Assembly (NCBI GenBank): GCA_026416845.1 | Contig: JAOAEL010000002.1 | Coordinates: 1-42,468 of the forward strand | DNA: 42,468 nt | Direction: 5' to 3' | Origin: Patescibacteria group bacterium | Lineage (GTDB): Bacteria; Patescibacteriota; Microgenomatia; UBA8517 | Part shown: positions 1 to 42,468 of the stretch, piece by piece | Position numbering within the stretch: the first letter of the stretch is position 1 | Layout of the letters: the number at the start of each line of letters is the position of its first letter | Notes under the pieces: generated by a model | What the model was told of the DNA's origin: nothing | What the model saw: the letters and a program-made list of their open reading frames with translations, nothing else | The model's database searches: none | Position numbers and translations under genes: made by a program

Positions 1-189
1 CTTAAATTCAGCAACTACGATATCGCAATTGAAACAGTAGCCAAAGGACTCAAGGAAAAGTATATCGACCGCGGTTATACAACACCCGAGTTAATAATGA
101 AAAAATATGCACATCCTAATTCCACAACATGGGCAGATGGTGTAAATATGTATATGCAAAAAATTGAAGAGCCACTTTACTATCAATGA
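1..189 (+). CDS. C-terminal end of a lysozyme-like/glucosaminidase-like protein (partial, starts before window)
   Basis: Frame 1 reads LKFSNYDIAIETVAKGLKEKYIDRGYTTPELIMKKYAHPNSTTWADGVNMYMQKIEEPLYYQ*; aligns by eye with the C-terminus of ORF 1339-1890 (FESWESSIEHVTKTLREKYYEKGATTIEKIGRKYAPPSSTWSKNV). Confidence 0.75.
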   Translation, partial: LKFSNYDIAIETVAKGLKEKYIDRGYTTPELIMKKYAHPNSTTWADGVNMYMQKIEEPLYYQ

Positions 190-269
190 AACATTAAACT
201 TTACGCACCATTTTGCCTGTTGTAACTTAATATTTGTAATTGTAATTTTAAATTCAAGTTAAAATCACA

Positions 270-1010
270 ATGTCAGCGTACTATGATTCATACGACTACC
301 ACTCTTATTGGGTTGGACGAGACTATGAGCATTGTGCAGAAAAAATAGCAATAGAATCAATTTTATCTAATTTAGGGGAATTTAACCATTTAATTGAAAT
401 TGGCGCTGGTTATGGCAGATTAACCAAAATATATGAAAAATATGCCAAAAAAGTAACAATTTCGGATCCATCAAAACAATTAATTTCAATTGCCAAAAAA
501 ACCATCAAAGGCAGAAAATTCTTTTTTGAAGTAGGAGATTTATCATATATGGCTCAAAAACACAAAAACAAATATGACTTGGTTATTATGGTGCGAGTGT
601 TACATCATATAGACAACATTGAAAATGCAATCAAAAATTTGTCAACAATTACAAGAAAAGGCGGCTACCTTTTGCTTGAATATGCAAACAAGTTACATTT
701 CAAATCAATTTGCCGCGAAATAGCAAATGGCAATCTAAATTTTGCTTATGACATGAGTCCTAAACTCGTTGGTAAAAAACAAAAAAACTGCATACCTTTC
801 CTAAATTATCACCCTAAAATCGTATATGAAACATTGCAAAAATATAAATATAAAATACTTACAAAAAGGTCTGTATCCAACATCAGAAATTCTACTATCA
901 AAAAATATGTTCCACTAAATTTGATGCTAATTTTAGAAAAACTTTTACAGTCACCATTTGCAAAACTACATTTTGGTCCTTCTATTTTTGTTCTGGCTCA
1001 AAAAAGCTAA
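270..1010 (+). CDS. Class I SAM-dependent methyltransferase
   Basis: Motif I LIEIGAGYGR, acidic end of beta2 (ISDPS), FEVGDL, YDLVIMVRVLHH, KGGYLLLE. Confidence 0.85.
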   Translation: MSAYYDSYDYHSYWVGRDYEHCAEKIAIESILSNLGEFNHLIEIGAGYGRLTKIYEKYAKKVTISDPSKQLISIAKKTIKGRKFFFEVGDLSYMAQKHKNKYDLVIMVRVLHHIDNIENAIKNLSTITRKGGYLLLEYANKLHFKSICREIANGNLNFAYDMSPKLVGKKQKNCIPFLNYHPKIVYETLQKYKYKILTKRSVSNIRNSTIKKYVPLNLMLILEKLLQSPFAKLHFGPSIFVLAQKS

Positions 1011-1093
1011 AAACAAAATATTTATCCTCTTTTGTACTATTTTTATCTTGTAGAGCTGGTATATATCGTAAAATTTTCTTATATCTAAATAAT

Positions 1094-1122
1094 TTGACAA
1101 TCCTATAATATTGTGTTATTAT
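1094..1122 (+). promoter_or_regulatory. Sigma70-type promoter
   Basis: TTGACA (1094-1099), 17 nt, TATTAT (1117-1122) with TGn extension. Confidence 0.7.
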
Positions 1123-1124
1123 TC

Positions 1125-1211
1125 ACTTACGTTCTGAGGCAAATCCGGTTATACCGAGATAAGCGTCAGGATTTTCCTTTTAGCCTCGAAGAAATTCGAG
1201 GCTATTTTTTT
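1125..1211 (+). ncRNA. Candidate structured leader RNA (riboswitch-like) or small RNA; family not assigned
   Basis: Lies between the promoter and a strong terminator; irregular hairpin TTCTGA(1132-37)/TCAGGA(1166-71) enclosing ATC-CGGT-tat-ACCG-a-GAT. Confidence 0.5.
1181..1211 (+). terminator. Intrinsic terminator
   Basis: 10-bp stem TAGCCTCGAA/TTCGAGGCTA, GAAA loop, followed by T7. Confidence 0.85.
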
Positions 1212-1338
1212 GAAAAGAGATCCGAATTTATTTCATTTTTTGTAACGCTATAAAAACAAGAACTCTTGAAAAGCAAAAAAAGATCTCAAAGTATTCAGAT
1301 ACAACTCAGACAAAATACTCTGAGTAAAAACTTATATA

Positions 1339-1890
1339 ATGAAAATTTTAATTGCCATCTTGGTAAGCTTGCTTCTGCTAAACGCAGTGGCAAGGGAATT
1401 GTGGGGCTGTACTCTCATTTCTTATTCTGCCCAAATCAAAGACGCAAGAATCAATAGATATCCAAATCCAAAATCTTTGGAAATTGAGAATATTTACGAT
1501 ACGCGCGTAATTAAATTAAGAAATTTCTTAACAAAACATAATTCTCCACTTGCTCCTTACGCAGAAATATTTGTAAAAAGCGCAGACAAGCACAATATAG
1601 ACTGGAGACTGGTGCCAGCAATCACAGGCGTTGAATCTTCATTTGGAAAAAGAATTCCTCCAAAATCATATAACGCTTATGGATGGGCAAATGGAAAACA
1701 TAAATTTGAATCTTGGGAAAGTTCTATAGAACATGTTACAAAAACACTGCGAGAAAAATATTATGAAAAAGGGGCAACTACCATAGAAAAAATCGGCAGA
1801 AAATATGCTCCACCAAGTAGTACTTGGAGCAAGAATGTAAGATTTTTTATGAATCAAATTGATCAAGAGGCAAACAATGGGAATTTTTAA
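1339..1890 (+). CDS. Secreted lysozyme-superfamily (glucosaminidase-like) cell-wall hydrolase
   Basis: N-terminal signal peptide; AEIFVKSADKHNIDWRLVPAITGVESSFGK (putative catalytic Glu in AIxxxES), NAYGW, KYAP. Confidence 0.7.
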   Translation: MKILIAILVSLLLLNAVARELWGCTLISYSAQIKDARINRYPNPKSLEIENIYDTRVIKLRNFLTKHNSPLAPYAEIFVKSADKHNIDWRLVPAITGVESSFGKRIPPKSYNAYGWANGKHKFESWESSIEHVTKTLREKYYEKGATTIEKIGRKYAPPSSTWSKNVRFFMNQIDQEANNGNF

Positions 1891-1977
1891 TGTAATGAAT
1901 TGAAAAACAAAACCATAAAAACTTCTATATCTTACGTCTTACAATTTAAGTATAATACAAATCACTAAACACAATAC

Positions 1978-2063
1978 GCCGGAGTGGCGGAAATGGCAGA
2001 CGCGCAGGATTTAGGATCCTGTGAGGCTCATACCTCGTGCAGGTTCAAATCCTGTCTCCGGCA
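1978..2063 (+). tRNA. tRNA-Leu (TAG)
   Basis: Acceptor GCCGGAG/CTCCGGC, anticodon arm CAGGA-tttagga-TCCTG, long variable arm, GGTTCAAATCC T-loop; CCA not encoded. Confidence 0.95.
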
Positions 2064-2094
2064 CAGGATACAATTTTGAGAATTTGTTTTTTTG

Positions 2095-2159
2095 TTAATA
2101 CTCTCTTTTAACTCTTTTAACTCTTATTTAACTCTTAAATCTTAATAAATCTTAAAATT
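2095..2159 (+). repeat. Degenerate G-free tandem repeat (TTTAACTCT-like units)
   Basis: ctcttttaactcttttaactcttatttaactcttaaatcttaataaatctt; no G over 65 nt. Confidence 0.6.
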
Positions 2160-2236
2160 GAAAATCTTGCAAACAAAAACTATTGATACTTTACTTTAAA
2201 AAAAAGTTGAAAATTGGTTTAAATTACCGGCAATAA

Positions 2237-2586
2237 ATGATTAAAAGCAAAAACGAATTCAAATTTATAGATTCGTTTGCTAGTATTGTCAGTATTCGAA
2301 TTGCCTTCGAGCGTATCAGCGGCAAATGTGTTCTCACTTCAGAATGGGATGAGTTGTGCCAAATTATGTATGAGACTAATTTTGGCAAAAACCATTTGGG
2401 AATATCACAAAACTTGCCGCCGAAGATGTGACTGAGCATGACATACTAACTCGTGGATTTTTTTGCCAAGAATTTAGCATTATCGGCAACAAACTTGGAT
2501 TTGCCGACACGCGAGGCGATTTATTTTTTGATGTAGAACAAATTTTGAAAGTAAAGCAACCAGAAACATTTTTGTTGGAAAATTAA
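2237..2586 (+). pseudogene. DNA (cytosine-5) methyltransferase remnant (N-terminal motifs I-VI only)
   Basis: FKFIDSFASIVSIRIAF (eroded FxGxG), SEWD, then frameshift to KPFGNITK...EHDILTRGFFCQEFSIIG...DTRGDLFFDV...KQPETFLLEN*; catalytic PC changed to FC; C-terminal half absent. Confidence 0.85.
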
Positions 2587-2599
2587 ATTACGCCTCAAT

Positions 2600-3292
2600 T
2601 TCAGGACCGCAACAAAATCATTTCGTACCACGAAACGATAGCAGTAGGAAAAATGACACTGCAGATAGGTATGGTCTTTTCAGAAGGGAAAAAAAATATT
2701 CCATTTTGTTGATGTCGCAAAAAAGGACGCGGTTTACAAAGGTAAATTTGATGAAAACGGTGATTTAATTTACAAAGTTCATGAAGTACAAGCAAGGAGC
2801 GGGATTGATCCAAAAGAGATTGGCCAACCACTATAAACCCCTAAAGGAACTTGGACAAAAAACGGAAAATTTCACAAAGCCGCAATGGATTTTAAGAGTG
2901 AATTGCAAAAAGAACTAGAATTAGTAAAAGTGTACGAAAAAATTGATGTTGGCGATTAGTCAATCAAAGGATTATTTCAATCGCTTGACATTAGAAGGGC
3001 TTCTAATAGCAAGCGCAATGTCTTCAAGTTTTATCTCAAACCTGTGATCACAAATATTTTCAATCGTGTTAAAGATTTGCCACTTAACTGACTAATTCCA
3101 ACAGTAGTAAAAGTGAAAATTTGAAAACGCGACAAAGGATGTTGCGTGCGTCGCGGCACAACTAAAAATTTGCACCACGATCACAATTTACCATATGCGA
3201 AGTGTGGTACAAGTTTAACATACAAAAATACCCGATTGTTTTGTGCAAAGTGTAATTTGATCAAAAGCAACAAAATCATGATTTTTGTTTGA
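2600..3292 (+). pseudogene. SRA-HNH-type (modification-dependent) endonuclease remnant
   Basis: Reads IISYHE...TLQIGMVF...LIYKVHE...DPKEIGQP*TPKGTWTKNGKFHKAA...VKVYEKIDVGD*SIKG...VFKFYL...*LIPTVVKVKI*KRDKGCCVRRGTTKNLHHDHNLPYAKCGTS...LFCAKCNLIKSNKI; in-frame stops at 2710, 2834, 2957, 3089, 3122 plus a frameshift near 2720. Confidence 0.75.
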
Positions 3293-3297
3293 TATCT

Positions 3298-4320
3298 ATG
3301 ACAGCAACCATTGCAAAAAAACGAATTGATAATTTTTTTGAAAAGTTGAGTGTGTACTCTTTTCGTTTGATACGAGTTGCCGAGATACTTAATCGTAATC
3401 GAAAAAGGGGGCATTTAATTTAAATTTATCAAATAAAAAATACTTTGAAAAAATCAATATAATGAGGGAATAAAGTTTCAAGAAAATTATTTGGTTACTT
3501 GCCAACAAGTCAACAAATCAATACTCGCGATTTTTTGAAACCAATGCTATACCCCGCGTTTTTTGGCAAAGGTTGACACAATAAAAAAAAGGCAAAGGTT
3601 TTGTCGAATCGTATATTTATAAAGCTTTGAAAACCGGTCTTTCGTCAGGGTGAAAAGTTTAAGGATTACATCAGTAAATCAACGGCCAAACACTTTTAAT
3701 TTGAAATAATTTGAAAAAGTTACTCTCTTTATTTTATGCACCACCAGGATTGCGTCGAAGTGTGGATAAAATGTATGAAATTTTGGTTTATGCCCTTTTT
3801 GCTGATATCGTCCGCGTGTTAAAAACTCAAATAATCTTGGAAATTGGAGAAAAGACTAGGAAATTTTGAAAGATCTTGAGCGATTTATAAATAAAAAGGT
3901 TATTTGCATAAATACCAAAAAAACTGATCGTTTTTGCCAGGCGCACTTTATCGCGTAGGTATTACCAACACAGCTAAGGCTAATAGAGGTCTTGACATTT
4001 GGGCAAATTTCGGTCCAGCAATCCAAGTCAAAAACATAACGATTACTCCTGAAATTATCGAAAATATTGCTAGCAAAATAACTACCGAAAGATTGTGCTT
4101 GTATATCTTGACACTGAACGCGAGGTGATTTAGACCTTGTTAAAACAAGTTGGCTGGAACGAATGAATTCAAGAAATTATCACAATTAAAGATCTCAATG
4201 ATTAGTAGAAGCTTTGTTTAAGCACAAAAAGTACGGAGTAAGTCTTGGGGCAAAGCTTCTTCAAGATGTTGGCGAGAATCTACGGTTGAATTTCGATCAT
4301 AAAAAGAAATCGGTCTATTT
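3298..4320 (+). pseudogene. HaeII-family Type II restriction endonuclease remnant
   Basis: Fragments AKKRIDNFF...VAEILNRNR, ETNAIP, PGLRRSVDKMYEILVYALF (3741 onward) and LYRVGITNTAKANRGLDIWANFGPAIQVK match HaeII-family motifs as I recall them (GLxRSxDKxYEIxVYALF; RVGVTNAADRGLDM); many stops and frameshifts. Confidence 0.7.
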
Positions 4321-4386
4321 CTTGTCAAACAAGGGTGCGAAAAACCGTTCTGTCTAGCAATTGGCAAATTCAAGTTTAGGGTGTTT

Positions 4387-4780
4387 ATGAACACAGCTTC
4401 AGAGCAAAAACTAAGCAAAATAATGCCTCAAATAAAAACCCAAGATAGCAAAATTGAAAAATTGTTTCGTGTGGAACTTTGGAAACATGGTTTTCGTTAT
4501 CGCAAAAACTCCAGCAAATATTTCGGCGAGCTTGATATTGTTTTAAAACAGCATAAGACTGTTATTTTCATCGACTCTTGTCCTGCCATGGTTGTAAAAA
4601 ACATTGTAAAATTTCGGCCGCATGCAAGAATTACTGGATAAACAAAATCGGGAAAACAAGGCAAAAGATAAAGAAGTTTCCCAAAATTATAAAAAACAAA
4701 ACTGGAAAATCATAAAGGTTTAGGAACATTACATTATTAAAAAGCTCGCCCAAGCGGTAAAAAAATAATATGGCAACAAT
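4387..4780 (+). pseudogene. vsr: Very-short-patch repair endonuclease remnant
   Basis: SKIMPQIKTQDSKIE...FRYRKN...DIV...VIFIDSC, frameshift to CHGCKKHCKI...YWINKI, second shift to NKAKDKEVSQNYKKQNWKIIKV*EH (TAG at 4721 where Trp is expected). Confidence 0.85.
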
Positions 4781-5066
4781 AAAGAAAACTTAAAAAGGAA
4801 GAGCCAAGCAAATTCTGGGAATTGATAAAACTGAAGAAAATCAAAACACAAAATTTGTATATCTTCGCACTAACAAAATTCAATAATTGTTTTACCAAAA
4901 ACATAAAAACCCTCTTTCTAAAAGCTTACAAAAGTATCTAATAAAACTGTAATTTTTAGTTAGCAAGACAAGAGACAAGACAAGAATAGTAAATTATTCT
5001 TATATTTTTCTTGACCTTGATAATCATAAGGTTGTAAAATTGAAAGAAATACAAACTGCGAAAATA

Positions 5067-5384
5067 ATGAATACAAAACTCATATCTAAAATAATCATAA
5101 TATTTAGCTTATCTGTTTTTATACTTAGTGTAGTTCTTTTTGCCTTGTCTATTTACTTAAACCAGTAGTCAATTAAAATGGGAAAAATTCTGCACATACA
5201 CATTCCAAATCAAAAAACTAAATACGAAGAATTGCTTATTCTTGTGCCAACAATCACTTTTGCCATTGTTATTCTTTCTTACATCATCGCCGAAAGTTAC
5301 TTTTCCACTAAAAAAAGCAGTTTTAATCATTTTATGACAGATAACAATAAAAACTTTTTGTCTAAAACAAAAAATTCACATTGA
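5067..5384 (+). pseudogene. Small membrane protein gene interrupted by an in-frame TAG (or two small ORFs, 5067-5168 and 5178-5384)
   Basis: MNTKLISKIIIIFSLSVFILSVVLFALSIYLNQ*SIK is in frame with ORF 5178-5384; each part has a hydrophobic segment. Confidence 0.35.
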
Positions 5385-5424
5385 CAAAGGCCAACATTTA
5401 GGTATATAAAATAAATTAAACGAC

Positions 5425-5604
5425 ATGAATCTTTTTCCTAAAAGTCATACATTAATGTATCTTTCAGCATTAGTTTTTGTTTTAATGGCTATTATGGCCA
5501 TTAGTTTGTCAAACTCAAATAGGCAAAAAGTTTACTCTTCATATGCTGCTGTTAGTGAAACTGACTATAAAGTTAAAGATTATTCTTTCCCTCCTAATTA
5601 TTGA
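5425..5604 (+). CDS. Small membrane-anchored/exported hypothetical protein (59 aa, not in ORF track)
   Basis: MNLFPKSHTLMYLSALVFVLMAIMAISLSNSNRQKVYSSYAAVSETDYKVKDYSFPPNY; one hydrophobic helix; TTGACA upstream. Confidence 0.55.
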   Translation: MNLFPKSHTLMYLSALVFVLMAIMAISLSNSNRQKVYSSYAAVSETDYKVKDYSFPPNY

Positions 5605-5891
5605 CTAGTATTTTTTAGATCTCAATTTTTTTGTTGTGATAAGTTTTAAATTTCGAAATAACTATTAGTTTTTTAGTTTACTTAGTCTACTTTTAGAATA
5701 GAAATAAATAATTGAACTAAACATCAGGTTGCCAAACAAAAGCCCAGATTATATTAAAATAATGGCCAAAGTATCCAAAAATAAAGCTCAAAACTGTCAA
5801 TAGGCTATTGACACAATTTTAAAAAACAAATTAATATTTTAATATTAATTAATTTAAATTTTAAACATTTCTAAACTTTATTTAAATTTAA

Positions 5892-6884
5892 ATGAAAAAA
5901 ATTCTACCTTTGTTAATCGTAATTTTAGCTCCAACTCTTGTTTTGTTTGCTTTATTTTTTTTAGCAAAAAAAGCAATACCTGTTCTGTCAGCCACAGCAA
6001 ATCATGTCGTAATATCAGAAGTGCAAATCGCAGGTAAAACCTCCACAGATGAGTTTGTAGAGCTTTATAATCCAACAAATGAAGATATAGACATTAATGG
6101 ATGGAAATTAGCTAGAAAAACAGCTGCAGGCACAGAACCGATTGATTTAGTCGCTAGCTTGTCAGGCACAATTCAATCCAAAAGTTATTTCTTAATTACA
6201 AGCGAATCTTATGATGGAGAGGTAATTCCTGATGTAATTTACGCAACTTCAAGCGGCAATATTGCAAGCAATAACACAGTCTTATTATACGCAAATCAAC
6301 AAGCAACTATAATAATAGACAAGTTAGGGTTAGGTAGCGCTAATGATCGAGAAACCCAAACAGTTCCTAATCCTCCAGCCAATAAAAGTGTTGAAAGAAA
6401 AGCGCATCAAGGATCCACATCTGAAAGTATGGCTGTTGGAGGAAATGATGAATTTTTAGGAAACGGCGAAGATTCTGACAACAACAGTGCCGACTTTGTT
6501 TCTCGCAACAACCCTCAACCACAAAATTCAAAATCACCAAAAGAACCAGTACCAACACCAACTTTTTCACCTACATCAAGTTTAACTCCAACATTAAATC
6601 AAACACAAACTCCTACACAAGCTCCAACAAATACTCCTACAAATATTCCTACTCAAACTCCAACCCCAACTAGTACAGTAACACCAAGTGCAAACCCAAT
6701 TTCATCTCCTACACTAACTCCAACTTTATCATTAAGTCCCACTCCAACTCCGCCAAAAAATGGTGGCAAGGTAATTGCTGTATTTGCATTTGGCGACAAA
6801 CCTCTTGTGTGCAAAATTGATTATAAAGAAAAATCAACTTTGTTCTTTAAGCTGTGGTTACCAGTAATTTCCTGTTTCAGGTAA
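5892..6884 (+). CDS. Lamin-tail-domain surface protein with Pro/Thr-rich linker
   Basis: Signal/TM N-terminus; HVVISEVQ...EFVELYNPTNEDIDINGWKL (LTD motif); NKSVERK; long (PT)n tract. Confidence 0.8.
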   Translation: MKKILPLLIVILAPTLVLFALFFLAKKAIPVLSATANHVVISEVQIAGKTSTDEFVELYNPTNEDIDINGWKLARKTAAGTEPIDLVASLSGTIQSKSYFLITSESYDGEVIPDVIYATSSGNIASNNTVLLYANQQATIIIDKLGLGSANDRETQTVPNPPANKSVERKAHQGSTSESMAVGGNDEFLGNGEDSDNNSADFVSRNNPQPQNSKSPKEPVPTPTFSPTSSLTPTLNQTQTPTQAPTNTPTNIPTQTPTPTSTVTPSANPISSPTLTPTLSLSPTPTPPKNGGKVIAVFAFGDKPLVCKIDYKEKSTLFFKLWLPVISCFR

Positions 6885-6907
6885 ACAATTTTCTAATTTC
6901 AAATATT

Positions 6908-6917
6908 AGGAGGTGAT
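6908..6917 (+). promoter_or_regulatory. Strong Shine-Dalgarno site
   Basis: AGGAGGTGAT, 10-nt complement to the canonical 16S 3' end, 5-6 nt upstream of ATG 6923. Confidence 0.75.
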
Positions 6918-6922
6918 TCAAA

Positions 6923-6997
6923 ATGGCAGTAAAGAAAAAAACAATAAAAAAATCAGTGGTAAAAAAAGACAAAAAAACTACCAAGAAAAAAAAGTAG
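6923..6997 (+). CDS. 24-aa lysine-rich micropeptide (MAVKKKTIKKSVVKKDKKTTKKKK)
   Basis: Perfect SD, ATG, TAG stop, then a terminator; 13 of 24 residues are Lys. Confidence 0.7.
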   Translation: MAVKKKTIKKSVVKKDKKTTKKKK

Positions 6998-7016
6998 ATT
7001 TTTTTTAATGATAATT

Positions 7017-7058
7017 AAAACAACTCATATCTAGTTTTTGATTTGAGTTGTTTTTTTT
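7017..7058 (+). terminator. Intrinsic terminator
   Basis: AAAACAACTCA (7017-27) / TGAGTTGTTTT (7044-54) with T8 tail. Confidence 0.7.
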
Positions 7059-7316
7059 ATTATCCTAATCTAATTTTTAGTACTTTAACGTTAATTTATT
7101 AGAACTTTCATTTCTTTTAGTTTTAAAAATTGTAAACAAGTTTTAACAACAAAAAAAGGCATTTTTAAGTCTAAAATTTATGAAAAAATTTGTTAAAAAA
7201 CTTAAATTTAGATACAAAAGGAAACTTATTGTTTTGTAACAAAATAACAGTTGATAGCTAATTTAGAAATAATTTAAACTTAAGATTAGAAAAACTTGAT
7301 TAAGTAAAATCCAAAC

Positions 7317-8717
7317 ATGTCAACAGTTAACAAAAACCTGCCAGATCCTTTACCCTTAAAAAAACTAATAGGACCTAGTTTCATAATATTAGGTATGGGT
7401 CTTGGAAGTGGCGAATTAATTTTATGGCCATATTTATCAGTTAATTTTGGTCTTGGAATAATATGGGCAGCAGTCCTTGGTATTACCCTTCAATTTTTTA
7501 TTAACATGGAAATAGAGCGTTATACTCTGGCTACGGGTGAAAGTATATTTGCCGGTTTGAAAAGGAAATATGGCATTTTCATGCCATATTGGTTTATAGT
7601 TACAACTCTTATACCTTGGATCTGGCCAGGAATTACAGCTTCAGCAGCAACAGTCCTTGCAAAGTCTATAGGGATTGAATACTCCAGAACAATAGGAATT
7701 ATATTACTTTTTGGAATTGGCATAATTTATGGATTAGGAAATATTGTGTATAAAACACAAGAAACAGTACAAAAGGCAATCATATTAATAGGTGTACCTT
7801 TTGTTTTGTTAATAACATTTGTTTCTGCCAAAGCCAAAGATTGGTTATCTCTTGCCCAAGGTTTAGTTGGCAAAGGTGAAAATTATTGGTTCTTACCAGA
7901 AGCTTTGCCATGGGCAATATTTTTAAGTGCGCTTGCTTTTGCTGGTGCTGGCGGCAACTTAAATCTCGCTCAATCGCTCTATGTAAAAGAAAAAGGTTAC
8001 GGTATGGCGGCAAATTCAGGAAATATAACAAATGTACTAAAGAGCAAATCAGCTTCAATCAAAATAGAAGGAGATCCTTTTGTTCAAACCACTAAAAATA
8101 TCAAAAGGTTTAGAATTTGGTGGAAACGTATAAATATTGAGCACTTCATCGTGTTTTGGGCTACAGGAGCTTTTACCATGATCATGTTATCTCTTTTGGC
8201 ATATTCTACAGTTTATGGAACTAGCCAAGTAAATGCAGGTATATCTTTTGTTATAAAGGAAGCAGAGCAAATTTCTAGGTTAGCAAACCCTATGTTCGGA
8301 ATGTTTTTCTTAGTTATAGTAGGAATAATGCTTTTTGGTACTCAATTTAGTGTTTACGGATCAAATGCCAGAATAGCAAGTGAAAATTTAGTATTGTGTA
8401 ACAAAAAGATTTTTAAAACGAGAAATATGTCAAAATACTTCTATACTTTTTTATGGATACAAATCATAAGTGGTATAATTATATTTTTACTTGGATTTGC
8501 CGAACCATTATTCCTTGTCACAATAAGCGGAATTTTAAATGCTTTTGCTATGTTTACATACACAGGACTCATTTTGTATATGAATAAAACTGTATTGCCA
8601 AATTCCGCTAAACCAAACCTATTTCGCACAGTAGCGGTATCTTTTGCCTTTTTGTTTTATGGAGCTTTTAGCTTATTTACAATATATCGTTATCTTGCTC
8701 ATTACATCACAAAGTAA
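7317..8717 (+). CDS. Nramp/APC-superfamily transporter (YcsG-like)
   Basis: About 11 hydrophobic segments; IGPSFIILGMGLGSGELILWP, NMEIERYTLATGE, FAGAGG. Confidence 0.75.
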   Translation: MSTVNKNLPDPLPLKKLIGPSFIILGMGLGSGELILWPYLSVNFGLGIIWAAVLGITLQFFINMEIERYTLATGESIFAGLKRKYGIFMPYWFIVTTLIPWIWPGITASAATVLAKSIGIEYSRTIGIILLFGIGIIYGLGNIVYKTQETVQKAIILIGVPFVLLITFVSAKAKDWLSLAQGLVGKGENYWFLPEALPWAIFLSALAFAGAGGNLNLAQSLYVKEKGYGMAANSGNITNVLKSKSASIKIEGDPFVQTTKNIKRFRIWWKRINIEHFIVFWATGAFTMIMLSLLAYSTVYGTSQVNAGISFVIKEAEQISRLANPMFGMFFLVIVGIMLFGTQFSVYGSNARIASENLVLCNKKIFKTRNMSKYFYTFLWIQIISGIIIFLLGFAEPLFLVTISGILNAFAMFTYTGLILYMNKTVLPNSAKPNLFRTVAVSFAFLFYGAFSLFTIYRYLAHYITK

Positions 8718-8730
8718 ATTTAATTGATTA

Positions 8731-9810
8731 ATGAAAAATATCATTATAATTGCCTTTATATCTGTATTCTTTTTTTTTCTAGGATGGCAAGCTAATGATA
8801 AATTAATTTACAAAGGGAAAAAAGAATTTAAAAACAATAATACTAACAACATTGAAAAATTTGAAAATCTATCAAGATACTCAATTGAAAAGTTGTCTAA
8901 TTATTCAATTACAGTTAAACATTTATTAATCACAGATCTTCTGACAGAGACTGGCAAATACTCTTCATATAAGTTCATTTTGGAATTCGCGCCTGATCCA
9001 GAAAAAAACCATGTGAAAAAGGTCACAGGCAGAATAACTATACCTAAAAACACACAAGGAACAAAAGCCATAGTAATAATGCTTAGAGGATATATAGACA
9101 AAACAATATACAAAACTGGAGATGGCAGTCGCAACGCTGCCAATTTTTTGTCAGAAAATGGATACATTACTATTGCCCCCGATTTTTTAGGGTATGGAGA
9201 GTCAGACATGGAATCTTCCAACATATTTGAGGCAAGATTCCAAACATACACTACAGTTTTAGCACTTTTGAACTTATTCGAAAATGAAATAAACAGTGAA
9301 AAAATAATTGCCAAAGATTTAAGTTCAGAAATAGTCAATTTATTAGCCCAAAAAAATCAAGTTTTTATATGGGGACATTCAAATGGTGGACAAATAGCTT
9401 TAACCATTCTTGCAATTACTGGCAAAAACTATCCAACAGTTCTATGGGCTCCAGTTACTAAACCATTTCCGTACTCAGTATTATATTATACTGATGAATC
9501 TGTGGATGGAGGTAAGTTTATAAGAAAAGAGTTGGCAAAATTTGAAAAAGAAAATCAAGTGGATTTGTTTTCATTTACTAACTATCTAGATAAAATAAAC
9601 GCGGAAATTCAGATACATCAAGGGGGAAAAGACAACGCTGTGCCAGTTGCATGGAATAATGAAATTGTTATTAAACTAAAGCAAAAAAATAAAAATGTTT
9701 CATACTATATATACCAATCAGTGGACCACAACATGAGACCTGAATGGGAAACCGTAATGAAAAAAACACTAGACTTCTACGAATCAAGATTAGATAACAT
9801 TAAAATTTAA
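8731..9810 (+). CDS. Exported alpha/beta hydrolase (S9 peptidase-like)
   Basis: Signal peptide; APDFLGYGES, nucleophile elbow WGHSNGG, IHQGGKD, DHN. Confidence 0.8.
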   Translation: MKNIIIIAFISVFFFFLGWQANDKLIYKGKKEFKNNNTNNIEKFENLSRYSIEKLSNYSITVKHLLITDLLTETGKYSSYKFILEFAPDPEKNHVKKVTGRITIPKNTQGTKAIVIMLRGYIDKTIYKTGDGSRNAANFLSENGYITIAPDFLGYGESDMESSNIFEARFQTYTTVLALLNLFENEINSEKIIAKDLSSEIVNLLAQKNQVFIWGHSNGGQIALTILAITGKNYPTVLWAPVTKPFPYSVLYYTDESVDGGKFIRKELAKFEKENQVDLFSFTNYLDKINAEIQIHQGGKDNAVPVAWNNEIVIKLKQKNKNVSYYIYQSVDHNMRPEWETVMKKTLDFYESRLDNIKI

Positions 9811-9856
9811 TAAACGAAACTCATACGTAAAAAGAAAAATAAGTTTTACAAAATAT

Positions 9857-10033
9857 ATGCGGTATATGAAATCAAAAAATAAAACACTTTCAAATCCCAA
9901 TCCAGTTGGGCCAGGGTTTAGAACACCTAGCGCATTTAGAGCTTCAGTGTTTTCAAAAGGAAGCTTTGCTAGAAAAATTCAAGCTTTAAAAATCAAATTT
10001 AATCAACCGCGTAAAACACAGTACAAAGGTTAA
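9857..10033 (+). CDS. Small basic hypothetical protein (58 aa, not in ORF track; alternative start 9866)
   Basis: MRYMKSKNKTLSNPNPVGPGFRTPSAFRASVFSKGSFARKIQALKIKFNQPRKTQYKG; fills the gap after the hydrolase; GC higher than the flanking intergenic DNA. Confidence 0.5.
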   Translation: MRYMKSKNKTLSNPNPVGPGFRTPSAFRASVFSKGSFARKIQALKIKFNQPRKTQYKG

Positions 10034-10228
10034 CTGTCAACTAAAGCCCTCAAAACCTCAAAACAATCTAAACTCAAACAACAAAATAGCTAACAACTTG
10101 ACATCTAAAATCTACAAAAACCTCTAAAGTTCATCCAATATCCAATAGTTGACAAGATATTCTTAAAGATGTTAAACTAACACCCTTTTAAAAATTTGTC
10201 GGATTAAAATCTAAGAAATAAAATATAT

Positions 10229-10459
10229 ATGAAAGCAGTTCTAAAAAAGGATCTAGGACAACACAAAGTTGGAACAATACTCCATTATAATGGCTACGTA
10301 TTCGCAACAGGTCAGTTAACAATTATGGCTGAAGATGTCTTTACAGACAATGATCTTTTTGAAATTTTGGAGCAAAATTATGAAAAAAACATACTAAACG
10401 AACTTAACAAAGCAGATTATAACAACAGATATAAGAATTTACCTTCCGAAAGTTCTTAG
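10229..10459 (+). CDS. Hypothetical protein (76 aa)
   Basis: Clean ORF with a TTGACA/TAAACT-like promoter upstream; no family recognised. Confidence 0.55.
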   Translation: MKAVLKKDLGQHKVGTILHYNGYVFATGQLTIMAEDVFTDNDLFEILEQNYEKNILNELNKADYNNRYKNLPSESS

Positions 10460-10544
10460 CATGTTAACAACACAATAAAGCTTGCAAAGGTGAAGTTAGT
10501 TGATCTTTTTGAATTCTTGCTTAATTTGTTGTAAAATCCTGCTG

Positions 10545-11450
10545 ATGAAAACTCAAAACAAATCTCAAGGAATATCAAAAAACAAAGCTTCTTTCACGGT
10601 TGCTCGATCTGACAATGGAAACATCCAAATCACTTTTACTTTTCCAAAAGAAGAAGTGAAAAAAGCTCAAGAAGAAGCGTTAAAAGAGATAGGACAGAGT
10701 ATAACTGTGCCCGGATTCAGGAAAGGCAAAGCGCCATTTGAAAAAGTAAAAGCTCATGTTCCTCAACAAAAGTTAGTTGAAAAAGTATTAACAATATTGT
10801 TGCCAGAAACACTTTATAAAGCTATTTCCACAAACAAAATTAAGCCAGCAATTTACCCTAAATTTGAGTTAATAAAAACAAAAGAAGATGAAGATTGGGA
10901 AATAAGAGCTATCACTGCCGAAATTCCGGAATTTTCTCTTGATAATTACAAGGAAAAATTGGTAGGAGAAATTAGATCTAAAAAATTAGTTAAATCAGAC
11001 AAAAAACTTCAAAATGAAATAACAAAAGATCAGAAACAAGAAGTTCTTCTTAGGACTCTTGTCGATGTAGTTGAAGTTAATATACCTCCACTCATGATTA
11101 AAGAGGAGCTAGATTCCAGGCTGGCACAACTTTTGCAAAGAATAGAAAAACTAGGCCTTACCTTAGAAAACTACCTAAATGCTATTGGTAAAAATCCTGA
11201 AACATTAAGACAGGAATATGAAAGAGATGTCAGAGACTCAATAGCCCTAGATGCTATACTCACCAAAATTGCTGAAAAAGAAAATATTGAAGTTTCTCAA
11301 GAAGAATTAGAAAAAGCCTTGGAAGTTGCAAGTTCAGATCCCCAAATTAAAAAGCAGTTAAAATCGCAAGCACAAGTTAACTTTGTCAAAACGGTACTTA
11401 TTAAAAGAAAAGTATTAGATCACTTGACTTCGCTTTGGGATAGTGTCTAA
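10545..11450 (+). CDS. tig: Trigger factor lacking the PPIase domain
   Basis: VPGFRKGKAP ribosome-binding signature and SurA-like C-domain; ATG 10545 preferred over TTG 10500 because of promoter TTGAAT-N17-TAAAAT (10509-10537). Confidence 0.9.
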   Translation: MKTQNKSQGISKNKASFTVARSDNGNIQITFTFPKEEVKKAQEEALKEIGQSITVPGFRKGKAPFEKVKAHVPQQKLVEKVLTILLPETLYKAISTNKIKPAIYPKFELIKTKEDEDWEIRAITAEIPEFSLDNYKEKLVGEIRSKKLVKSDKKLQNEITKDQKQEVLLRTLVDVVEVNIPPLMIKEELDSRLAQLLQRIEKLGLTLENYLNAIGKNPETLRQEYERDVRDSIALDAILTKIAEKENIEVSQEELEKALEVASSDPQIKKQLKSQAQVNFVKTVLIKRKVLDHLTSLWDSV

Positions 11451-11508
11451 AAGCACACTTTGAATTAAAATAAGCCTGCCAAGAGAATTAACCTTAACAA
11501 AAACAAAC

Positions 11509-12162
11509 ATGACAAGCACAAAAACAAAAACCACAAAAGCACAAAACACGCATAAAACTCCTAATCCGCTTGAGGCTATAAAAGAAATTGGTAAGGATAC
11601 TGTTAATCAAATGAGACAGGAAATTAGTAAATTGCCTAATGAACTGTTTGAAAATCTATTTGGCAATTATTATCCTTACAAAAATACTTCACGCAGATAT
11701 TCAGGCGAAATAGCGCCAGGAGAAACAATAGAAATAAACGACATTTTATCAGGCAAAATCGAGCAAGTACAAAAAATGCACGAAAGTATTGCTTTGGAGC
11801 AAAGACTGTTGCAAGAAGAAAAAATAAGAACAGAAAAAAAATCTCAAGAGCTAAAAGCACAACTTAACGCTATTCAACAAGAACTTTTAACGGCTGTTAA
11901 AAGCACACAAGGTTTGGCGGAAGAAGTGCAAATTGCGGCTATGACATCTGCAGTAAATCCAGGAATATATCATATAGTATTTTTTGAAAAACTTTTGGCG
12001 TTTATAAAATCATTCAGAACCAAAATACAAGAAGCTCAAACTTGGCTATATGCTGTAAACAAGCGATCTCAAAAAAAGAATATGTGGGGCATAAACTATA
12101 AAAAGCACGGAGCTAAATATCTTTTGTCTTCCGAACATTACTTGCAAAGATCAGCTGGATAA
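11509..12162 (+). CDS. Conserved hypothetical coiled-coil protein (DUF5660-like)
   Basis: Coiled-coil middle; C-terminal PGIYHIVFFEKL...W...KKHGAKYLLSSEHYLQRSAG recalled as typical of this CPR family. Confidence 0.5.
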   Translation: MTSTKTKTTKAQNTHKTPNPLEAIKEIGKDTVNQMRQEISKLPNELFENLFGNYYPYKNTSRRYSGEIAPGETIEINDILSGKIEQVQKMHESIALEQRLLQEEKIRTEKKSQELKAQLNAIQQELLTAVKSTQGLAEEVQIAAMTSAVNPGIYHIVFFEKLLAFIKSFRTKIQEAQTWLYAVNKRSQKKNMWGINYKKHGAKYLLSSEHYLQRSAG

Positions 12163-12183
12163 AAATTGCCGTTATAAATTTAA

Positions 12184-13533
12184 ATGGATAAAAAATTATT
12201 AGAGCCGTTTTTAGAAATACTAAAAATCCCAAGTATTTCAACATTGGCTAAACACAAAAGTGACATGCAAAAAGCAAGAAAGTATTTACTATATCTTTTT
12301 GATTCTTTAGGGTTTAAAACAGAAACACTAAAATGCAAATCTCACGATGCTATATTTGCATCTTTAGAAGTGGATAGTAAACTGCCTACAATATTAATTT
12401 ATGGTCATTATGATGTGCAACCCGCAGATCCTTTAGATGAATGGGGAACGCCACCGTTTGAGCCAACTATTATAGACAACAAAGTCTACGCTCGCGGAGC
12501 AACCGACAACAAAGGTCAATTCATGGCACACATAATGGCGCTTAAAAAACTTATGTTTCAAAAAATTGATTTGACCGCAAATATCAAATTTATCATAGAA
12601 GGCGAAGAAGAAATTGGATCAATAAGTGTTACAGATCTAACAAAAAAATACTCAAAAGCTTTGTTTAAGTGCGATTTTCTTGTTGTTTCTGATACAGAAA
12701 TGTATAAAGAGGGATTGCCCTCTATAGATACAAGCTTGCGCGGACTTTTGTATACAGAAATTACTCTCCAAACCGCGAAGCAAGATTTACACTCAGGACA
12801 ATTTGGTGGCATAGCAGAAAATCCTATAAACATGCTCGCTTATTTAATTACCAAAATAAAAGATAAAAATGGCAAAATTTTAATACCAGGTTTTTACGAA
12901 AATGTTTGTTCTCCCTCAGAAACAGAACTAAAAAATTACGAAAAATTAAAAACAAAAGAAAAAGATTTAATAAACGAAGGACAAATGTATTGCCTTGGAG
13001 GCGGAGAAAAAGAATACAGTCTAAATGAAAGAAGATGGAGCAGGCCTACTTGTGATGTTAATGGAATATTTGGAGGATATACTCAAGAGGGAAGCAAAAC
13101 AATAATCCCTTCAAAAGCAAGCGCTAAAATAAGCTTCAGGCTCGTGCCAAATCAGGATCCAAAGGACATTTACCAAAAATTTGTGAAACATGTCAAAAAT
13201 ATAGTACCAAAAAATATTAAATTGAAAGTCAAAGAGCATGCTTCAGCGCTTCCTTACAAAGCGCCCATTAATCATCCAGTATACGAAATAATGAAAAAGA
13301 GCCTAAAAAAAGTCTGGGGAAAAGAACCAGTATATACTGGAGTGGGAGGATCTATAGGCTTTGTTCCGGTGCTTGCTCAAACTTTAAATGTCCCGTGCCT
13401 CATGGTAGGCTTTGGACTTCCGGATGACAATTTGCATGCACCAAACGAACGATTTAATCTAACAAACTACTTTAACGCAATAGACACAATGGTAGAGTTT
13501 TACAAAAACCTTTCACAACTAAAACATAATTAA
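12184..13533 (+). CDS. M20/M25/M40 metallo-dipeptidase
   Basis: YGHYDVQP, ARGATDNKG, EGEEEIGS, DLHSG, GGSIG, HAPNE. Confidence 0.92.
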   Translation: MDKKLLEPFLEILKIPSISTLAKHKSDMQKARKYLLYLFDSLGFKTETLKCKSHDAIFASLEVDSKLPTILIYGHYDVQPADPLDEWGTPPFEPTIIDNKVYARGATDNKGQFMAHIMALKKLMFQKIDLTANIKFIIEGEEEIGSISVTDLTKKYSKALFKCDFLVVSDTEMYKEGLPSIDTSLRGLLYTEITLQTAKQDLHSGQFGGIAENPINMLAYLITKIKDKNGKILIPGFYENVCSPSETELKNYEKLKTKEKDLINEGQMYCLGGGEKEYSLNERRWSRPTCDVNGIFGGYTQEGSKTIIPSKASAKISFRLVPNQDPKDIYQKFVKHVKNIVPKNIKLKVKEHASALPYKAPINHPVYEIMKKSLKKVWGKEPVYTGVGGSIGFVPVLAQTLNVPCLMVGFGLPDDNLHAPNERFNLTNYFNAIDTMVEFYKNLSQLKHN

Positions 13534-13582
13534 TAAAATATTAAGGGCTACAAATACAATCTGTTATTATTTAAATAAAAAA

Positions 13583-14584
13583 ATGTTTGATAAAGCAGTT
13601 CAAAACATCATCAAAAACTGTCTTAGACTTTCAACAAAAGATCGCTTTGTTATTGTTTCCGATATAGCAAGACAAGACATCGGAAAATCAATTTATGAAA
13701 AAGCAAAAGAGGTATGCGAAACAAAAATATTTTTCATAGAAGAATTTACAAAACGGCCTGCAAAAGAATTTCCTACTGCTTTTGAGAAAGATATAACTAA
13801 ATTCATGCCAACCGCTTCTTTGTATGCAGCTACAGGCCAGGAAGGAGAATTGCCGCTCTTTAGATCAAAGCTCATTGCTCTATTAACTAAAAATCTTAAT
13901 TGCAGGCATGCCCACATGATTGGTGTAGATGAAAAAATTATGGAAACAGGAATGAGCATGGACTACTCGCTCATATACAAAGCGTCGCATAAGCTCTATG
14001 AAATATTAAAAAACGCAACAGAAATTGAAGTAAAAGATCCACATGGCACAAGTTTGAAAGCAAATTTCTCAAAAGAAATTAAATGGAAAGCAGATGATGG
14101 AGTGCCTCTTGATAATGGGCGTTGGTGCAATCTGCCAGCCGGAGAGGTATTTACTTGTCCTGTGTCGGTAAACGGTCAAATAGTCGCATGGGAGCTGGGG
14201 GATTATTTCTCTGAAAAATATGGAGTATTGAAAAATCCAATTATGATTTACATCAAAAACTCGTTTATAACAAATGTAAAAAGCAAAAACAAAAAACTTA
14301 AAGAGGAATTTGAGTCTTATGTGAAAAAGTATTCAAATGGCAATAGAGTGGGAGAGTTTGCTATAGGATGTCTTATGGGACTTGAGAAGTTGATAGGCAA
14401 TTTGCTTCAGGACGAAAAATTCCCCGGAGTTCACTTAGCTTTTGGACATCCGTATCCCGAAATGACAGGAGTACAAGATTGGAATTGTGAAAGTCACGTA
14501 GATGTCATACCTCTTAACGTATCTGCATTTGTTGACGGCAAAGAGATTTTAAAGAATAGAAAATTTACCATAGATTTAACTTGA
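13583..14584 (+). CDS. M29 (thermophilic metalloprotease family) aminopeptidase
   Basis: NLPAGEVFTCP, GEFAIG, DEKFPGVHLAFG, HVD. Confidence 0.88.
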   Translation: MFDKAVQNIIKNCLRLSTKDRFVIVSDIARQDIGKSIYEKAKEVCETKIFFIEEFTKRPAKEFPTAFEKDITKFMPTASLYAATGQEGELPLFRSKLIALLTKNLNCRHAHMIGVDEKIMETGMSMDYSLIYKASHKLYEILKNATEIEVKDPHGTSLKANFSKEIKWKADDGVPLDNGRWCNLPAGEVFTCPVSVNGQIVAWELGDYFSEKYGVLKNPIMIYIKNSFITNVKSKNKKLKEEFESYVKKYSNGNRVGEFAIGCLMGLEKLIGNLLQDEKFPGVHLAFGHPYPEMTGVQDWNCESHVDVIPLNVSAFVDGKEILKNRKFTIDLT

Positions 14585-14598
14585 TTATATTGCATAAT

Positions 14599-14627
14599 TT
14601 GACAAAAAAAAGTTCACAATGTAAAAT
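14599..14627 (+). promoter_or_regulatory. Sigma70-type promoter
   Basis: TTGACA (14599-14604), 17 nt, TAAAAT (14622-14627). Confidence 0.8.
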
Positions 14628-14636
14628 TTTAGCTTA

Positions 14637-14690
14637 ATGGAAGTACTTTTTTCTCTCAGCGCTATTTCCTTCCTCATTTGGGGAGGTTAA
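14637..14690 (+). CDS. Putative attenuator leader peptide MEVLFSLSAISFLIWGG (17 aa)
   Basis: ATG 9 nt after the -10 box; TAA (14688-90) lies inside the 1:2 hairpin just before segment 2. Confidence 0.55.
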   Translation: MEVLFSLSAISFLIWGG

Positions 14691-14756
14691 TGCGTGCTGA
14701 GAGGAAGTAAAAAACAAAACTAAAAAAGCAACCTCTCAGAAACGAGAGGTTTTTTG
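14644..14756 (+). promoter_or_regulatory. Four-segment transcription attenuator (1:2 / 2:3 / 3:4)
   Basis: CTCTCAGC (14653-60) pairs GCTGAGAG (14696-703); CTGAGAGG (14697-704) pairs CCTCTCAG (14731-38); AACCTCTC (14729-36) pairs GAGAGGTT (14743-50) followed by a T tract. Confidence 0.75.
14729..14756 (+). terminator. Intrinsic terminator (attenuator 3:4 hairpin) about 10 nt upstream of ATG 14766
   Basis: 8-bp stem, AGAAAC loop, T tract. Confidence 0.8.
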
Positions 14757-14765
14757 TTTTTAAAA

Positions 14766-17624
14766 ATGGAAACAAAAATACCAATTGCAGATCGAATAAC
14801 ATACGAAGCATGGGGGACAGAAGCTAATCCTCACAGTCCTTTATGGGGTATTGAAATTTTAAAGAAAAAAGGCGAAGGAATGTCTGGATTAATAATAAAA
14901 CCCGAAGAATTAAGCAAATTAAAAAATTTAGAAAGAAATTCAACACTTGAAACTTTAGCTACTCGATGGGCAACCGAATCGGTTAATCAACCATTAGATG
15001 GAAAAAAATGGGCATCATACGCCACTTCAGGAAGTGAAACAAACGGAAAGGAATTTTTGCAACTTTTGGCTTTAACAAAAGAACTTCATAAATACCACCC
15101 AAACGATACAGCAGGCATATATTTCATAGATACGGCAAGTCACAGCATGAGACCTCAATTTGAAACTGAAATAATGATGTATGCTGCTACAACAGGACTC
15201 TCTGCAGAAGAAATAAGAGAAGCATACTTCAGTTTATTTAAAGTTGACCTTAAATATATTGATAATTTTGCCAATAGAATTTCAACATCTGAAGAGCAAA
15301 GACAAAGAATCAATTTAAAATGGGCAGAAAGAGCCATACAACTTGATGTACCCGCAGATGCCATATTACTTCCTGAAAAAGAGAAATATATAGAATTCTG
15401 CCGAAAAGTGGGGATTTCAGAAGAAATAACCACTGCAATAGAAAAAGCTTTCGAATTTATAAAATCTAGAGATGATATCCCTAAAAGCTTAGGATCATTA
15501 AGATGTGCAATATTTACAGAAGTTTCTAACCTTATTATCAAAAAACTAGGCTTTCAATACCCGATCATAGCAGTACCATTTGATGAAGCTGCTATAAAAA
15601 CAGGATGGGGACAACTAACTATGAAAGAAATTAGAAGATTTTCTGCAGAAACATTTATTGATAGAGTTGCATACTATAATGTCTTGGAACCAGAAACAGG
15701 AATAGAAACGCCATTATACAACACTGACGAGGAAAATGAAAAAAAGAGGAAAGCGGATCGCAACCAAGAAACCAAAAATTCAATCCAATCATCTCTATCA
15801 AACTCACGCTATGATCATCTGACTTATGAAGCAATTATGAAACATGGCCATTTTAGCGGAATGGGATACTATCACTTTCTTCTAACAAACAGCATAGGGT
15901 CAATGGCTTTTGTGCTTGATAATTACGAAGCAGGAGGTCCACATGCACGCATAATAAGAGCAGCAATAGAAGGCAGATTTCAAAGCAAGGTTATTATGGT
16001 CGGTTATCCTCGCGGTTGGGTTAGGATTGCATCTTTTGTGGGAGATGAAAACTCTACATATGGAGCATCACCCCCAATTGAACTTTTAGCATCTGAAATT
16101 TTCAAAGACCCAAACGGCATTGGCAAAATAACTCAATACATAACTTTACTAAATCAAGGCATCGGGGATAATATGACAATTGCACTTGATACATTGGCAG
16201 AAGGTAGCCAATTATATATAATTCCAGACAACAGAAGATTTGCTACAAGCAAAATAAATACTCCGTTCTTGTTTGAAACTGATTTTGAAAAAGCGCTAGA
16301 AATATTAAACGTACTAAACGAATTCACAAAAACACCCAATTTACAAACATATTTACAAATTGCACAACTCGGTCTAGCAGAAATTGACTCAGAAATTGAA
16401 AAACTTGCGACTTTAAACAAAGAGTTGGCAGAAATAACCACCTGCTTAGAGGAGAAAAGCCAAGAATTTTTAGATAGATACAAAGTTCAAATTACAAGAT
16501 ATTTCACAAATAGACAAATTGCTATATCAAGAGCACTAAATCTAATGGGTAAATCATTCTTAGATGATGAAAATGGCCAAAGAACATTGCCCGTTGTGAT
16601 AGAAACACCCCAAGAAATACAAGAACATCAAACACAAAAAAATGCAAAGCAAGCTCAAATAATTTCAGATTGGATGTATTTGAAAGCTAGAAAAATAGTT
16701 GAATCCTCCAGCAACAGACAAAATATAAATGAAAAATCACCCTTATACTTAACATATCAGTCTGTGACCAAACTGATAGAAATTATTTCAACATTTCAAA
16801 AAGCAGAATCTGCAAAAAAATGTGCAAATTCTTTGATAAAAGCATGGGAAAACAATCACAGCAAACTAGCTGAAGCGATCAATTGTTTAAACAGTGACCA
16901 AAATACACAAGATCAAGCAGTAAATAGTTTCATTGCAATGTTCAAAGAATTGATTGCACAAGGACATACATTAGATTTGCACAACATTTTAAGTGACCCA
17001 GCAACTCTACTTCAAATCTTGCAATCTACAACTGAATTCATCAACACAACCAAGAAAAAATTAATAATTGAATATGGACTAGTTGAAGAAAAAGGCGAAA
17101 TCAAGAAAGGCGAGTTGGAGAAAACATTAAAATTGGCATCTGAAATTCGCAGAACAATTGATGCATTCTGCTCCACAAATTACGAAAGTGAACTAGCTGA
17201 TAAAATATCAGCTATTGGCCAAAATTGCACAATATCTAATTTACATGAACTCTGTTTAAGCTTCTGCATGGAAAAAGCCTCAGAAATCTCATCCATAGTA
17301 CGTGGCAAAACCGGAGACGAAAACAAACCAAGATTTGCAAATTCAAGAAATGCTTTGGATTACGCAGAAAGATTTGCACAAACTTATCAAAGAATCCAAA
17401 ACTTTAAATCTACAGTAAGGAGAATCTGGACTGAACTCAACACAAACGATAATTCACTAGAAGAATACCTAAATGCCTATCGCCAACACTTAGAAGAATT
17501 AGATCCTCTTATAGCAAAACGTAACGAAACTCAATCTAGCATAGCTAAACTTAAAGAAGAAGCTGAAAAAATAATAATGAAAACAAGAGAAAAACTCGCC
17601 AAAACTGTTATAATCATAAAATAA
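14766..17624 (+). CDS. Large hypothetical protein (952 aa): N-terminal alpha/beta region, C-terminal helical/coiled-coil region
   Basis: Long ORF; ATG 14766 preferred over TTG 14754, which lies in the terminator T tract; no TM segment and no family recognised. Confidence 0.85.
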   Translation: METKIPIADRITYEAWGTEANPHSPLWGIEILKKKGEGMSGLIIKPEELSKLKNLERNSTLETLATRWATESVNQPLDGKKWASYATSGSETNGKEFLQLLALTKELHKYHPNDTAGIYFIDTASHSMRPQFETEIMMYAATTGLSAEEIREAYFSLFKVDLKYIDNFANRISTSEEQRQRINLKWAERAIQLDVPADAILLPEKEKYIEFCRKVGISEEITTAIEKAFEFIKSRDDIPKSLGSLRCAIFTEVSNLIIKKLGFQYPIIAVPFDEAAIKTGWGQLTMKEIRRFSAETFIDRVAYYNVLEPETGIETPLYNTDEENEKKRKADRNQETKNSIQSSLSNSRYDHLTYEAIMKHGHFSGMGYYHFLLTNSIGSMAFVLDNYEAGGPHARIIRAAIEGRFQSKVIMVGYPRGWVRIASFVGDENSTYGASPPIELLASEIFKDPNGIGKITQYITLLNQGIGDNMTIALDTLAEGSQLYIIPDNRRFATSKINTPFLFETDFEKALEILNVLNEFTKTPNLQTYLQIAQLGLAEIDSEIEKLATLNKELAEITTCLEEKSQEFLDRYKVQITRYFTNRQIAISRALNLMGKSFLDDENGQRTLPVVIETPQEIQEHQTQKNAKQAQIISDWMYLKARKIVESSSNRQNINEKSPLYLTYQSVTKLIEIISTFQKAESAKKCANSLIKAWENNHSKLAEAINCLNSDQNTQDQAVNSFIAMFKELIAQGHTLDLHNILSDPATLLQILQSTTEFINTTKKKLIIEYGLVEEKGEIKKGELEKTLKLASEIRRTIDAFCSTNYESELADKISAIGQNCTISNLHELCLSFCMEKASEISSIVRGKTGDENKPRFANSRNALDYAERFAQTYQRIQNFKSTVRRIWTELNTNDNSLEEYLNAYRQHLEELDPLIAKRNETQSSIAKLKEEAEKIIMKTREKLAKTVIIIK

Positions 17625-17625
17625 A

Positions 17626-18621
17626 ATGAACTACAACTTACTCAAAAAACTCTGTTTTGCACATGCTGTTACAGGAGATACTGACGAAATAAAAACAGTG
17701 CTCATAGAAGAACTCAAATCAAGGGGGATAGCTTTTTATAAAAACGGCTATGGCACGATTATTTTTGGAAACACAAAAAATCCACAAAAACTTATTGCCA
17801 GTCATATAGACGAAGTGGGATTTCAAATCACAAAAATTGAAGAAAACGGAAAAGTGAGAATTTTACCGGTGGGTTGGATATTCGCCAATAGACTCGACCA
17901 TGCGATTGTGTATGCACAAACGCAAAAAGGAAAAGTAACTGGAGTAATCTTGCATGAAGATGAACTGAAAACAGAAAATCTGACAAGTTTCAATTCCCTA
18001 TATCTTGATGTGGGCGTTGACACAAAAGACGAAGTCCAGAAATTAGGAATACAAGAGGGGCAAACCGGAAGTTACAAAAAAGAATTCATAGAAACCGAAC
18101 AAAATATTATAGCTTCAAGTTTGGATAACAAAGTCTCTCAATTTGCTGTATTTGAAATATTAGACCAAAATCCGGAATTCCTGGAGGAAAATATGTTTGC
18201 TTTTATCACTGATGAAGAAATGCAAGATCAAAGCGCAAATGGTATATGCGATTCATATAAGCCCGATCTTGCCATCGTGCTTGACTACTGTCCAATCCAT
18301 CAAAAAGTGGGAAATGCTGAAAGTTTGGGTGAAAGTGGCAAAGGACCGCTTGTGATGTATCGTGGAGGAGCGCACATAATACATGAAGATATAAGAAATT
18401 TTTTTGAAACAAAAATTAATCTGCCTTTTCAAAAAGGATTTTTATCCGCTGATACAGTTCATCAACTAGAACCTTTTAACTTCCAAAATAATGGACATAC
18501 AAAAGCCGTAAACGTATGCGTTCCGGCATTTGGATATCATGGCGCAGGGTACAGTTTAAGGAAAAAAGATATTTACGATTTTTGTAAGTTTCTGAAAGAA
18601 GTTATAAATCAAAAATTCTAA
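17626..18621 (+). CDS. M42 family aminopeptidase
   Basis: ASHIDEVG, SLDNK, TDEE, C-terminal GYH; starts 1 nt after the upstream stop. Confidence 0.85.
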   Translation: MNYNLLKKLCFAHAVTGDTDEIKTVLIEELKSRGIAFYKNGYGTIIFGNTKNPQKLIASHIDEVGFQITKIEENGKVRILPVGWIFANRLDHAIVYAQTQKGKVTGVILHEDELKTENLTSFNSLYLDVGVDTKDEVQKLGIQEGQTGSYKKEFIETEQNIIASSLDNKVSQFAVFEILDQNPEFLEENMFAFITDEEMQDQSANGICDSYKPDLAIVLDYCPIHQKVGNAESLGESGKGPLVMYRGGAHIIHEDIRNFFETKINLPFQKGFLSADTVHQLEPFNFQNNGHTKAVNVCVPAFGYHGAGYSLRKKDIYDFCKFLKEVINQKF

Positions 18622-18781
18622 GCTTTCTTTTGCTTTGGACACCAAATTGATTTGGCCTAAGTATTACAAAAATGATTCACAAATTTGTTGCTTTTAAGAT
18701 GTAGATAGAAACAATCTTTAATCAAATTAAAAATAACTTCTAAACCAATCAAAATAAAACATTTTTTAGTTAAATATTCTT

Positions 18782-19567
18782 ATGTCAGAAAGGAAAATAT
18801 GTAATTTGTGCCCTTTGGAGAAAAGGTGCTCAAAAACGCTGGAAATAAATAGATTAGAAATCTCAAAATTCTTGGACGCTTTCGAGAATGCTTATCCTAA
18901 TCAACTTGAAATTGCAAGCTTGGAAAACAACCGAATATTAACATATACTACCTCGTCATCTGACAAGATAAATAGAAGAAAGAGAATAGAAAAATGGCTT
19001 TTAAATGGAAATTTTACAAATGATGGTTTTGCATATTATCTAGAATTTCTCTTGGCTCAATTAATAAAACAAATATTAAAAGAAAAAAACTTCCACGATA
19101 TACAAGTTGAATTAACTCCAACAGAGCTTGATTGTGTACACAAAGGAAATGGCAATGGCGGAGATGTGATTGTCATACAAGGAAAATATCCATTGGTTAT
19201 TATAGATATAACTATTGGAAGTCTTTCAAAAAAACAAAATCTTGGCATACATTACCCAACTGGATCCCCAGTCATTCAATTCTCAATTAAACAAAATATT
19301 GAAGATGAAATTTGTTATAGAACAGCTCCAGAATTGATAAACAATTTTTCTATACAATCTATAAACCAAGGTTTATATCTTCTAAATGGAGGAGCATTTT
19401 ACCTGCCAAACAAACATTTAAAGTTACTCAAGCGTTTATTTAAAGAACCTATTCTCACAGCAGCAGAGAAAACATTACAAAAAATACAAACTATCAGTCC
19501 CAAATCTGCAACATGTCAAGCAATAATAAGAAGTCATAGCTTACTAACTTTGATTTTTGAATCCTGA
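18782..19567 (+). CDS. Hypothetical protein, possible PD-(D/E)XK nuclease fold
   Basis: Helix with E (YLEFLLAQ), GGDVIV, IIDIT; N-terminal CxxC...C. Confidence 0.4.
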   Translation: MSERKICNLCPLEKRCSKTLEINRLEISKFLDAFENAYPNQLEIASLENNRILTYTTSSSDKINRRKRIEKWLLNGNFTNDGFAYYLEFLLAQLIKQILKEKNFHDIQVELTPTELDCVHKGNGNGGDVIVIQGKYPLVIIDITIGSLSKKQNLGIHYPTGSPVIQFSIKQNIEDEICYRTAPELINNFSIQSINQGLYLLNGGAFYLPNKHLKLLKRLFKEPILTAAEKTLQKIQTISPKSATCQAIIRSHSLLTLIFES

Positions 19568-19644
19568 ACTAAAAAATAAAGTACAAGTTTAAAAAGCTTT
19601 CTAAAAAAATCAAATAAGAAACTTTTAATGTAAAAATGAAATTT

Positions 19645-19971
19645 TTAGTCTCTTTCTGCAATTGGTATAACTTCATTCGGTGGTATTTCTGAACTGTAGT
19701 CATATGGACCAATAAAAAGAGTGACTACCACTTTTTCTGATAAAATGTCACTACCTGCTTTTTCAGGTAATAGCCAATAAAATTCAGCACCATAGTACTT
19801 GTTAGTATCTGGGCGATAAAAACACACATACTCACGCGCTAATGCTGGCTTTTCTTCACTACCAACATTAACTGGAGTACTATATGGCTTAAATACAGCA
19901 ACAACTTTACGACTAATTATCTGTTTATCCATCAAATTGTCAGGAGCAAATTGGTATTTAATTTCTACCAT
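19645..19971 (-). CDS. Hypothetical protein (108 aa)
   Basis: Clean ORF with its own promoter; no family recognised. Confidence 0.65.
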   Translation of the reverse strand: MVEIKYQFAPDNLMDKQIISRKVVAVFKPYSTPVNVGSEEKPALAREYVCFYRPDTNKYYGAEFYWLLPEKAGSDILSEKVVVTLFIGPYDYSSEIPPNEVIPIAERD

Positions 19972-20008
19972 AGAATTAAACTTTTTTATAATTTCTAATT
20001 TTAGTAGG

Positions 20009-20036
20009 ATTGTAAACTATAAGTTGTATTTGTCAA
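20009..20036 (-). promoter_or_regulatory. Sigma70-type promoter for 19971-19645
   Basis: Minus strand TTGACA-N16-TACAAT. Confidence 0.55.
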
Positions 20037-20391
20037 GCATTTATTTTCCAATTTCACACATCCAGCCATGCTTCCAAATTAACAACTTATAATCTATACT
20101 TAACAACATACAAAAAAACATACAAAAATTATCAATAATATTGGCACAACCAAAGTAAATAAAGTCAACAAAAACCAAAAATTTACAAATTGCTTTAAAT
20201 CACGATATTTCTGAACTAATCTTGGAATTTTACAAATCAAAGATTAATAAACAAAAAATCACAATTGTCAAACCACCATAAAGTCGCTCAAAAGTTGTGG
20301 CTTTTTTGTACTCGCTACTAGTTCACTAGTTCAAAAGAATTGTTATCAGAATAAAAGACGAAATATATAACTTTCAAAATTTGCAAATCTG

Positions 20392-20462
20392 TGGACTTGA
20401 GGAGAATCGAACTCCTGTTCCGTGACTGCCAGCCACGTGTCCTACCATTGAACGACAAGCCC
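20392..20462 (-). tRNA. tRNA-Ala (GGC)
   Basis: Acceptor GGGCTTG/CAAGTCC with G3:U70 Ala identity pair; anticodon arm CGTGG-ctGGCag-TCACG; GAGTTCGATTCTC T-arm. Confidence 0.93.
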
Positions 20463-20610
20463 AAAATAAGAAAATTACACTAGATAAATTTGACTTTTGA
20501 CTATAAACCAAAATTTTAATAACAATAACAAAAATCTTGCTAAAATAAAAAATAATCAGCCTAAAAACCTTTAGCAATTCCAGAACAATTTAACTATAAT
20601 CATATCAAAC

Positions 20611-22983
20611 ATGCAAAAATTTATAAACTGGGCTTGCAATTTTTCGATATTAATAACGCTATTTATAACTGGAGCATGCGTATTAATCATAGAAGTTGTG
20701 GCTGTTAGATTATTATCTCCATACTTTGGAAACACTATATATTCTTATTCAAGCATATTAAGCGTTATTCTGGCGGCGATTTCTATTGGTTATTATTACG
20801 GAGGCAAAATAGCAGATAAAACAAAAGATGAATCATTGTTTTATAAAATAATAACAGCATCAGGAGTTGCAACAGGCTCGCTTTTTCTAGTTTCGTTTTT
20901 CATCCTAGATAAAATAGCCAATAACTTCTCGATCACAACAGGCCCATTGATTTCCTCTATAATTCTTTTTTCAATTCCAGCGTTTCTGCTGGGACTTTTG
21001 TCTCCATTTGGCGTTACTTTGGAAAATCACAAAAAGAAACACACCGGCGTAGGAACAACCTCTGGAAAAGTATTTTTTGTTTCTACTTTGGGAAGCATAT
21101 CCGGAAGTCTTCTGGCCGGATATTTTCTGATACCATTTTTTGGTGTTTCGAATATATTTGTAGGAGTTTCTCTGGCGCTAATTTTAATTGGCACAATTGG
21201 CAACTTAATAGTAAAAAAAAACACAATTAAAACCAAAAACATAGTTTTTGGGATATTTTTCTTTAGCACTCTTCTTGCATGCTCAACCCTCCAGGAAGAA
21301 AATTTTGTTTACTCCAAAGATGGCATTTATGAAAAAATAAAAATCATAGATTCAATCAATCATGAAAAAAGACCAGTAAGATACATGATTCAAGATAGAT
21401 CGTGGTCAAGCGGAATTTATTTAGACACAAAAGAATTGCTTTTTGAGTACACAAAATTTTACGATATAAATAAAATCATAGGACTAACACCTAAAAATGC
21501 TTTGGTAATAGGATCAGGAGCATATTCAATACCAAAAGCAATTCTGGCAGAATACCCAAATATAGAATACATAGACACTGTAGACATAGAACCAATATTA
21601 GAAGATATCGCGATAAAATACTTTGATTTCAAACCTAATTCCAAAATAAGAAGCCACACAAAAGACGGTCGAGTGTTTGTAAAAAATTCAGAAAACAAAT
21701 ACGATTACATTTTTATAGATGTTTATCAGACTTTTTATTCCATCCCAGCGCATTTCACCACCAAAGAATTTTTTCATGAAATCAAAAGAAAATTAAACAA
21801 CAATGGGATTGTGATAATGAATATAATTGCTTCAATTGATGAAAGTGAAGGAGACAAACTTCCAAAAGGGATATTAAAAACCTTTGCAAGCGAATTTGAA
21901 AACTCGCATCTTTTTTTTGTTGAAGGCAAGAACATAAAAACAGTGCAAAATCTTATAGTAATTGGCATTAACTCGCCAAAAGAAATAGACATAAAAGCGC
22001 CAATGCGATTTGTAAATAATCTTGAAGAAAAACACATTCCAATTGCAAAGCTTGAATTGTCAAACTATCAAATATTTACAGACAATCATGCTCCAATAGA
22101 ATATTTAAGCGTTAAGATGTACGAAAAAACAATGAAACAATTTAAATTTAATCAAAAAAATCAAGAATCAATTTTATTAAAGCAAATTAGTGATCAAGTC
22201 GCGTTTGGACCAAGATACGTAGGTTCTGAAGGACAATCAAAAATACACCAATACTTGATAAATAATCTTCGTGAAAAAGAAGTAAAAATTATTGAACAAG
22301 ATTTTGTTTTTACCGGCAAAAATCAAGATTACAAAGGGAAAAATATCATTGCTCAAATAAATCCTCAAAACGAAAGGAGAATTTTAATAGGCAGTCACTT
22401 TGACACGCTTAAAATATCAAAAGATACAGGCAAACCAATGATTGGAGCAAATAATGGAGCAAGTGGGACAGCGGTCTTGCTGGCAATTGTTGAAGAATTA
22501 AAAAACAAAGAAAACAAACTGCCAATTGGAGTAGACATAGTATTTTTTGACGCGGAAGAAGGAGATCCTGACATACCACCATGGGAAAATGGTTGGATGC
22601 CCAAAGGATCAAAACACTTTGCGGCTAACGTAAACACAATTTATCCCCAAAAACATCCTGAGCATGCAATAATTATAGATGTGGTATGTGGCAAAAACCC
22701 AAAGTATTTTTATGAAATCAATTCCGCAAAAAATGCAAACGCCCAAATGAAAAAATTCTGGCAAATAGGGAAAGCAAAAATGCCTAGTTCGTTTATTCAA
22801 ACTGAAAAATATGCTGTTATAGATGATCACACTGCATTAATAGAAATCAAAATACCAACATTTTTAGTAATAGATATGGATTACAAATATCTTCATAGCT
22901 CAAATGACACCATTGAAAAATGCGATGGAAAAAGTCTTGCGAACATGAAAGATATATTAATAGAGTATATTTACTCTATTTGA
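20611..22983 (+). CDS. Fused membrane domain + spermidine-synthase-like domain + C-terminal M28 peptidase/glutaminyl-cyclase-like domain
   Basis: TM region (IIEVVAVRLLSPYFGNTIY; GSISGSLLAGYFLIP); ALVIGSGAYS, VDIEP, DGRVF, YDYIFIDVY; then ILIGSHFDT, GANNGASG, FFDAEE, DDH, LHSSNDT. Confidence 0.85.
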   Translation: MQKFINWACNFSILITLFITGACVLIIEVVAVRLLSPYFGNTIYSYSSILSVILAAISIGYYYGGKIADKTKDESLFYKIITASGVATGSLFLVSFFILDKIANNFSITTGPLISSIILFSIPAFLLGLLSPFGVTLENHKKKHTGVGTTSGKVFFVSTLGSISGSLLAGYFLIPFFGVSNIFVGVSLALILIGTIGNLIVKKNTIKTKNIVFGIFFFSTLLACSTLQEENFVYSKDGIYEKIKIIDSINHEKRPVRYMIQDRSWSSGIYLDTKELLFEYTKFYDINKIIGLTPKNALVIGSGAYSIPKAILAEYPNIEYIDTVDIEPILEDIAIKYFDFKPNSKIRSHTKDGRVFVKNSENKYDYIFIDVYQTFYSIPAHFTTKEFFHEIKRKLNNNGIVIMNIIASIDESEGDKLPKGILKTFASEFENSHLFFVEGKNIKTVQNLIVIGINSPKEIDIKAPMRFVNNLEEKHIPIAKLELSNYQIFTDNHAPIEYLSVKMYEKTMKQFKFNQKNQESILLKQISDQVAFGPRYVGSEGQSKIHQYLINNLREKEVKIIEQDFVFTGKNQDYKGKNIIAQINPQNERRILIGSHFDTLKISKDTGKPMIGANNGASGTAVLLAIVEELKNKENKLPIGVDIVFFDAEEGDPDIPPWENGWMPKGSKHFAANVNTIYPQKHPEHAIIIDVVCGKNPKYFYEINSAKNANAQMKKFWQIGKAKMPSSFIQTEKYAVIDDHTALIEIKIPTFLVIDMDYKYLHSSNDTIEKCDGKSLANMKDILIEYIYSI

Positions 22984-23004
22984 TATAATTCAAATATCTA
23001 AAAT

Positions 23005-23077
23005 GGACGGTTAGCTCAGTTGGTAGAGCATTCCCTTGACGTGGGAAGGGTCACAGGTTCGAGTCCTGTATCGTCCA
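23005..23077 (+). tRNA. tRNA-Val (GAC)
   Basis: GGACGGT/ATCGTCC acceptor, TAGCTCAGTTGGTAGAGC D-arm, TTCCC-ttGACgt-GGGAA anticodon arm, GGTTCGAGTCC. Confidence 0.95.
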
Positions 23078-23125
23078 CAATACAAAAATTTTTTTTAGGA
23101 TACCTGCAATTTCGTTGCCTAAAAA

Positions 23126-23584
23126 TTAATCTTGCTTTAATCCTATCAACTCAGGGGTTGGCACCAAATTATCATCTTCCAACAACTGTTTTACAAACTT
23201 TTGATATTTGGCAAGATAAAGCTTCAAAGATGGGACTAATTGAATAGTAAACAACTGATCAAAACTAAAGAATTTTATCTCTTGTCCTTCATCCCCAGTG
23301 TGCGCAAAATTTTTGGCTTCTTCCCCGCTTACACGCGAGAAAAAAACATTGACCACACTCAAATCCAAAAAATCAATATGATACCCAAGATAAATTAAAC
23401 TTTTAGGAACATAACTTACCTCTTCCCGCAATTCCCTTACAATAGTTTGGTGCGGAGATTCTCCATTTTCCGTACATCCTCCCGGCAAGGACCAAAAATT
23501 CGGATTTGGTATTGTCGGGATATTATCTCTTAAAAAAAGAAGAACTTTTTTACCTGAAAAAATTATAGCTACGCTTCCTTTCAT
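23126..23584 (-). CDS. NUDIX hydrolase
   Basis: WSLPGG and Nudix box GGCTENGESPHQTIVRELREEVS; ATG at 23584 preferred over the track start at 23644. Confidence 0.88.
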   Translation of the reverse strand: MKGSVAIIFSGKKVLLFLRDNIPTIPNPNFWSLPGGCTENGESPHQTIVRELREEVSYVPKSLIYLGYHIDFLDLSVVNVFFSRVSGEEAKNFAHTGDEGQEIKFFSFDQLFTIQLVPSLKLYLAKYQKFVKQLLEDDNLVPTPELIGLKQD

Positions 23585-23616
23585 AGTCGTTAAGCATATA
23601 TAATAAATTGCAAAAC

Positions 23617-23841
23617 ATGAAACCTTCAAACACCAAAAAATCAACTTTCAAGTTAATCAAAGAAGGATTTTTTGCCGGAATAGGCTGGGCAATGGGTGTA
23701 ACGGTTGGCTTTGCCATCGTGTCCACAATCATTGTTTACTCGCTTCAGCTTGCAGGTGGTATTCCTTTCGTTGGCAAATTCTTTGCGCGCATAGTGGAAT
23801 CCACTATCATAAATCTTGAGCATAGATCCATAAATAAATAG
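23617..23841 (+). CDS. Small membrane protein (DUF5665-like)
   Basis: GFFAGIGWAMGVTVGFAIV Gly-rich TM followed by GGIPFVG. Confidence 0.6.
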   Translation: MKPSNTKKSTFKLIKEGFFAGIGWAMGVTVGFAIVSTIIVYSLQLAGGIPFVGKFFARIVESTIINLEHRSINK

Positions 23842-23934
23842 ATCAAAATACAAGCTTTCTAAAAAAAACAAAATAAATAATATAAAATTTTCTATCAAAA
23901 ACTAATAAAATCAGAGATAAAAAAACATTGCTAC

Positions 23935-23963
23935 TTGAGCTTAATATGCTCAAAAAATATAAT
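23935..23963 (+). promoter_or_regulatory. thrS promoter with overlapping inverted repeat
   Basis: TTGAGC-N17-TATAAT; the same TTGAGC pairs with GCTCAA (23948-53) across 7 nt. Confidence 0.5.
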
Positions 23964-24095
23964 TAAAATGTCCTTAACACTTTTCAACTGTCATCTGTGG
24001 GTCGAAAAATTAATGAAAGTCGGTAAAAATAAATTGAAAGTTATATTACACCAAAATACTTATTTTTATAAAACTTAAAAGCATCTTTTCTATTA

Positions 24096-25868
24096 ATGAA
24101 AAAGGCACAAACAAAATCTCAACAAAATCTTGACAAACTCAGACACTCCTGTGCTCATTTGCTAGGCGCTGCAGTACTTGAACTATATCCTAACGCGTTA
24201 CTTGCCATCGGACCATCCATAGAAGATGGCTTTTATTACGATATTGATTTTGGCAAAGATAAAATTTCAGACTCTGACCTTAAGAAAATAGAAAACAAAA
24301 TGCGCCAACTTGCACCAACTTGGGAGAAATTCGAAAGAAAAGAAATCTCAGAAGAAGAAGCACTCAAACTATACTCAAAAAATGTTTACAAACAAGAACT
24401 CATCAAAGAATTTGCTCAGAAAAAAGAAAAAATAACAATTTATAGCTCCGGCAATTTTACCGATCTTTGCCGAGGAGGACACGTAGAAAACCCTAGTCAA
24501 ACACTGAAGTATTTTAAACTCACTTCAATTGCCGGCGCATATTGGAGGGGAAATGAAAAAAATTCAATGTTAACTCGAATTTATGGAACAGCGTTTTACA
24601 GTCAGGAAGAATTAGACACACATCTAAAACTAAAAGAAGAAGCTAAAAAACGAGATCATAGAAAAATTGCCCAAGAATTAGATCTAATTGTATTTTCTGA
24701 TCTGGTAGGATCAGGACTTCCGCTTTATACACCCAAAGGCGCAACCCTAAGATTTTTAGTCTACAACTACAGCAGGCAATTAAATCAAAAAATTGGTTAT
24801 GGCGAAACATCTTTGCCGGGATTTAACCGTGCAGAATTATTCAAAATATCAGGACACTATGAAAAATATAAAGATGATATGTTCAAAGTCATATCAAATT
24901 ATTCAAAAGAGGAATTCTTCCTAAAACCAATGAATTGTCCTCAACATTGCGCTTTATACGCTTCACGATCTCATTCTTATAAAGATTTGCCAGTTAGATT
25001 TTCGGATTTTTCTATTTTGTATCGCGACGAGAAACCAGGAGAACTAAACGGATTACTAAGATCGCGAGCATTCACTCAAGACGATGGGCACGCGTTTGTA
25101 AGAGAAGATCAAATAGAGCAAGAATTTGAAAATGTGCTAAAAGCAATCAAAGAGGCACTTAACACCTATGGGTTTGAATTTTGGATGCGACTCTCGCTTA
25201 GAGATCCTAAAAATAAACAAAAATACCTAGGTGATGATCAAGTATGGGAAAAAGCCGAAAGCGCTTTAAAGAACTTAGCACAGAAACACAAGCTCGATGC
25301 GCTTGAAGCACCGAGAGAAGCCGCAATCTACGGTCCCAAGCTAGATTTCATGGTAAAAGATTCTCTTGGCAGAGAATGGCAGTTATCCACAATTCAACTT
25401 GACATGATAATGCCTAATCGCTTTAACCTATACTACATTGATGAAAAAGGCAACAAAAAAACTCCCTATATGATACACAGAGCGCTTGTGGGATCTGAAA
25501 GATTTATTGGTATCCTTATAGAGCACTTTGCCGGCGCCTTCCCTGTATGGTTATCTCCTATCCAGGCAAAAATACTGCCAATATCTCAAAAACAGCATGA
25601 ATACGCAAAAGAATTGCTAGAGAAATTAATAAAAATTGGTATAAGAGCAGAAATTGACGATCGATCAGAAAGTTTAAATGCAAAAATAAGAGATGCTCAA
25701 TTGCAAAAAATTCCCTATATGTTAATAATCGGAGAAAAGGAAGAAAAGCTTGGGCATATTTCAATCAGAATGCGCGACGGGAACAATATTGGACAAATGG
25801 AAATATCTGGTTTTATAGATAAAATTTTAGAAAAAATACAAACCAAATCTTTGTCTTTATCCTTGTAA
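24096..25868 (+). CDS. thrS: Threonyl-tRNA synthetase (no N-terminal TGS domain)
   Basis: RHSCAH, DLCRGGH, GAYWRG, RDHRKI, KPMNCPQH, FTQDDGH, YGPKLD, QLD, IEHFAGAFPVWLSP. Confidence 0.97.
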   Translation: MKKAQTKSQQNLDKLRHSCAHLLGAAVLELYPNALLAIGPSIEDGFYYDIDFGKDKISDSDLKKIENKMRQLAPTWEKFERKEISEEEALKLYSKNVYKQELIKEFAQKKEKITIYSSGNFTDLCRGGHVENPSQTLKYFKLTSIAGAYWRGNEKNSMLTRIYGTAFYSQEELDTHLKLKEEAKKRDHRKIAQELDLIVFSDLVGSGLPLYTPKGATLRFLVYNYSRQLNQKIGYGETSLPGFNRAELFKISGHYEKYKDDMFKVISNYSKEEFFLKPMNCPQHCALYASRSHSYKDLPVRFSDFSILYRDEKPGELNGLLRSRAFTQDDGHAFVREDQIEQEFENVLKAIKEALNTYGFEFWMRLSLRDPKNKQKYLGDDQVWEKAESALKNLAQKHKLDALEAPREAAIYGPKLDFMVKDSLGREWQLSTIQLDMIMPNRFNLYYIDEKGNKKTPYMIHRALVGSERFIGILIEHFAGAFPVWLSPIQAKILPISQKQHEYAKELLEKLIKIGIRAEIDDRSESLNAKIRDAQLQKIPYMLIIGEKEEKLGHISIRMRDGNNIGQMEISGFIDKILEKIQTKSLSLSL

Positions 25869-25941
25869 AGAGATTGAAGAAGAATGTTTAAATAAGATTT
25901 CTGGTGTTGAAATTTGGCAATTAACAATTTATATTCTAAAT

Positions 25942-27480
25942 GTGGAAGAAACACAATTGGAACAAACAAAACAAAAAACAGAAACTCTAAGCTCTGAAAA
26001 TGCCATACATAAACTTCTTGAAGAAGCTCCCAACATAACAAAGGCGGTTGACTGGTATCATTATGGCAAGAAAAAAGGACAAGAAAGAAGGTTCGAATTA
26101 AATGAAGAAAGTCAAAATGCAATTGCTACACTCTCAGAAAAATTAGCCAATGCTTCTTTGAAAGAATTACTTGAAGCATACACAGAAATAAAACAAGTTG
26201 CACACGAACTAAACAATTCAGAAACTGAACATATTCTTCTTCTTCAGAAAAAGGCAGTTCTGAGATCCATAAGAGGTGTTGTTGAAACAAGACTCAGGTA
26301 CAAGGTGCTTGATAGTCTTAAAGACAAACCAGAAGAAAAAGCAAGTTTGTTTGAAGAAATTGAGGAATTAAAAGCAAAAAGAAAATCAGGAGATAAAAGG
26401 GTATCAACAATTGATGCATACGTTAGATATGCTGAAAAAATTGCAAAAAGCGATAAAAAAGAAAAAATAAACACTGATCTTGTAAAACGCATAAAAAACC
26501 ATTTAGGCAGATACGCTCTTATAATTTTGACAGTCTTAGGAGTAGGAACAATTGCGCCAAGAGCGCCTAACTCAATTATCAATCAGCCACAAACAGCACA
26601 AGCAAGAATTGAAGTTCAAAAACAAGCTAGTGAAAATATGCCAGAATTATTAAAAGATAACTTGATTGATTTATTAACTAAACAAAATAATCAACCACAA
26701 AACGAACCATCTGATATACAAATAAAACCAGAAGCCTTAGATCAGGCACAACAAGTAAGCCAAGAATCCTCAATAAATGAAAATGATATTCGAAGTACCA
26801 ACCTACGACATACCCCAGATAGCTCAATTAATGAAGATGAATATTCAAAAGAACCGGAAGAAATTAAGGTTGAAAAAAATGAAGAAGTTAAACTTGATGA
26901 ATTTGATCTAAAACAAACAGGAAGAATATCCAAAGAAAAAATTATAGAAATCTTAAACGCTTATAACGCAGATTATGAGAACAAAGAATCACTAGCAAAT
27001 TTTTTTCTAGAAATGGAAAAAAAATACGGCATAGGAGCAGAATATGTAATTTTATTGGCAATACAAGAAACTAGACTAGGAAATGATATTGCCACAGGGA
27101 AAGCAAATCTTGCTGGTAAAAATAATTGGTTCAATTATGGCAGAAGAAATAAAAATGGAAAATTTCCAAATTGTGAATCTGTAACCAAAAACATAGAAAC
27201 AGTATTTTGGCAACTTGCAAGATATAGAAATGAGTGGGGGATAGGAAAAAGACCTCCACACATCCCTGAAAATCTTTGGAGGGAAGTAAAAACTTTTCAA
27301 GAGGCTCTTGAAATTTTTGCCCCAAGATTTGAAAACCCCAACTTGGATGCCAGAATAGAAAATGGAATAAAGTTTATCCAAAATGTAAGAGACATAAAAC
27401 CATCTAGCCAAACAGAAAATATGCAACCACAAAACAACACAACAAGTTCAGGTGAAATTGAGATAAATAAAATGCGATAA
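25942..27480 (+). CDS. Membrane-anchored protein with a C-terminal lysozyme-like/glucosaminidase (GH73-like) domain
   Basis: GTG start; helical N-region, TM YALIILTVLGVGTIA, Q/N/E-rich linker, EKKYGIGAEYVILLAIQETRLG...NNWFNYG. Confidence 0.6.
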   Translation: MEETQLEQTKQKTETLSSENAIHKLLEEAPNITKAVDWYHYGKKKGQERRFELNEESQNAIATLSEKLANASLKELLEAYTEIKQVAHELNNSETEHILLLQKKAVLRSIRGVVETRLRYKVLDSLKDKPEEKASLFEEIEELKAKRKSGDKRVSTIDAYVRYAEKIAKSDKKEKINTDLVKRIKNHLGRYALIILTVLGVGTIAPRAPNSIINQPQTAQARIEVQKQASENMPELLKDNLIDLLTKQNNQPQNEPSDIQIKPEALDQAQQVSQESSINENDIRSTNLRHTPDSSINEDEYSKEPEEIKVEKNEEVKLDEFDLKQTGRISKEKIIEILNAYNADYENKESLANFFLEMEKKYGIGAEYVILLAIQETRLGNDIATGKANLAGKNNWFNYGRRNKNGKFPNCESVTKNIETVFWQLARYRNEWGIGKRPPHIPENLWREVKTFQEALEIFAPRFENPNLDARIENGIKFIQNVRDIKPSSQTENMQPQNNTTSSGEIEINKMR

Positions 27481-27534
27481 AGCTAACACAAAAACAATTA
27501 CTGGAAATTTTGAATAATAATGCTACAATAAAAC

Positions 27535-28122
27535 TTGTTAACTTTGAAAAAGGCAAGCTTCTCACATCACTGGCGTATAAATCATCAAATTCATGCCAAA
27601 GAGTTGCGAGTTTTGGACTCAAACGGCAAGCAAATTGGTATAATGACGCGTGAAGAAGCTCTCAAAAAAGCTTTGGTAGCAAATGCTGATCTAATAGAAA
27701 TTGCTCCCAACGCTAATCCGCCCGTTGCCAAAATCGAAGATTTTGGCAAATTTAAATACAAAGAAGAAAAAAAGATTAAAAAAGCCAAAAAAGGGGTAAA
27801 AAAAGGTGATACAAAAGAAATTCGTTTTACTCCCTTTATTGGCGACGCTGACTTTGAGACTAGGATTAAAAGAATAGACAAATTTTTCAAAGAAGGAAAC
27901 AAAGTTAGAATAAATGTTAGGTTTTCAAATAAACAAATGGGTAGCAAACAGTTTGGCTATGAAATAGTCAAGAGAGTCATTAACTCTCTTAATGGGAGAG
28001 CAAATTTGGACATGGAACCAAAATTTCTGGGAAGAAGTCTAATAGCGGTAATATCGCCAAATAACAAATCAAAAAAACAAAGCGAAAATGCCAAAACACA
28101 AAACGAAAAAGTCTCTATCTAG
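27535..28122 (+). CDS. infC: Translation initiation factor IF-3
   Basis: RINHQIHAKELRVL, ADLIEIAPNANPPVAKI, KEIRFTPFIGDAD; TTG start (27535 or 27544). Confidence 0.95.
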   Translation: MLTLKKASFSHHWRINHQIHAKELRVLDSNGKQIGIMTREEALKKALVANADLIEIAPNANPPVAKIEDFGKFKYKEEKKIKKAKKGVKKGDTKEIRFTPFIGDADFETRIKRIDKFFKEGNKVRINVRFSNKQMGSKQFGYEIVKRVINSLNGRANLDMEPKFLGRSLIAVISPNNKSKKQSENAKTQNEKVSI

Positions 28123-28285
28123 AAGATTTAGAGTTACCAAAAACGGAAAAGTACTAAGAAGACAAGGGTTTCGTGGGCATCTTAATGTCAAAAAAAGTTC
28201 AAAACATAAACGAGCCTTAAAAAGAATTGTGCAAATGCAAAAAGTCTACGCAAAGAAAGTTAAAAAAGCTCTTGGTTTAGAATAA
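28088..28285 (+). CDS. rpmI: 50S ribosomal protein L35
   Basis: MPKHKTKKSLSRRFRVTKNGK; position after infC. Confidence 0.95.
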   Translation: MPKHKTKKSLSRRFRVTKNGKVLRRQGFRGHLNVKKSSKHKRALKRIVQMQKVYAKKVKKALGLE

Positions 28286-28306
28286 CCTTGAGACAAAATT
28301 AGAAAT

Positions 28307-28645
28307 ATGACACGAGTAAAATCGCCATCATCAAAAAAACACCGTAAAATACTAAAACTTGCTAAAGGATTCAACAATGCACCACGCAGGCGCTTCCGCG
28401 CCGCCAACGAAGCAGTGCTTCATGCAGGGCAATACGCTTATAACGGAAGAAAGAAAAAAAAGCGTGATTTAAAGAGCCTGTGGATAATAAGACTTAATGC
28501 CGCAGTAAGAGAATACGGCTTTAATTATTCTCAATTCATCGCAAAACTTAAAAAGGCAAAAATAGAAATTGATAGAAAAATCCTTGCTGATATTGCAGTA
28601 ACCGATCCTGAGAGCTTTAAGCAAATTGTTGAAAAGGTTAAATAA
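28307..28645 (+). CDS. rplT: 50S ribosomal protein L20
   Basis: [29 protein letters not shown]. Confidence 0.96.
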
Positions 28646-28646
28646 G

Positions 28647-28696
28647 ACACCTTAATTAATTCTTAAATTCTTAATTAATTCTTAATTTATTCTTAT
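28647..28696 (+). repeat. Degenerate G-free tandem repeat (CTTAATTAATT-like units)
   Basis: cttaattaatt-cttaaatt-cttaattaatt-cttaatttatt-cttat. Confidence 0.6.
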
Positions 28697-28745
28697 GCTG
28701 ATTAAGAATTCTTCATACTAGTTTTTAGTTAAATCAGAACACATC

Positions 28746-29801
28746 ATGCTTGATCTCATACAGACATTAAAAAACCAAGCTCTTCATCAAATTTCTGCTT
28801 GCCATACCAACGATGAGCTGGAAGAAGTTAGGGTACGTTACTTCGGCAAAAAGGGAGAAATCACAAAACTTCTGAAAAAATTGCCAATAATTAATAAATC
28901 TGAACGCAAAATTGCAGGGCAAAACTTAAACGAGATAAAAGATCTTTTATTGAAAGAAATAGAAAGAAAAAAAGCTGATATCGAAAAAGAAATTTATCAA
29001 AATGCGCGATTTGATCCCACAGTGCCGGGTATTGAACCACAAATAGGGAATACACATCTCATAACTTGCGCGATAGATGAAATATACGAAGTTTTTGCCA
29101 AACTTGGATTCTCAAGAGCAAGGTACCCTGAAGTTGAATATGACTGGTTTGCCTTCGAATCGCTAAACATGGGTAAAGGACACCCGGCGCGAGATGAATG
29201 GGAAACATTTTTTGTAGATGCTCCAGATGACAAAAAATATGGAGAAATAGTATTAACTCCTCACACATCAAGCGGCCAAGTCCGCGAAATGTTAAGACGA
29301 AATTCCACACCGCCAATCAGAATGATCAACATCGCCAAGTGCTATAGAAGACAAATCTCAATAAGACATTTGGTCATGTTTCACCAATTCGAAGGTCTTT
29401 TTATTGACAAAGGAATTTCCATCACACATTTAAAAGGAACATTGGATTATTTTGCCAAAAATTTTTTTGGCGAGAAAAGAAAAACACGCTTGCGACCATT
29501 TCATTTTAGATTCACAGAACCAAGTTTTGAGGTTGATATCAGTTGCGGAGTATGCAACGGCACTGGAATTGATAAAGAAAATTCAAAATGCAAACTTTGC
29601 AAAAGTGGATGGCTGGAATTGGGAGGAGCGGGAATGGTTCATCCGGTTGTTCTAAAAAACGGAGGAATTGACCCAAATAAATATACTGGATTTGCTTTCG
29701 GATGGGGTGTGGAACGCACATTCATGATGAAAGCTGGACTTAATATACCTGATATTAGAATACTTTATAGCAGCGATCTTAATTATCTTAAACAATTTTG
29801 A
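28746..29801 (+). CDS. pheS: Phenylalanyl-tRNA synthetase alpha subunit
   Basis: HPARD, TPHTS, FHQFEG, RPFHFRFTEPSFE, WLELGGAGMVHP, GFAFGWGVER. Confidence 0.97.
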   Translation: MLDLIQTLKNQALHQISACHTNDELEEVRVRYFGKKGEITKLLKKLPIINKSERKIAGQNLNEIKDLLLKEIERKKADIEKEIYQNARFDPTVPGIEPQIGNTHLITCAIDEIYEVFAKLGFSRARYPEVEYDWFAFESLNMGKGHPARDEWETFFVDAPDDKKYGEIVLTPHTSSGQVREMLRRNSTPPIRMINIAKCYRRQISIRHLVMFHQFEGLFIDKGISITHLKGTLDYFAKNFFGEKRKTRLRPFHFRFTEPSFEVDISCGVCNGTGIDKENSKCKLCKSGWLELGGAGMVHPVVLKNGGIDPNKYTGFAFGWGVERTFMMKAGLNIPDIRILYSSDLNYLKQF

Positions 29802-29824
29802 GATCTTTATTATTCTGAATTTTT

Positions 29825-31759
29825 ATGAACATACAAATTCTGGATAACTGGTTGCGAGAATATATAAAAACAGAGGCAACGCCACAACAAATTGCGGAAT
29901 ATGTCAGTTGTTGCGGTCCGTCATTTGAAAATGTAGAGAAGTTAGAAAATGACTACCTTTATGATATTGAAATCACAACAAACAGGGTAGACTGCATGAG
30001 TGTCATAGGGATAGCGAAAGAATGCGCCGCCATCCTGCCGCAATTTGGAATTGAAACCAAATTTTTAGAACCTAAATATCAAAATCCAAAAACAGATTCA
30101 AAATCACATAAGATCTTTGTTTCTGATTTAGAAACAAATGCAAGACGCATTATTGCAGTTGTACTATCTGGCATTAAAAACAAGAAAACTCCGGATTGGA
30201 TGAAAAAACGTCTAGAAGCAAGCGGAATAAGGTCGCTAAATGCGATAATTGACATAACTAACTATGTCATGCTTGAAGTTGGTCATCCAACACATGTTTT
30301 TGACTATGACAAATTGAAAACCAAAAACATCATATTTAGAAAATCAAAAAAAGGAGAAAGAATAACTACATTAGATGACAAAACTCACACACTCTTAGGT
30401 GGAGACATAGTAATAGATAATGGCACAGGCGAAATTATAGATCTTCCCGGAATAATGGGGGCAAAAAATAGCGCGATTTCGGATCATACCGAAACAATAG
30501 TATTTTTCATAAACAACAACGACGAAGTCCAAATCAGGAAAACTTCTATGAGTCTCGCAATTAGAACTGTCGCCGCAACATTAAATGAAAAAGGAGTCGA
30601 TCCAGAACTTGCATACAAAGCACTTTTGCGAGGGATAGAACTTTATCAAAAAATTGCAAAAGCAAAAATAACAAGTGAAATTTTTGATCACTATCCAAAT
30701 CCCTACAAGCCAAAAAAACTAAATATCACAAAAGAATTTATAGACCAAAGAATAGGTGTAAAAATTCAATCTGAAAAAATATCAAAAGTACTGCAGTCAT
30801 TAGGATTTGGAATAAAACTAGAAAAAAATAACTTAGAAATCACAATACCATCTAGCAGAGCACGAGATATTGAAATCGCTGAAGACATAGTTGAAGAAAT
30901 AGCAAGAATTTACGGTTATCACAACATCCCAAGCATTCTGCCAACCGGGTCAATACCTGAAGACATTGACAGCCCACTATTTAAATTCGAAAAAAGAATA
31001 AGAGAAATACTATCCAGACTCGGTGGTTATGAAGTTTACACCAGCTCTTTAGTAGATCCATCAATGGTAAATAGCGCAAATGCGTTGAAACTTAAAAACC
31101 CCCTCGGTGAAGAAGGACAGTATCTTAGAACTTCACTAATACCATCACTTATAAAAGCAACCGATCAAAACAAAGCAGTTTCTCACGAATACTTTTTATA
31201 TGAAATCGCGAATGTGTACCACCCTAAAAAGAAAGGCTTGCCAGATGAAATTCTAAAACTAGGAATCATATTTGTTAATTATGAATACAGAAAAGCAAAA
31301 GGTATTTTGGAGGCTTTTTTTCAAAAACTAAATATAAAATTTAGCTTCAAATTTATTGATAATAACAAACTTGAGATTGAAGTAGAAAACGAAATTGCAG
31401 GCGAAATAATAATTGATCTAAAAAAGAAATTGATATCTTGTGAATTTGACATATCAATTCTAAGGAATCACTTCAAAATGTATACAAGCTATAAGCCAAC
31501 ATCTAAATATCCCGCGCAAACAGAAGATTACACTTTTGAGATACCCAAAAATGTAAAGGTAGGAGACCTAATCAACAAAATGTATAAAATAAGCAAATTA
31601 ATTAAAGATATCAAACTTAAAGACATATACAAAGATAATTACACATTTACAGTCACTTATCATGACCAGACAAAAACCTTAACAGACAAACAAGTGGCAA
31701 AAATACGAAACATTTTGTTAAGTAAATTACAAAAAGCTTTTGGCGTTAACCAAAAGTAG
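29825..31759 (+). CDS. pheT: Phenylalanyl-tRNA synthetase beta subunit (short, no OB tRNA-binding domain)
   Basis: EITTNRVDCMSVIGIAKE, NAIIDITNYVMLEVGHPTHVFD, RDIEIAEDIVEEIARIYGY, C-terminal FDX-ACB. Confidence 0.95.
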   Translation: MNIQILDNWLREYIKTEATPQQIAEYVSCCGPSFENVEKLENDYLYDIEITTNRVDCMSVIGIAKECAAILPQFGIETKFLEPKYQNPKTDSKSHKIFVSDLETNARRIIAVVLSGIKNKKTPDWMKKRLEASGIRSLNAIIDITNYVMLEVGHPTHVFDYDKLKTKNIIFRKSKKGERITTLDDKTHTLLGGDIVIDNGTGEIIDLPGIMGAKNSAISDHTETIVFFINNNDEVQIRKTSMSLAIRTVAATLNEKGVDPELAYKALLRGIELYQKIAKAKITSEIFDHYPNPYKPKKLNITKEFIDQRIGVKIQSEKISKVLQSLGFGIKLEKNNLEITIPSSRARDIEIAEDIVEEIARIYGYHNIPSILPTGSIPEDIDSPLFKFEKRIREILSRLGGYEVYTSSLVDPSMVNSANALKLKNPLGEEGQYLRTSLIPSLIKATDQNKAVSHEYFLYEIANVYHPKKKGLPDEILKLGIIFVNYEYRKAKGILEAFFQKLNIKFSFKFIDNNKLEIEVENEIAGEIIIDLKKKLISCEFDISILRNHFKMYTSYKPTSKYPAQTEDYTFEIPKNVKVGDLINKMYKISKLIKDIKLKDIYKDNYTFTVTYHDQTKTLTDKQVAKIRNILLSKLQKAFGVNQK

Positions 31760-31794
31760 TGACATTCATATCCTTAAGGTGTATATTTTAAACA

Positions 31795-32232
31795 ATGAAA
31801 AAAGGAGTAAGAAGCAAAGCTTATAACACAATCACATTCCCCGACTCGCAAAGGATTAACAATCGCCCCAAACAATCTTTGGATTTGGAAAAAAATCCCA
31901 GAAAAAACTTAGTCAAAGCCGCTGATCTAAAAGAAAACCTAGCATTTCAGGTAAAAGTCATAGATAGGAAGAAGGTTGTAGGAGCATTTAAATTAGATGA
32001 ATTGGAAAGAATACTTATAAAAAAGTTTCTAAAATTTTCAAAACGAGTAAGTATTAATTCTGTTGAATTTGTATTTGACACTATCAAAAAACCAAAAATG
32101 GAAGGAGTAATGCACACAGGAAATCTGCATGTAGACTTAGCAGGTAAAAACCAGCACCTAAAAGCAGAAGGCAGAGAACCTAGCGCTGTCTTGAGAGAGC
32201 TAATAGAAAAGTTTGAAAATACAATAGATTGA
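31795..32232 (+). CDS. Hypothetical protein, possible divergent HPF/RaiA (dsRBD-like) fold
   Basis: C-terminal about 100 aa shows a beta-alpha-beta-beta-beta-alpha pattern (…LHVDLAGKNQHLKAEG…AVLRELIEKFE); promoter GTGACA-N17-TATATT 7 nt before ATG. Confidence 0.4.
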   Translation: MKKGVRSKAYNTITFPDSQRINNRPKQSLDLEKNPRKNLVKAADLKENLAFQVKVIDRKKVVGAFKLDELERILIKKFLKFSKRVSINSVEFVFDTIKKPKMEGVMHTGNLHVDLAGKNQHLKAEGREPSAVLRELIEKFENTID

Positions 32233-32270
32233 GAAGTTTTTGTGTTTTTGTCAGGATTGCTTTACATAAC

Positions 32271-34859
32271 CTAATTTGGTGCAGATGTTGGAGTAGGAGT
32301 AGGAGTGTTTGTAGCATTCCACTCTACGCCAACACCAACGGTTATAACACGATCCGATTCTTTACCATTAACATCGCGAGCTTTTATCCTCAAAGTATGC
32401 ACGCCATTTGGCAAATTAACTTCTTCTTTGTAAGGAGGATAAGTAAATGAACGAAGCTTGACTCCATCAATTTCTAATGTAACTTCATTTATTTTATCTA
32501 TAGAAAAAATTTTAGCTTCAACAGAAAAAGTATTTGGCAAGTTTGAAGTTTTATCTGTAGGTCTGACAAATTCAACATTAATTGGTACACTAGAACTGCA
32601 ATACTCTGTCGGTGGATTGTATTTGGCAGGATCAGGCTGGGATGCAATCCACTTGTTTATCCCTTCTTGCCACTTATTAATTCCTGAACCTTTTGGTGCT
32701 GTTGGATCTTCTTCCTTAAACAAAAAATATTCACGTTCTTCATAATTGCCAGAGGCAATATCTGAAGGATTGGCAAGCTTCCCTTCGTTTTTACAAACCT
32801 TCAATCTCAAACGCACTTTATCTTCTTGTGGTTCAGTTCCTTTTATAAACTTTTCCATTCTGGATTCAGAACCTTCACGTGCAACGTATCCTGAAACTTT
32901 ATCAACAGGGATAATTACTATCCCTGAAGGAACTTCAAACTTAATTCCTGGTTTACTATCTAAAGCTTTAAGCAAAATTTTTCTCCATATCGGAGACGCG
33001 CCAGTTACACCAGATGCAACTTGAGTCATAGGGGAATTGTCATTATTCCCAACCCAAACGCCAACCATTACCTGTTGATTGCCACCAACAGTCCAGTTAT
33101 CGCGTTTATCGTTTGTAGTACCTGTTTTGACTGCAATTTGTCTTCCGGGAATATTTAGTTGAGAATTGACACCAAACACATCTTTTCTTGCATCATTATC
33201 CGAAAGTATATCAGCAATCAAATAAGCCTCTTCAGGTGTAAGAACACGCGCGCTTTTTTGGGGACGCACTTCTTCAAGAACTTTTCCATTTACATCTTCC
33301 ACCCTTAATATAGCCACCGGATCTACTCTATAACCTCCATTAGTAAACGCTCCATAAGCGCTAGTAAGCTCTATCAATCTAACTTCACCGCCACCTAAAG
33401 CAACAGAAAGTCCCACTCGCGATAGTGTTTTCTGTGTTGGTTCAAGAGATTTAATTCCCATCTCATATGCAGTCTCAAGCATGTTTCTCACACCAACCAA
33501 AGCAACCATCTTCACAGCCGGCACATTTATGGAATTGCCAAGGGCGTATCTTACCTGAATTGGGCCTCGATATTTACCGTCATAATTCACAGGCACGTAA
33601 GGAGGTTGACCGCCACCAACAGTAAATTCTGTTTGCACATCCATAAGCAAAGTAGCGGCGGTATAGCCTTTTTTAAATCCAGTCACATAAACAATAGGTT
33701 TAATCGCGCTACCCGGCTGACGAAGCGCAGTTGTCACATTTACTTGTCCATCTATTTCAAGATCATCAAATCCGCGAGACCCAACCATAGCCAAAATTTC
33801 ACCAGTCTCAGGATTTAGAACTATGGCAGCGCCATTTGTTATCTTTAGATGTTTTACTTTGTTAATTTCTTCTGAGACTATCTTTTGAGCCTCTTCTTGC
33901 AATGCCAAATCTAAAGTCGTGGTTACTTTCAACCCACTTTCCAAAGCGCTTGCGCCATATCTATCTTCCAAAATACGTTGAACATACTGGACAAAGTGTG
34001 GCGCCTTAAAATTTGCCCCTCGTTCTGCAAATTTAACATTTGGAAGCTCTGCCACCGTTTGATCCTCCTGCTCTTTTGTAATATAACCATCTTCACGCAT
34101 ACGCCTTAAAACAGCCTCAGTACGCGTAATATAAGCATCTTTATCTCCAGTAAAAGGCGAATAATAACTGGGTCTTTGAGGCAGACCGGCCAAAATCGCA
34201 GATTCTATCAAAGTAAGCTCTGAAACATTTTTGCCAAAATAAACTTGAGCCGCAGATTCAACTCCTCTGGTATTGCCTCCATAGGAAGCTTCGTTAAGAT
34301 ACATTTGCAATATCTCATCCTTGGAATATTTCCGCTCAATTTGAACTGCCAAAATAAATTCTTTTAACTTGCGATCCAAAGAACGTTCAGAAGTAAGCAA
34401 GACATTTTTGACCAGTTGTTGTGTTAAAGTAGATCCTCCCTGTGCTCTTCCTTGTGTAATTAATCTTGATAGCCCGCGCAAAACTCCCCAAAGATCAAAA
34501 CCTTGATGTTGATAAAAATTTTTGTCTTCAATGGCTATCGTTGCTTGTTTTAAATAATCCGGCACGTCTTTTATATTTACAGGGGATCTGCGTTCATCGG
34601 TAAAAATTTCATACAAAACTTCTCCCGATCTGTCTAAAATTTTGGTTGAAAATCCTTCTCTGCGAACAATTTTATCCGGAGAAGGCAAATTCAAAGCAAA
34701 AAAAGGCACAATTATAAAAATCCCAATTGTAAAAAGAAGAACTGCCACAAAGCCAATTTTTGCCAAATTTACAAAAACTTTCGACAAATCAAAATTGGGA
34801 AAATTAAATCGGTAGTTTCTGGAAAGTCTTGCTCGCCTGCGTTGGTGCCACCTAGCCAT
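32271..34859 (-). CDS. Class A penicillin-binding protein (transglycosylase-transpeptidase) with C-terminal Ig-like domain
   Basis: IEDKNFYQHQG, GGSTLTQQLVKN, RKLKE, QPGSAIKP (SxxK), SIN, KTGTT. Confidence 0.95.
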   Translation of the reverse strand: MARWHQRRRARLSRNYRFNFPNFDLSKVFVNLAKIGFVAVLLFTIGIFIIVPFFALNLPSPDKIVRREGFSTKILDRSGEVLYEIFTDERRSPVNIKDVPDYLKQATIAIEDKNFYQHQGFDLWGVLRGLSRLITQGRAQGGSTLTQQLVKNVLLTSERSLDRKLKEFILAVQIERKYSKDEILQMYLNEASYGGNTRGVESAAQVYFGKNVSELTLIESAILAGLPQRPSYYSPFTGDKDAYITRTEAVLRRMREDGYITKEQEDQTVAELPNVKFAERGANFKAPHFVQYVQRILEDRYGASALESGLKVTTTLDLALQEEAQKIVSEEINKVKHLKITNGAAIVLNPETGEILAMVGSRGFDDLEIDGQVNVTTALRQPGSAIKPIVYVTGFKKGYTAATLLMDVQTEFTVGGGQPPYVPVNYDGKYRGPIQVRYALGNSINVPAVKMVALVGVRNMLETAYEMGIKSLEPTQKTLSRVGLSVALGGGEVRLIELTSAYGAFTNGGYRVDPVAILRVEDVNGKVLEEVRPQKSARVLTPEEAYLIADILSDNDARKDVFGVNSQLNIPGRQIAVKTGTTNDKRDNWTVGGNQQVMVGVWVGNNDNSPMTQVASGVTGASPIWRKILLKALDSKPGIKFEVPSGIVIIPVDKVSGYVAREGSESRMEKFIKGTEPQEDKVRLRLKVCKNEGKLANPSDIASGNYEEREYFLFKEEDPTAPKGSGINKWQEGINKWIASQPDPAKYNPPTEYCSSSVPINVEFVRPTDKTSNLPNTFSVEAKIFSIDKINEVTLEIDGVKLRSFTYPPYKEEVNLPNGVHTLRIKARDVNGKESDRVITVGVGVEWNATNTPTPTPTSAPN

Positions 34860-34951
34860 ACAAGCATTGTATCAAAGCAAATTTCATAAGAGCAAACCAT
34901 AAAAGAGTTAAAATACTTCAAATTTTTCAAGCTATCAAATAAAATACGATC

Positions 34952-36115
34952 ATGGATACAAAACTAATTAACCAAATTCTTGCACGAGGAGTAACAAACA
35001 TAATACCTTCCAAAAATTCGCTTACAGAAATGTTACTAAGTGGCAAAAAACTAAATGTTTATCTTGGGATTGACCCTACCGCAACACAAATTCACATAGG
35101 ACATGCTGTCCCTCTTAGGAAACTTTCAGCTTTGTCCAAACTAGGACACAATGTAACATTTCTAATAGGCGACTTTACAGCTTTGATAGGTGACACATCG
35201 GACAAGACATCAGAACGCCCCATTCTTTCACAAGAACAAGTACAAGAGAACTTCAAAACATACAAAGCTCAAGCGGAGAAAGTTTGCGACTTTTCAAATA
35301 TAAAAATTCGTTACAACAGTGAATGGCTGTCTAAATTAAACTTTGTAGACATTATTAAACTTGCGCAAAATTTCTCGGTTGGAGATTTTATAGGAAGAGA
35401 GTTAATTAAAAAACGACTTCAGGAAGGAAAACGTGTTAGGCTTGATGAAACCTTATATCCAGTAATGCAAGGGTACGATAGCTATTTTTTAAACACAGAC
35501 ATCCAAATCGGCGGAGCAGATCAAACCTTTAACATGCAAGCAGGCAGAATACTGCAAAAGAATCTTAGAGGTAAAGAATCATATATCTTGGTTACAAACT
35601 ACCTACTAGGCACAAATGGGGCAAAAATGAGCAAGAGCTTGGGAAATGCAATTTGGCTAAACGATCCTCCAGATGAGATGTATGGCAAGATAATGTCAAT
35701 CACAGACTCAAACATACTTGCTTACTTTGAAATGGCAACTAACTTGCCTGACGAAGAAATCAGAAATTACAAAGAAAGATTAGAAAAAGGAGAAAACCCA
35801 ATGAAAATTAAAAAATCTTTAGCGCATCAAATCGTCTCCGAACTGCATTCAGAAAAAGAAGCTGATTTGGCTCAGCAAAATTTTGAAAACATATTCCAGA
35901 GAAATAATGCTGAATTTAGAATTAAAATCAAAAATCAAGAAAATTTGCTAAAAACACTCGCGCAAATTGACAACTTAAGCAATTCAGAAATAAAAAGACT
36001 TCTTAGCAAAAACGCCATAGAAATAAACGGCAAAGTTGAAAACAATCCATTTGTAAAACTATCCGCCGGAGACAAAGTCAGAATAGGCAAACGAAAGTTT
36101 GTTCAGATAGTTTAA
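34952..36115 (+). CDS. tyrS: Tyrosyl-tRNA synthetase
   Basis: YLGIDPT, HIGH, YPVMQGYD, QIGGADQ, KMSKS, C-terminal S4. Confidence 0.97.
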   Translation: MDTKLINQILARGVTNIIPSKNSLTEMLLSGKKLNVYLGIDPTATQIHIGHAVPLRKLSALSKLGHNVTFLIGDFTALIGDTSDKTSERPILSQEQVQENFKTYKAQAEKVCDFSNIKIRYNSEWLSKLNFVDIIKLAQNFSVGDFIGRELIKKRLQEGKRVRLDETLYPVMQGYDSYFLNTDIQIGGADQTFNMQAGRILQKNLRGKESYILVTNYLLGTNGAKMSKSLGNAIWLNDPPDEMYGKIMSITDSNILAYFEMATNLPDEEIRNYKERLEKGENPMKIKKSLAHQIVSELHSEKEADLAQQNFENIFQRNNAEFRIKIKNQENLLKTLAQIDNLSNSEIKRLLSKNAIEINGKVENNPFVKLSAGDKVRIGKRKFVQIV

Positions 36116-36126
36116 AATGGTAACAC

Positions 36127-36228
36127 ATGAGCGATAAATTAAAAAAAAGAATCAGTGTTTTTGTTGTGGCAATTGCCATTTTGTCCCTCGTGTTAGGCTC
36201 AATTTTGCCTTTTCTTCTTTATATATAG
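36127..36228 (+). CDS. 33-aa single-pass membrane micro-protein (not in ORF track)
   Basis: MSDKLKKRISVFVVAIAILSLVLGSILPFLLYI; fills the tyrS-recG gap. Confidence 0.55.
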   Translation: MSDKLKKRISVFVVAIAILSLVLGSILPFLLYI

Positions 36229-36247
36229 TTAATTAAAATTATTTTTC

Positions 36248-38263
36248 ATGGATCTGACTACTTCAGTATCAGAACTTGCCAATGTAGGAGAAATTTATGC
36301 CAAAAGACTATCAAAACTAGGGATACTTACACTGGAAGATTTGTTGATGCATGTCCCTTTTAGGTATGAAGATTTTACTAACATAAAGAAAATCTCGACA
36401 GTCAAAGCCAACGAAAATGTAACCATACATGCAAAAATTGAATCAATAACCAACATCACCACTAAAAGAGGACGAAAAGCGCAACTGGTAATTGTTTTTG
36501 ACGAGACAGGTAAAATGCAAATATTATGGTTTAATCAACCATACATTTTGTATGCCCTTAAAACAGGATCTGATTTTGCATTTTCAGGAAATGCCCAATG
36601 GTTTAATAAAAAATTGACTCTTTTTGCTCCAGTTTACGAGCCATTGTCATCTAAAAGCGAAAGCATTCATACTGGTAGGATTGTGCCAATTTACCATACA
36701 ACAAACAAAATAAACTCAAAGTGGATCAGAACTCGTATATTTCATCTTCTTAAAAACGACTTTGAAGAATTTTTGCCAGAAGATATTTTAAAAAAGCACA
36801 ATTTGATGGACTTTACCAATGCAGTTAAAACCGTCCATTTTCCTGAAAAATCGGACAACATTGAAAATGCAAGAAAAAGGCTGGCTTTTAACGAATTTTT
36901 CATGCAACAAATCAAATGGCTAATGCGTGCTGAAGACAGAAAAAAATTTACAATCTCTCACAAAATAAACATTCCAAAGTCATTGTACTTAAATTTTGTC
37001 AACTCTCTGCCATTTAAGCTTACCCAATCTCAAGAAAGATCAATTAAAGAAATATTTGAGGATCTAAAGAAAAAAACTCCAATGAACAGGTTAGTTGAAG
37101 GCGACGTAGGATCTGGGAAAACTGTGGTTGCTGGAGCCGCGGCGTTTGCAGCATTTACAAACGGCTTTCAATCTGTTTTTATGGCGCCAACACAAATCCT
37201 TGCAGAGCAACACTACAACACTCTATCCAAACTTTTTGCGCCATATAAAGGCAGGGTAAGTCTCATAACTTCAACAAAGAAAAGCATCGAGATGGGTAGA
37301 AGCGATATTTTCGTGGGAACACATGCTCTAATATACAAAAAGATTGACTTTGATAAAGTAGCCCTTGTGGTGATAGATGAATCTCACAGATTCGGAGTTA
37401 ATGAAAGAGCAAAAATTGCAAAGATAGTTTCAAAAAATAAAAAATCACCCCATATTCTCACAATGACAGCAACACCAATACCAAGAACAATAGCGCTAAC
37501 CGTATATGGAGATCTTGACTTGTCAACACTTGATGAGCTTCCAAAAGGAAGAAAACCAATAACCACATGGATCGTGCCACCGGAAAAACGAAATGGAGCA
37601 TATGAATGGATATCTAAAGAAATTGATGAAAATAAAGTTCAGGCATTTATTGTTTGTCCCTTGATTGATGAGTCGCAAGTTGAAACACTCAAAGAAATTA
37701 AAGCTGTCAAAACTGAATTTGAAAAACTGCAAAATATTTTTAAGGACAAAAGGCTTGGGCTTTTACACGGAAAACTAAAATCAAAAGAAAAAGAAAAGGT
37801 CTTGGAAGATTTCAGAAAAGGAAGTCTGGATATTTTAGTTTCCACTCCGGTTGTGGAAGTAGGAATTGACATACCAAACGCAACAATTATGGTAATAGAA
37901 GCCGCAGAAAGATTTGGGCTAGCTCAACTTCATCAACTAAGAGGTAGGGTAGGTAGGGGAGAGAAAAAATCATATTGCCTACTTTTCACAGAAAGCAAAT
38001 CTGAAAAAGTAAATCAAAGATTATTGGCAATGAAAAAATCAATTTCAGGATTTGAACTTGCAGAGATTGATCTTCAAATGAGGGGACCGGGCGAAATATA
38101 TGGAGTGGCACAACATGGATTTCCACAACTAAAAGTGGCAACATGGCAAGACAGCAATCTTATAAAACTAACAAGATTAGTTGCCCAAGAAGCAATATCA
38201 GACAAAAATAAATTCGCAAAAGTATTTGAAAAATTAAACAAACTTGAGGTAAACCTAAATTAA
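36248..38263 (+). CDS. recG: ATP-dependent DNA helicase RecG
   Basis: PFRYED, wedge OB fold, RLVEGDVGSGKT, MAPTQILAEQH, DESHRFG, MTATPIPRT, QLRGRVGR, TRG motif RGPGE. Confidence 0.97.
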   Translation: MDLTTSVSELANVGEIYAKRLSKLGILTLEDLLMHVPFRYEDFTNIKKISTVKANENVTIHAKIESITNITTKRGRKAQLVIVFDETGKMQILWFNQPYILYALKTGSDFAFSGNAQWFNKKLTLFAPVYEPLSSKSESIHTGRIVPIYHTTNKINSKWIRTRIFHLLKNDFEEFLPEDILKKHNLMDFTNAVKTVHFPEKSDNIENARKRLAFNEFFMQQIKWLMRAEDRKKFTISHKINIPKSLYLNFVNSLPFKLTQSQERSIKEIFEDLKKKTPMNRLVEGDVGSGKTVVAGAAAFAAFTNGFQSVFMAPTQILAEQHYNTLSKLFAPYKGRVSLITSTKKSIEMGRSDIFVGTHALIYKKIDFDKVALVVIDESHRFGVNERAKIAKIVSKNKKSPHILTMTATPIPRTIALTVYGDLDLSTLDELPKGRKPITTWIVPPEKRNGAYEWISKEIDENKVQAFIVCPLIDESQVETLKEIKAVKTEFEKLQNIFKDKRLGLLHGKLKSKEKEKVLEDFRKGSLDILVSTPVVEVGIDIPNATIMVIEAAERFGLAQLHQLRGRVGRGEKKSYCLLFTESKSEKVNQRLLAMKKSISGFELAEIDLQMRGPGEIYGVAQHGFPQLKVATWQDSNLIKLTRLVAQEAISDKNKFAKVFEKLNKLEVNLN

Positions 38264-38388
38264 CAAATTCTTGCTAAAAAACAAAATAGAAGATAAAATT
38301 AGCTACAAGTTAAGTTTGAAATCAATTTGACCAACTTGTTGGTTTTTTGTACCAAATTTAATTAGAAAAAAATAATAAGTTAAATTTT

Positions 38389-38550
38389 ATGGCACCAGTA
38401 CCCAAAAAGAAATCTACACGCGGAAGAAGTGACAGAAGAAGGAACGCCGCAACAAACAAAAAATCAATTCCAAACCTTTCTGTTTGCGTAGCGTGCAAAG
38501 CTTTCAAACTACCTCACAAAGCTTGTCCTTCGTGCGGTTTTTACAAATAA
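38389..38550 (+). CDS. rpmF: 50S ribosomal protein L32 (Zn-ribbon type; not in ORF track)
   Basis: MAPVPKKKSTRGRSDRRR...CVAC...PHKACPSCGFYK. Confidence 0.93.
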   Translation: MAPVPKKKSTRGRSDRRRNAATNKKSIPNLSVCVACKAFKLPHKACPSCGFYK

Positions 38551-38598
38551 ACCTTTATTCTTTCTTGACTATTCAGCATTTTTAGGTGAATATTTACT

Positions 38599-38973
38599 AT
38601 GTTAATTGCTATGAAATTAAAAAATGATCCCAGACATCAAAAAAGACGAGAAATCTTACAAACACTTTTTGCAAATAGTTTTCATGAACAACTAAACAAT
38701 GTACATCAGGAAGTAATCGAAATAACTAAAAAAAGAGAGATTATTGATAAAGAAATACTGGAAGCGGCTCCAGCTTGGCCAATAGAAAACATAAACAAAA
38801 TCGATCTTGCAATACTTAGGCTTTCGGTGTATGAATTATTGGAAGGAAACACTCCGCCTAAAGTCGTTATAGACGAAGCGGTTGAGTTAGCAAAAGAATT
38901 TGGAGCTGAAAGCTCACCTTCCTTTGTTAATGGAGTTTTAGGAACAATATTTAACAAGCTACAGTCTAATTAA
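38599..38973 (+). CDS. nusB: Transcription antitermination factor NusB (alternative start 38611)
   Basis: RHQKRR, DLAILRLSVYEL, VVIDEAVELAKEFG, SFVNGVLG. Confidence 0.95.
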   Translation: MLIAMKLKNDPRHQKRREILQTLFANSFHEQLNNVHQEVIEITKKREIIDKEILEAAPAWPIENINKIDLAILRLSVYELLEGNTPPKVVIDEAVELAKEFGAESSPSFVNGVLGTIFNKLQSN

Positions 38974-38983
38974 ATAAATAACA

Positions 38984-39247
38984 ATGGACAATAATAAAAC
39001 AATATCACCTTTAGAATTAAAAGTAAAAAAAAGTCTTGCAGACTATTTAGGAATTGAAACAGAAGACATATCTTTAGATGATTCTTTTAAAGAGGATCTT
39101 CATATGCAAGCAACTGATTTAGCAGATTTTTTAGAACACCTTTCAGAAAAAGGTTTACCAACAGATCAAATAGACATTGTACAAATACAAACTGTGGGTG
39201 AACTTATTGAACTCCTAAATTCTGAAGATTCCATAAATTTGGAGTAA
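38984..39247 (+). CDS. Acyl-carrier-protein homologue lacking the phosphopantetheine serine
   Basis: KVKKSLADYLGIETEDI...SFKEDLHMQATD...QTVGELIELL aligns with ACP, but DSL is replaced by QAT; syntenic with rnc. Confidence 0.75.
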   Translation: MDNNKTISPLELKVKKSLADYLGIETEDISLDDSFKEDLHMQATDLADFLEHLSEKGLPTDQIDIVQIQTVGELIELLNSEDSINLE

Positions 39248-39264
39248 ATTTTAAAAATCTTCCC

Positions 39265-39954
39265 ATGTCAAAAAACGCTTCTTATTCAAAATTAAAAAAT
39301 CTTTTCAAAAATACCAAATTTCTGGAACACGCACTTACACATAGATCTTGGGTAAATGAGAATCCGGGAAAATTTACATCAAATGAAAGATTTGAATTTT
39401 TAGGTGATGCCATACTTGAATATGTAGTTTCAAAAGAATTATTTGAAATGTTTCCAGACAAAGAAGAAGGATATCTCACAGTTGTACGATCAAAAATAGT
39501 AAATACCAAAAACTTGGCTAAACAGGCTATACAACTTGAAATTGGTAAGCATATTAAACTTTCCAAAGGAGAAGAAGATACAGGTGGTAGAAACAATCCA
39601 TCTTTGTTAGCAGATGCTTTTGAAGCAATAATTGGTGCTTTATATATCGACAGCGGCATAGCAAAAACAGAAAAATTTATAAAAGCACACTTGCTTAACT
39701 CTTTAGAAGATATTCTCTCAACACCACTTAAAGACCCTAAAAGCAGACTTCAAGAATATGTTCAATCAAAAGGAATGCCAACACCTAAATATGATGTTAT
39801 ATTAGAAACAGGTCCAGACCACAATAAAAGATTTACAGTTGGGGTCATAATAAACGGACAACAAATAGCAATAGGGGAGGGCAAAAGCAAGAATGAAGCA
39901 GCACAAATTGCCGCATCTTTAGCAATTGAAAAAATAAACAAAGCAAAAAATTAA
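39265..39954 (+). CDS. rnc: Ribonuclease III
   Basis: ALTHRS, NERFEFLGDAIL, ADAFEAIIGALYID, dsRBD DPKSRLQE. Confidence 0.97.
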   Translation: MSKNASYSKLKNLFKNTKFLEHALTHRSWVNENPGKFTSNERFEFLGDAILEYVVSKELFEMFPDKEEGYLTVVRSKIVNTKNLAKQAIQLEIGKHIKLSKGEEDTGGRNNPSLLADAFEAIIGALYIDSGIAKTEKFIKAHLLNSLEDILSTPLKDPKSRLQEYVQSKGMPTPKYDVILETGPDHNKRFTVGVIINGQQIAIGEGKSKNEAAQIAASLAIEKINKAKN

Positions 39955-40050
39955 AATTTTGAACTTGAGATCATACAATATTTTTTGTTAGAATAATAAT
40001 CTTTAAAGAAAGATAAGAAAAAAGAGAAACAAATAAAGATTGCTAAGCTT

Positions 40051-40347
40051 ATGATTAAAATCAGGTTATCCAGATACGGCACAAAGAATAATCAGTTTTA
40101 TCGCATTGTAGCAATTAATCAAAGATCAAAAACTCAAGGCAAGTTTTTAGAAATTTTGGGAACTTATAATCCTAAAAAATTTCAAATTAACATAGATAAA
40201 GATAAAGTTCAATCTTGGATAAACAAAGGAGCAAAAATTTCTGAAAGTGTTTCTTATCTTCTAAAAGGAGAAAAAAAACCTAAAAATTCCAAAAACGAGA
40301 AAGATAAAAAACAAAAAAACGATCAAATCAACGAAAAACAAAATTAA
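40051..40347 (+). CDS. rpsP: 30S ribosomal protein S16
   Basis: MIKIRLSRYG, FYRIVA, GKFLEILGTYNP. Confidence 0.95.
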   Translation: MIKIRLSRYGTKNNQFYRIVAINQRSKTQGKFLEILGTYNPKKFQINIDKDKVQSWINKGAKISESVSYLLKGEKKPKNSKNEKDKKQKNDQINEKQN

Positions 40348-40395
40348 ATAATTAAGATTTAATTTTTATCATTTGTTTAATTAAATTTAATTAAC

Positions 40396-40635
40396 ATGGA
40401 TGAATTATTAAAATTTATTCTTGAAGGAATAACAGGGAAAAGTGTGCCATTCAGCAAGTCTGAAAATAAACCAGAACAAATAATATACGAAATTAATCCA
40501 GAAAATTCGGAAATTGGTATTTTGATTGGAAAAAATGGCACGATAATCAAATCAATACAAAACATTCTAAGAATACGGGGAAAGCTAGAAAACAAATTTG
40601 TAATTGTCAAAATCAATAATCAAGATCAAAATTAA
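40396..40635 (+). CDS. khpA: KH-domain RNA-binding protein (KhpA-like)
   Basis: IGILIGKNG (GxxG); conserved position after rpsP. Confidence 0.85.
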   Translation: MDELLKFILEGITGKSVPFSKSENKPEQIIYEINPENSEIGILIGKNGTIIKSIQNILRIRGKLENKFVIVKINNQDQN

Positions 40636-40645
40636 CAAAATATTT

Positions 40646-41344
40646 CTAATTAAAAGGATTTTGCCTAACAAAAGCAGGTGGTAATGGCGATAAGAAATTT
40701 TTGATCAATTGAGGTTGATTAAGTTTTGTTACAAAATCTAAAATCTCATTTTCTTTTGAAGTAAAATCAGATACTAGAGTATCAATTTTATCAGGATATT
40801 TAGACCAATAAACAGATAATAAAATTTTAAATTTCACTTCTGAACCTAAAACCTGTGCATCCAAACTTTGTATACTCATAATTGGAGAACTTTTGTTTAT
40901 ATTATCAACAAAATCAAATATGTCTTGAATACTTTCTGTTTTTAATTCAATACTAAAATTTAAACTATTAATTTCGTCTGAAATTTTTGCTTCGTCTCCA
41001 ACAGAAAAAGACTTTACAAAAATTCCTTGATTTTTAAAAATGTAAGATCTAATTTGCGACATAGCTAGCAAAATTGGCTTTTCTTCAGGAATGGCAATAG
41101 AGACAACATTAGATTTTTCCAAAACTTTTGGAGAAATACTTGATAAAATTTCTTTTTTAAATTCTAAATCCTTTATCTTTTTTTTATTATCTTCATAATT
41201 TTTAATCTCATAAAAAATTAAATCAGAACCTTTTACAATAACTAAAGCCATAAAAACCAAAACTGTAAAAAACAAAAAAAGATTACTAAAAGGCTTATAA
41301 AATTGAAAGAAAAAATTTGAAAATAAATTTTCTTTATATATCAT
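40646..41344 (-). CDS. PilO-like type IV pilus assembly protein
   Basis: N-terminal TM, coiled coil, AIPEEKP; third gene after pilM and pilN. Confidence 0.6.
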   Translation of the reverse strand: MIYKENLFSNFFFQFYKPFSNLFLFFTVLVFMALVIVKGSDLIFYEIKNYEDNKKKIKDLEFKKEILSSISPKVLEKSNVVSIAIPEEKPILLAMSQIRSYIFKNQGIFVKSFSVGDEAKISDEINSLNFSIELKTESIQDIFDFVDNINKSSPIMSIQSLDAQVLGSEVKFKILLSVYWSKYPDKIDTLVSDFTSKENEILDFVTKLNQPQLIKNFLSPLPPAFVRQNPFN

Positions 41345-41348
41345 AAAA

Positions 41349-41882
41349 TTATTTCATTATTAAAGTATAACTCGCTTTATAGCCAAAACTATCAAGATTA
41401 GAATCATACTCTCTCAAAATAATCGCCATATATCCGCCAGATTTTTTAAGATATGTAACAAATTTTTCAGATTCAGCTATATCTCTGAAATTAACTTCTA
41501 AATTAATTTCATTTGCTTTTAACTCAAATCTAGTAATCTGTAAATCTTGTCCAATTTGATTCAAAATATTTTGAAAATTTTCTTTAACGGTATAGAAATT
41601 TCTAAAAGAAAGGATATTAGATATTTTTGACAGTCTATCTTTTATAAGAAAAACTCTTTGCTCTACATATTCAAGAGCAACAACTTCAGATCTTAAATTT
41701 TGAATTTTTGAATACAGCAATCGATTTTGATAAACCAAAAATGCATAAAAAAAACCTCCAAGAAGAAAAATACAAATTAAGAAAACTAAAAAAACAATAG
41801 ATAACTTTTTTAAAAAAAAATTTACCCTCTTTGCATAGCTATTAGGCTTTAAATCTTCAGGCAGCAAATTTATATTTTTCAT
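41349..41882 (-). CDS. PilN-like type IV pilus assembly protein
   Basis: INLLP motif at the N-terminus, TM, coiled coil. Confidence 0.75.
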   Translation of the reverse strand: MKNINLLPEDLKPNSYAKRVNFFLKKLSIVFLVFLICIFLLGGFFYAFLVYQNRLLYSKIQNLRSEVVALEYVEQRVFLIKDRLSKISNILSFRNFYTVKENFQNILNQIGQDLQITRFELKANEINLEVNFRDIAESEKFVTYLKKSGGYMAIILREYDSNLDSFGYKASYTLIMK

Positions 41883-41934
41883 ATTTTTAATTGACTAAAT
41901 TTTATAAATTTAAATAATCAAATTTAAATTAGAC

Positions 41935-42468
41935 TTAAGCATCATTCATCGCAAGACCAACCGCTATAGAATAAAAAGGAGCAAATCCAGAAATAGACTT
42001 TATCACAGAAGAATCTAATATTACTTTTGAAAAAGGATTACCACTAACAACTTCAACTCCCAAAAGTTTTGTTAACGACAAACTAACTTCGGGTAAAGCA
42101 GAAGTGCCACCAGAAATAATAACTGATTTTGGTATTTCACCATTTTCTTCAGATTGGTAATAATAAATTGATTTTTTTATTTCATCAGCAACAGAGGAAA
42201 AAACTGGTTCTAAAGCTTGTCGAACACGCCCTTGAAGCTTATTAGAAGACATTCCATAAGTTCTTTTATACTCTTCTGCTTGCATAGCCTCTATACCAAA
42301 AAATTTAGATATTGCACGGGTAAATGCTTCGCCTCCAACAGAAATAGATCTAGAAAAAACCAATTCTCCTTGTTTAGATATAGCTATGTTTGTTGATTTA
42401 GCCCCCAAGTCCACTATCATTGAAGTAATATCATCAGGGGCCAAAGACCTAACTAAAGCTAGTAGTTC
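41935..42468 (-). CDS. pilM: Type IV pilus assembly protein PilM (partial; frame open to window end)
   Basis: ELLALVRSL, IVDLGAKST, VGGEAFT, AEEYK, IISGGTS, AVGLAM (actin-like fold). Confidence 0.9.
   Translation of the reverse strand, partial: ELLALVRSLAPDDITSMIVDLGAKSTNIAISKQGELVFSRSISVGGEAFTRAISKFFGIEAMQAEEYKRTYGMSSNKLQGRVRQALEPVFSSVADEIKKSIYYYQSEENGEIPKSVIISGGTSALPEVSLSLTKLLGVEVVSGNPFSKVILDSSVIKSISGFAPFYSIAVGLAMNDA

Follow-up and report, generated by a model that had tools for sequence, protein, structure and literature searches.

At one end of a 42,468-nt stretch of a Microgenomatia genome (contig JAOAEL010000002.1, positions 1 to 42,468; hereafter the window) a promoter, an irregular hairpin and a terminator follow one another ahead of a gene resembling those for cell-wall hydrolases. 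The question raised by this locus is which RNA is made there and what it might do. The initial annotation had claimed these three parts, and each of them was confirmed at the position listed in Table 1. It had further taken them for an unassigned structured RNA lying between promoter and terminator, and this reading was upheld. The 87-nt stretch folds at -34.9 kcal/mol compared with -16.7 ± 2.7 kcal/mol for dinucleotide shuffles (z = -6.7; none of 200 shuffles folds as well), its paired positions covary among relatives, and it has no match in Rfam. The scan against Rfam and the collection of orthologous leaders for a covariation test, both of which had been proposed in that annotation, were run; the former left the element without a family match and the latter gave both conservation and covariation. 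At gathering score Rfam 15 held no family for the element, at E <= 10 a 401-nt search around the element returned only meaningless, terminator-driven matches, and nothing was matched by the forms of the element found in other orders. A search of the literature on RNA motifs in Microgenomates/CPR and on SRP loss likewise found nothing relevant. We conclude that the promoter-hairpin-terminator element is a real, previously uncatalogued small structured RNA of the Microgenomatia/Woesebacteria, which are ultra-small and uncultured.

Table 1. Features at the start of the window, with window coordinates.
Feature	Position	Strand	Basis or remark
gluA 3' end (paralogue ahead of the glucosaminidase-like gene; truncated at the contig end)	1..189	+	
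Class I SAM-dependent methyltransferase	270..1010	+	Pfam Methyltransf_11/23/12/25
Predicted sigma-70-type promoter, TTGACA, 17-nt spacer, TG-extended TATTAT	1094..1122	+	11/12 consensus positions plus TG
Predicted transcription start, +1 A	1129..1129	+	Invariant in 57/57 orthologues; inferred
Conserved 5'-terminal hairpin, 42 nt, irregular	1131..1172	+	Folding, covariation
U-rich linker UUUCCUUU	1173..1180	+	U-rich stretch after hairpin in all orthologues
Predicted intrinsic terminator: 10-bp stem, GAAA loop, U7	1181..1211	+	Folding, sequence scan
Spacer, terminator to gluB	1212..1338	+	No promoter-like site found in scan
gluB, 183-aa secreted peptidoglycan-hydrolase-like (glucosaminidase-like) protein	1339..1890	+	Pfam (below cut-off), NCBIfam and PDB matches
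tRNA-Leu(UAG), most constant downstream neighbour	1978..2064	+	ARAGORN and Rfam

The predicted sigma-70-type promoter has both hexamers at a distance within 16-18 nt, and it is conserved in relatives. Its -35 hexamer occupies positions 1094-1099 and its -10 hexamer 1117-1122, with the extended -10 TG at 1114-1115, and it is the top promoter-like site in the first 6 kb of the window. Among 57 aligned orthologues TTGAC and T-A-T-A-n-T were found to be invariant or nearly so, and the spacer is conserved too. Within the spacer lies a conserved CCTATAAT/CCTATAGT block, of which CCTATAGT is repeated by the -10. The sole occurrence of this spacer motif in the 1.08-Mb genome is the element locus, and a role as a genome-wide regulon motif was rejected on that account. 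Another apparent motif, "GAAGGACC", which looked like a divergent conserved sequence upstream, was traced to the conserved C-terminus of the methyltransferase, HFGPS, read in reverse complement. An A that lies 7-8 nt past the -10 hexamer in 54 of the 57 orthologues is invariant and follows a pyrimidine in 56 of them; A1129 was therefore taken as +1. Transcription would thus start at about A1129, and the helix would begin within 0-2 nt of the transcript's 5' end. With the predicted +1 at the base of the helix, we also rejected the idea of an insulator, in which transcripts derived from this promoter would be missing part of the helix.

The basal helix of the hairpin, (G)UUCUGA/UCAGGA(U), is followed by a G/G mismatch, GC/GC and an AA/AA loop, and in the window the tip reads AUC-CGGU-UAU-ACCG-a-GAU, a variable distal stem closed by a UAU loop. 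An alignment (A1) was used to build a covariance model of the hairpin (R1). In a second, model-guided alignment (A2) of 59 sequences and 14 hairpin pairs, standard pairs fill 96.3% of the cells, as against 79.2% in column shuffles, and compensatory double changes occur in 10 of the 14 pairs; when the partner was slid by 1-3 columns as a control, pairing fell to 23-47%. In the class-wide alignment (A3; 57 sequences, nine basal pairs), which gave a model of promoter plus basal helix (R2), pairing in the basal helix is complete (513 of 513 cells), five of the nine pairs show compensatory changes, and the slid controls were at most 46% paired. About one sixth of the basal-helix cells of A3 are G-U, which is A-C on the opposite strand, and so many G-U pairs indicate that the structure belongs to the RNA of the + strand and not to a palindrome in the DNA. 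It is the lower part of the hairpin that is held constant. Conservation across the class extends over some 20 basal-helix nucleotides, with an invariant core of A-U, then G opposite G (49/57) or U (7/57), then G-C, and over the promoter spacer in its full length. The distal stem and loop vary freely and covary. The internal loop is AA/GA in many Woesebacteria, AA/AA in the window and UU/CG in sister genera, and in other orders it is replaced by a continuous helix of about 15 bp with variable apical loops. After the hairpin there follow U1-8 in the type of the window's family and U5-9 in other orders.

The element is widespread within the class and close to confined to it. Blastn of positions 1090-1215 against 60 relatives recovered the promoter and the hairpin, with identities of 72-88%, from 15 further genera of the family; the terminator sequence was not conserved. 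Model R1 gave exactly one match per genome in 93 of 121 genomes of the window's family, and model R2 matched 187 of 301 sampled Microgenomatia genomes and 154 of 235 genera, nearly all in single copy. About 280 genomes from the phylum's other classes yielded three weak matches to model R2. One of the three, in the out-of-class genome G432, is a true syntenic homologue, with gluA upstream and tRNA-Leu(UAG) downstream, in whose helix an A-U pair is changed to C-G in a compensatory manner. By these sequence comparisons the element is conserved far beyond chance.

The link to a cell-wall-hydrolase-like gene, which the initial annotation had drawn from a single locus, was borne out and holds class-wide. 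This gene, gluB, matches Pfam Glucosaminidase at E = 3.7e-5 (below cut-off), an NCBIfam peptidoglycan hydrolase at 1.3e-5 and a phage cell wall hydrolase (PDB 8yxk) at E = 0.002, and its product begins with a signal-peptide-like segment. Of 83 distinct loci, 69 have gluB downstream of the element, and among loci fetched by means of the gluB protein the element was immediately upstream on the same strand in 36 of 47. Within the window's family the order in 30 loci, all on one strand, is gluA, a class I methyltransferase, the element, an optional gluB and tRNA-Leu(UAG). The fragment of the paralogue gluA that is present in the window is 45% identical to residues 122-176 of the 1339 ORF (gluB), and the gluA of relatives has an N-terminal membrane anchor. 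Every one of the 29 family loci that reach far enough has gluA ahead of the element; the 30th, L054, begins 36 nt before the element. The methyltransferase (cluster c1), for which the top NCBIfam match, CmoM-like, scores 50 bits and falls well short of the cut-off, is present between gluA and the element in 29 of the 30 loci. Other family members and other families have gluA directly adjoining the element. Of the 30 family loci, 17 have gluB; in 12 the tRNA comes directly after the element, and one locus ends before the tRNA. The tRNA-Leu(UAG) itself was found downstream on the same strand in 29 of the 30 family loci and in 24 of 30 loci sampled across the class.

The stem of the predicted terminator (1181-1204) contains five G-C pairs among its 10 bp and runs into T7 at 1205-1211. 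A G+C-rich stem-loop directly followed by a U tract is thus in place, as in an intrinsic (Rho-independent) terminator, and termination at 1181-1211 would be expected to be efficient. A terminator hairpin with a U run is found 7-12 nt past the hairpin in 30 of 30 family loci (28 called by script, 2 by eye), some loci have two, and the terminator sequence differs between genera. The initial annotation had also claimed that the leader can form an antiterminator mutually exclusive with this hairpin, which is the layout of a riboswitch or of a protein-sensing leader, and this claim did not survive comparison with relatives. In the window the pairing of GAGGCAAA with UUUaGCCUC can be drawn, at -10.5 kcal/mol, but with z = -1.69 against shuffled arms it is not beyond chance, and the GAGGC/GCCUC pairing was found only in the window's genus. 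Over 26 distinct orthologues the best duplex between the leader and the 5' arm of the terminator had a mean z of +0.12 relative to duplexes with shuffled arms, and none fell below -2. The minimum-energy fold of every orthologue consists of two independent hairpins, and a variant with three segments, the 3' strand of the helix pairing with the terminator 5' arm, was rejected as not conserved. Judged from these orthologues, the element is not controlled through a terminator/antiterminator alternative fold, and any regulation must therefore act otherwise, likely on the conserved helix core.

The position of gluB bears directly on how it may be expressed. In 48 of the 69 distinct loci that have gluB its ATG lies at most 61 nt from the 3' end of the hairpin, and no -10 box fits. 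As such a gap leaves no room for a promoter, the element would be the 5' leader of gluB, with gluB reached by read-through. Among the family loci with gluB the ATG is 1-21 nt past the U run of the terminator in 12 of 17 and 64-127 nt past it in the other five, and in some other orders it comes directly after the hairpin's own U7-8 tract. The window is at the far end of this range, gluB beginning 127 nt after the terminator. A promoter scan found no promoter-like site on the + strand between 1122 and 1735 of the window, and a weak non-consensus promoter may be present in the 127-nt gap. In most genomes, however, the spacing suggests that gluB depends on read-through from the promoter of the element.

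The reading that we favor, and to which we give about equal chances of being right or wrong, is that of an attenuator-type leader, made of a strong promoter, a 5' hairpin and a terminator, with gluB expressed from read-through. The strong, conserved promoter would fire constitutively from about A1129, and the first 44 nt of the nascent RNA would fold at once into the hairpin. Most polymerases would then stop at the terminator, which in the window would release an RNA of about 83 nt, or, in other orders, at the hairpin's own U tract, so that the released RNA would measure about 50-85 nt across the class. The data are in this respect compatible with the fallback proposal of the initial annotation, a terminated RNA of about 85 nt. 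Polymerases that read through would make the gluB mRNA and go on towards tRNA-Leu(UAG). Attenuation of this kind would hold a potentially dangerous wall hydrolase low despite the strong promoter, and base pairing would shield the 5' end of the read-through mRNA. Should read-through be under control, this would most likely be exerted by a factor that acts on the conserved basal helix, an RNA-binding protein or RNase III being candidates; the conservation pattern suggests that a protein binds the helix. Two features sit uneasily with an attenuator-type leader. A pure cis-regulator would hardly be expected to be kept without gluB, and a strong terminator between a promoter and its own gene leaves the mechanism incomplete. 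Attenuation by a leader peptide or otherwise coupled to translation was considered and rejected. Past the U-rich linker an AUG, CUG or UUG is often present; in some loci it shares the frame of gluB, but in many others its frame is closed by a stop 2-10 codons on, and the window lacks a codon of this kind after the linker. We treat this codon as a relic of a gluB ATG that directly followed the hairpin.

Several other explanations have to be weighed against the attenuator-type leader. In a small-molecule riboswitch the hairpin would serve as the aptamer, and a ligand would choose between terminator and antiterminator. The order of promoter, structured RNA, terminator and gene is that of such a switch, ydaO-class switches are likewise associated with cell-wall hydrolase genes, and much of the window's family has a conserved purine internal loop (AA opposite GA or AA). 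Yet the antiterminator pairing is not conserved, and elsewhere the internal loop becomes UU/CG-type pairing or part of a helix of about 15 bp, so that no conserved unpaired pocket is left. The hairpins of other orders are almost fully paired without conserved unpaired nucleotides, which makes a riboswitch unlikely, the riboswitch families of Rfam gave no match, and the element is retained in genomes that have no regulated gene after it. We consider a riboswitch very unlikely. The mismatch to the ydaO class had already been pointed out by the initial annotation and was confirmed, the other Rfam families being without a match as well. Control could instead be exerted on translation, if the 3' strand of the helix (UAGGAU), U7-8 and AUG formed a gluB ribosome-binding site hidden until the helix is melted, as in an RNA thermometer, or cut. 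In six loci of other orders (L098, L119, L130, L133, L087 and L120) the gluB AUG does lie 7-8 nt past the AGGA of the helix, for which the 5' strand supplies a complementary UCCU, G-U pairs and mismatches are typical of meltable helices, and RNase III is encoded in the genome. The other genes of these genomes, however, mostly lack a Shine-Dalgarno sequence, so that AGGA may not serve as one; in the window's family a terminator separates hairpin and ATG, and the 3' strand often reads AGAA or GGAA. A gate of this kind would also leave the retention of the element without gluB unexplained, and we regard it as quite improbable. The chance is small, too, that the hairpin has no regulatory role and is a 5' stabilizing stem-loop of the gluB mRNA, the terminator serving to end the gluA-methyltransferase operon. 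The helix begins 0-2 nt from the predicted +1, the geometry that protects from 5'-end-dependent decay, and from the methyltransferase stop codon (1010) to the promoter the sequence contains no terminator. But a stabilizer needs structure and not sequence, whereas about 20 helix nucleotides and the promoter spacer are conserved class-wide; moreover, the promoter is upstream of the terminator, so that its own transcripts would be terminated as well, and the unit persists after gluB loss. Finally, the element might be the lineage's highly divergent SRP (4.5S) RNA. A hairpin of about 85 nt, present in single copy and under its own promoter, would suit such an RNA, opposed AGG and AGC motifs in it are loosely reminiscent of SRP helix 8, and the Rfam SRP RNA models find nothing in the class (RF00169 in 0 of 61 genomes, RF01854 in 0 of 37). 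However, the SRP proteins are missing too. Neither the Ffh M domain (above cut-off) nor the SRP54-type GTPase domain was found in any of 61 genomes, and in the present genome, which is 96.8% complete, a tblastn search for E. coli Ffh gave a best E of 2.3, compared with about 1e-45 for NusG and RNase III queries. In 14 reference genomes used as controls both protein domains were detected in 14 of 14, RF00169 in 13 and RF01854 in 11. The hairpin moreover has no conserved GNRA tetraloop, and its distal part, stem and loop alike, varies. With Ffh and FtsY missing as well, identity with SRP RNA was rejected, and we leave it next to no chance. As a separate observation, the whole SRP pathway has apparently been lost in the class.

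The genomes that have no gluB at the locus bear on a further explanation, that of a stand-alone, protein-binding RNA of about 83 nt, serving either as decoy or as the RNA component of a small RNP, with the position of gluB reflecting gene order and leaky read-through. Seven genomes in which the tRNA follows the element have gluA only, with gluB nowhere in the genome. These seven retain a high-scoring promoter, hairpin and terminator, their distal stems differ with compensatory changes, and their tRNA-Leu has its own TATAAT box just past the terminator. In locus L037 a decayed gluB remnant is present, indicating that gluB loss is in progress. As promoter, hairpin and terminator are kept after gluB loss, the short RNA probably has a role of its own, and this second role, independent of gluB, would belong either to the RNA or to a protein bound by it. 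The element also has what is expected of a stand-alone small RNA gene, namely its own conserved promoter and terminator and a unit kept without gluB. That it occurs once per genome across the class, as housekeeping RNAs do, that its near-consensus promoter is conserved and a terminator always present, and that it is kept with compensatory changes in at least 12 genera without gluB anywhere, as well as in the out-of-class genome without gluB at the locus, all speak for this explanation. The most conserved nucleotides, moreover, lie in the helix around the G-G/G-U mismatch, which suits recognition by a protein. On the other hand, most gluB loci have no room for a separate promoter, so that the RNA would physically be the 5' UTR of gluB. 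There is no conserved single-stranded seed, the loops varying in sequence and length, nor is there significant complementarity to the 5' regions of the gluA or methyltransferase genes (z -1.7 to +0.7). Homologues of Hfq, CsrA and CspA were not found in the genome, while RNase III and one NusG homologue were. As the conserved nucleotides are helical, the loops variable and a seed lacking, a trans-acting sRNA that works by base pairing was rejected. That the RNA is primarily a stand-alone protein-binding RNA is possible, if somewhat unlikely. A more far-reaching proposal is the following: the RNA of about 83 nt would be a subunit or decoy of a Microgenomatia-specific RNP, and a lineage-specific protein on the helix core would couple gluB synthesis to cell state through processive antitermination or 5'-end protection. 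This proposal is speculative and, in our estimate, unlikely to be correct. If it were true, the element would represent a new class of housekeeping RNA, in a bacterial lineage that has apparently dispensed with the entire SRP pathway as well.

To our knowledge very few conserved non-coding RNAs have been described from the Candidate Phyla Radiation, and the gene regulation of its members has never been studied at the bench. The element is a clean case, since it is single copy, shows strong covariation, occurs in about 60% of the sampled Microgenomatia and is tied to a hydrolase gene pair and a tRNA. It yields a ready covariance model for the annotation of Microgenomatia genomes and supplies a defined, predicted promoter and terminator pair for the lineage. 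Promoter, 44-nt leader and terminator together make a tractable in vitro system in which control of wall remodeling in ultra-small bacteria might be approached.

Structured RNAs ahead of wall hydrolase genes are known from other bacteria, where the ydaO riboswitch and the orphan lysM and NLPC_P60-type RNA motifs occur upstream of such genes. Like the c-di-AMP-binding ydaO RNA, the element is a structured RNA 5' of a peptidoglycan-hydrolase-like gene. Compared with ydaO, lysM and NLPC_P60-type motifs it is much smaller, a single hairpin without a conserved unpaired pocket, and it has no Rfam match (RF00379 included). The bacterial small SRP RNA (RF00169) is likewise a single-copy hairpin of about 85 nt with its own promoter, but the element fails that model and lacks the GNRA tetraloop, and its genome is without Ffh or FtsY. 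In the ompA leader and others like it a 5' stem-loop shields the mRNA from 5'-end-dependent decay, and the helix of the element, too, starts 0-2 nt from the predicted 5' end; it differs from stabilizers of the ompA 5' UTR type in that the sequence of the basal helix is conserved in addition to its structure and in that a terminator follows. At PR' of lambdoid phages a short terminated "6S" transcript is made and the Q protein brings about antitermination, Q binding in lambda between the -35 and the -10. The element resembles PR' in its strong promoter, its predicted short terminated RNA before a wall-lysis gene and its conserved -35/-10 spacer, but it is chromosomal, class-wide and syntenic, is not part of a prophage, and has an RNA structure that covaries. 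With the attenuators (pyrBI, trp and PyrR-type leaders) and the riboswitch platforms it shares a promoter-proximal structured leader, a terminator before the ORF and, as the predicted default product, a short terminated RNA. It differs from them in having no antiterminator fold and no conserved leader peptide, and in surviving the loss of the downstream gene. An attenuator-like unit that has no alternative fold and outlives the gene behind it thus points to a protein partner.

Judged from genome sequence, the class Microgenomatia appears to be without the entire SRP pathway, in its RNA as well as its protein parts. In a survey covering 56 genera and 13 families (61 genomes, namely the genome of the window and 60 relatives), neither the small SRP RNA (RF00169), nor the Ffh M domain, nor any SRP54-type GTPase (Ffh or FtsY) was detected, and the large SRP RNA model (RF01854) had no match in any of 37 genomes of the class. 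As positive controls, both SRP protein domains were detected in all 14 reference genomes and the two SRP RNA models in 13 and 11 of the 14, respectively. E. coli Ffh, used as a tblastn query against the genome of the window, gave no match, in contrast to the NusG and RNase III queries, which scored at about 1e-45. No mention of a missing SRP pathway in the class was found in the literature searched.

Coordinates of the features discussed, with their position relative to the element
Feature	Positions	Remarks
gluA (3' end)	1-189	glucosaminidase-like paralogue, on one side of the element
Methyltransferase	270-1010	between gluA and the element; top NCBIfam match CmoM, tRNA cmo5U34 methyltransferase
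Promoter spacer	1100-1116	part of the element
gluB	1339-1890	glucosaminidase-like paralogue, on the other side of the element

The spacer of the element's promoter is kept across the class (57 orthologues in the class-wide alignment), and in the whole 1.08-Mb genome its motif occurs in a single promoter, the element's own. The CCTATAGT/CCTATAAT block of the spacer together with the -10 forms a direct repeat (CTATAGTA ... CTATAGTA), and CTATAG is a palindrome by itself. One possibility is that the conserved spacer serves as an operator, another that RNA polymerase makes a second contact there. Downstream of the element, a terminator stem of similar form, GGGRGGUAYC-GNNA-GRUACCYCCC, is common to many genera (loci L026, L033, L059, L066, L071, L072, L074-L076, L082 and L085), while apart from this form the terminators downstream of the element are free to vary; the shared stem could reflect common descent or an extra constraint.

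The two paralogues that flank the element differ in their retention. Across loci L026-L055 and L105-L138 the membrane-anchored gluA was found without exception, and the secreted gluB was lost in at least 12 genera; at L037 a gluB remnant of 77 aa persists, reduced to its signal peptide and C-terminal motif. The CmoM match of the methyltransferase is aligned over its full length but reaches 50 bits, far below the cut-off of 366. A tRNA-Leu(UAG) lies about 1 kb downstream of this gene, and in E. coli tRNA-Leu(UAG) carries cmo5U34; the proximity of the two genes may be coincidence.

AUGG frequently stands directly 3' of the hairpin's U tract, even where the gluB start lies further on (for example at L087, L093, L095, L099, L120, L121, L126 and L127). 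In some loci it begins an ORF of 2-10 codons spanning a second hairpin, and the AUGG of L120 shares the reading frame of gluB. The AUGG appears to be left over from a layout in which the gluB ATG came right after the hairpin. Most genes in these genomes (those of L119, L130, L133, L098 and others) are missing a Shine-Dalgarno sequence, and a -10-like box is frequently seen a few nt upstream of their ATG, which together suggests leaderless or Shine-Dalgarno-less initiation. The AGGA-U8-AUG before gluB is an exception to this general absence.

A like design with another sequence was observed at L141, in a genome of another class (G492:C3, about 46537-46622), where TTGACAAACCTGTAAAC...TAGAAT is followed by a hairpin, CUCCUCGGCCGCAGG...CCUGCAAUUGGCGGAGGA, and then U6. 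No gluB homologue was present within the 3.5 kb fetched at this locus. L141 could be a distant relative or a case of convergence.

What the first reader, a model, noticed from the sequence alone, without database searches (positions are those of the whole stretch)
6908..7058. 24-aa, 54% lysine micropeptide with a near-perfect Shine-Dalgarno and its own terminator
AGGAGGTGAT, then ATG, MAVKKKTIKKSVVKKDKKTTKKKK, TAG, terminator. This is the only strong SD I noticed in 42 kb, which argues for real, high-level translation. The composition recalls histone-H1-like/protamine-like DNA-condensing tails (e.g. chlamydial Hc1-type repeats). It could be a minimal nucleoid-compaction factor for ultra-small cells, or a ribosome-associated peptide (inference).
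Basis: partly seen in the sequence, partly recalled or inferred. Interest (0 to 1): 0.62.

Follow-up and report, generated by a model that had tools for sequence, protein, structure and literature searches.

The report
Unannotated polylysine micro-protein gene
This is very likely a real, strongly translated but never-annotated gene for a 24-residue, half-lysine peptide; look-alike genes recur across the ultra-small Patescibacteria, and the peptide probably acts as a free histone-tail-like polycation on DNA or RNA, which has not been tested.

Summary
AGGAGGTGATTC (6908-6919) can pair over 12 positions with the 16S tail of a same-genus genome. ATG follows at 6923, then 24 codons (13 Lys), TAG, and a hairpin with a U-run (7017-7058).

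It is not a chance ORF:
- The genome hardly uses Shine-Dalgarno sites, yet this one ranks third among 1179 ORFs, beside pilins, rplL, rpoA and Hsp20.
- A same-genus genome keeps the frame with no indel across five A7-A8 runs, while the flanks gain indels.
- Thirty-four similar micro-genes (12-71 aa, strong SD; a hairpin plus U-run in 31 of the 32 scanned) turned up in 33 genomes of 15 Patescibacteria families.
- One sits in a 56% GC locus, where lysine is written AAG.
- None of ten peptides checked is in a 15-billion-protein collection.

Residues are almost only K, R, A, T, V, P and S. Lengths vary within genera and neighbours differ between families. No antiterminator exists.

I read it as a free, abundant histone-H1-tail or protamine-like polycation. 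A bS22/eL41-type ribosomal micro-protein is the main rival. No HMM places it in Hc2, bS22 or bL37.

The parts
6908..6919 (+). Extended Shine-Dalgarno sequence AGGAGGTGATTC. The core GGAGG lies 9 nt before the ATG.
   Evidence: It is complementary to the 16S 3' tail GGAUCACCUCCU of the same-genus genome: 12 pairs, one of them G-U. Duplex energy is -21.4 kcal/mol, third strongest against 1179 long ORFs with a median of -4.9. It is 100% conserved in the same-genus genome.
6923..6997 (+). Micro-gene: 24 codons plus TAG, encoding MAVKKKTIKKSVVKKDKKTTKKKK (13 K, 1 D, net charge about +12).
   Evidence: The same-genus orthologue is MAVKKKTTKKSVAKKTKKTTKKKR, of the same length, with 4 synonymous and 4 conservative codon changes and no indel despite A7-A8 runs. 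There are 34 look-alike genes in 15 Patescibacteria families.
7009..7062 (+). Intrinsic terminator: inner stem 7017-7027 / 7044-7054, U-run to 7058, and an outer A-U stem 7009-7014 / 7057-7062.
   Evidence: It folds at -19.9 kcal/mol, z = -6.2. The inner hairpin alone gives -15.3 kcal/mol. The hairpin is identical in the same-genus genome while the surrounding spacer has indels. Of the 32 family members scanned, 31 have a hairpin plus U-run within 100 nt of the stop.
5892..6884 (+). Context only: upstream gene for a secreted or anchored Lamin-Tail-Domain protein with a Thr/Pro-rich linker. It is possibly co-transcribed with the micro-gene.
   Evidence: Pfam LTD, E = 1.6e-15. It is in a different reading frame from the micro-ORF, and no terminator lies between them.
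7317..8717 (+). Context only: downstream 466-aa polytopic membrane protein with no Pfam family. A -10-like TAAAAT (7305-7310) lies 6 nt before its ATG. It is not controlled by the micro-ORF.
   Evidence: Of the 80 best related loci kept out of 304 relatives, only the same-genus one has a K-rich ORF nearby.

Best explanation
The stretch is a real protein-coding micro-gene. Its mRNA carries one of the strongest ribosome-binding sites in an otherwise SD-poor Woesebacteria-type (Microgenomatia, Patescibacteria) genome. I infer that the 24-residue peptide is made in large amounts.

The peptide has no fold-determining residues. It is a chain of KK(K) doublets and triplets spaced by small residues, with a net charge of about +12. 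It belongs to a phylum-wide class of unannotated (KKxx)n micro-proteins of 12-71 aa.

The most likely mechanism is non-specific electrostatic binding to nucleic acid. The peptide would act as a free histone-H1-tail or protamine-like polycation, a genetically encoded 'polyamine'. It would neutralise and compact the chromosome, and possibly RNA, in a very small cell.

What is shown:
- the sequence features;
- conservation under selection;
- the class-wide and phylum-wide distribution;
- the stand-alone gene architecture;
- the absence of an attenuator structure.

What is inferred:
- high abundance;
- nucleic-acid binding;
- the nucleoid as the main target.
For: 1. Translation signals. The SD pairs over 12 nt with the anti-SD retained in the same genus. 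Its duplex energy of -21.4 kcal/mol ranks third against 1179 ORFs. The other top sites precede secreted surface proteins, two pilins, Hsp20, rplL, rpoA and an RRM protein. SD motifs are not enriched before genes in general: 15% against 23% at internal control sites.

2. Selection.
- The same-genus orthologue keeps length and frame with 0 indels across five A7-A8 runs, while the flanks have 13-30 gap columns.
- In another genus three genomes encode an identical 21-aa peptide. SD plus ORF is 97% identical, against 75% upstream and 53% downstream.
- In a 56% GC locus the peptide is written with AAG/GCC/GCG codons, so lysine richness is not a by-product of A-rich DNA.

3. Gene class. There are 34 genes in 33 genomes of 15 families, each with GGAGG-type SDs. 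Of the 32 scanned, 31 have a terminator-like hairpin plus U-run.

4. Composition. K 51%, A 16%, T 10%, V 9%, R 7%, P 3%, and no E, F, W, Y, L, N, Q or C. Basic residues recur every 4-5 positions. Length varies from 47 to 55 aa within one genus. This is the pattern of H1 C-terminal tails and Hc2-type repeats, whose repeat number also varies (PMC2848022). The 55-56-aa members give weak, sub-threshold Hc2 matches.

5. Architecture. The gene is monocistronic with its own promoter in other genera. Neighbours differ between families.
Against:
- Function rests on composition and analogy. No HMM, PDB or protein-database search gives a significant match.
- The genome already encodes HU, so an extra nucleoid protein is not obviously needed.
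- Members of 12-15 aa seem short for a DNA-bridging protein.
- The shared N-terminus M-[AP]-[AV]-K-K was imposed by my search pattern. The 'family' may therefore be a convergent compositional class rather than one lineage.
- With that strict pattern only about 4% of genomes score, so universality is unproven.
- Some neighbours are translation genes (rpmB, serS, fmt/def), which leans slightly towards the ribosomal rival.
Confidence: 0.5

Rival explanations
1. Hidden ribosomal micro-protein. The peptide would be a stoichiometric, rRNA-embedded component of the reduced Patescibacteria ribosome, working like bS22/eL41/mS38 or mycobacterial bL37. It might compensate for missing proteins (uL30, bL9) or trimmed rRNA.
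For: - Tiny, very basic and unannotated ribosomal proteins have precedent. Borrelia bS22 is encoded by a 93-nt gene, is 61% K/R and was missed by annotation. Its authors predict more cases (PMC10618245).
- All CPR lack uL30, and most Microgenomates lack bL9 (PMC9297842).
- Strong SDs are shared with rplL and rpsU in these genomes.
- The neighbours are rpmB (convergent, family f26), serS and fmt/def in some families.
Against: - Length ranges from 12 to 71 aa and changes by repeat gain and loss within a genus. Borrelia bS22, by contrast, is nearly invariant.
- The family has no hydrophobic or aromatic residues at all.
- Two copies of different length occur in one genome.
- There is no match to bS22 or bL37 models, or to any PDB chain, even at E <= 10.
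- No universal linkage to ribosomal operons was seen.
Confidence: 0.2
2. Polycation aimed at another polyanion or at another cell. Candidates are polyphosphate granules (as for AlgP), the anionic membrane or cell wall, or a host cell, as a cell-penetrating or antimicrobial peptide of an epibiont.
For: - The composition would bind any polyanion.
- AlgP, an H1-like KPAA-repeat protein, acts on polyphosphate granules (PMC9239181).
- Basic residues recur with a period of 4-5, which allows a weakly amphipathic helix.
Against: - There is no signal peptide and no export or immunity gene nearby.
- The spacer residues (A, T, V, P, S) are too weakly hydrophobic for classical membrane-active peptides.
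- There is no conserved link to ppk or other polyphosphate genes in the contexts read.
Confidence: 0.12
3. Regulatory leader peptide. Translation of a lysine-codon-rich ORF would sense charged Lys-tRNA and control termination at the hairpin, and so expression of the downstream transporter. Leader-peptide attenuators are reported elsewhere in this genome.
For: - The layout of SD, short ORF with 13 Lys codons, terminator and then a same-strand membrane transporter looks superficially like an attenuator.
Against: - No alternative antiterminator exists. The ORF plus the 5' arm folds at only -6.8 kcal/mol, against -15.3 to -19.9 for the terminator.
- 260 nt and a -10 box directly before the ATG separate the hairpin from the transporter.
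- Of 80 loci with the transporter orthologue, only the same-genus one has the ORF.
- In other genera the downstream gene is unrelated or on the opposite strand.
Confidence: 0.03
4. Non-coding A-rich spacer or 3' UTR that happens to be open, with the SD-like motif serving some other purpose or none.
For: - The genome is 34% GC and A-rich on the coding strand, so AAA-rich frames are easy to make.
- Identity between the ORFs of the two same-genus genomes (89%) is only moderately above the flanks.
Against: - The ORF is unique in the genome and absent from 330 kb of control loci.
- The frame is kept without indels through slippage-prone A-runs.
- The same architecture recurs in 15 families, including GC-rich loci with AAG and CGC codons.
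- The peptide is conserved at 100% with synonymous changes while the flanks diverge to 53-75% identity.
Confidence: 0.05

Closest known systems
Chlamydial histone-H1-like protein Hc2 (HctB; Pfam PF07382, NCBIfam NF038052) and other bacterial H1-like lysine-rich proteins or tails (AlgP KPAA repeats, mycobacterial PAKKA tails, Streptomyces TopA lysine repeats)
   Same: Both have a very high Lys content with Ala, Thr, Pro and Val spacers and short lysine-rich repeats with a period of 4-5 residues. Length changes by repeat number (PMC2848022). The expected mechanism is electrostatic binding to DNA or another polyanion.
   Different: - Hc2 is 165-237 aa; this peptide is 24 aa and the class spans 12-71 aa.
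- HMM scores are 12.8 bits against a cut-off of 40, and 11 against 135, and only for the longest members. The 24-mer gives nothing.
- The other examples are tails on folded domains; this is a free peptide.
- No developmental regulation is known.
Polybasic ribosomal micro-proteins bS22 (with eL41 and mS38) and mycobacterial bL37
   Same: Both are 24-33 aa, about 55-60% K/R, missed by annotation pipelines, and encoded by tiny stand-alone genes (PMC10618245).
   Different: - Those proteins are near-invariant in length and sequence among relatives and sit in a defined rRNA pocket.
- The present class varies from 12 to 71 aa and contains no hydrophobic or aromatic residues.
- It gives no match to their models or PDB chains.
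C-terminal domain of eukaryotic linker histone H1, and protamines
   Same: Both use a restricted K/A/P/T/S/V alphabet, are intrinsically disordered, and neutralise and condense DNA by charge (established knowledge, not tested here).
   Different: This is a functional analogy only. There is no homology, the H1 tail is about 100 aa and attached to a globular domain, and protamines are Arg-rich.
Enterobacterial-type leader-peptide attenuators
   Same: Both have a short SD-led ORF followed by an intrinsic terminator.
   Different: Here there is no antiterminator, no conserved downstream operon, and the terminator follows a complete stand-alone gene.

Membership tests
Hc2 / HctB histone H1-like protein (PF07382, NF038052) | Match to the family HMM above the curated cut-off | tested here: not met
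   The 24-mer and three orthologues give no hit even at E <= 10. The 55-56-aa relatives score 12.8 bits against a cut-off of 40, and 11.2 against 135.
Hc2 / HctB histone H1-like protein (PF07382, NF038052) | Lysine-rich short repeats whose number varies between strains | tested here: met
   Basic residues recur at lags 4-5 and 8-9. Lengths range from 47 to 55 aa within one genus and from 12 to 71 aa overall. This is a resemblance in kind, not evidence of homology.
Hc2 / HctB histone H1-like protein (PF07382, NF038052) | Binds and condenses DNA | not testable with these tools
   This needs EMSA or condensation assays with synthetic peptide, or nucleoid imaging after expression in a laboratory E. 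coli strain.
bS22 / eL41 / bL37 ribosomal micro-proteins | Sequence match to the family models or to ribosomal chains in solved structures | tested here: not met
   NCBIfam and Pfam give nothing at E <= 10. PDB phmmer gives nothing at E <= 10 for the 24-mer and a 32-mer. HMMER's composition filters weaken this test.
bS22 / eL41 / bL37 ribosomal micro-proteins | Near-constant length and sequence among related species | tested here: not met
   Lengths range from 12 to 71 aa and vary within genera and families, and one genome has two copies of different length. Borrelia bS22 differs by one residue across the genus.
bS22 / eL41 / bL37 ribosomal micro-proteins | Physical presence in purified ribosomes | not testable with these tools
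   This needs ribosome purification with cryo-EM or top-down mass spectrometry from a cultivable Patescibacterium.
Leader-peptide transcription attenuator | Mutually exclusive antiterminator and terminator structures coupled to the ORF | tested here: not met
   The ORF plus the 5' arm folds at -6.8 kcal/mol with A-U pairs only. The terminator folds at -15.3 to -19.9 kcal/mol.
Leader-peptide transcription attenuator | Conserved association with the regulated downstream gene | tested here: not met
   Only 1 of 80 loci with the transporter orthologue carries the ORF. Downstream genes differ in every family examined.
Class of stand-alone (KKxx)n polylysine micro-protein genes (unnamed; seen in earlier notes of this scan) | SD-led ORF of about 10-70 codons, at least 50% K/R, a restricted small-residue alphabet, and its own terminator | tested here: met
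   The window gene has 24 codons, 54% K, one D and one I as its only unusual residues, an SD of -21.4 kcal/mol and a hairpin plus U-run.

The most novel reading that the evidence does not exclude
Patescibacteria, and by earlier notes of this scan several other phyla, encode a so far undescribed and essentially unannotated class of very highly expressed free polylysine peptides. These would serve as the cell's main macromolecular counter-ion, a ribosomally made 'polyamine/protamine'. Their length would be tuned by repeat gain and loss, and they would coat the nucleoid and perhaps the ribosomes of ultra-small cells. A sharper variant is that they are a missing stoichiometric component of the reduced CPR ribosome.
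Probability: 0.35. Interest if true: 0.8.

Novelty: new variant of a known kind. Interest (0 to 1): 0.6.

Why it matters
If these peptides are made at the level their ribosome-binding sites suggest, one of the most abundant gene products of a large part of the bacterial tree is missing from every protein catalogue. None of the ten peptides checked is in a 15-billion-sequence collection.

The peptides escape three kinds of detection:
- gene callers, because of their length;
- HMM tools, because of low complexity;
- tryptic proteomics, because trypsin cuts after every lysine.

A free H1-tail-like polycation would bear on several open questions. One is how ultra-small cells with about 1 Mb genomes compact DNA and balance charge. 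Another is how their reduced ribosomes are stabilised. A third is what the rare Shine-Dalgarno sites in SD-poor lineages are reserved for.

The idea is cheap to test, because the peptide can be synthesised.

Tried and rejected
1. Homology tools. All of these came back empty or below threshold, largely because composition filters suppress low-complexity matches. Absence of hits is therefore weak evidence.
- Pfam and NCBIfam at E <= 10.
- PDB phmmer.
- The search for homologous proteins with a 42-mer.
- The genome search with the 24-mer as protein query, which found only the same-genus copy.

2. Exact look-up of 10 peptides in the protein collection found none.

3. Rfam found only three tRNAs in the window and nothing at the locus.

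4. The DNA search in 60 relatives found only the same-genus orthologue. The other hits were A-rich noise.

5. Synteny with the flanking transporter is absent outside the genus.

6. The attenuator model is rejected: no antiterminator, and no conserved downstream gene.

7. A split C-terminal tail of the upstream LTD protein is rejected. The ORF is in a different frame, has its own SD and ATG, and stands alone in other genera.

9. No 16S gene is present in this assembly. I used the same-genus 16S and two others from the family.

10. Structure prediction was not attempted. The peptide is below the 30-aa limit, and a low-complexity chain would give an uninformative model.

11. Literature searches for lysine-rich proteins in Patescibacteria and for SD use in CPR found no description of these genes.

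Full report
**Observation**

- AGGAGGTGAT lies at 6908-6917 and extends to AGGAGGTGATTC (6908-6919).
- ATG lies at 6923, 9 nt after the GGAGG core.
- The 24-codon frame reads MAVKKKTIKKSVVKKDKKTTKKKK, with 13 Lys.
- TAG lies at 6995-6997.
- A hairpin (7017-7027 / 7044-7054) runs into a U-tract ending at 7058. With its outer stem it folds at -19.9 kcal/mol, z = -6.2, and no shuffle out of 200 folds as well.
- The pattern scanner missed the hairpin only because its loop exceeds 8 nt.
- Rfam finds nothing here.

**Organism**

The window is the first 42 kb of a 178-kb contig in a 1.08-Mb, 34% GC, 81-contig genome. Relatives of the neighbouring transporter gene carry titles such as Candidatus Woesebacteria, Microgenomatus, Shapirobacteria and 'Patescibacteria group'. 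The organism is therefore a Woesebacteria-type member of Microgenomatia (CPR).

**Is the Shine-Dalgarno site meaningful?**

The assembly has no 16S gene. The same-genus genome has one, and it ends GGATCACCTCCTTTCT. Two other genomes of the family have the same tail. The mRNA can therefore pair with the 16S tail over 12 positions, one of them G-U.

The genome as a whole barely uses SDs.
- A 4-mer SD core occurs near plausible starts of 15% of long ORFs.
- It occurs at 23% of internal control sites.
- The median best SD-antiSD duplex is -4.9 kcal/mol.

At -21.4 kcal/mol the micro-ORF ranks third against 1179 long ORFs. The others at the top are two signal-peptide proteins, two type IV pilins, Hsp20, rplL, rpoA, an RRM protein and small membrane proteins. 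I infer that strong SDs in this lineage are reserved for very abundant proteins.

His remark that this is the only strong SD in the window is also correct.

**Is it a gene? Close relatives**

The same-genus genome has the same arrangement.
- The SD and the hairpin are identical.
- The ORF has the same length: MAVKKKTTKKSVAKKTKKTTKKKR.
- Four codon changes are synonymous and four are conservative.
- There is no indel across five A7-A8 runs.
- The flanking spacer and the downstream intergenic region have 13-30 gap columns and 72-76% identity.

Within this genome the ORF is unique. It is the only ORF of at least 20 aa with K+R of at least 0.5 and an SD.

**Is it a gene? Wider relatives**

Protein and HMM searches are blind to such sequences. 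I therefore used DNA patterns of the form SD, ATG, M-[AP]-[AV]-K-K. I read the full ORFs from the genomes that matched (sequences).

This gave 34 genes in 33 genomes of 15 families across the phylum. Examples:

| Peptide | Length | Where |
|---|---|---|
| MAAKKKAKPKTAAKRKPAKKGKKK | 24 aa | same family, other genus |
| MPAKKRKTTVKRKTVKRKTAKKRR | 24 aa | same family, other genus |
| MAAKKKAKKKKK | 12 aa | family f48 |
| MAAKKKAAKKTAKKKATKKRK | 21 aa | identical in three genomes of one genus |
| MAAKKKAAKKTAKKKTAKKKR | 21 aa | a 56% GC locus, all Lys as AAG |
| PAAKK-repeat protein | 71 aa | family f155 |

- All have GGAGG-type SDs.
- Of the 32 scanned, 31 have a hairpin plus U-run within 100 nt of the stop.
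- In the three-genome genus, SD plus ORF is 97% identical. Upstream is 75% and downstream 53% identical, and the terminator sequence has been replaced.
- The reversed-pattern control gave 4 hits against 32 in the class search, and 0 against 24 in the phylum search.
- An unbiased scan of 80 related loci, about 330 kb, found no comparable ORF except the true orthologue.
- None of the ten peptides checked exists in the 15-billion-protein collection, so those ten at least are unannotated there.

Two caveats apply. The shared N-terminus was imposed by my pattern. The roughly 4% hit rate is a lower bound. I cannot say whether this is one gene lineage or a convergent class.

**What it is not**

It is not a leader peptide.
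- No antiterminator can form: -6.8 kcal/mol against -15.3 to -19.9 for the terminator.
- The transporter downstream has a -10 box 6 nt before its ATG.
- Only 1 of 80 loci with that transporter has the ORF.
- In other genera the micro-gene has its own promoter region, divergent upstream genes or opposite-strand downstream genes.

Neighbours differ by family.
- serS, micro-gene, secA in two families (secA directly after it in f48; one gene intervenes in f9).
- Convergent rpmB in one family.
- A convergent PHP_C-domain gene, EndoQ-like, in two families.
- A PMT_2-family (PF13231) mannosyltransferase-like membrane protein in another.

It is not a detached tail of the upstream LTD protein. The ORF is in a different frame and has its own SD and ATG.

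**What it most likely does**

Across 32 members the composition is K 51%, A 16%, T 10%, V 9%, R 7%, P 3% and S 2%. There is one Asp in total, in this window's peptide. There is no E, F, W, Y, L, N, Q or C. Basic residues recur at lags 1, 4-5 and 8-9. Length changes by repeat gain and loss even within a genus, from 47 to 55 aa.

This is the alphabet and behaviour of histone H1 C-terminal tails and of bacterial H1-like repeats. Hc2 also varies in repeat number (PMC2848022). The longest members give weak, sub-threshold Hc2 matches.

I therefore favour a free, abundant, non-specific nucleic-acid-binding polycation. The genome also has HU, so the peptide would add to classical nucleoid proteins, not replace them.

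**Main rival**

The main rival is a bS22/eL41/bL37-type ribosomal micro-protein.
- Such proteins are about the same size and charge.
- They were missed by annotation in Borrelia (PMC10618245).
- CPR ribosomes lack uL30, and often bL9 (PMC9297842).

Three things speak against a fixed rRNA pocket: the variable length, the lack of any anchoring hydrophobic residue, and two unequal copies in one genome. No model or PDB chain matches. I put this rival at about 0.2.

**Earlier notes of this scan**

After forming my reading I consulted the scan's notes. Several unchecked AI notes describe the same kind of gene.
- In CPR: a 41-aa 'MPAKK' protein, a 42-aa repeat protein tail-to-tail with endoQ, and a 52-aa Moranbacteria protein.
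- In other phyla: Planctomycetota, Chloroflexota, Elusimicrobia and others.

My data agree with them independently on three points: the phylum-wide spread, the KKxx periodicity, and the convergent PHP_C gene in two families. They are leads, not support.

Two notes on this same genome helped to frame rivals. One reported widespread -10 boxes directly before start codons. The other reported leader-peptide attenuators.

**Limits**

Function rests on composition and analogy.

**Verdict**

- I put the odds that it is a real gene at about 0.85.
- The polycation mechanism is plausible but untested.
- It is a new, free-standing variant of the known lysine-rich nucleic-acid-binding kind.

Noticed in passing
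G000 contig C22:156337-156543 (outside the window); L028, L048, L051 and many rows: rpsU (bS21; here MVLVIKQKGESEDKLIARFKKK...) carries an SD in this SD-poor family: AGGAGG in this genome, and a conserved GGAGGCGA about 8 nt before the ATG in many other genera. I recall a similar strong SD on rpsU in Bacteroidia, where it is said to serve autoregulation through anti-SD availability. I did not check that recollection here.
   Followed up: partly
whole genome G000: SD motifs are not enriched before genes: 15% against 23% at internal sites. About a dozen genes nevertheless have GGAGGTGA-type sites. They are two secreted surface proteins, two pilins, Hsp20, rplL, rpoA, TatA, an RRM protein and small membrane proteins. 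SD use seems reserved for very abundant proteins.
   Followed up: partly
window 7305-8717: The 466-aa polytopic membrane protein has no Pfam family. It has at least 304 relatives across Patescibacteria. TAAAAT lies 6 nt before its ATG, which suggests a leaderless mRNA.
   Followed up: partly
G000 C33:101778 (minus strand); L027, L032, L037: A conserved 60-63-aa membrane micro-protein (consensus ...GIGY(L/M)GTDIWLASTQWLLVA...) also has a strong GGAGGTGA SD in several genera of the family.
   Followed up: no
L053 (G062:C1, about 330381-330457, minus strand): A 39-aa micro-protein, MAAKKKKKSSLLRILEVTALVGAIAAFLMKFLANEKKKK, has lysine caps on both ends of one hydrophobic helix and a strong SD. It is a different kind of K-rich micro-protein.
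   Followed up: no
L073-L077 (family f8): Ribosomal protein uL4 carries a Lys-rich N-terminal extension (MPVKKLK...) behind a GGAGG SD in one family of the class.
   Followed up: no
G017:C1:809619-810692 and G025:C1:375441-379080: The 16S rRNA genes of two complete genomes of the family match the Rfam model in several separate pieces. This is consistent with the insertions or introns known in CPR rRNA genes.
   Followed up: no
record titles: Many third-party MAG records titled 'uncultured Gammaproteobacteria bacterium' encode close relatives (50-66% identity) of this Patescibacteria transporter. Their taxonomic labels are probably wrong.
   Followed up: no
   Followed up: partly

Follow-up and report, generated by a model that had tools for sequence, protein, structure and literature searches.

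The region immediately upstream of a gene for a 952-residue orphan protein is very probably a ribosome-mediated (leader-peptide) transcription attenuator of the trp/leu/ilv type. The locus was studied within the window, i.e., the whole 42,468-nucleotide stretch of Patescibacteria DNA analyzed here, for which an initial annotation had already proposed trp/his-type attenuation. This reading is strengthened by the conserved leader ORF with its reading phase and stop position, the covariation of the helices, the match between leader composition and downstream pathway, and the folding simulation. The mechanism itself is already known; the family of switches is absent from Rfam and without a report in the searchable literature, where its occurrence in this phylum is likewise undescribed.

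Promoter, Leader ORF and Competing Helices

The consensus promoter and the near-leaderless upstream ORF proposed earlier are both borne out (Table 1). The −35 and −10 boxes, separated by 17 nt, match the consensus at 11 of 12 positions, and in a scan of positions 13000–19000 this element (14599–14627) is the top-scoring promoter-like site on the + strand. The leader ATG lies 9 nt 3′ of the −10 box, and the transcription start is expected at approximately 14634–14637; consequently, the ORF, which has no SD sequence, is predicted to be leaderless or nearly so. Its 17 codons include 3 Leu, 3 Ser, 2 Ile, 2 Phe, 1 Val and 1 Trp, with no run of a single amino acid, and the hydrophobic content is partly forced because the pyrimidine-rich arm has to pair with GAGAGG. 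A second mini-ORF, MRAERK (ATG at 14691, behind a strong SD-like GGGGAGG), was considered as the leader and rejected, its frame not being kept in the orthologous leaders L011, L012 and L013.

Table 1. Features of the leader region and of the genes that follow it
Feature	Position	Strand	Basis and remarks
−35 box TTGACA	14599–14604	+	11/12 promoter match (−35 and −10 together)
−10 box TAAAAT	14622–14627	+	spacer to −35 of 17 nt
Leader ORF MEVLFSLSAISFLIWGG, 17 codons + TAA	14637–14690	+	TAA at 14688–14690; no SD
Segment 1, 5′ arm of the anti-antiterminator helix P1	14651–14666	+	fold; helix 1 covariation; spans leader codons 5–10
P1 apical hairpin CUUCCUC-AUUU-GGGGAGG	14669–14686	+	fold; spans leader codons 11–17
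Segment 2, 3′ arm of P1	14689–14705	+	fold; core CUGAGAGG (14697–14704) can alternatively pair with segment 3
A-rich unstructured linker	14710–14729	+	fold; in every family member, length variable
Segment 3 CCUCUCAG	14732–14739	+	terminator 5′ arm + first two loop bases; antiterminator partner of segment 2
Intrinsic terminator	14730–14761	+	stem 14730–14737/14744–14751, loop AGAAAC, U tract 14750–14761
Predicted regulated gene 1, 952-aa orphan protein	14766–17624	+	ATG 4 nt after U tract; no SD, no own promoter
Predicted regulated gene 2, M42 aminopeptidase	17626–18621	+	PF05343, 3.6e-39; begins 1 nt after orphan stop

The RNA spanning 14634–14765 folds with an energy of −49.9 kcal/mol (z = −7.9 against 200 shuffles). 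The initial annotation had described three mutually exclusive helices of 8 bp each. Two of them have this length: the antiterminator, in which CTGAGAGG (14697–14704) is complementary without mismatch to CCTCTCAG (14732–14739), and the GC-rich terminator stem, which is followed by TTTTTTGTTTTT. Helix 1:2, in contrast, comprises about 27 bp once the apical stem (14669–14675 paired with 14680–14686) is included. The stop codon at 14688 sits 6–9 nt 5′ of segment 2.

The antiterminator and the terminator are equally stable (−11.4 vs −11.3 kcal/mol). At equilibrium, the full-length transcript prefers the terminator in all cases, even with a masked ribosome, and the attenuator model therefore depends on kinetics. 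Classical attenuators likewise favor the terminator at equilibrium and form the antiterminator only cotranscriptionally. In the masked-fold simulation, the antiterminator comes out as the best fold only if the ribosome occupies codons 9–13 and the RNA has emerged to 14740–14745; a ribosome at the stop codon leads to termination, and a stall at or before codon 13 leads to antitermination. The former outcome agrees with the earlier statement that a ribosome at 14688–14690 lets the terminator form. The geometry proposed for a stalled ribosome is also reproduced, with stalls at or before codon 13 giving the antiterminated state.

According to the proposed mechanism, transcription would begin at the consensus promoter, a few bases 5′ of the AUG of the leader ORF. 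On a leader devoid of ribosomes, segment 1 would pair with segment 2, the terminator (14730–14751, with its U tract) would form, and the transcript would end about 10 nt 5′ of the orphan gene. A ribosome moving smoothly to the stop codon would cover the 5′ part of segment 2, so that the terminator would again form and transcription would stop. If, instead, the ribosome stalled with roughly codons 9–13 in the A site (A I S F L in this leader; Leu, Ile and Phe family-wide), it would hide segment 1 and free segment 2, which could then pair with the 5′ arm and loop of the terminator before its 3′ arm is made. RNA polymerase would thus continue into the orphan and M42 aminopeptidase genes. The signal would most likely be a low level of aminoacylated tRNA for hydrophobic residues, namely Leu, Ile and Phe.

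The terminator lies just before the start codon of the orphan, as described earlier, with the ATG at 14766 and not at 14767. The region between 14628 and 15146 on the + strand contains no promoter-like site, and after the terminator there is no room for one; a separate promoter there would have spoken against the initial reading. The orphan has no match in Pfam, NCBIfam or PDB sequences; its AlphaFold model (pLDDT 69.6) returned only generic long-helix matches with E > 0.01 in a Foldseek comparison with the PDB, and hence no fold match. Among 5.8 billion proteins, only four homologues were found, three of them full-length and one a C-terminal fragment without a leader, and protein-pattern scans of genome and metagenome contigs yielded no others. 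The position and family of the second gene fit the peptidase-linked operon of the initial annotation.

Conservation and Spread of the Leader Family

The three full-length homologues of the orphan (40% identity; L011, L012 and L013) all have the same type of leader, with the promoter, an ORF of 17–18 codons, all three segments and a terminator that runs up to the start codon. The orphan–M42 pair follows the leader in each of them, and in another genome of the taxonomic family (L084) an M42 gene comes directly after a leader. The leader peptide had been described as novel. It is not a one-off but one member of a class-wide family: covariance-model matches occur in 61 of 125 genomes of the taxonomic family, 65 of 139 of the order and 116 of 401 sampled genomes of the class, the last figure being at least 116 for the presence of the switch. 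Outside the class only two genomes match, and almost none elsewhere in the phylum. A DNA pattern scan returned one true new copy (L020), a same-genus MAG that is 99% identical to the window (L038), and about 23 chance GC-rich matches. A supposed second leader copy in the window's own genome (C22:168489) is a false positive, consisting of the 3′ end of an L7/L12-like gene and its terminator. In the metagenomic copy L020, the element precedes a 52-residue ORF and a tRNA instead of the orphan.

Rfam searches of the whole window, and of 14500–14850 at E ≤ 10, gave no family above threshold, and the window as a whole gave only tRNAs; on 17 family loci, likewise, nothing but tRNAs reached threshold. 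In the window region, Phe_leader scores 23.1 bits against a cutoff of 55 and His_leader 19.4 against 49, weak sRNA matches are also subthreshold, and the T-box riboswitch models have no match in 14500–14850 even at E ≤ 10.

An ATG-initiated ORF crosses segment 1 in 105 of 106 unique copies, and the reading phase is kept in 83–90 of 105, with lengths that differ by multiples of three; the conservation of the upstream ORF, on which the initial annotation had made its reading depend, is thereby established. Of 102 members, 86 have an upstream match to the family promoter (TTGACA-N16–19-TAnnnT) that scores 9 of 12 or better, and its −10 box mostly lies 7–12 nt 5′ of the leader ATG. Only 5 of 105 leaders contain an SD-like 4-mer. 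The stop codon falls either 2–12 nt before segment 2 or 0–19 nt after its end, rarely within it, and is at least 22 nt 5′ of the terminator in all copies. The peptide itself appears free to drift: codon changes between close pairs comprise 40 nonsynonymous and 21 synonymous ones, and the two leader changes in the 99%-identical strain are both nonsynonymous. A coding test on the leaders gave no significant excess of changes at the third codon position. Drift of the peptide would follow if what counts is translation itself and not its product; the purifying selection that marks a type I toxin–antitoxin peptide or a micropeptide is not seen in these counts.

Compensatory changes, the other comparative evidence called for at the outset, are found in all three helices, 1:2, 3:4 and 2:3. 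For P1 and the terminator together, the observed covariation score was reached by none of 500 shuffles, and slid controls were far lower. Within the apical hairpin model, both partners have changed in five of six pairs, and the share of paired cells is 96%; for the terminator the corresponding values are seven of eight pairs with compensatory changes and 98% of cells. The apical loop and the internal loops of P1 are not conserved in sequence. The duplex between segments 2 and 3 is stronger with the real than with the shuffled terminator loop in 90 of 106 copies (Wilcoxon p = 2e-15), and over the 106 copies cognate pairs are more stable than noncognate ones (−13.9 vs −10.2 kcal/mol; permutation p < 5e-4). 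Examples of covarying segment 2/segment 3 pairs are GUGGUGAGAG/CUCUCACCAC, GUGAUGAGAG/CUCUCAUCAC and GGUUUGGGAGG/CCUCCCAAACC. Since bases of the terminator loop that have no role in termination covary with segment 2, the antiterminator is supported.

The leader element is always immediately 5′ of a co-oriented ORF. In most copies this ORF begins 0–20 nt past the end of the match, just after the U tract, which leaves no space for a promoter of its own. Within the taxonomic family of the window, the downstream genes vary widely and for the most part lack annotation; where a Pfam match exists, it identifies an amino-acid enzyme or a peptidase.

Leader Composition and the Predicted Signal

The amino acid composition of the leaders follows the gene that they precede. 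Seven HMGL/LeuA genes are preceded by leaders with 6–7 Leu, including LLL(L) runs, and next to no Ile; all seven leaders come from one family (f38) and are orthologous to one another, and the p-values for the leader–pathway association therefore overstate independence. IlvD, IlvB and IlvE are preceded by Ile/Val-rich leaders, and the leader of PheA contains 7 Phe, 2 Tyr and 1 Trp. In one genome (G238) two types occur side by side, the Leu type in front of leuA and the Ile/Val type in front of ilvB.

For the copy in the window, the likely signal, judged from sequence comparison, is a shortage of charged Leu-, Ile- or Phe-tRNA and not of Trp-tRNA. The position of the Trp codon is occupied by W, R or M in the orthologous leaders, and because this codon is not conserved, Trp is not the likely signal. 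From the initial list (Trp, or Ser/Phe/Ile/Gly), Phe and Ile thus remain as candidates, Trp drops out, and Leu, which was missing from it, is added. No homologue of IlvB, IlvD, IlvE or PheA was detected in the genome that contains the window, which suggests that the organism is unable to make Leu, Ile and Phe. This genome also has an HMGL-like gene (on C44), which overlaps the gene upstream of it and lacks a leader. The notion of a new starvation-sensing system does not hold: same-class relatives have leuA, ilv and pheA under the same switch, and the locus therefore represents an old amino-acid attenuator that is reused here, not a new sensing principle.

Patescibacteria (CPR) are usually portrayed as organisms in which regulation is minimal and amino-acid synthesis scant. 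Within one class, at least 116 of the 401 genomes sampled have a switch of the textbook ribosome-sensing kind, which would give these organisms, which cannot yet be grown alone, a concrete and testable regulatory mechanism. A tentative reading, to which we assign somewhat less than an even chance, is that a single scaffold works class-wide as a programmable sensor of amino acids and was rewired from leuA/ilv/pheA to a scavenging regulon where synthesis was lost, as in the genome studied here. If this is true, M20 and M42 peptidases, aminotransferases, GCS2-like ligases, DUF6025 proteins and large orphans would be among the members of this regulon, and for dozens of dark-matter protein families codon content would supply the first indication of function ("induced by Leu/Ile/Phe-tRNA shortage"). 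By hinting at the inducer, it would place orphans, above all the 952-residue protein with its M42 partner, in the physiological context of hydrophobic amino-acid starvation. A single scaffold with swapped codon content also offers a natural experiment in the evolution of attenuator specificity. Should the system only repeat in another phylum what is known already, it would mainly benefit annotation, through one new RNA family and many miscalled or missed small ORFs.

Alternative Explanations and Known Attenuators

Leaders of the erm/cat/vmlR/bmrCD type respond to ribosome slowing, and the locus might similarly be a general translation-stress sensor that answers to such slowing from any cause, be it ribosome-targeting antibiotics, global starvation or a low supply of ribosomes, irrespective of the amino acid. 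The absence of a single-amino-acid run in the window leader, the diverse and mostly unannotated downstream genes of its own family, and the folding model, where any stall in codons 9–13 yields the antiterminator, would all suit this explanation. It is nonetheless improbable, given that the paralogous leaders are specialized (Leu runs with leuA, Ile/Val with ilvB/D/E, Phe with pheA) and that the annotated downstream genes include no resistance gene, ABC-F protein or efflux pump. Slightly less probable still is a translation-independent RNA switch, in which a ligand, a protein or a tRNA acting on P1 would shift the balance between helices 1:2 and 2:3 and the ORF would be a byproduct. P1 is indeed long, well conserved and covarying, base pairing dictates much of the peptide sequence, and the codon-position test was not significant. 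Against this stand the place of the ATG relative to the −10 box, the same in 105 of 106 copies, a phase that persists through indels, stop codons confined to two zones flanking segment 2, and a leader composition that tracks the pathway; moreover, there is no Rfam riboswitch or T-box match, and the loop sequences of P1 vary.

A very small chance is left for a free-standing small gene, in which a 120-nt RNA would encode a hydrophobic micropeptide (type I toxin-like or membrane) or act in trans as an sRNA, the orphan being expressed by leakage. The unit does come with a strong promoter and a terminator of its own, the encoded peptide is hydrophobic, the L020 copy does not precede the orphan, and an attenuator-derived sRNA and leader peptide with roles in trans are known (rnTrpL/peTrpL; PMC6614838, PMC7298713). 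However, the peptide sequences are poorly conserved, a simple gene end does not need a covarying antiterminator, most copies leave the next ORF no room for a promoter, and leader composition follows the downstream gene. A role of the leader RNA or peptide in trans may exist on top of attenuation. Equally slight is the chance of a plain terminator of the upstream tig–DUF5660–M20–M29 operon with constitutive, leaky read-through and a fortuitous alternative pairing. Between the M29-like gene, whose end is at 14584, and the leader there is no terminator, and transcripts arriving from upstream would therefore stop here; this explanation, however, leaves unaccounted for the dedicated consensus promoter, the conserved ORF, and the 2:3 pairing that covaries in more than 100 copies from many genomic contexts.

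Ribosome-mediated attenuation, the preferred reading, follows the same four-segment logic as the enterobacterial leu, ilvGMEDA, ilvBN, pheA, thr, his and trp attenuators, with mutually exclusive 1:2, 2:3 and 3:4 helices, a short ORF over segment 1, a stop codon by segment 2 and a terminator just before the first gene. Enrichment in the cognate amino acid is likewise shared by the Patescibacteria paralogues (Leu with leuA, Ile/Val with ilv, Phe with pheA). In contrast to the enterobacterial systems, the Patescibacteria leader ORF has no SD sequence and lies at or near the predicted 5′ end of the transcript, one scaffold (CCUCUC/GAGAGG terminator, GAGAG segment 2) is reused for different amino acids, and the genes in the window are an orphan and an aminopeptidase instead of a biosynthetic operon. 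The family has no sequence or structure homology with the enterobacterial Leu_leader, Phe_leader, His_leader, Thr_leader and Trp_leader models of Rfam.

Leader peptides whose translation starts, with no SD sequence, at the transcript's 5′ end are likewise predicted elsewhere, with 14 leaderless ones in Deinococcus deserti (PMC4007540) and candidate attenuators of trp, ilvB, leuS and leuA in Actinobacteria (PMC1262725). These were predicted by comparative genomics or transcriptomics, attenuate amino-acid biosynthesis or tRNA-synthetase genes, and belong to other phyla, with sequences unrelated to the present family. In the actinobacterial attenuators, several components are frequently absent or work at the level of translation (the LEU element pseudoknot), whereas the Patescibacteria copies are complete and covarying. 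A Leu-rich leader likewise attenuates branched-chain genes in another nonproteobacterial lineage, at the ilv-leu operon of Staphylococcus aureus (PMC5794164). That system is a single locus acting together with CodY, and its sequence is unrelated to the Patescibacteria family. The S. aureus leader ORF is SD-dependent.

T-box riboswitches also sense tRNA charging, each for one amino acid, through a choice between terminator and antiterminator. They bind uncharged tRNA directly and without translation, whereas the Patescibacteria element would sense it through the translating ribosome. They are likewise a modular family in which a few bases change specificity, and they often precede nonbiosynthetic genes such as synthetases and transporters.

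Architecture of the leader

The leader falls within a run of genes ordered trigger factor, DUF5660 protein, M20 dipeptidase, M29-like peptidase, leader, 952-aa orphan protein and M42 aminopeptidase, the last of which starts 1 nt past the orphan stop. Sequence inspection and RNA folding both recover the elements that the initial annotation had placed at 14599-14768, namely promoter, short ORF and three helices: 1:2 (P1, the anti-antiterminator), 2:3 (antiterminator) and 3:4 (intrinsic terminator). Helix 1:2 is indeed present, but it is far longer than the 8 bp claimed. The RNA spanning 14634-14765 folds at -49.9 kcal/mol, against a mean of -25.7 for shuffled sequences (z = -7.9). Segment 2, CUGAGAGG (14697-14704), is the perfect complement of CCUCUCAG (14732-14739), which comprises the terminator 5' arm and two loop bases. 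The leader ORF has no Shine-Dalgarno (SD) sequence. An Rfam search of the whole window returned three tRNAs and nothing else, and at E <= 10 the leader region gave sub-threshold noise only, with Phe_leader and His_leader below half their cut-offs.

Features of the window leader and of related loci (G, genome; C, contig; L, locus)
Feature	Position	Strand	Remarks
M29-like peptidase gene	13583-14584	+	5' border of leader intergenic stretch
-35 TTGACA	14599-14604	+	
-10 TAAAAT	14622-14627	+	17-nt spacer after -35; promoter match 11/12
Leader ORF, 17 codons, MEVLFSLSAISFLIWGG	ATG 14637 to TAA 14688-14690	+	ATG nine bases past -10 box
P1 hairpin	14651-14666 with 14689-14705	+	RNA fold
P1 tip, 7 bp	14669-14675 with 14680-14686	+	RNA fold
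A-rich linker	between P1 and terminator	+	
Terminator hairpin, GC-rich, 8-bp	14730-14751	+	followed by TTTTTTGTTTTT
Orphan start ATG	14766	+	
Clustered leader copies	G102:C9 15374/17196/24574		
Clustered leader copies	G084:C1 180763/183788		
Clustered leader copies	G073:C2 186787/193992		
Clustered leader copies	L114 121-257 and 544-674		
Clustered leader copies	L130 2367-2486 and 2501-2647		
Small first ORF	L020 788-943	-	
Small first ORF	L050 1299-1481	-	
Small first ORF	L060 1358-1498	-	
Small first ORF	L043 1268-1486	-	
Small first ORF	L057 1217-1489	-	
Small first ORFs, further loci	L051; L056; L059		
Phe-rich sub-type	L046 1501-1625		
Phe-rich sub-type	L055 2570-2688	-	
Phe-rich sub-type	L043 920-1030	-	

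Two further features of the stretch were observed. Within 14681-14711, a very strong SD-like run, GGGGAGG, which is the 3' arm of the apical stem, is followed by TTA (3 nt) and ATG 14691; the resulting six-codon frame, MRAERK, ends at TAA 14709-14711 within the P1 3' arm and was rejected as a candidate, being unconserved at the three loci with full-length orphan homologues. On the minus strand, too, the 14730-14751 hairpin is scored as a terminator (AACCTCTCGTTTCTGAGAGGTT then GCTTTTTTAG); both flanking genes lie on the plus strand.

The orphan itself has no match in Pfam, NCBIfam or PDB. Its structural model (pLDDT 69.6) combines an alpha/beta N-terminal half with a long-helix C-terminal half, the helices occupying the C-terminal 440 residues, and gives no significant fold match. 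A search of 5.8 billion proteins yielded four homologues only, three of them full-length at about 40% identity. The N-terminal half carries many invariant motifs (SGSETNGKE, YFIDTASH, GHFSGMGYY, DNYEAGGPH).

Conservation and distribution of the leader family

The same arrangement, consensus promoter included, precedes all three full-length orphan homologues (L011, L012, L013). These leaders keep the hydrophobic ORF of 17-18 codons (MKISFFLSILVIILIRGL, MKINFFLSILVIFLIRGL, MNLWILSLAFFILIMGM), the hairpin, a segment 2 containing GAGAG, and a CCUCUC/GAGAGG terminator abutting the downstream start codon. The single Trp codon, named earlier as one possible signal, fares differently: its position is occupied by Arg or Met in the orthologues, and Trp is therefore not a conserved sensor. 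In a same-genus relative 99% identical to the window, a MAG that bears the label 'Patescibacteria group bacterium', the leader ORF shows two changes, V3A and G17D, neither of them synonymous.

Scanning DNA for the pattern yielded one more copy, the metagenomic L020, with another gene set downstream and a 25-codon ORF that crosses segment 2. Six copies served to build a first covariance model (R1), which hit 61/125 genomes of the taxonomic family, in many cases at full length and with E values of 1e-10 to 1e-6. Its successor R2, built from 33 matches, was found in 65/139 genomes of the order and 116/401 of those sampled from the class. Of 401 genomes sampled across the phylum, only two outside the class matched, which also shows the specificity of the model. 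One true leader copy is present in the own genome; a second, weak match (C22:168489-168612, L070) is a false positive, in which an L7/L12-like gene ends (...KLKAAGATVEIK before the stop) and its terminator follows. Retrieval of 60 further loci gave 110 aligned matches, 106 of them unique. Several relatives carry two or three copies within a few kb, some directly in tandem, either as neighbouring genes each with its own attenuator or as two switches in series.

Across P1 and the terminator, 85.6% of alignment cells are paired, compared with 75% in column shuffles and about 50-58% with slid partners, figures favoured by an alignment fitted to the covariance model. Compensatory changes occur in 22 of the 29 pairs, and the observed covariation score is reached by 0/500 shuffles. 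Both the comparison with slid partners and the variety of pair types argue that the covariation of P1 and the terminator is real.

The antiterminator pairing 2:3 is absent from the covariance model. Segment 2 pairs with the terminator 5' arm and loop, and the loop bases, useless for termination, track segment 2: GUGGUGAGAG occurs with CUCUCACCAC, GUGAUGAGAG with CUCUCAUCAC, GUGGCGAGAG with CUCUCGC, GGUUUGGGAGG with CCUCCCAAACC, and UGGUUUGAGAG with CUCUCAAACCA. The 2:3 duplex averages -13.9 kcal/mol with real loops vs -11.1 with shuffled loops (stronger in 90/106 copies, Wilcoxon p = 2e-15) and vs -10.2 with the partners of other copies (permutation p < 5e-4), p-values that are inflated by relatedness, with at least five distinct compensated variants.

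An ATG ORF of 15-33 codons runs across segment 1 in 105/106 copies, with constant codon phase at the apical stem (83/105) and at segment 1 (90/105), and distances vary in threes. An upstream promoter matching at least 9/12 positions is found in 86 of 102 copies. Since the -10 box lies mostly 7-12 nt 5' of the leader ATG and SD-like 4-mers occur in 5/105 copies only, these ORFs appear leaderless or nearly so. The stop codon precedes segment 2 by 2-12 nt or follows its end by 0-19 nt, in a few copies falls within it, and is never less than 22 nt from the terminator, so that a ribosome ending translation there would cover segment 2 and leave the terminator free. In most copies the next ORF begins 0-20 nt past the match end, just beyond the U tract, which leaves no room there for the separate promoter that the initial annotation had named as an objection. 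Conservation of the peptide is weak (40 nonsynonymous and 21 synonymous codon changes in close pairs, in which no significant excess of third-position changes was found), a pattern consistent with translation of the leader, not its product, being what matters.

Predicted switching and matching of codons to pathways

Switching of the window copy was examined in masked folds, hiding a 28-nt ribosome footprint and including only the RNA emerged when the polymerase reaches the U tract. In the absence of a ribosome, P1 (-33.4 kcal/mol) forms and leaves segment 3 available to the terminator. When the A site is placed on codons 9-13 (GCU AUU UCC UUC CUC), the best fold contains the antiterminator, in which 14697-14704 pairs to 14732-14739; when it is placed on the stop codon, the antiterminator is absent. 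The antiterminator and terminator helices have the same stability (-11.4 and -11.3 kcal/mol), and on the complete transcript the terminator always wins, so the choice is kinetic, as in classical attenuation systems. In the proposed mechanism, a ribosome stalled at codons 9-13 would permit antitermination, one at the stop would not, and an untranslated leader would terminate through P1.

In the sensing stretch, this leader and the orthologous ones use mostly Ile, Leu, Phe and Ser codons; across the family the same stretch comprises 20% Leu, 17% Ile, 10% Ser and 10% Phe. For the window copy the hydrophobic residues Ile, Leu and Phe are candidate signals. CUC accounts for 3% of Leu codons in the own genome's long ORFs vs 40% in leaders, where it is also forced by pairing with GAG. 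Among the 37 tRNA genes (ARAGORN), tRNA-Leu is represented by CAA and UAG only; a rare, wobble-read Leu codon at the key position may sharpen the response, which is a suggestive point only.

The strongest argument for charged-tRNA supply as the signal comes from the genes behind the leaders, as a leader composition matching the pathway is the hallmark of amino-acid attenuators. Among 99 downstream ORFs examined by Pfam, those with a match are mostly amino-acid enzymes and peptidases: HMGL-like (seven copies, four with the LeuA allosteric domain), M20 peptidase (four), GCS2 and DUF6025 (three each), Aminotran_1_2 (two), and one copy each of dihydroxy-acid dehydratase, acetolactate-synthase-type TPP enzyme, class IV and class III aminotransferases, prephenate dehydratase with ACT, M42 peptidase and Asp/Glu racemase. 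All seven HMGL/LeuA leaders contain 6-7 Leu in LLL or LLLL runs and 0-1 Ile (e.g., MNMNLSNLSLLLLGEGEFVV, MRSNSLLNLALLLLGEV); the leaders before IlvD, IlvB, IlvE and PheA read MNSLFPSIIISIIVLISGQRFAWKKA, MIKNNLIILSVIVLAIVQGYSWEVIKARIKK, MKSISLIQIVNLIVNGA and MSKQSFQTFYFWFYFTDLKFGGIVLFKK, respectively. The Leu fraction is 0.37 in the LeuA group vs 0.16 in the rest (p = 3e-5), the seven loci being orthologous members of one family (f38) that count as one origin, and the Ile+Val fraction is 0.34 in the Ilv group vs 0.19 (p = 0.006). In the LeuA-type leaders the Leu run is kept while the remaining peptide has drifted. One genome, G238, supplies an internal contrast that eases this concern: its leuA follows a leader of the Leu type and its ilvB one of the Ile/Val type.

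Other associations recur. DUF6025 (L061, L064, L090), GCS2-like ligases (L044, L132) and M20 (L065, L057, L064, L067) are repeatedly found behind leaders, and an unusual pattern with His, Tyr, Phe, Trp and Lys, ..SH..Y.LPFWKA, is common to all four M20-linked leaders. About one third of the copies have a small ORF of 45-99 aa as the first one past the terminator, in many cases preceded by a strong GGAGG SD. Some of these are Cys-rich or zinc-ribbon-like (one L060 frame ends ...CPGCGQYVCTGLCCV). Pfam gives no match for the small ORFs, which may encode precursor peptides or small proteins that annotation has missed. A Phe-rich sub-type, whose ORF ends inside the apical loop (MIAIKNTFFVFFFTS, MVRTVRNFAFRFFFTF, MNATNNILFGFYFTS), precedes unannotated genes, and it resembles E. 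coli PheL.

Alternative readings, known systems and the host genome

The mixed composition of the window leader makes a general translation-stress sensor possible, a reading that leaves the specialised paralogues unexplained and finds no resistance gene among the annotated downstream genes. A translation-independent RNA switch would account for neither the invariant ATG, the conserved phase nor the stop positions. A free-standing gene for a micropeptide or an sRNA would leave unexplained why the antiterminator covaries, why ORFs abut the element and why the peptide drifts, and the weak peptide conservation, judged from codon changes, argues against a toxin or other functional micropeptide. A secondary trans role besides attenuation may nevertheless exist, as known for rnTrpL/peTrpL (PMC6614838, PMC7298713). 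A simple operon-end terminator would need neither a dedicated promoter nor an ORF, although the hairpin probably also ends transcripts from the upstream peptidase genes.

The proposed mechanism is textbook leader-peptide attenuation. The systems most alike in design are the leu, ilv and pheA leaders of enterobacteria, predicted leaderless leader peptides of Deinococcus deserti (PMC4007540), candidate attenuators of the leader-peptide type from Actinobacteria (PMC1262725) and, in the ilv-leu operon of S. aureus, a Leu-rich attenuator peptide (PMC5794164). None of them has sequence homology to the window family. Rfam 15 contains no model detecting this family, and a full-text literature search returned no paper tying Patescibacteria or CPR to leader-peptide attenuation. 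What is noteworthy is a single scaffold re-used across a class with its codon content swapped, and its deployment ahead of peptidase and orphan genes in a probable auxotroph.

The own genome (about 1.08 Mb, 33% G+C) contains no detected homologue of IlvB, IlvD, IlvE or PheA in its 97%-complete assembly, which suggests that the organism must import or release Leu, Ile and Phe. Its single, lone HMGL-like gene (LeuA/CimA-type, C44:55126-56376) is 32% identical to LeuA of a relative and has no leader. An aminopeptidase operon under a hydrophobic-codon attenuator would be a sensible starvation response.

The terminator arms also resemble translation signals: the 3' arm is SD-like (GAGAGG in this copy, within 14744-14768; GGGAGG in many relatives) and the 5' arm anti-SD-like (ACCUCUC/ACCUCCC). 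Formation of the antiterminator would leave the purine arm unpaired some 14 nt ahead of the orphan ATG, which lies 4 nt past the U tract and otherwise has no SD, so that the freed GAGAGG may add a translational layer.

Follow-up and report, generated by a model that had tools for sequence, protein, structure and literature searches.

A putative Ile/Leu-codon attenuator ahead of a conserved gene pair encoding a synthetase-like protein and a TET-type M42 aminopeptidase in a Patescibacteria (CPR) bacterium

The closest described systems and the two-gene locus

Most pathways of amino-acid biosynthesis are missing from CPR bacteria, which have to live by scavenging peptides. TET-type M42 enzymes are self-compartmentalising aminopeptidases that cleave N-terminal residues off oligopeptides, and we know of no synthetase-like partner of the characterised enzymes of this type. 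The NAGGN osmoprotectant trio, made up of an AsnO-type HUP amidotransferase, Ngg, and an M42 peptidase (NCBIfam TIGR03106), shows by precedent that an M42-family peptidase can be encoded alongside a HUP-class amide-forming enzyme. BshC (PDB 4wbd; Pfam PF10079/PF24850) is the enzyme presumed to add the cysteine in bacillithiol synthesis. On the regulatory side, the ilv, leu, and pheST attenuators have a short ORF with many codons for the hydrophobic residues that they sense, three helices that exclude one another, and a terminator with a U-tract. Short leader ORFs that encode hydrophobic peptides and act with a terminator switch also control the antibiotic-responsive erm and ARE-ABCF genes.

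The locus described here lies in a 42,468-nt stretch of DNA (the window) from a Patescibacteria (CPR) bacterium with a genome of 1.08 Mb, and comprises two genes:

14766-17624, plus strand: ORF1, 952 aa counted from ATG
17626-18621, plus strand: ORF2, an M42 (TET-type) aminopeptidase of 331 aa

The two genes are 1 nt apart, as claimed by the first-pass annotation, with a junction that reads TAA-A-ATG at 17622-17628. Gene order and coupling distance were read directly from the DNA, and the 1-nt gap suggests that ORF1 and the M42 protein may be co-produced stoichiometrically. An alternative TTG start of ORF1 at 14754 is unlikely to be used, because it is located inside the U-tract of the terminator described below. 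M20, M29, and M28 peptidases are grouped around the pair, and the content of the neighbourhood is one of housekeeping peptidases and trigger factor.

ORF2 matched PF05343 (Peptidase_M42) at 3.6e-39 and, when aligned to the solved M42 structures 4wwv and 2fvg, retained every metal and catalytic position (H60, D166, E197/E198, D220, and H305), which bears out its earlier description as an intact M42 aminopeptidase. With all metal ligands kept, it is a regular member of the TET-type M42 aminopeptidases (PhTET2 1y0r, 4wwv), from which it differs in belonging to a CPR subfamily that usually has a synthetase-like gene just before it. Against the NAGGN M42 peptidase model (TIGR03106) it scored 41 bits, the cut-off being 398.

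A member of the ORF1 family was found 1-35 nt upstream of the M42 gene in eight of the ten M42-subfamily loci examined (the window, L001, L002, L003, L006, L013, L017, and L018), and no Shine-Dalgarno sequence, terminator, or promoter was evident between the two genes at these eight junctions. The adjacency is kept while ORF1 identity drops to about 17-22%. Of 61 related genomes, the same 2 have both genes and the other 59 have neither, and the two genes thus follow one shared phyletic pattern. Co-inheritance and linkage were both observed directly, and the linkage extends well beyond the genome in which the pair was noticed. M42 orthologs without the partner (L011/L012 and L016) and family members without an adjacent M42 gene (L007 and L008) were also found, and the two are therefore not obligate partners.

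The leader region

The first-pass annotation had placed the pair under attenuator control, and a promoter, a leader ORF, mutually exclusive 1:2, 2:3, and 3:4 helices, and a U-tract terminator were indeed found upstream of ORF1:

14599-14627, plus strand: sigma-70-type promoter TTGACA-17-TAAAAT, matching 11 of 12 consensus positions
14637-14690, plus strand: 17-codon leader ORF from ATG to stop, encoding MEVLFSLSAISFLIWGG and beginning 9 nt past the -10 box (near-leaderless)
14649-14707, plus strand: hairpin P1 (regions 1:2, anti-antiterminator), which encloses an inner hairpin at 14669-14686 and was obtained with RNAfold as both MFE and centroid structure
14696-14705, plus strand: region 2, GCUGAGAGGA, the alternative pairing of which with the terminator 5' arm (14732-14741) forms the antiterminator
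14730-14762, plus strand: intrinsic terminator AACCUCUC-AGAAAC-GAGAGGUU plus U-tract, stem at 14730-14751, from a terminator scan

This design recurs in all nine loci for which upstream DNA was available: each has a promoter, a short ORF rich in Ile, Leu, and Phe, and an alternative antiterminator pairing, and in each the terminator runs right up to the start codon. In the window the terminator ends 4 nt before the ORF1 ATG. TTGACA is invariant in four close homolog loci, and the terminator stem is invariant in the four-locus alignment. The promoters of L006, L007, L013, and L018 combine TTGACA, TTGACT, or TTGCAT with TATAAT, and the -10 box of L001 ends just 2 nt before the leader ATG. The frame of the leader ORF is conserved in L001-L003, including a 3-nt indel, and comparable I/L/F-rich ORFs are present in L006, L007, L013, L017, and L018. 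The leader peptides had an I+L fraction of 0.357, compared with 0.208 for a background of 631 small ORFs (P about 5e-5 by resampling), a comparison in which the background controls for the enrichment of I/L/F codons by AT-rich DNA itself and the three closest loci are not independent. The leader peptides have no common conserved arrest motif.

The fold energy of the leader gave z = -6.3 against shuffles. The 1:2 duplex was calculated at -25.3 kcal/mol (shuffles, -15.7 +/- 3.0) and the 2:3 duplex at -14.8 kcal/mol (shuffles, -6.2 +/- 2.0; fraction 0.001). An equivalent 2:3 pairing was observed in nine of nine loci, each better than at least 94% of shuffles, and on our reading of the sequences L001 preserves the helix via changed bases; the conservation of the alternative RNA helices is thus a direct observation. 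Region 2 is located 6-15 nt past the leader stop codon, so that a terminating ribosome would cover it, as in the ilv, leu, and pheST attenuators, with which the leader also shares the short ORF of hydrophobic residues, the three exclusive helices, and the U-tract terminator. It differs from them in that a peptidase operon is controlled, rather than biosynthetic or synthetase genes, and in its CPR host, its near-leaderless ORF, and its terminator abutting the start of the structural gene. Equilibrium folding with a stalled ribosome still favoured the terminator at most positions, and the proposed switch therefore needs a kinetic argument.

Judging from this arrangement, a transcript from the 14599-14627 promoter would ordinarily end at the terminator. 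A ribosome at the leader stop would cover region 2 and allow the terminator to form, while stalling further upstream, at the Ile/Leu/Phe codons in region 1, would leave region 2 free for the terminator 5' arm, resulting in read-through. We infer from the codons that a shortage of charged tRNA-Ile/Leu would be the signal that switches the operon on. ORF1 and the M42 protein would then be produced from a single mRNA, probably by termination-reinitiation across the 1-nt gap.

The ORF1 family and its predicted fold

No Pfam, NCBIfam, PHROGs, or PADLOC model matched ORF1 (Pfam gave nothing at E <= 0.1 for ORF1 and nothing at E <= 10 for nine family members), and in this sense its earlier designation as an orphan stands, but it does have about a dozen homologs, nearly all on metagenomic CPR contigs. 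The distant partners were assigned to the family by hhalign (79%/1.6e-5, 98.5%/3.9e-15, and 99.9%/4.3e-34). All four motifs quoted in the annotation (WASYATSGS, GIYFIDTASH, HGHFSGMGYYH, and VLDNYEAGGPH) were located in ORF1, and conservation within the family is highest in these blocks. Fifteen residues are invariant among nine diverse members (17-57% identical), namely S88, K95, E96, Y119-F-I121, H126, P266, S364-G365, Y369, D385, Y387-E388, and P392. They are located at beta-strand ends and helix N-termini and, with Ser, Lys, Glu, His, and Asp among them, look catalytic more than merely ligand-binding. We consider that this family deserves a name and a domain-library model.

ORF1 consists of two parts:

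14766-16325, plus strand: N-terminal domain, aa 1-520, alpha/beta, predicted BshC/class I aaRS-like (HUP) fold (AF2 and Foldseek)
16326-17624, plus strand: C-terminal half, aa 521-952, long and fast-evolving helical bundle/coiled-coil stalk (DSSP of the AF2 model)

The division into an alpha/beta front and a helical or coiled-coil rear, proposed from the sequence, agrees with DSSP of the AlphaFold model, in which nearly all strands fall within residues 81-505 and residues 507-944 are almost purely helical, followed by a short conserved hydrophobic beta-strand (947-951) at the C-terminus. No TM segment was found, again as proposed (the maximum of the 19-residue Kyte-Doolittle hydropathy is 0.99), and there is no signal peptide. 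Identity to homologs is 38-56% in the N-domain and 17-30% in the C-terminal half, and the tail varies in length between members (total lengths of 707 and 1209 aa were seen). The rate of evolution of ORF1 is much higher than that of its neighbour (41% identity versus 74% for M42 in the same genome pair), and its distribution is patchy, with a single occurrence among 401 genomes at class level and again among 401 at phylum level.

The AF2 models, which rest on 10 sequences only, reached a pLDDT of 86.4 for full-length ORF1 and 84.3 for the N-domain (pTM 0.88). The top Foldseek PDB match for both models was BshC 4wbd (full-length, prob 0.98; N-domain, prob 1.00, E 2e-4, 491 aligned columns), although the match is modest (TM 0.31, rmsd 11 A). 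The next PDB matches of the N-domain were nearly all class I aaRS (ArgRS and TyrRS) and GMP-synthetase PP-ATPase domains, the latter at prob <= 0.08. In BFVD, an independent library, giant-virus ArgRS entries came first (prob 0.97 and 0.95), and ArgRS, TyrRS, and CysRS dominate the match lists of the two libraries, at TM 0.2-0.3 only. The front half of ORF1 is thus predicted to fold like BshC and class I tRNA synthetases, and this fold similarity was observed directly in the models; the helical tail matched generic helical bundles only. The HUP-type enzymes that the annotation had guessed at are those that emerged, and no known unrelated family did, but the guess holds at the level of the fold only and has no sequence signal behind it. 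A profile search of PDB sequences with the ORF1 family returned nothing, hhalign of the family against a CPR ArgRS alignment gave a prob of 0.2%, no Pfam or NCBIfam aaRS model matched ORF1, and PF10079 gave nothing at E <= 10 across the whole genome, while it was detected in five control genomes and above the cut-off in three.

BshC (YllA) has a Rossmann (HUP) core that carries inserted peptides, and its C-terminal part is a helical coiled-coil, according to a passage of PMC4360819 citing VanDuinen 2015. ORF1 shares this overall plan including the helical C-half and, like BshC, is not known to have canonical synthetase activity. It differs from BshC in being nearly twice as long, with a helical half of roughly 430 aa, in having its own invariant motifs, M42 pairing, and CPR host, and in the absence of bshA and bshB from the neighbourhoods examined. 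With the class I aaRS, especially ArgRS (2zue, 6ao8, and 4zaj) and CysRS, it may share the catalytic-domain fold and has in common the layout of an N-terminal helical add-on, an alpha/beta core, and a helical C-terminal part, and the invariant K95 would lie in the loop where ArgRS has its "HIGH-loop lysine". Unlike these enzymes, the family lacks HIGH and KMSKS in its alignments (strand 1 is followed by a T-S-x6-K-E loop, and there is no conserved KMSKS-like loop), so that ATP-dependent catalysis by ORF1 is not assured, and there is no indication of tRNA binding. The PP-loop SGGxDS is also missing after strand 1, where ORF1 of the window reads SGSETN and its distant relatives in the family read SFCRAD or SFCRPD; this, the lack of similarity to AsnB, and the lack of a GNAT or ATP-grasp partner distinguish the locus from the NAGGN trio, as does the score of its M42 protein.

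Candidate functions of the pair

The conserved pair and the Ile/Leu-rich attenuator suggest an amino-acid scavenging module. We tentatively favour, at somewhat less than even odds, a peptide-salvage operon induced by Ile/Leu starvation, the aaRS-like protein of which would bind aminoacyl substrates or convert them. The M42 enzyme would free N-terminal residues from oligopeptides, and ORF1 would be its dedicated partner, perhaps physically associated with it. A polar pocket of invariant residues (S88, K95, E96, H126, S364, D385, and E388) is predicted in the N-domain, the ligand of which is most likely an amino acid, an aminoacyl compound, or a nucleotide, to be sensed or subjected to amide-bond chemistry, while the long helical stalk would serve oligomerisation or docking. 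That ORF1 is a catalytically active, synthetase-derived family partnering the TET aminopeptidase in an undescribed salvage reaction, on when tRNA-Ile/Leu is uncharged, is a more specific proposal that we consider doubtful. Examples of a salvage role for ORF1 are the capture or activation of hydrophobic amino acids freed by the peptidase and the unblocking of its substrates.

If the more specific proposal is true, the leader would also be the first demonstrated case in CPR bacteria of a leader-peptide attenuator that governs a catabolic peptidase operon. The locus is a compact testable unit, with an attenuator whose signal is named by its codons, a well-understood aminopeptidase, and a conserved unnamed synthetase-fold protein, the invariant residues of which are a clear set for mutation. 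As an enzyme, ORF1 would represent a new branch of the BshC/class I synthetase fold class; as a regulator, it would be a protein derived from a synthetase that controls a self-compartmentalising peptidase.

The fold class, which is that of adenylate-forming amide or ester ligases, the strictly conserved polar pocket, and the NAGGN precedent of an M42-family peptidase in a biosynthetic trio would also fit an ATP-dependent amide ligase (BshC/MshC-like) that makes a small molecule of aminoacyl or peptidyl type, to serve as store, osmolyte, or cofactor, for the M42 enzyme to mature, edit, or degrade. This was the main functional idea of the first-pass annotation, and we regard it as unlikely. An attenuator of Ile/Leu codons argues for induction by starvation and therefore fits the mobilising of amino acids, or catabolism and supply, better than the building of a store; HIGH and KMSKS are missing, the M42 protein is far below the NAGGN cut-off, and no conserved acceptor-making genes (bshA/bshB analogues) accompany the pair in the neighbourhoods examined.

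The loss of the class I catalytic signatures with retention of a ligand-type pocket recalls HisZ, and ORF1 may accordingly be imagined as an amino-acid-binding but catalytically dead regulator or scaffold, the helical stalk of which would gate or assemble the TET peptidase; the peptidase-feeding scaffold of the first-pass annotation is an idea of this kind. The 1-nt coupling, with its hint of stoichiometric co-production, and the long variable tail, typical of docking or oligomerisation modules, would agree with this, but the 15 invariant residues look catalytic and the peptidase subfamily works without the partner in some lineages, and we think this quite improbable.

The faster evolution of ORF1, the generic matches of its tail, and the occurrence of each gene without the other could be explained if ORF1 were a fast-evolving structural or host-interaction protein merely co-transcribed with a housekeeping aminopeptidase. 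This is very unlikely in our view, as judged from the survival of adjacency at such low ORF1 identity, the single pattern of presence and absence, and an enzyme-like N-domain in a protein with neither signal peptide nor TM segment. A response to stalling by an antibiotic or aaRS inhibitor, with ORF1 as decoy or detoxifier and the peptidase processing the compound, can draw on the erm/ARE-ABCF precedent, the aaRS-like fold, and the fast, patchy evolution of ORF1, but is highly improbable given that no defence or resistance model matched, that the leader peptides share no arrest motif, and that the neighbours are housekeeping genes.

Apart from the pair, the genome already has a normal class Ia synthetase set.

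The gene pair and its attenuator-like leader

ORF1, a 952-aa protein, and ORF2, the M42 aminopeptidase directly downstream, are embedded in a peptidase gene cluster of the window, behind a leader that we read as a transcription attenuator:

12184-13533, M20 peptidase gene, neighbour of the pair
13583-14584, M29-like (M29/NicX-like) gene, neighbour of the pair
14599-14627, promoter, TTGACA-17-TAAAAT
14637-14690, putative 17-codon leader ORF, MEVLFSLSAISFLIWGG-stop
14649-14707, leader hairpin
14730-14762, terminator, 4 nt short of the ORF1 ATG
14766-17624, + strand, ORF1, 952 aa (ORF call)
17626-18621, + strand, ORF2, 331 aa, M42 aminopeptidase (PF05343 at 3.6e-39)
20611-22983, SpeE-M28 fusion (membrane-SpeE-M28), neighbour of the pair

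The first-pass annotation had described an intact M42 gene 1 nt behind a protein without TM segment, and this observation was confirmed: the junction reads TAA-A-ATG, the 19-residue hydropathy maximum of ORF1 is 0.99, and the metal and catalytic positions of ORF2 (H60, D166, E197/E198, D220, and H305) are all kept in an alignment with the solved M42 structures 4wwv and 2fvg. On sequence grounds, ORF2 is a regular M42 aminopeptidase. The interpretation offered at that time is partly supported. Elsewhere in the window genome (1.08 Mb, 33.9% G+C), the leader, ORF1, and the M42 gene are each without a paralog.

The peptidase-rich stretches 11509-14584 and 20611-22983, with what lies between them, hold DUF5660, M20, M29/NicX-like, the pair, a 261-aa protein, and the SpeE-M28 fusion. 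The metagenomic contig L002 is fully syntenic (trigger factor, DUF5660, M20, M29, ORF1, M42, 257 aa, SpeE-M28). The 261-aa protein (18782-19567, 3' of the M42 gene) belongs to no family in Pfam, NCBIfam, PADLOC, or PHROGs; the 257-aa gene of L002 occupies its position, and there is no equivalent after the M42 gene in L001 and L006, two other loci with relatives of the pair. A perfect TATAAT at 17609-17614, within the 3' end of ORF1 and 11 nt 5' of the M42 ATG, may serve as an internal promoter for an M42 mRNA with a short leader; the other loci do not conserve it at their junctions.

The segment GCUGAGAGGA (14696-14705) is a possible alternative partner of the terminator 5' arm, with a duplex energy of -14.8 kcal/mol against -6.2 +/- 2.0 kcal/mol for shuffles. 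Located 6-15 nt beyond the stop codon of the leader, it falls within the footprint of a terminating ribosome, as in the classical arrangement of attenuators. Because equilibrium folding with the ribosome footprint masked rarely flips to the antiterminator, the duplex energies of the competing arms were compared with those of shuffles instead. At all nine loci with upstream DNA (the window, L001, L002, L003, L006, L007, L013, L017, and L018), a segment whose pairing with the terminator 5' arm outdoes at least 94% of shuffles lies within about -11 to +15 nt of the leader stop, the shuffle fraction being <= 0.03 in 8/9. L001-L003 keep the leader, including an in-frame 3-nt indel within the small ORF, and the design is found again in L006, L007, L013, L017, and L018, despite proteins only 17-38% identical, so that the co-occurrence of the leader, which the first-pass annotation had proposed to check, holds at 9/9 loci. 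We count as weak points the outcome of equilibrium folding and, in L001, a -10 box that ends 2 nt 5' of the leader ATG. The putative leader peptides are rich in Ile+Leu, with a fraction of 0.357 compared with 0.208 in 631 background small ORFs drawn from this DNA (P about 5e-5 by resampling; the nearest loci are not independent). The gap from the terminator to the start codon leaves no room for a promoter, so that read-through would be the only way to express ORF1.

Upstream of the leader of the gene for P0005, an ORF1 homolog, a second small hydrophobic ORF (MKQLTTSLITFLVIAFFVLIIVTMVYAEGG-stop; L006:157-300) comes with a GGAGGGAGG/CCUCCC alternative pairing and a terminator of its own, and L006 may carry two attenuator-like units in tandem. 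GG-stop ends both of these small ORFs and that of the window. The called starts of two further proteins, P0003 (L003:1040, within the terminator) and P0002 (L002:7967-8001, at MYEAW), are both probably wrong; L003 and L002 have an in-frame ATG (MGGE[NH]I[IV]RRL...) right behind the U-tract, like the window.

In the working we propose, a ribosome stalling at the Ile/Leu(/Phe) codons of the leader would signal scarce charged tRNAs, and read-through would lead to an aminopeptidase releasing N-terminal residues from peptides and to its synthetase-fold partner ORF1, whose variable helical half points to docking or oligomerisation. We tentatively read the ORF1-M42 operon as such a salvage module, its chemistry left unspecified, which seems to us possible rather than probable.

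Members and fold of the ORF1 family

The first-pass annotation called ORF1 an orphan, which is right for family models (no match in Pfam, NCBIfam, PADLOC, or PHROGs) but not for homologs. Searching 5.8 billion clustered proteins gave four at 37-41% identity, and exhaustive phmmer over 1.84 billion representatives contributed P0005 (30%), P0006, P0007, P0010, and P0011, none of which has a Pfam domain. Distant members were also sought by taking M42 orthologs as anchors and inspecting the gene directly upstream; large Pfam-less proteins were present in three more loci, each placed in the family by hhalign (probability and E-value):

L013, 975 aa, hhalign 79%, E 1.6e-5
L017, 881 aa, hhalign 98.5%, E 3.9e-15
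L018 (complete Dojkabacteria genome), 760 aa, hhalign 99.9%, E 4.3e-34

A profile search of a word-indexed protein database gave nothing beyond the close homologs already known, and a literature search found nothing. The family is scarce among species representatives (2/61 relatives), and genome searches with the family profile gave 1/401 in the class and 1/401 in the phylum, each being the window's own genome. With ORF1, a known fold class gains a new and rare protein family of CPR bacteria.

AlphaFold2 models built on a 10-sequence alignment had pLDDT 86.4 for full-length ORF1 and 84.3 (pTM 0.88) for residues 1-525, with strands nearly all within residues 81-505 and long helices at 507-944. 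The first Foldseek match in the PDB was BshC 4wbd, both for the full model (prob 0.98) and for the N-domain (E 2e-4, prob 1.00, 491 columns, TM 0.31), followed for the N-domain by almost exclusively ArgRS (prob ~0.6), TyrRS, and GMP-synthetase ATP-PPase domains. In BFVD, the top two matches were giant-virus ArgRS (prob 0.97 and 0.95), and CysRS was fourth. Each of these matches has a Rossmann fold of the HUP class. According to PMC4360819, BshC consists of a Rossmann core carrying CP1/CP2 insertions, followed by a coiled-coil at the C-terminus, and its activity is yet to be reconstituted; the ORF1 model follows this general plan. The earlier guess of HUP/BshC resemblance thus stands for the fold but not for membership: PF10079 (BshC) has zero matches in the window genome even at E <= 10, the family profile found no synthetase and no BshC among PDB sequences, hhalign against CPR ArgRS gave a probability of 0.2%, and the HIGH and KMSKS motifs are absent from the family. 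Ordinary class Ia synthetases are present in the window genome, and ORF1 therefore replaces none of them. As a rival to the salvage reading, a biosynthetic ligase-hydrolase pair seems unlikely.

Among other candidates, a tubulin/FtsZ or P-loop GTPase, an idea from GSETNGKE, DTAS, and a weak PDB phmmer match to an Asgard tubulin (E 0.63), was rejected, such folds being missing among the Foldseek matches, as were a PP-loop ATPase, whose SGGxDS motif is lost in distant members, and SGNH/GDSL or alpha/beta-hydrolase nucleophile motifs, which had no fold matches. Matches of the C-terminal tail to AhlB/Hbl/YaxA pore-forming toxins, dynamin-like stalks, MukB, or PA28 (weak profile match, E 0.07) are generic helical-bundle similarity.

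Identity to the nearer homologs is 38-56% in the N-half (aa 1-520) and 17-30% in the C-half. Nine diverse members, only 17-57% identical, share S88, K95, E96, Y119-F-I121, H126, P266, S364-G365, Y369, D385, Y387-E388, and P392. In the model, the Ser, Lys, Glu, His, and Asp among these lie at the ends of strands and at helix N-termini, a placement that favours a ligand pocket and, probably, catalysis; that ORF1 would instead be a non-catalytic, HisZ-like regulator or scaffold is rather doubtful.

Linkage with M42

An ORF1-family gene lies 1-35 nt 5' of an M42 ortholog in eight loci (the window, L001, L002, L003, L006, L013, L017, and L018), with no Shine-Dalgarno, promoter, or terminator evident at these junctions. 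Among 61 related genomes, an ORF2-type M42 occurs in exactly the two with ORF1, and a contig scan with the M42 protein matched the sister genome alone. This bears out the co-occurrence of the pair that the first-pass annotation had wished to see checked. There are exceptions both ways: the M42 orthologs of L011/L012 and L016 have unrelated proteins 5', and no M42 adjoins the homologs of L007, where AstE/AspA-like and Asparaginase_2 genes are nearby, and L008. The partnership is therefore strongly preferred, not obligate, and that the two are unrelated neighbours is improbable. Peptidase partner and attenuator are both conserved in the ORF1 family, whose function is open to experiment. M42 proteins are far better conserved than their partners (74/70/62% vs 41/40/30% identity). 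That ORF1 would be an inhibitor-responsive decoy or detoxifier is most improbable.

The M42 orthologs without a synthetase-like gene (L011:3107-6962 and L016:29-1129) are 58-60% identical. They are preceded in L011 by a 461-aa protein, M20, and a 203-aa helical protein, and in L016 by a 366-aa helical protein; the 461-, 203-, and 366-aa proteins were compared with the ORF1 family and are not members. The two helical proteins have a common segment (...I-[DS]-GI-x-[NS]-AF-[ND]-L-[TA]-SIE-x-FITS...).

In the stretch L007:282-7719, P0006 is a 1209-aa homolog with ~250 aa extra at the N-terminus. Downstream of it, a 431-aa protein of unknown type overlaps a fragment of an AstE/AspA-like deacylase, and the Asparaginase_2 (isoaspartyl-peptidase type) gene lies on the opposite strand. 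The partner here is another amidohydrolase, on the same theme as in the M42 loci. The 80-aa ORFs that follow in L006 and L007 are unrelated to each other. L018 (AP024679.1) encodes P0043 and P0048, which are M42 paralogs of this subfamily, and the locus inspected is that of P0043.
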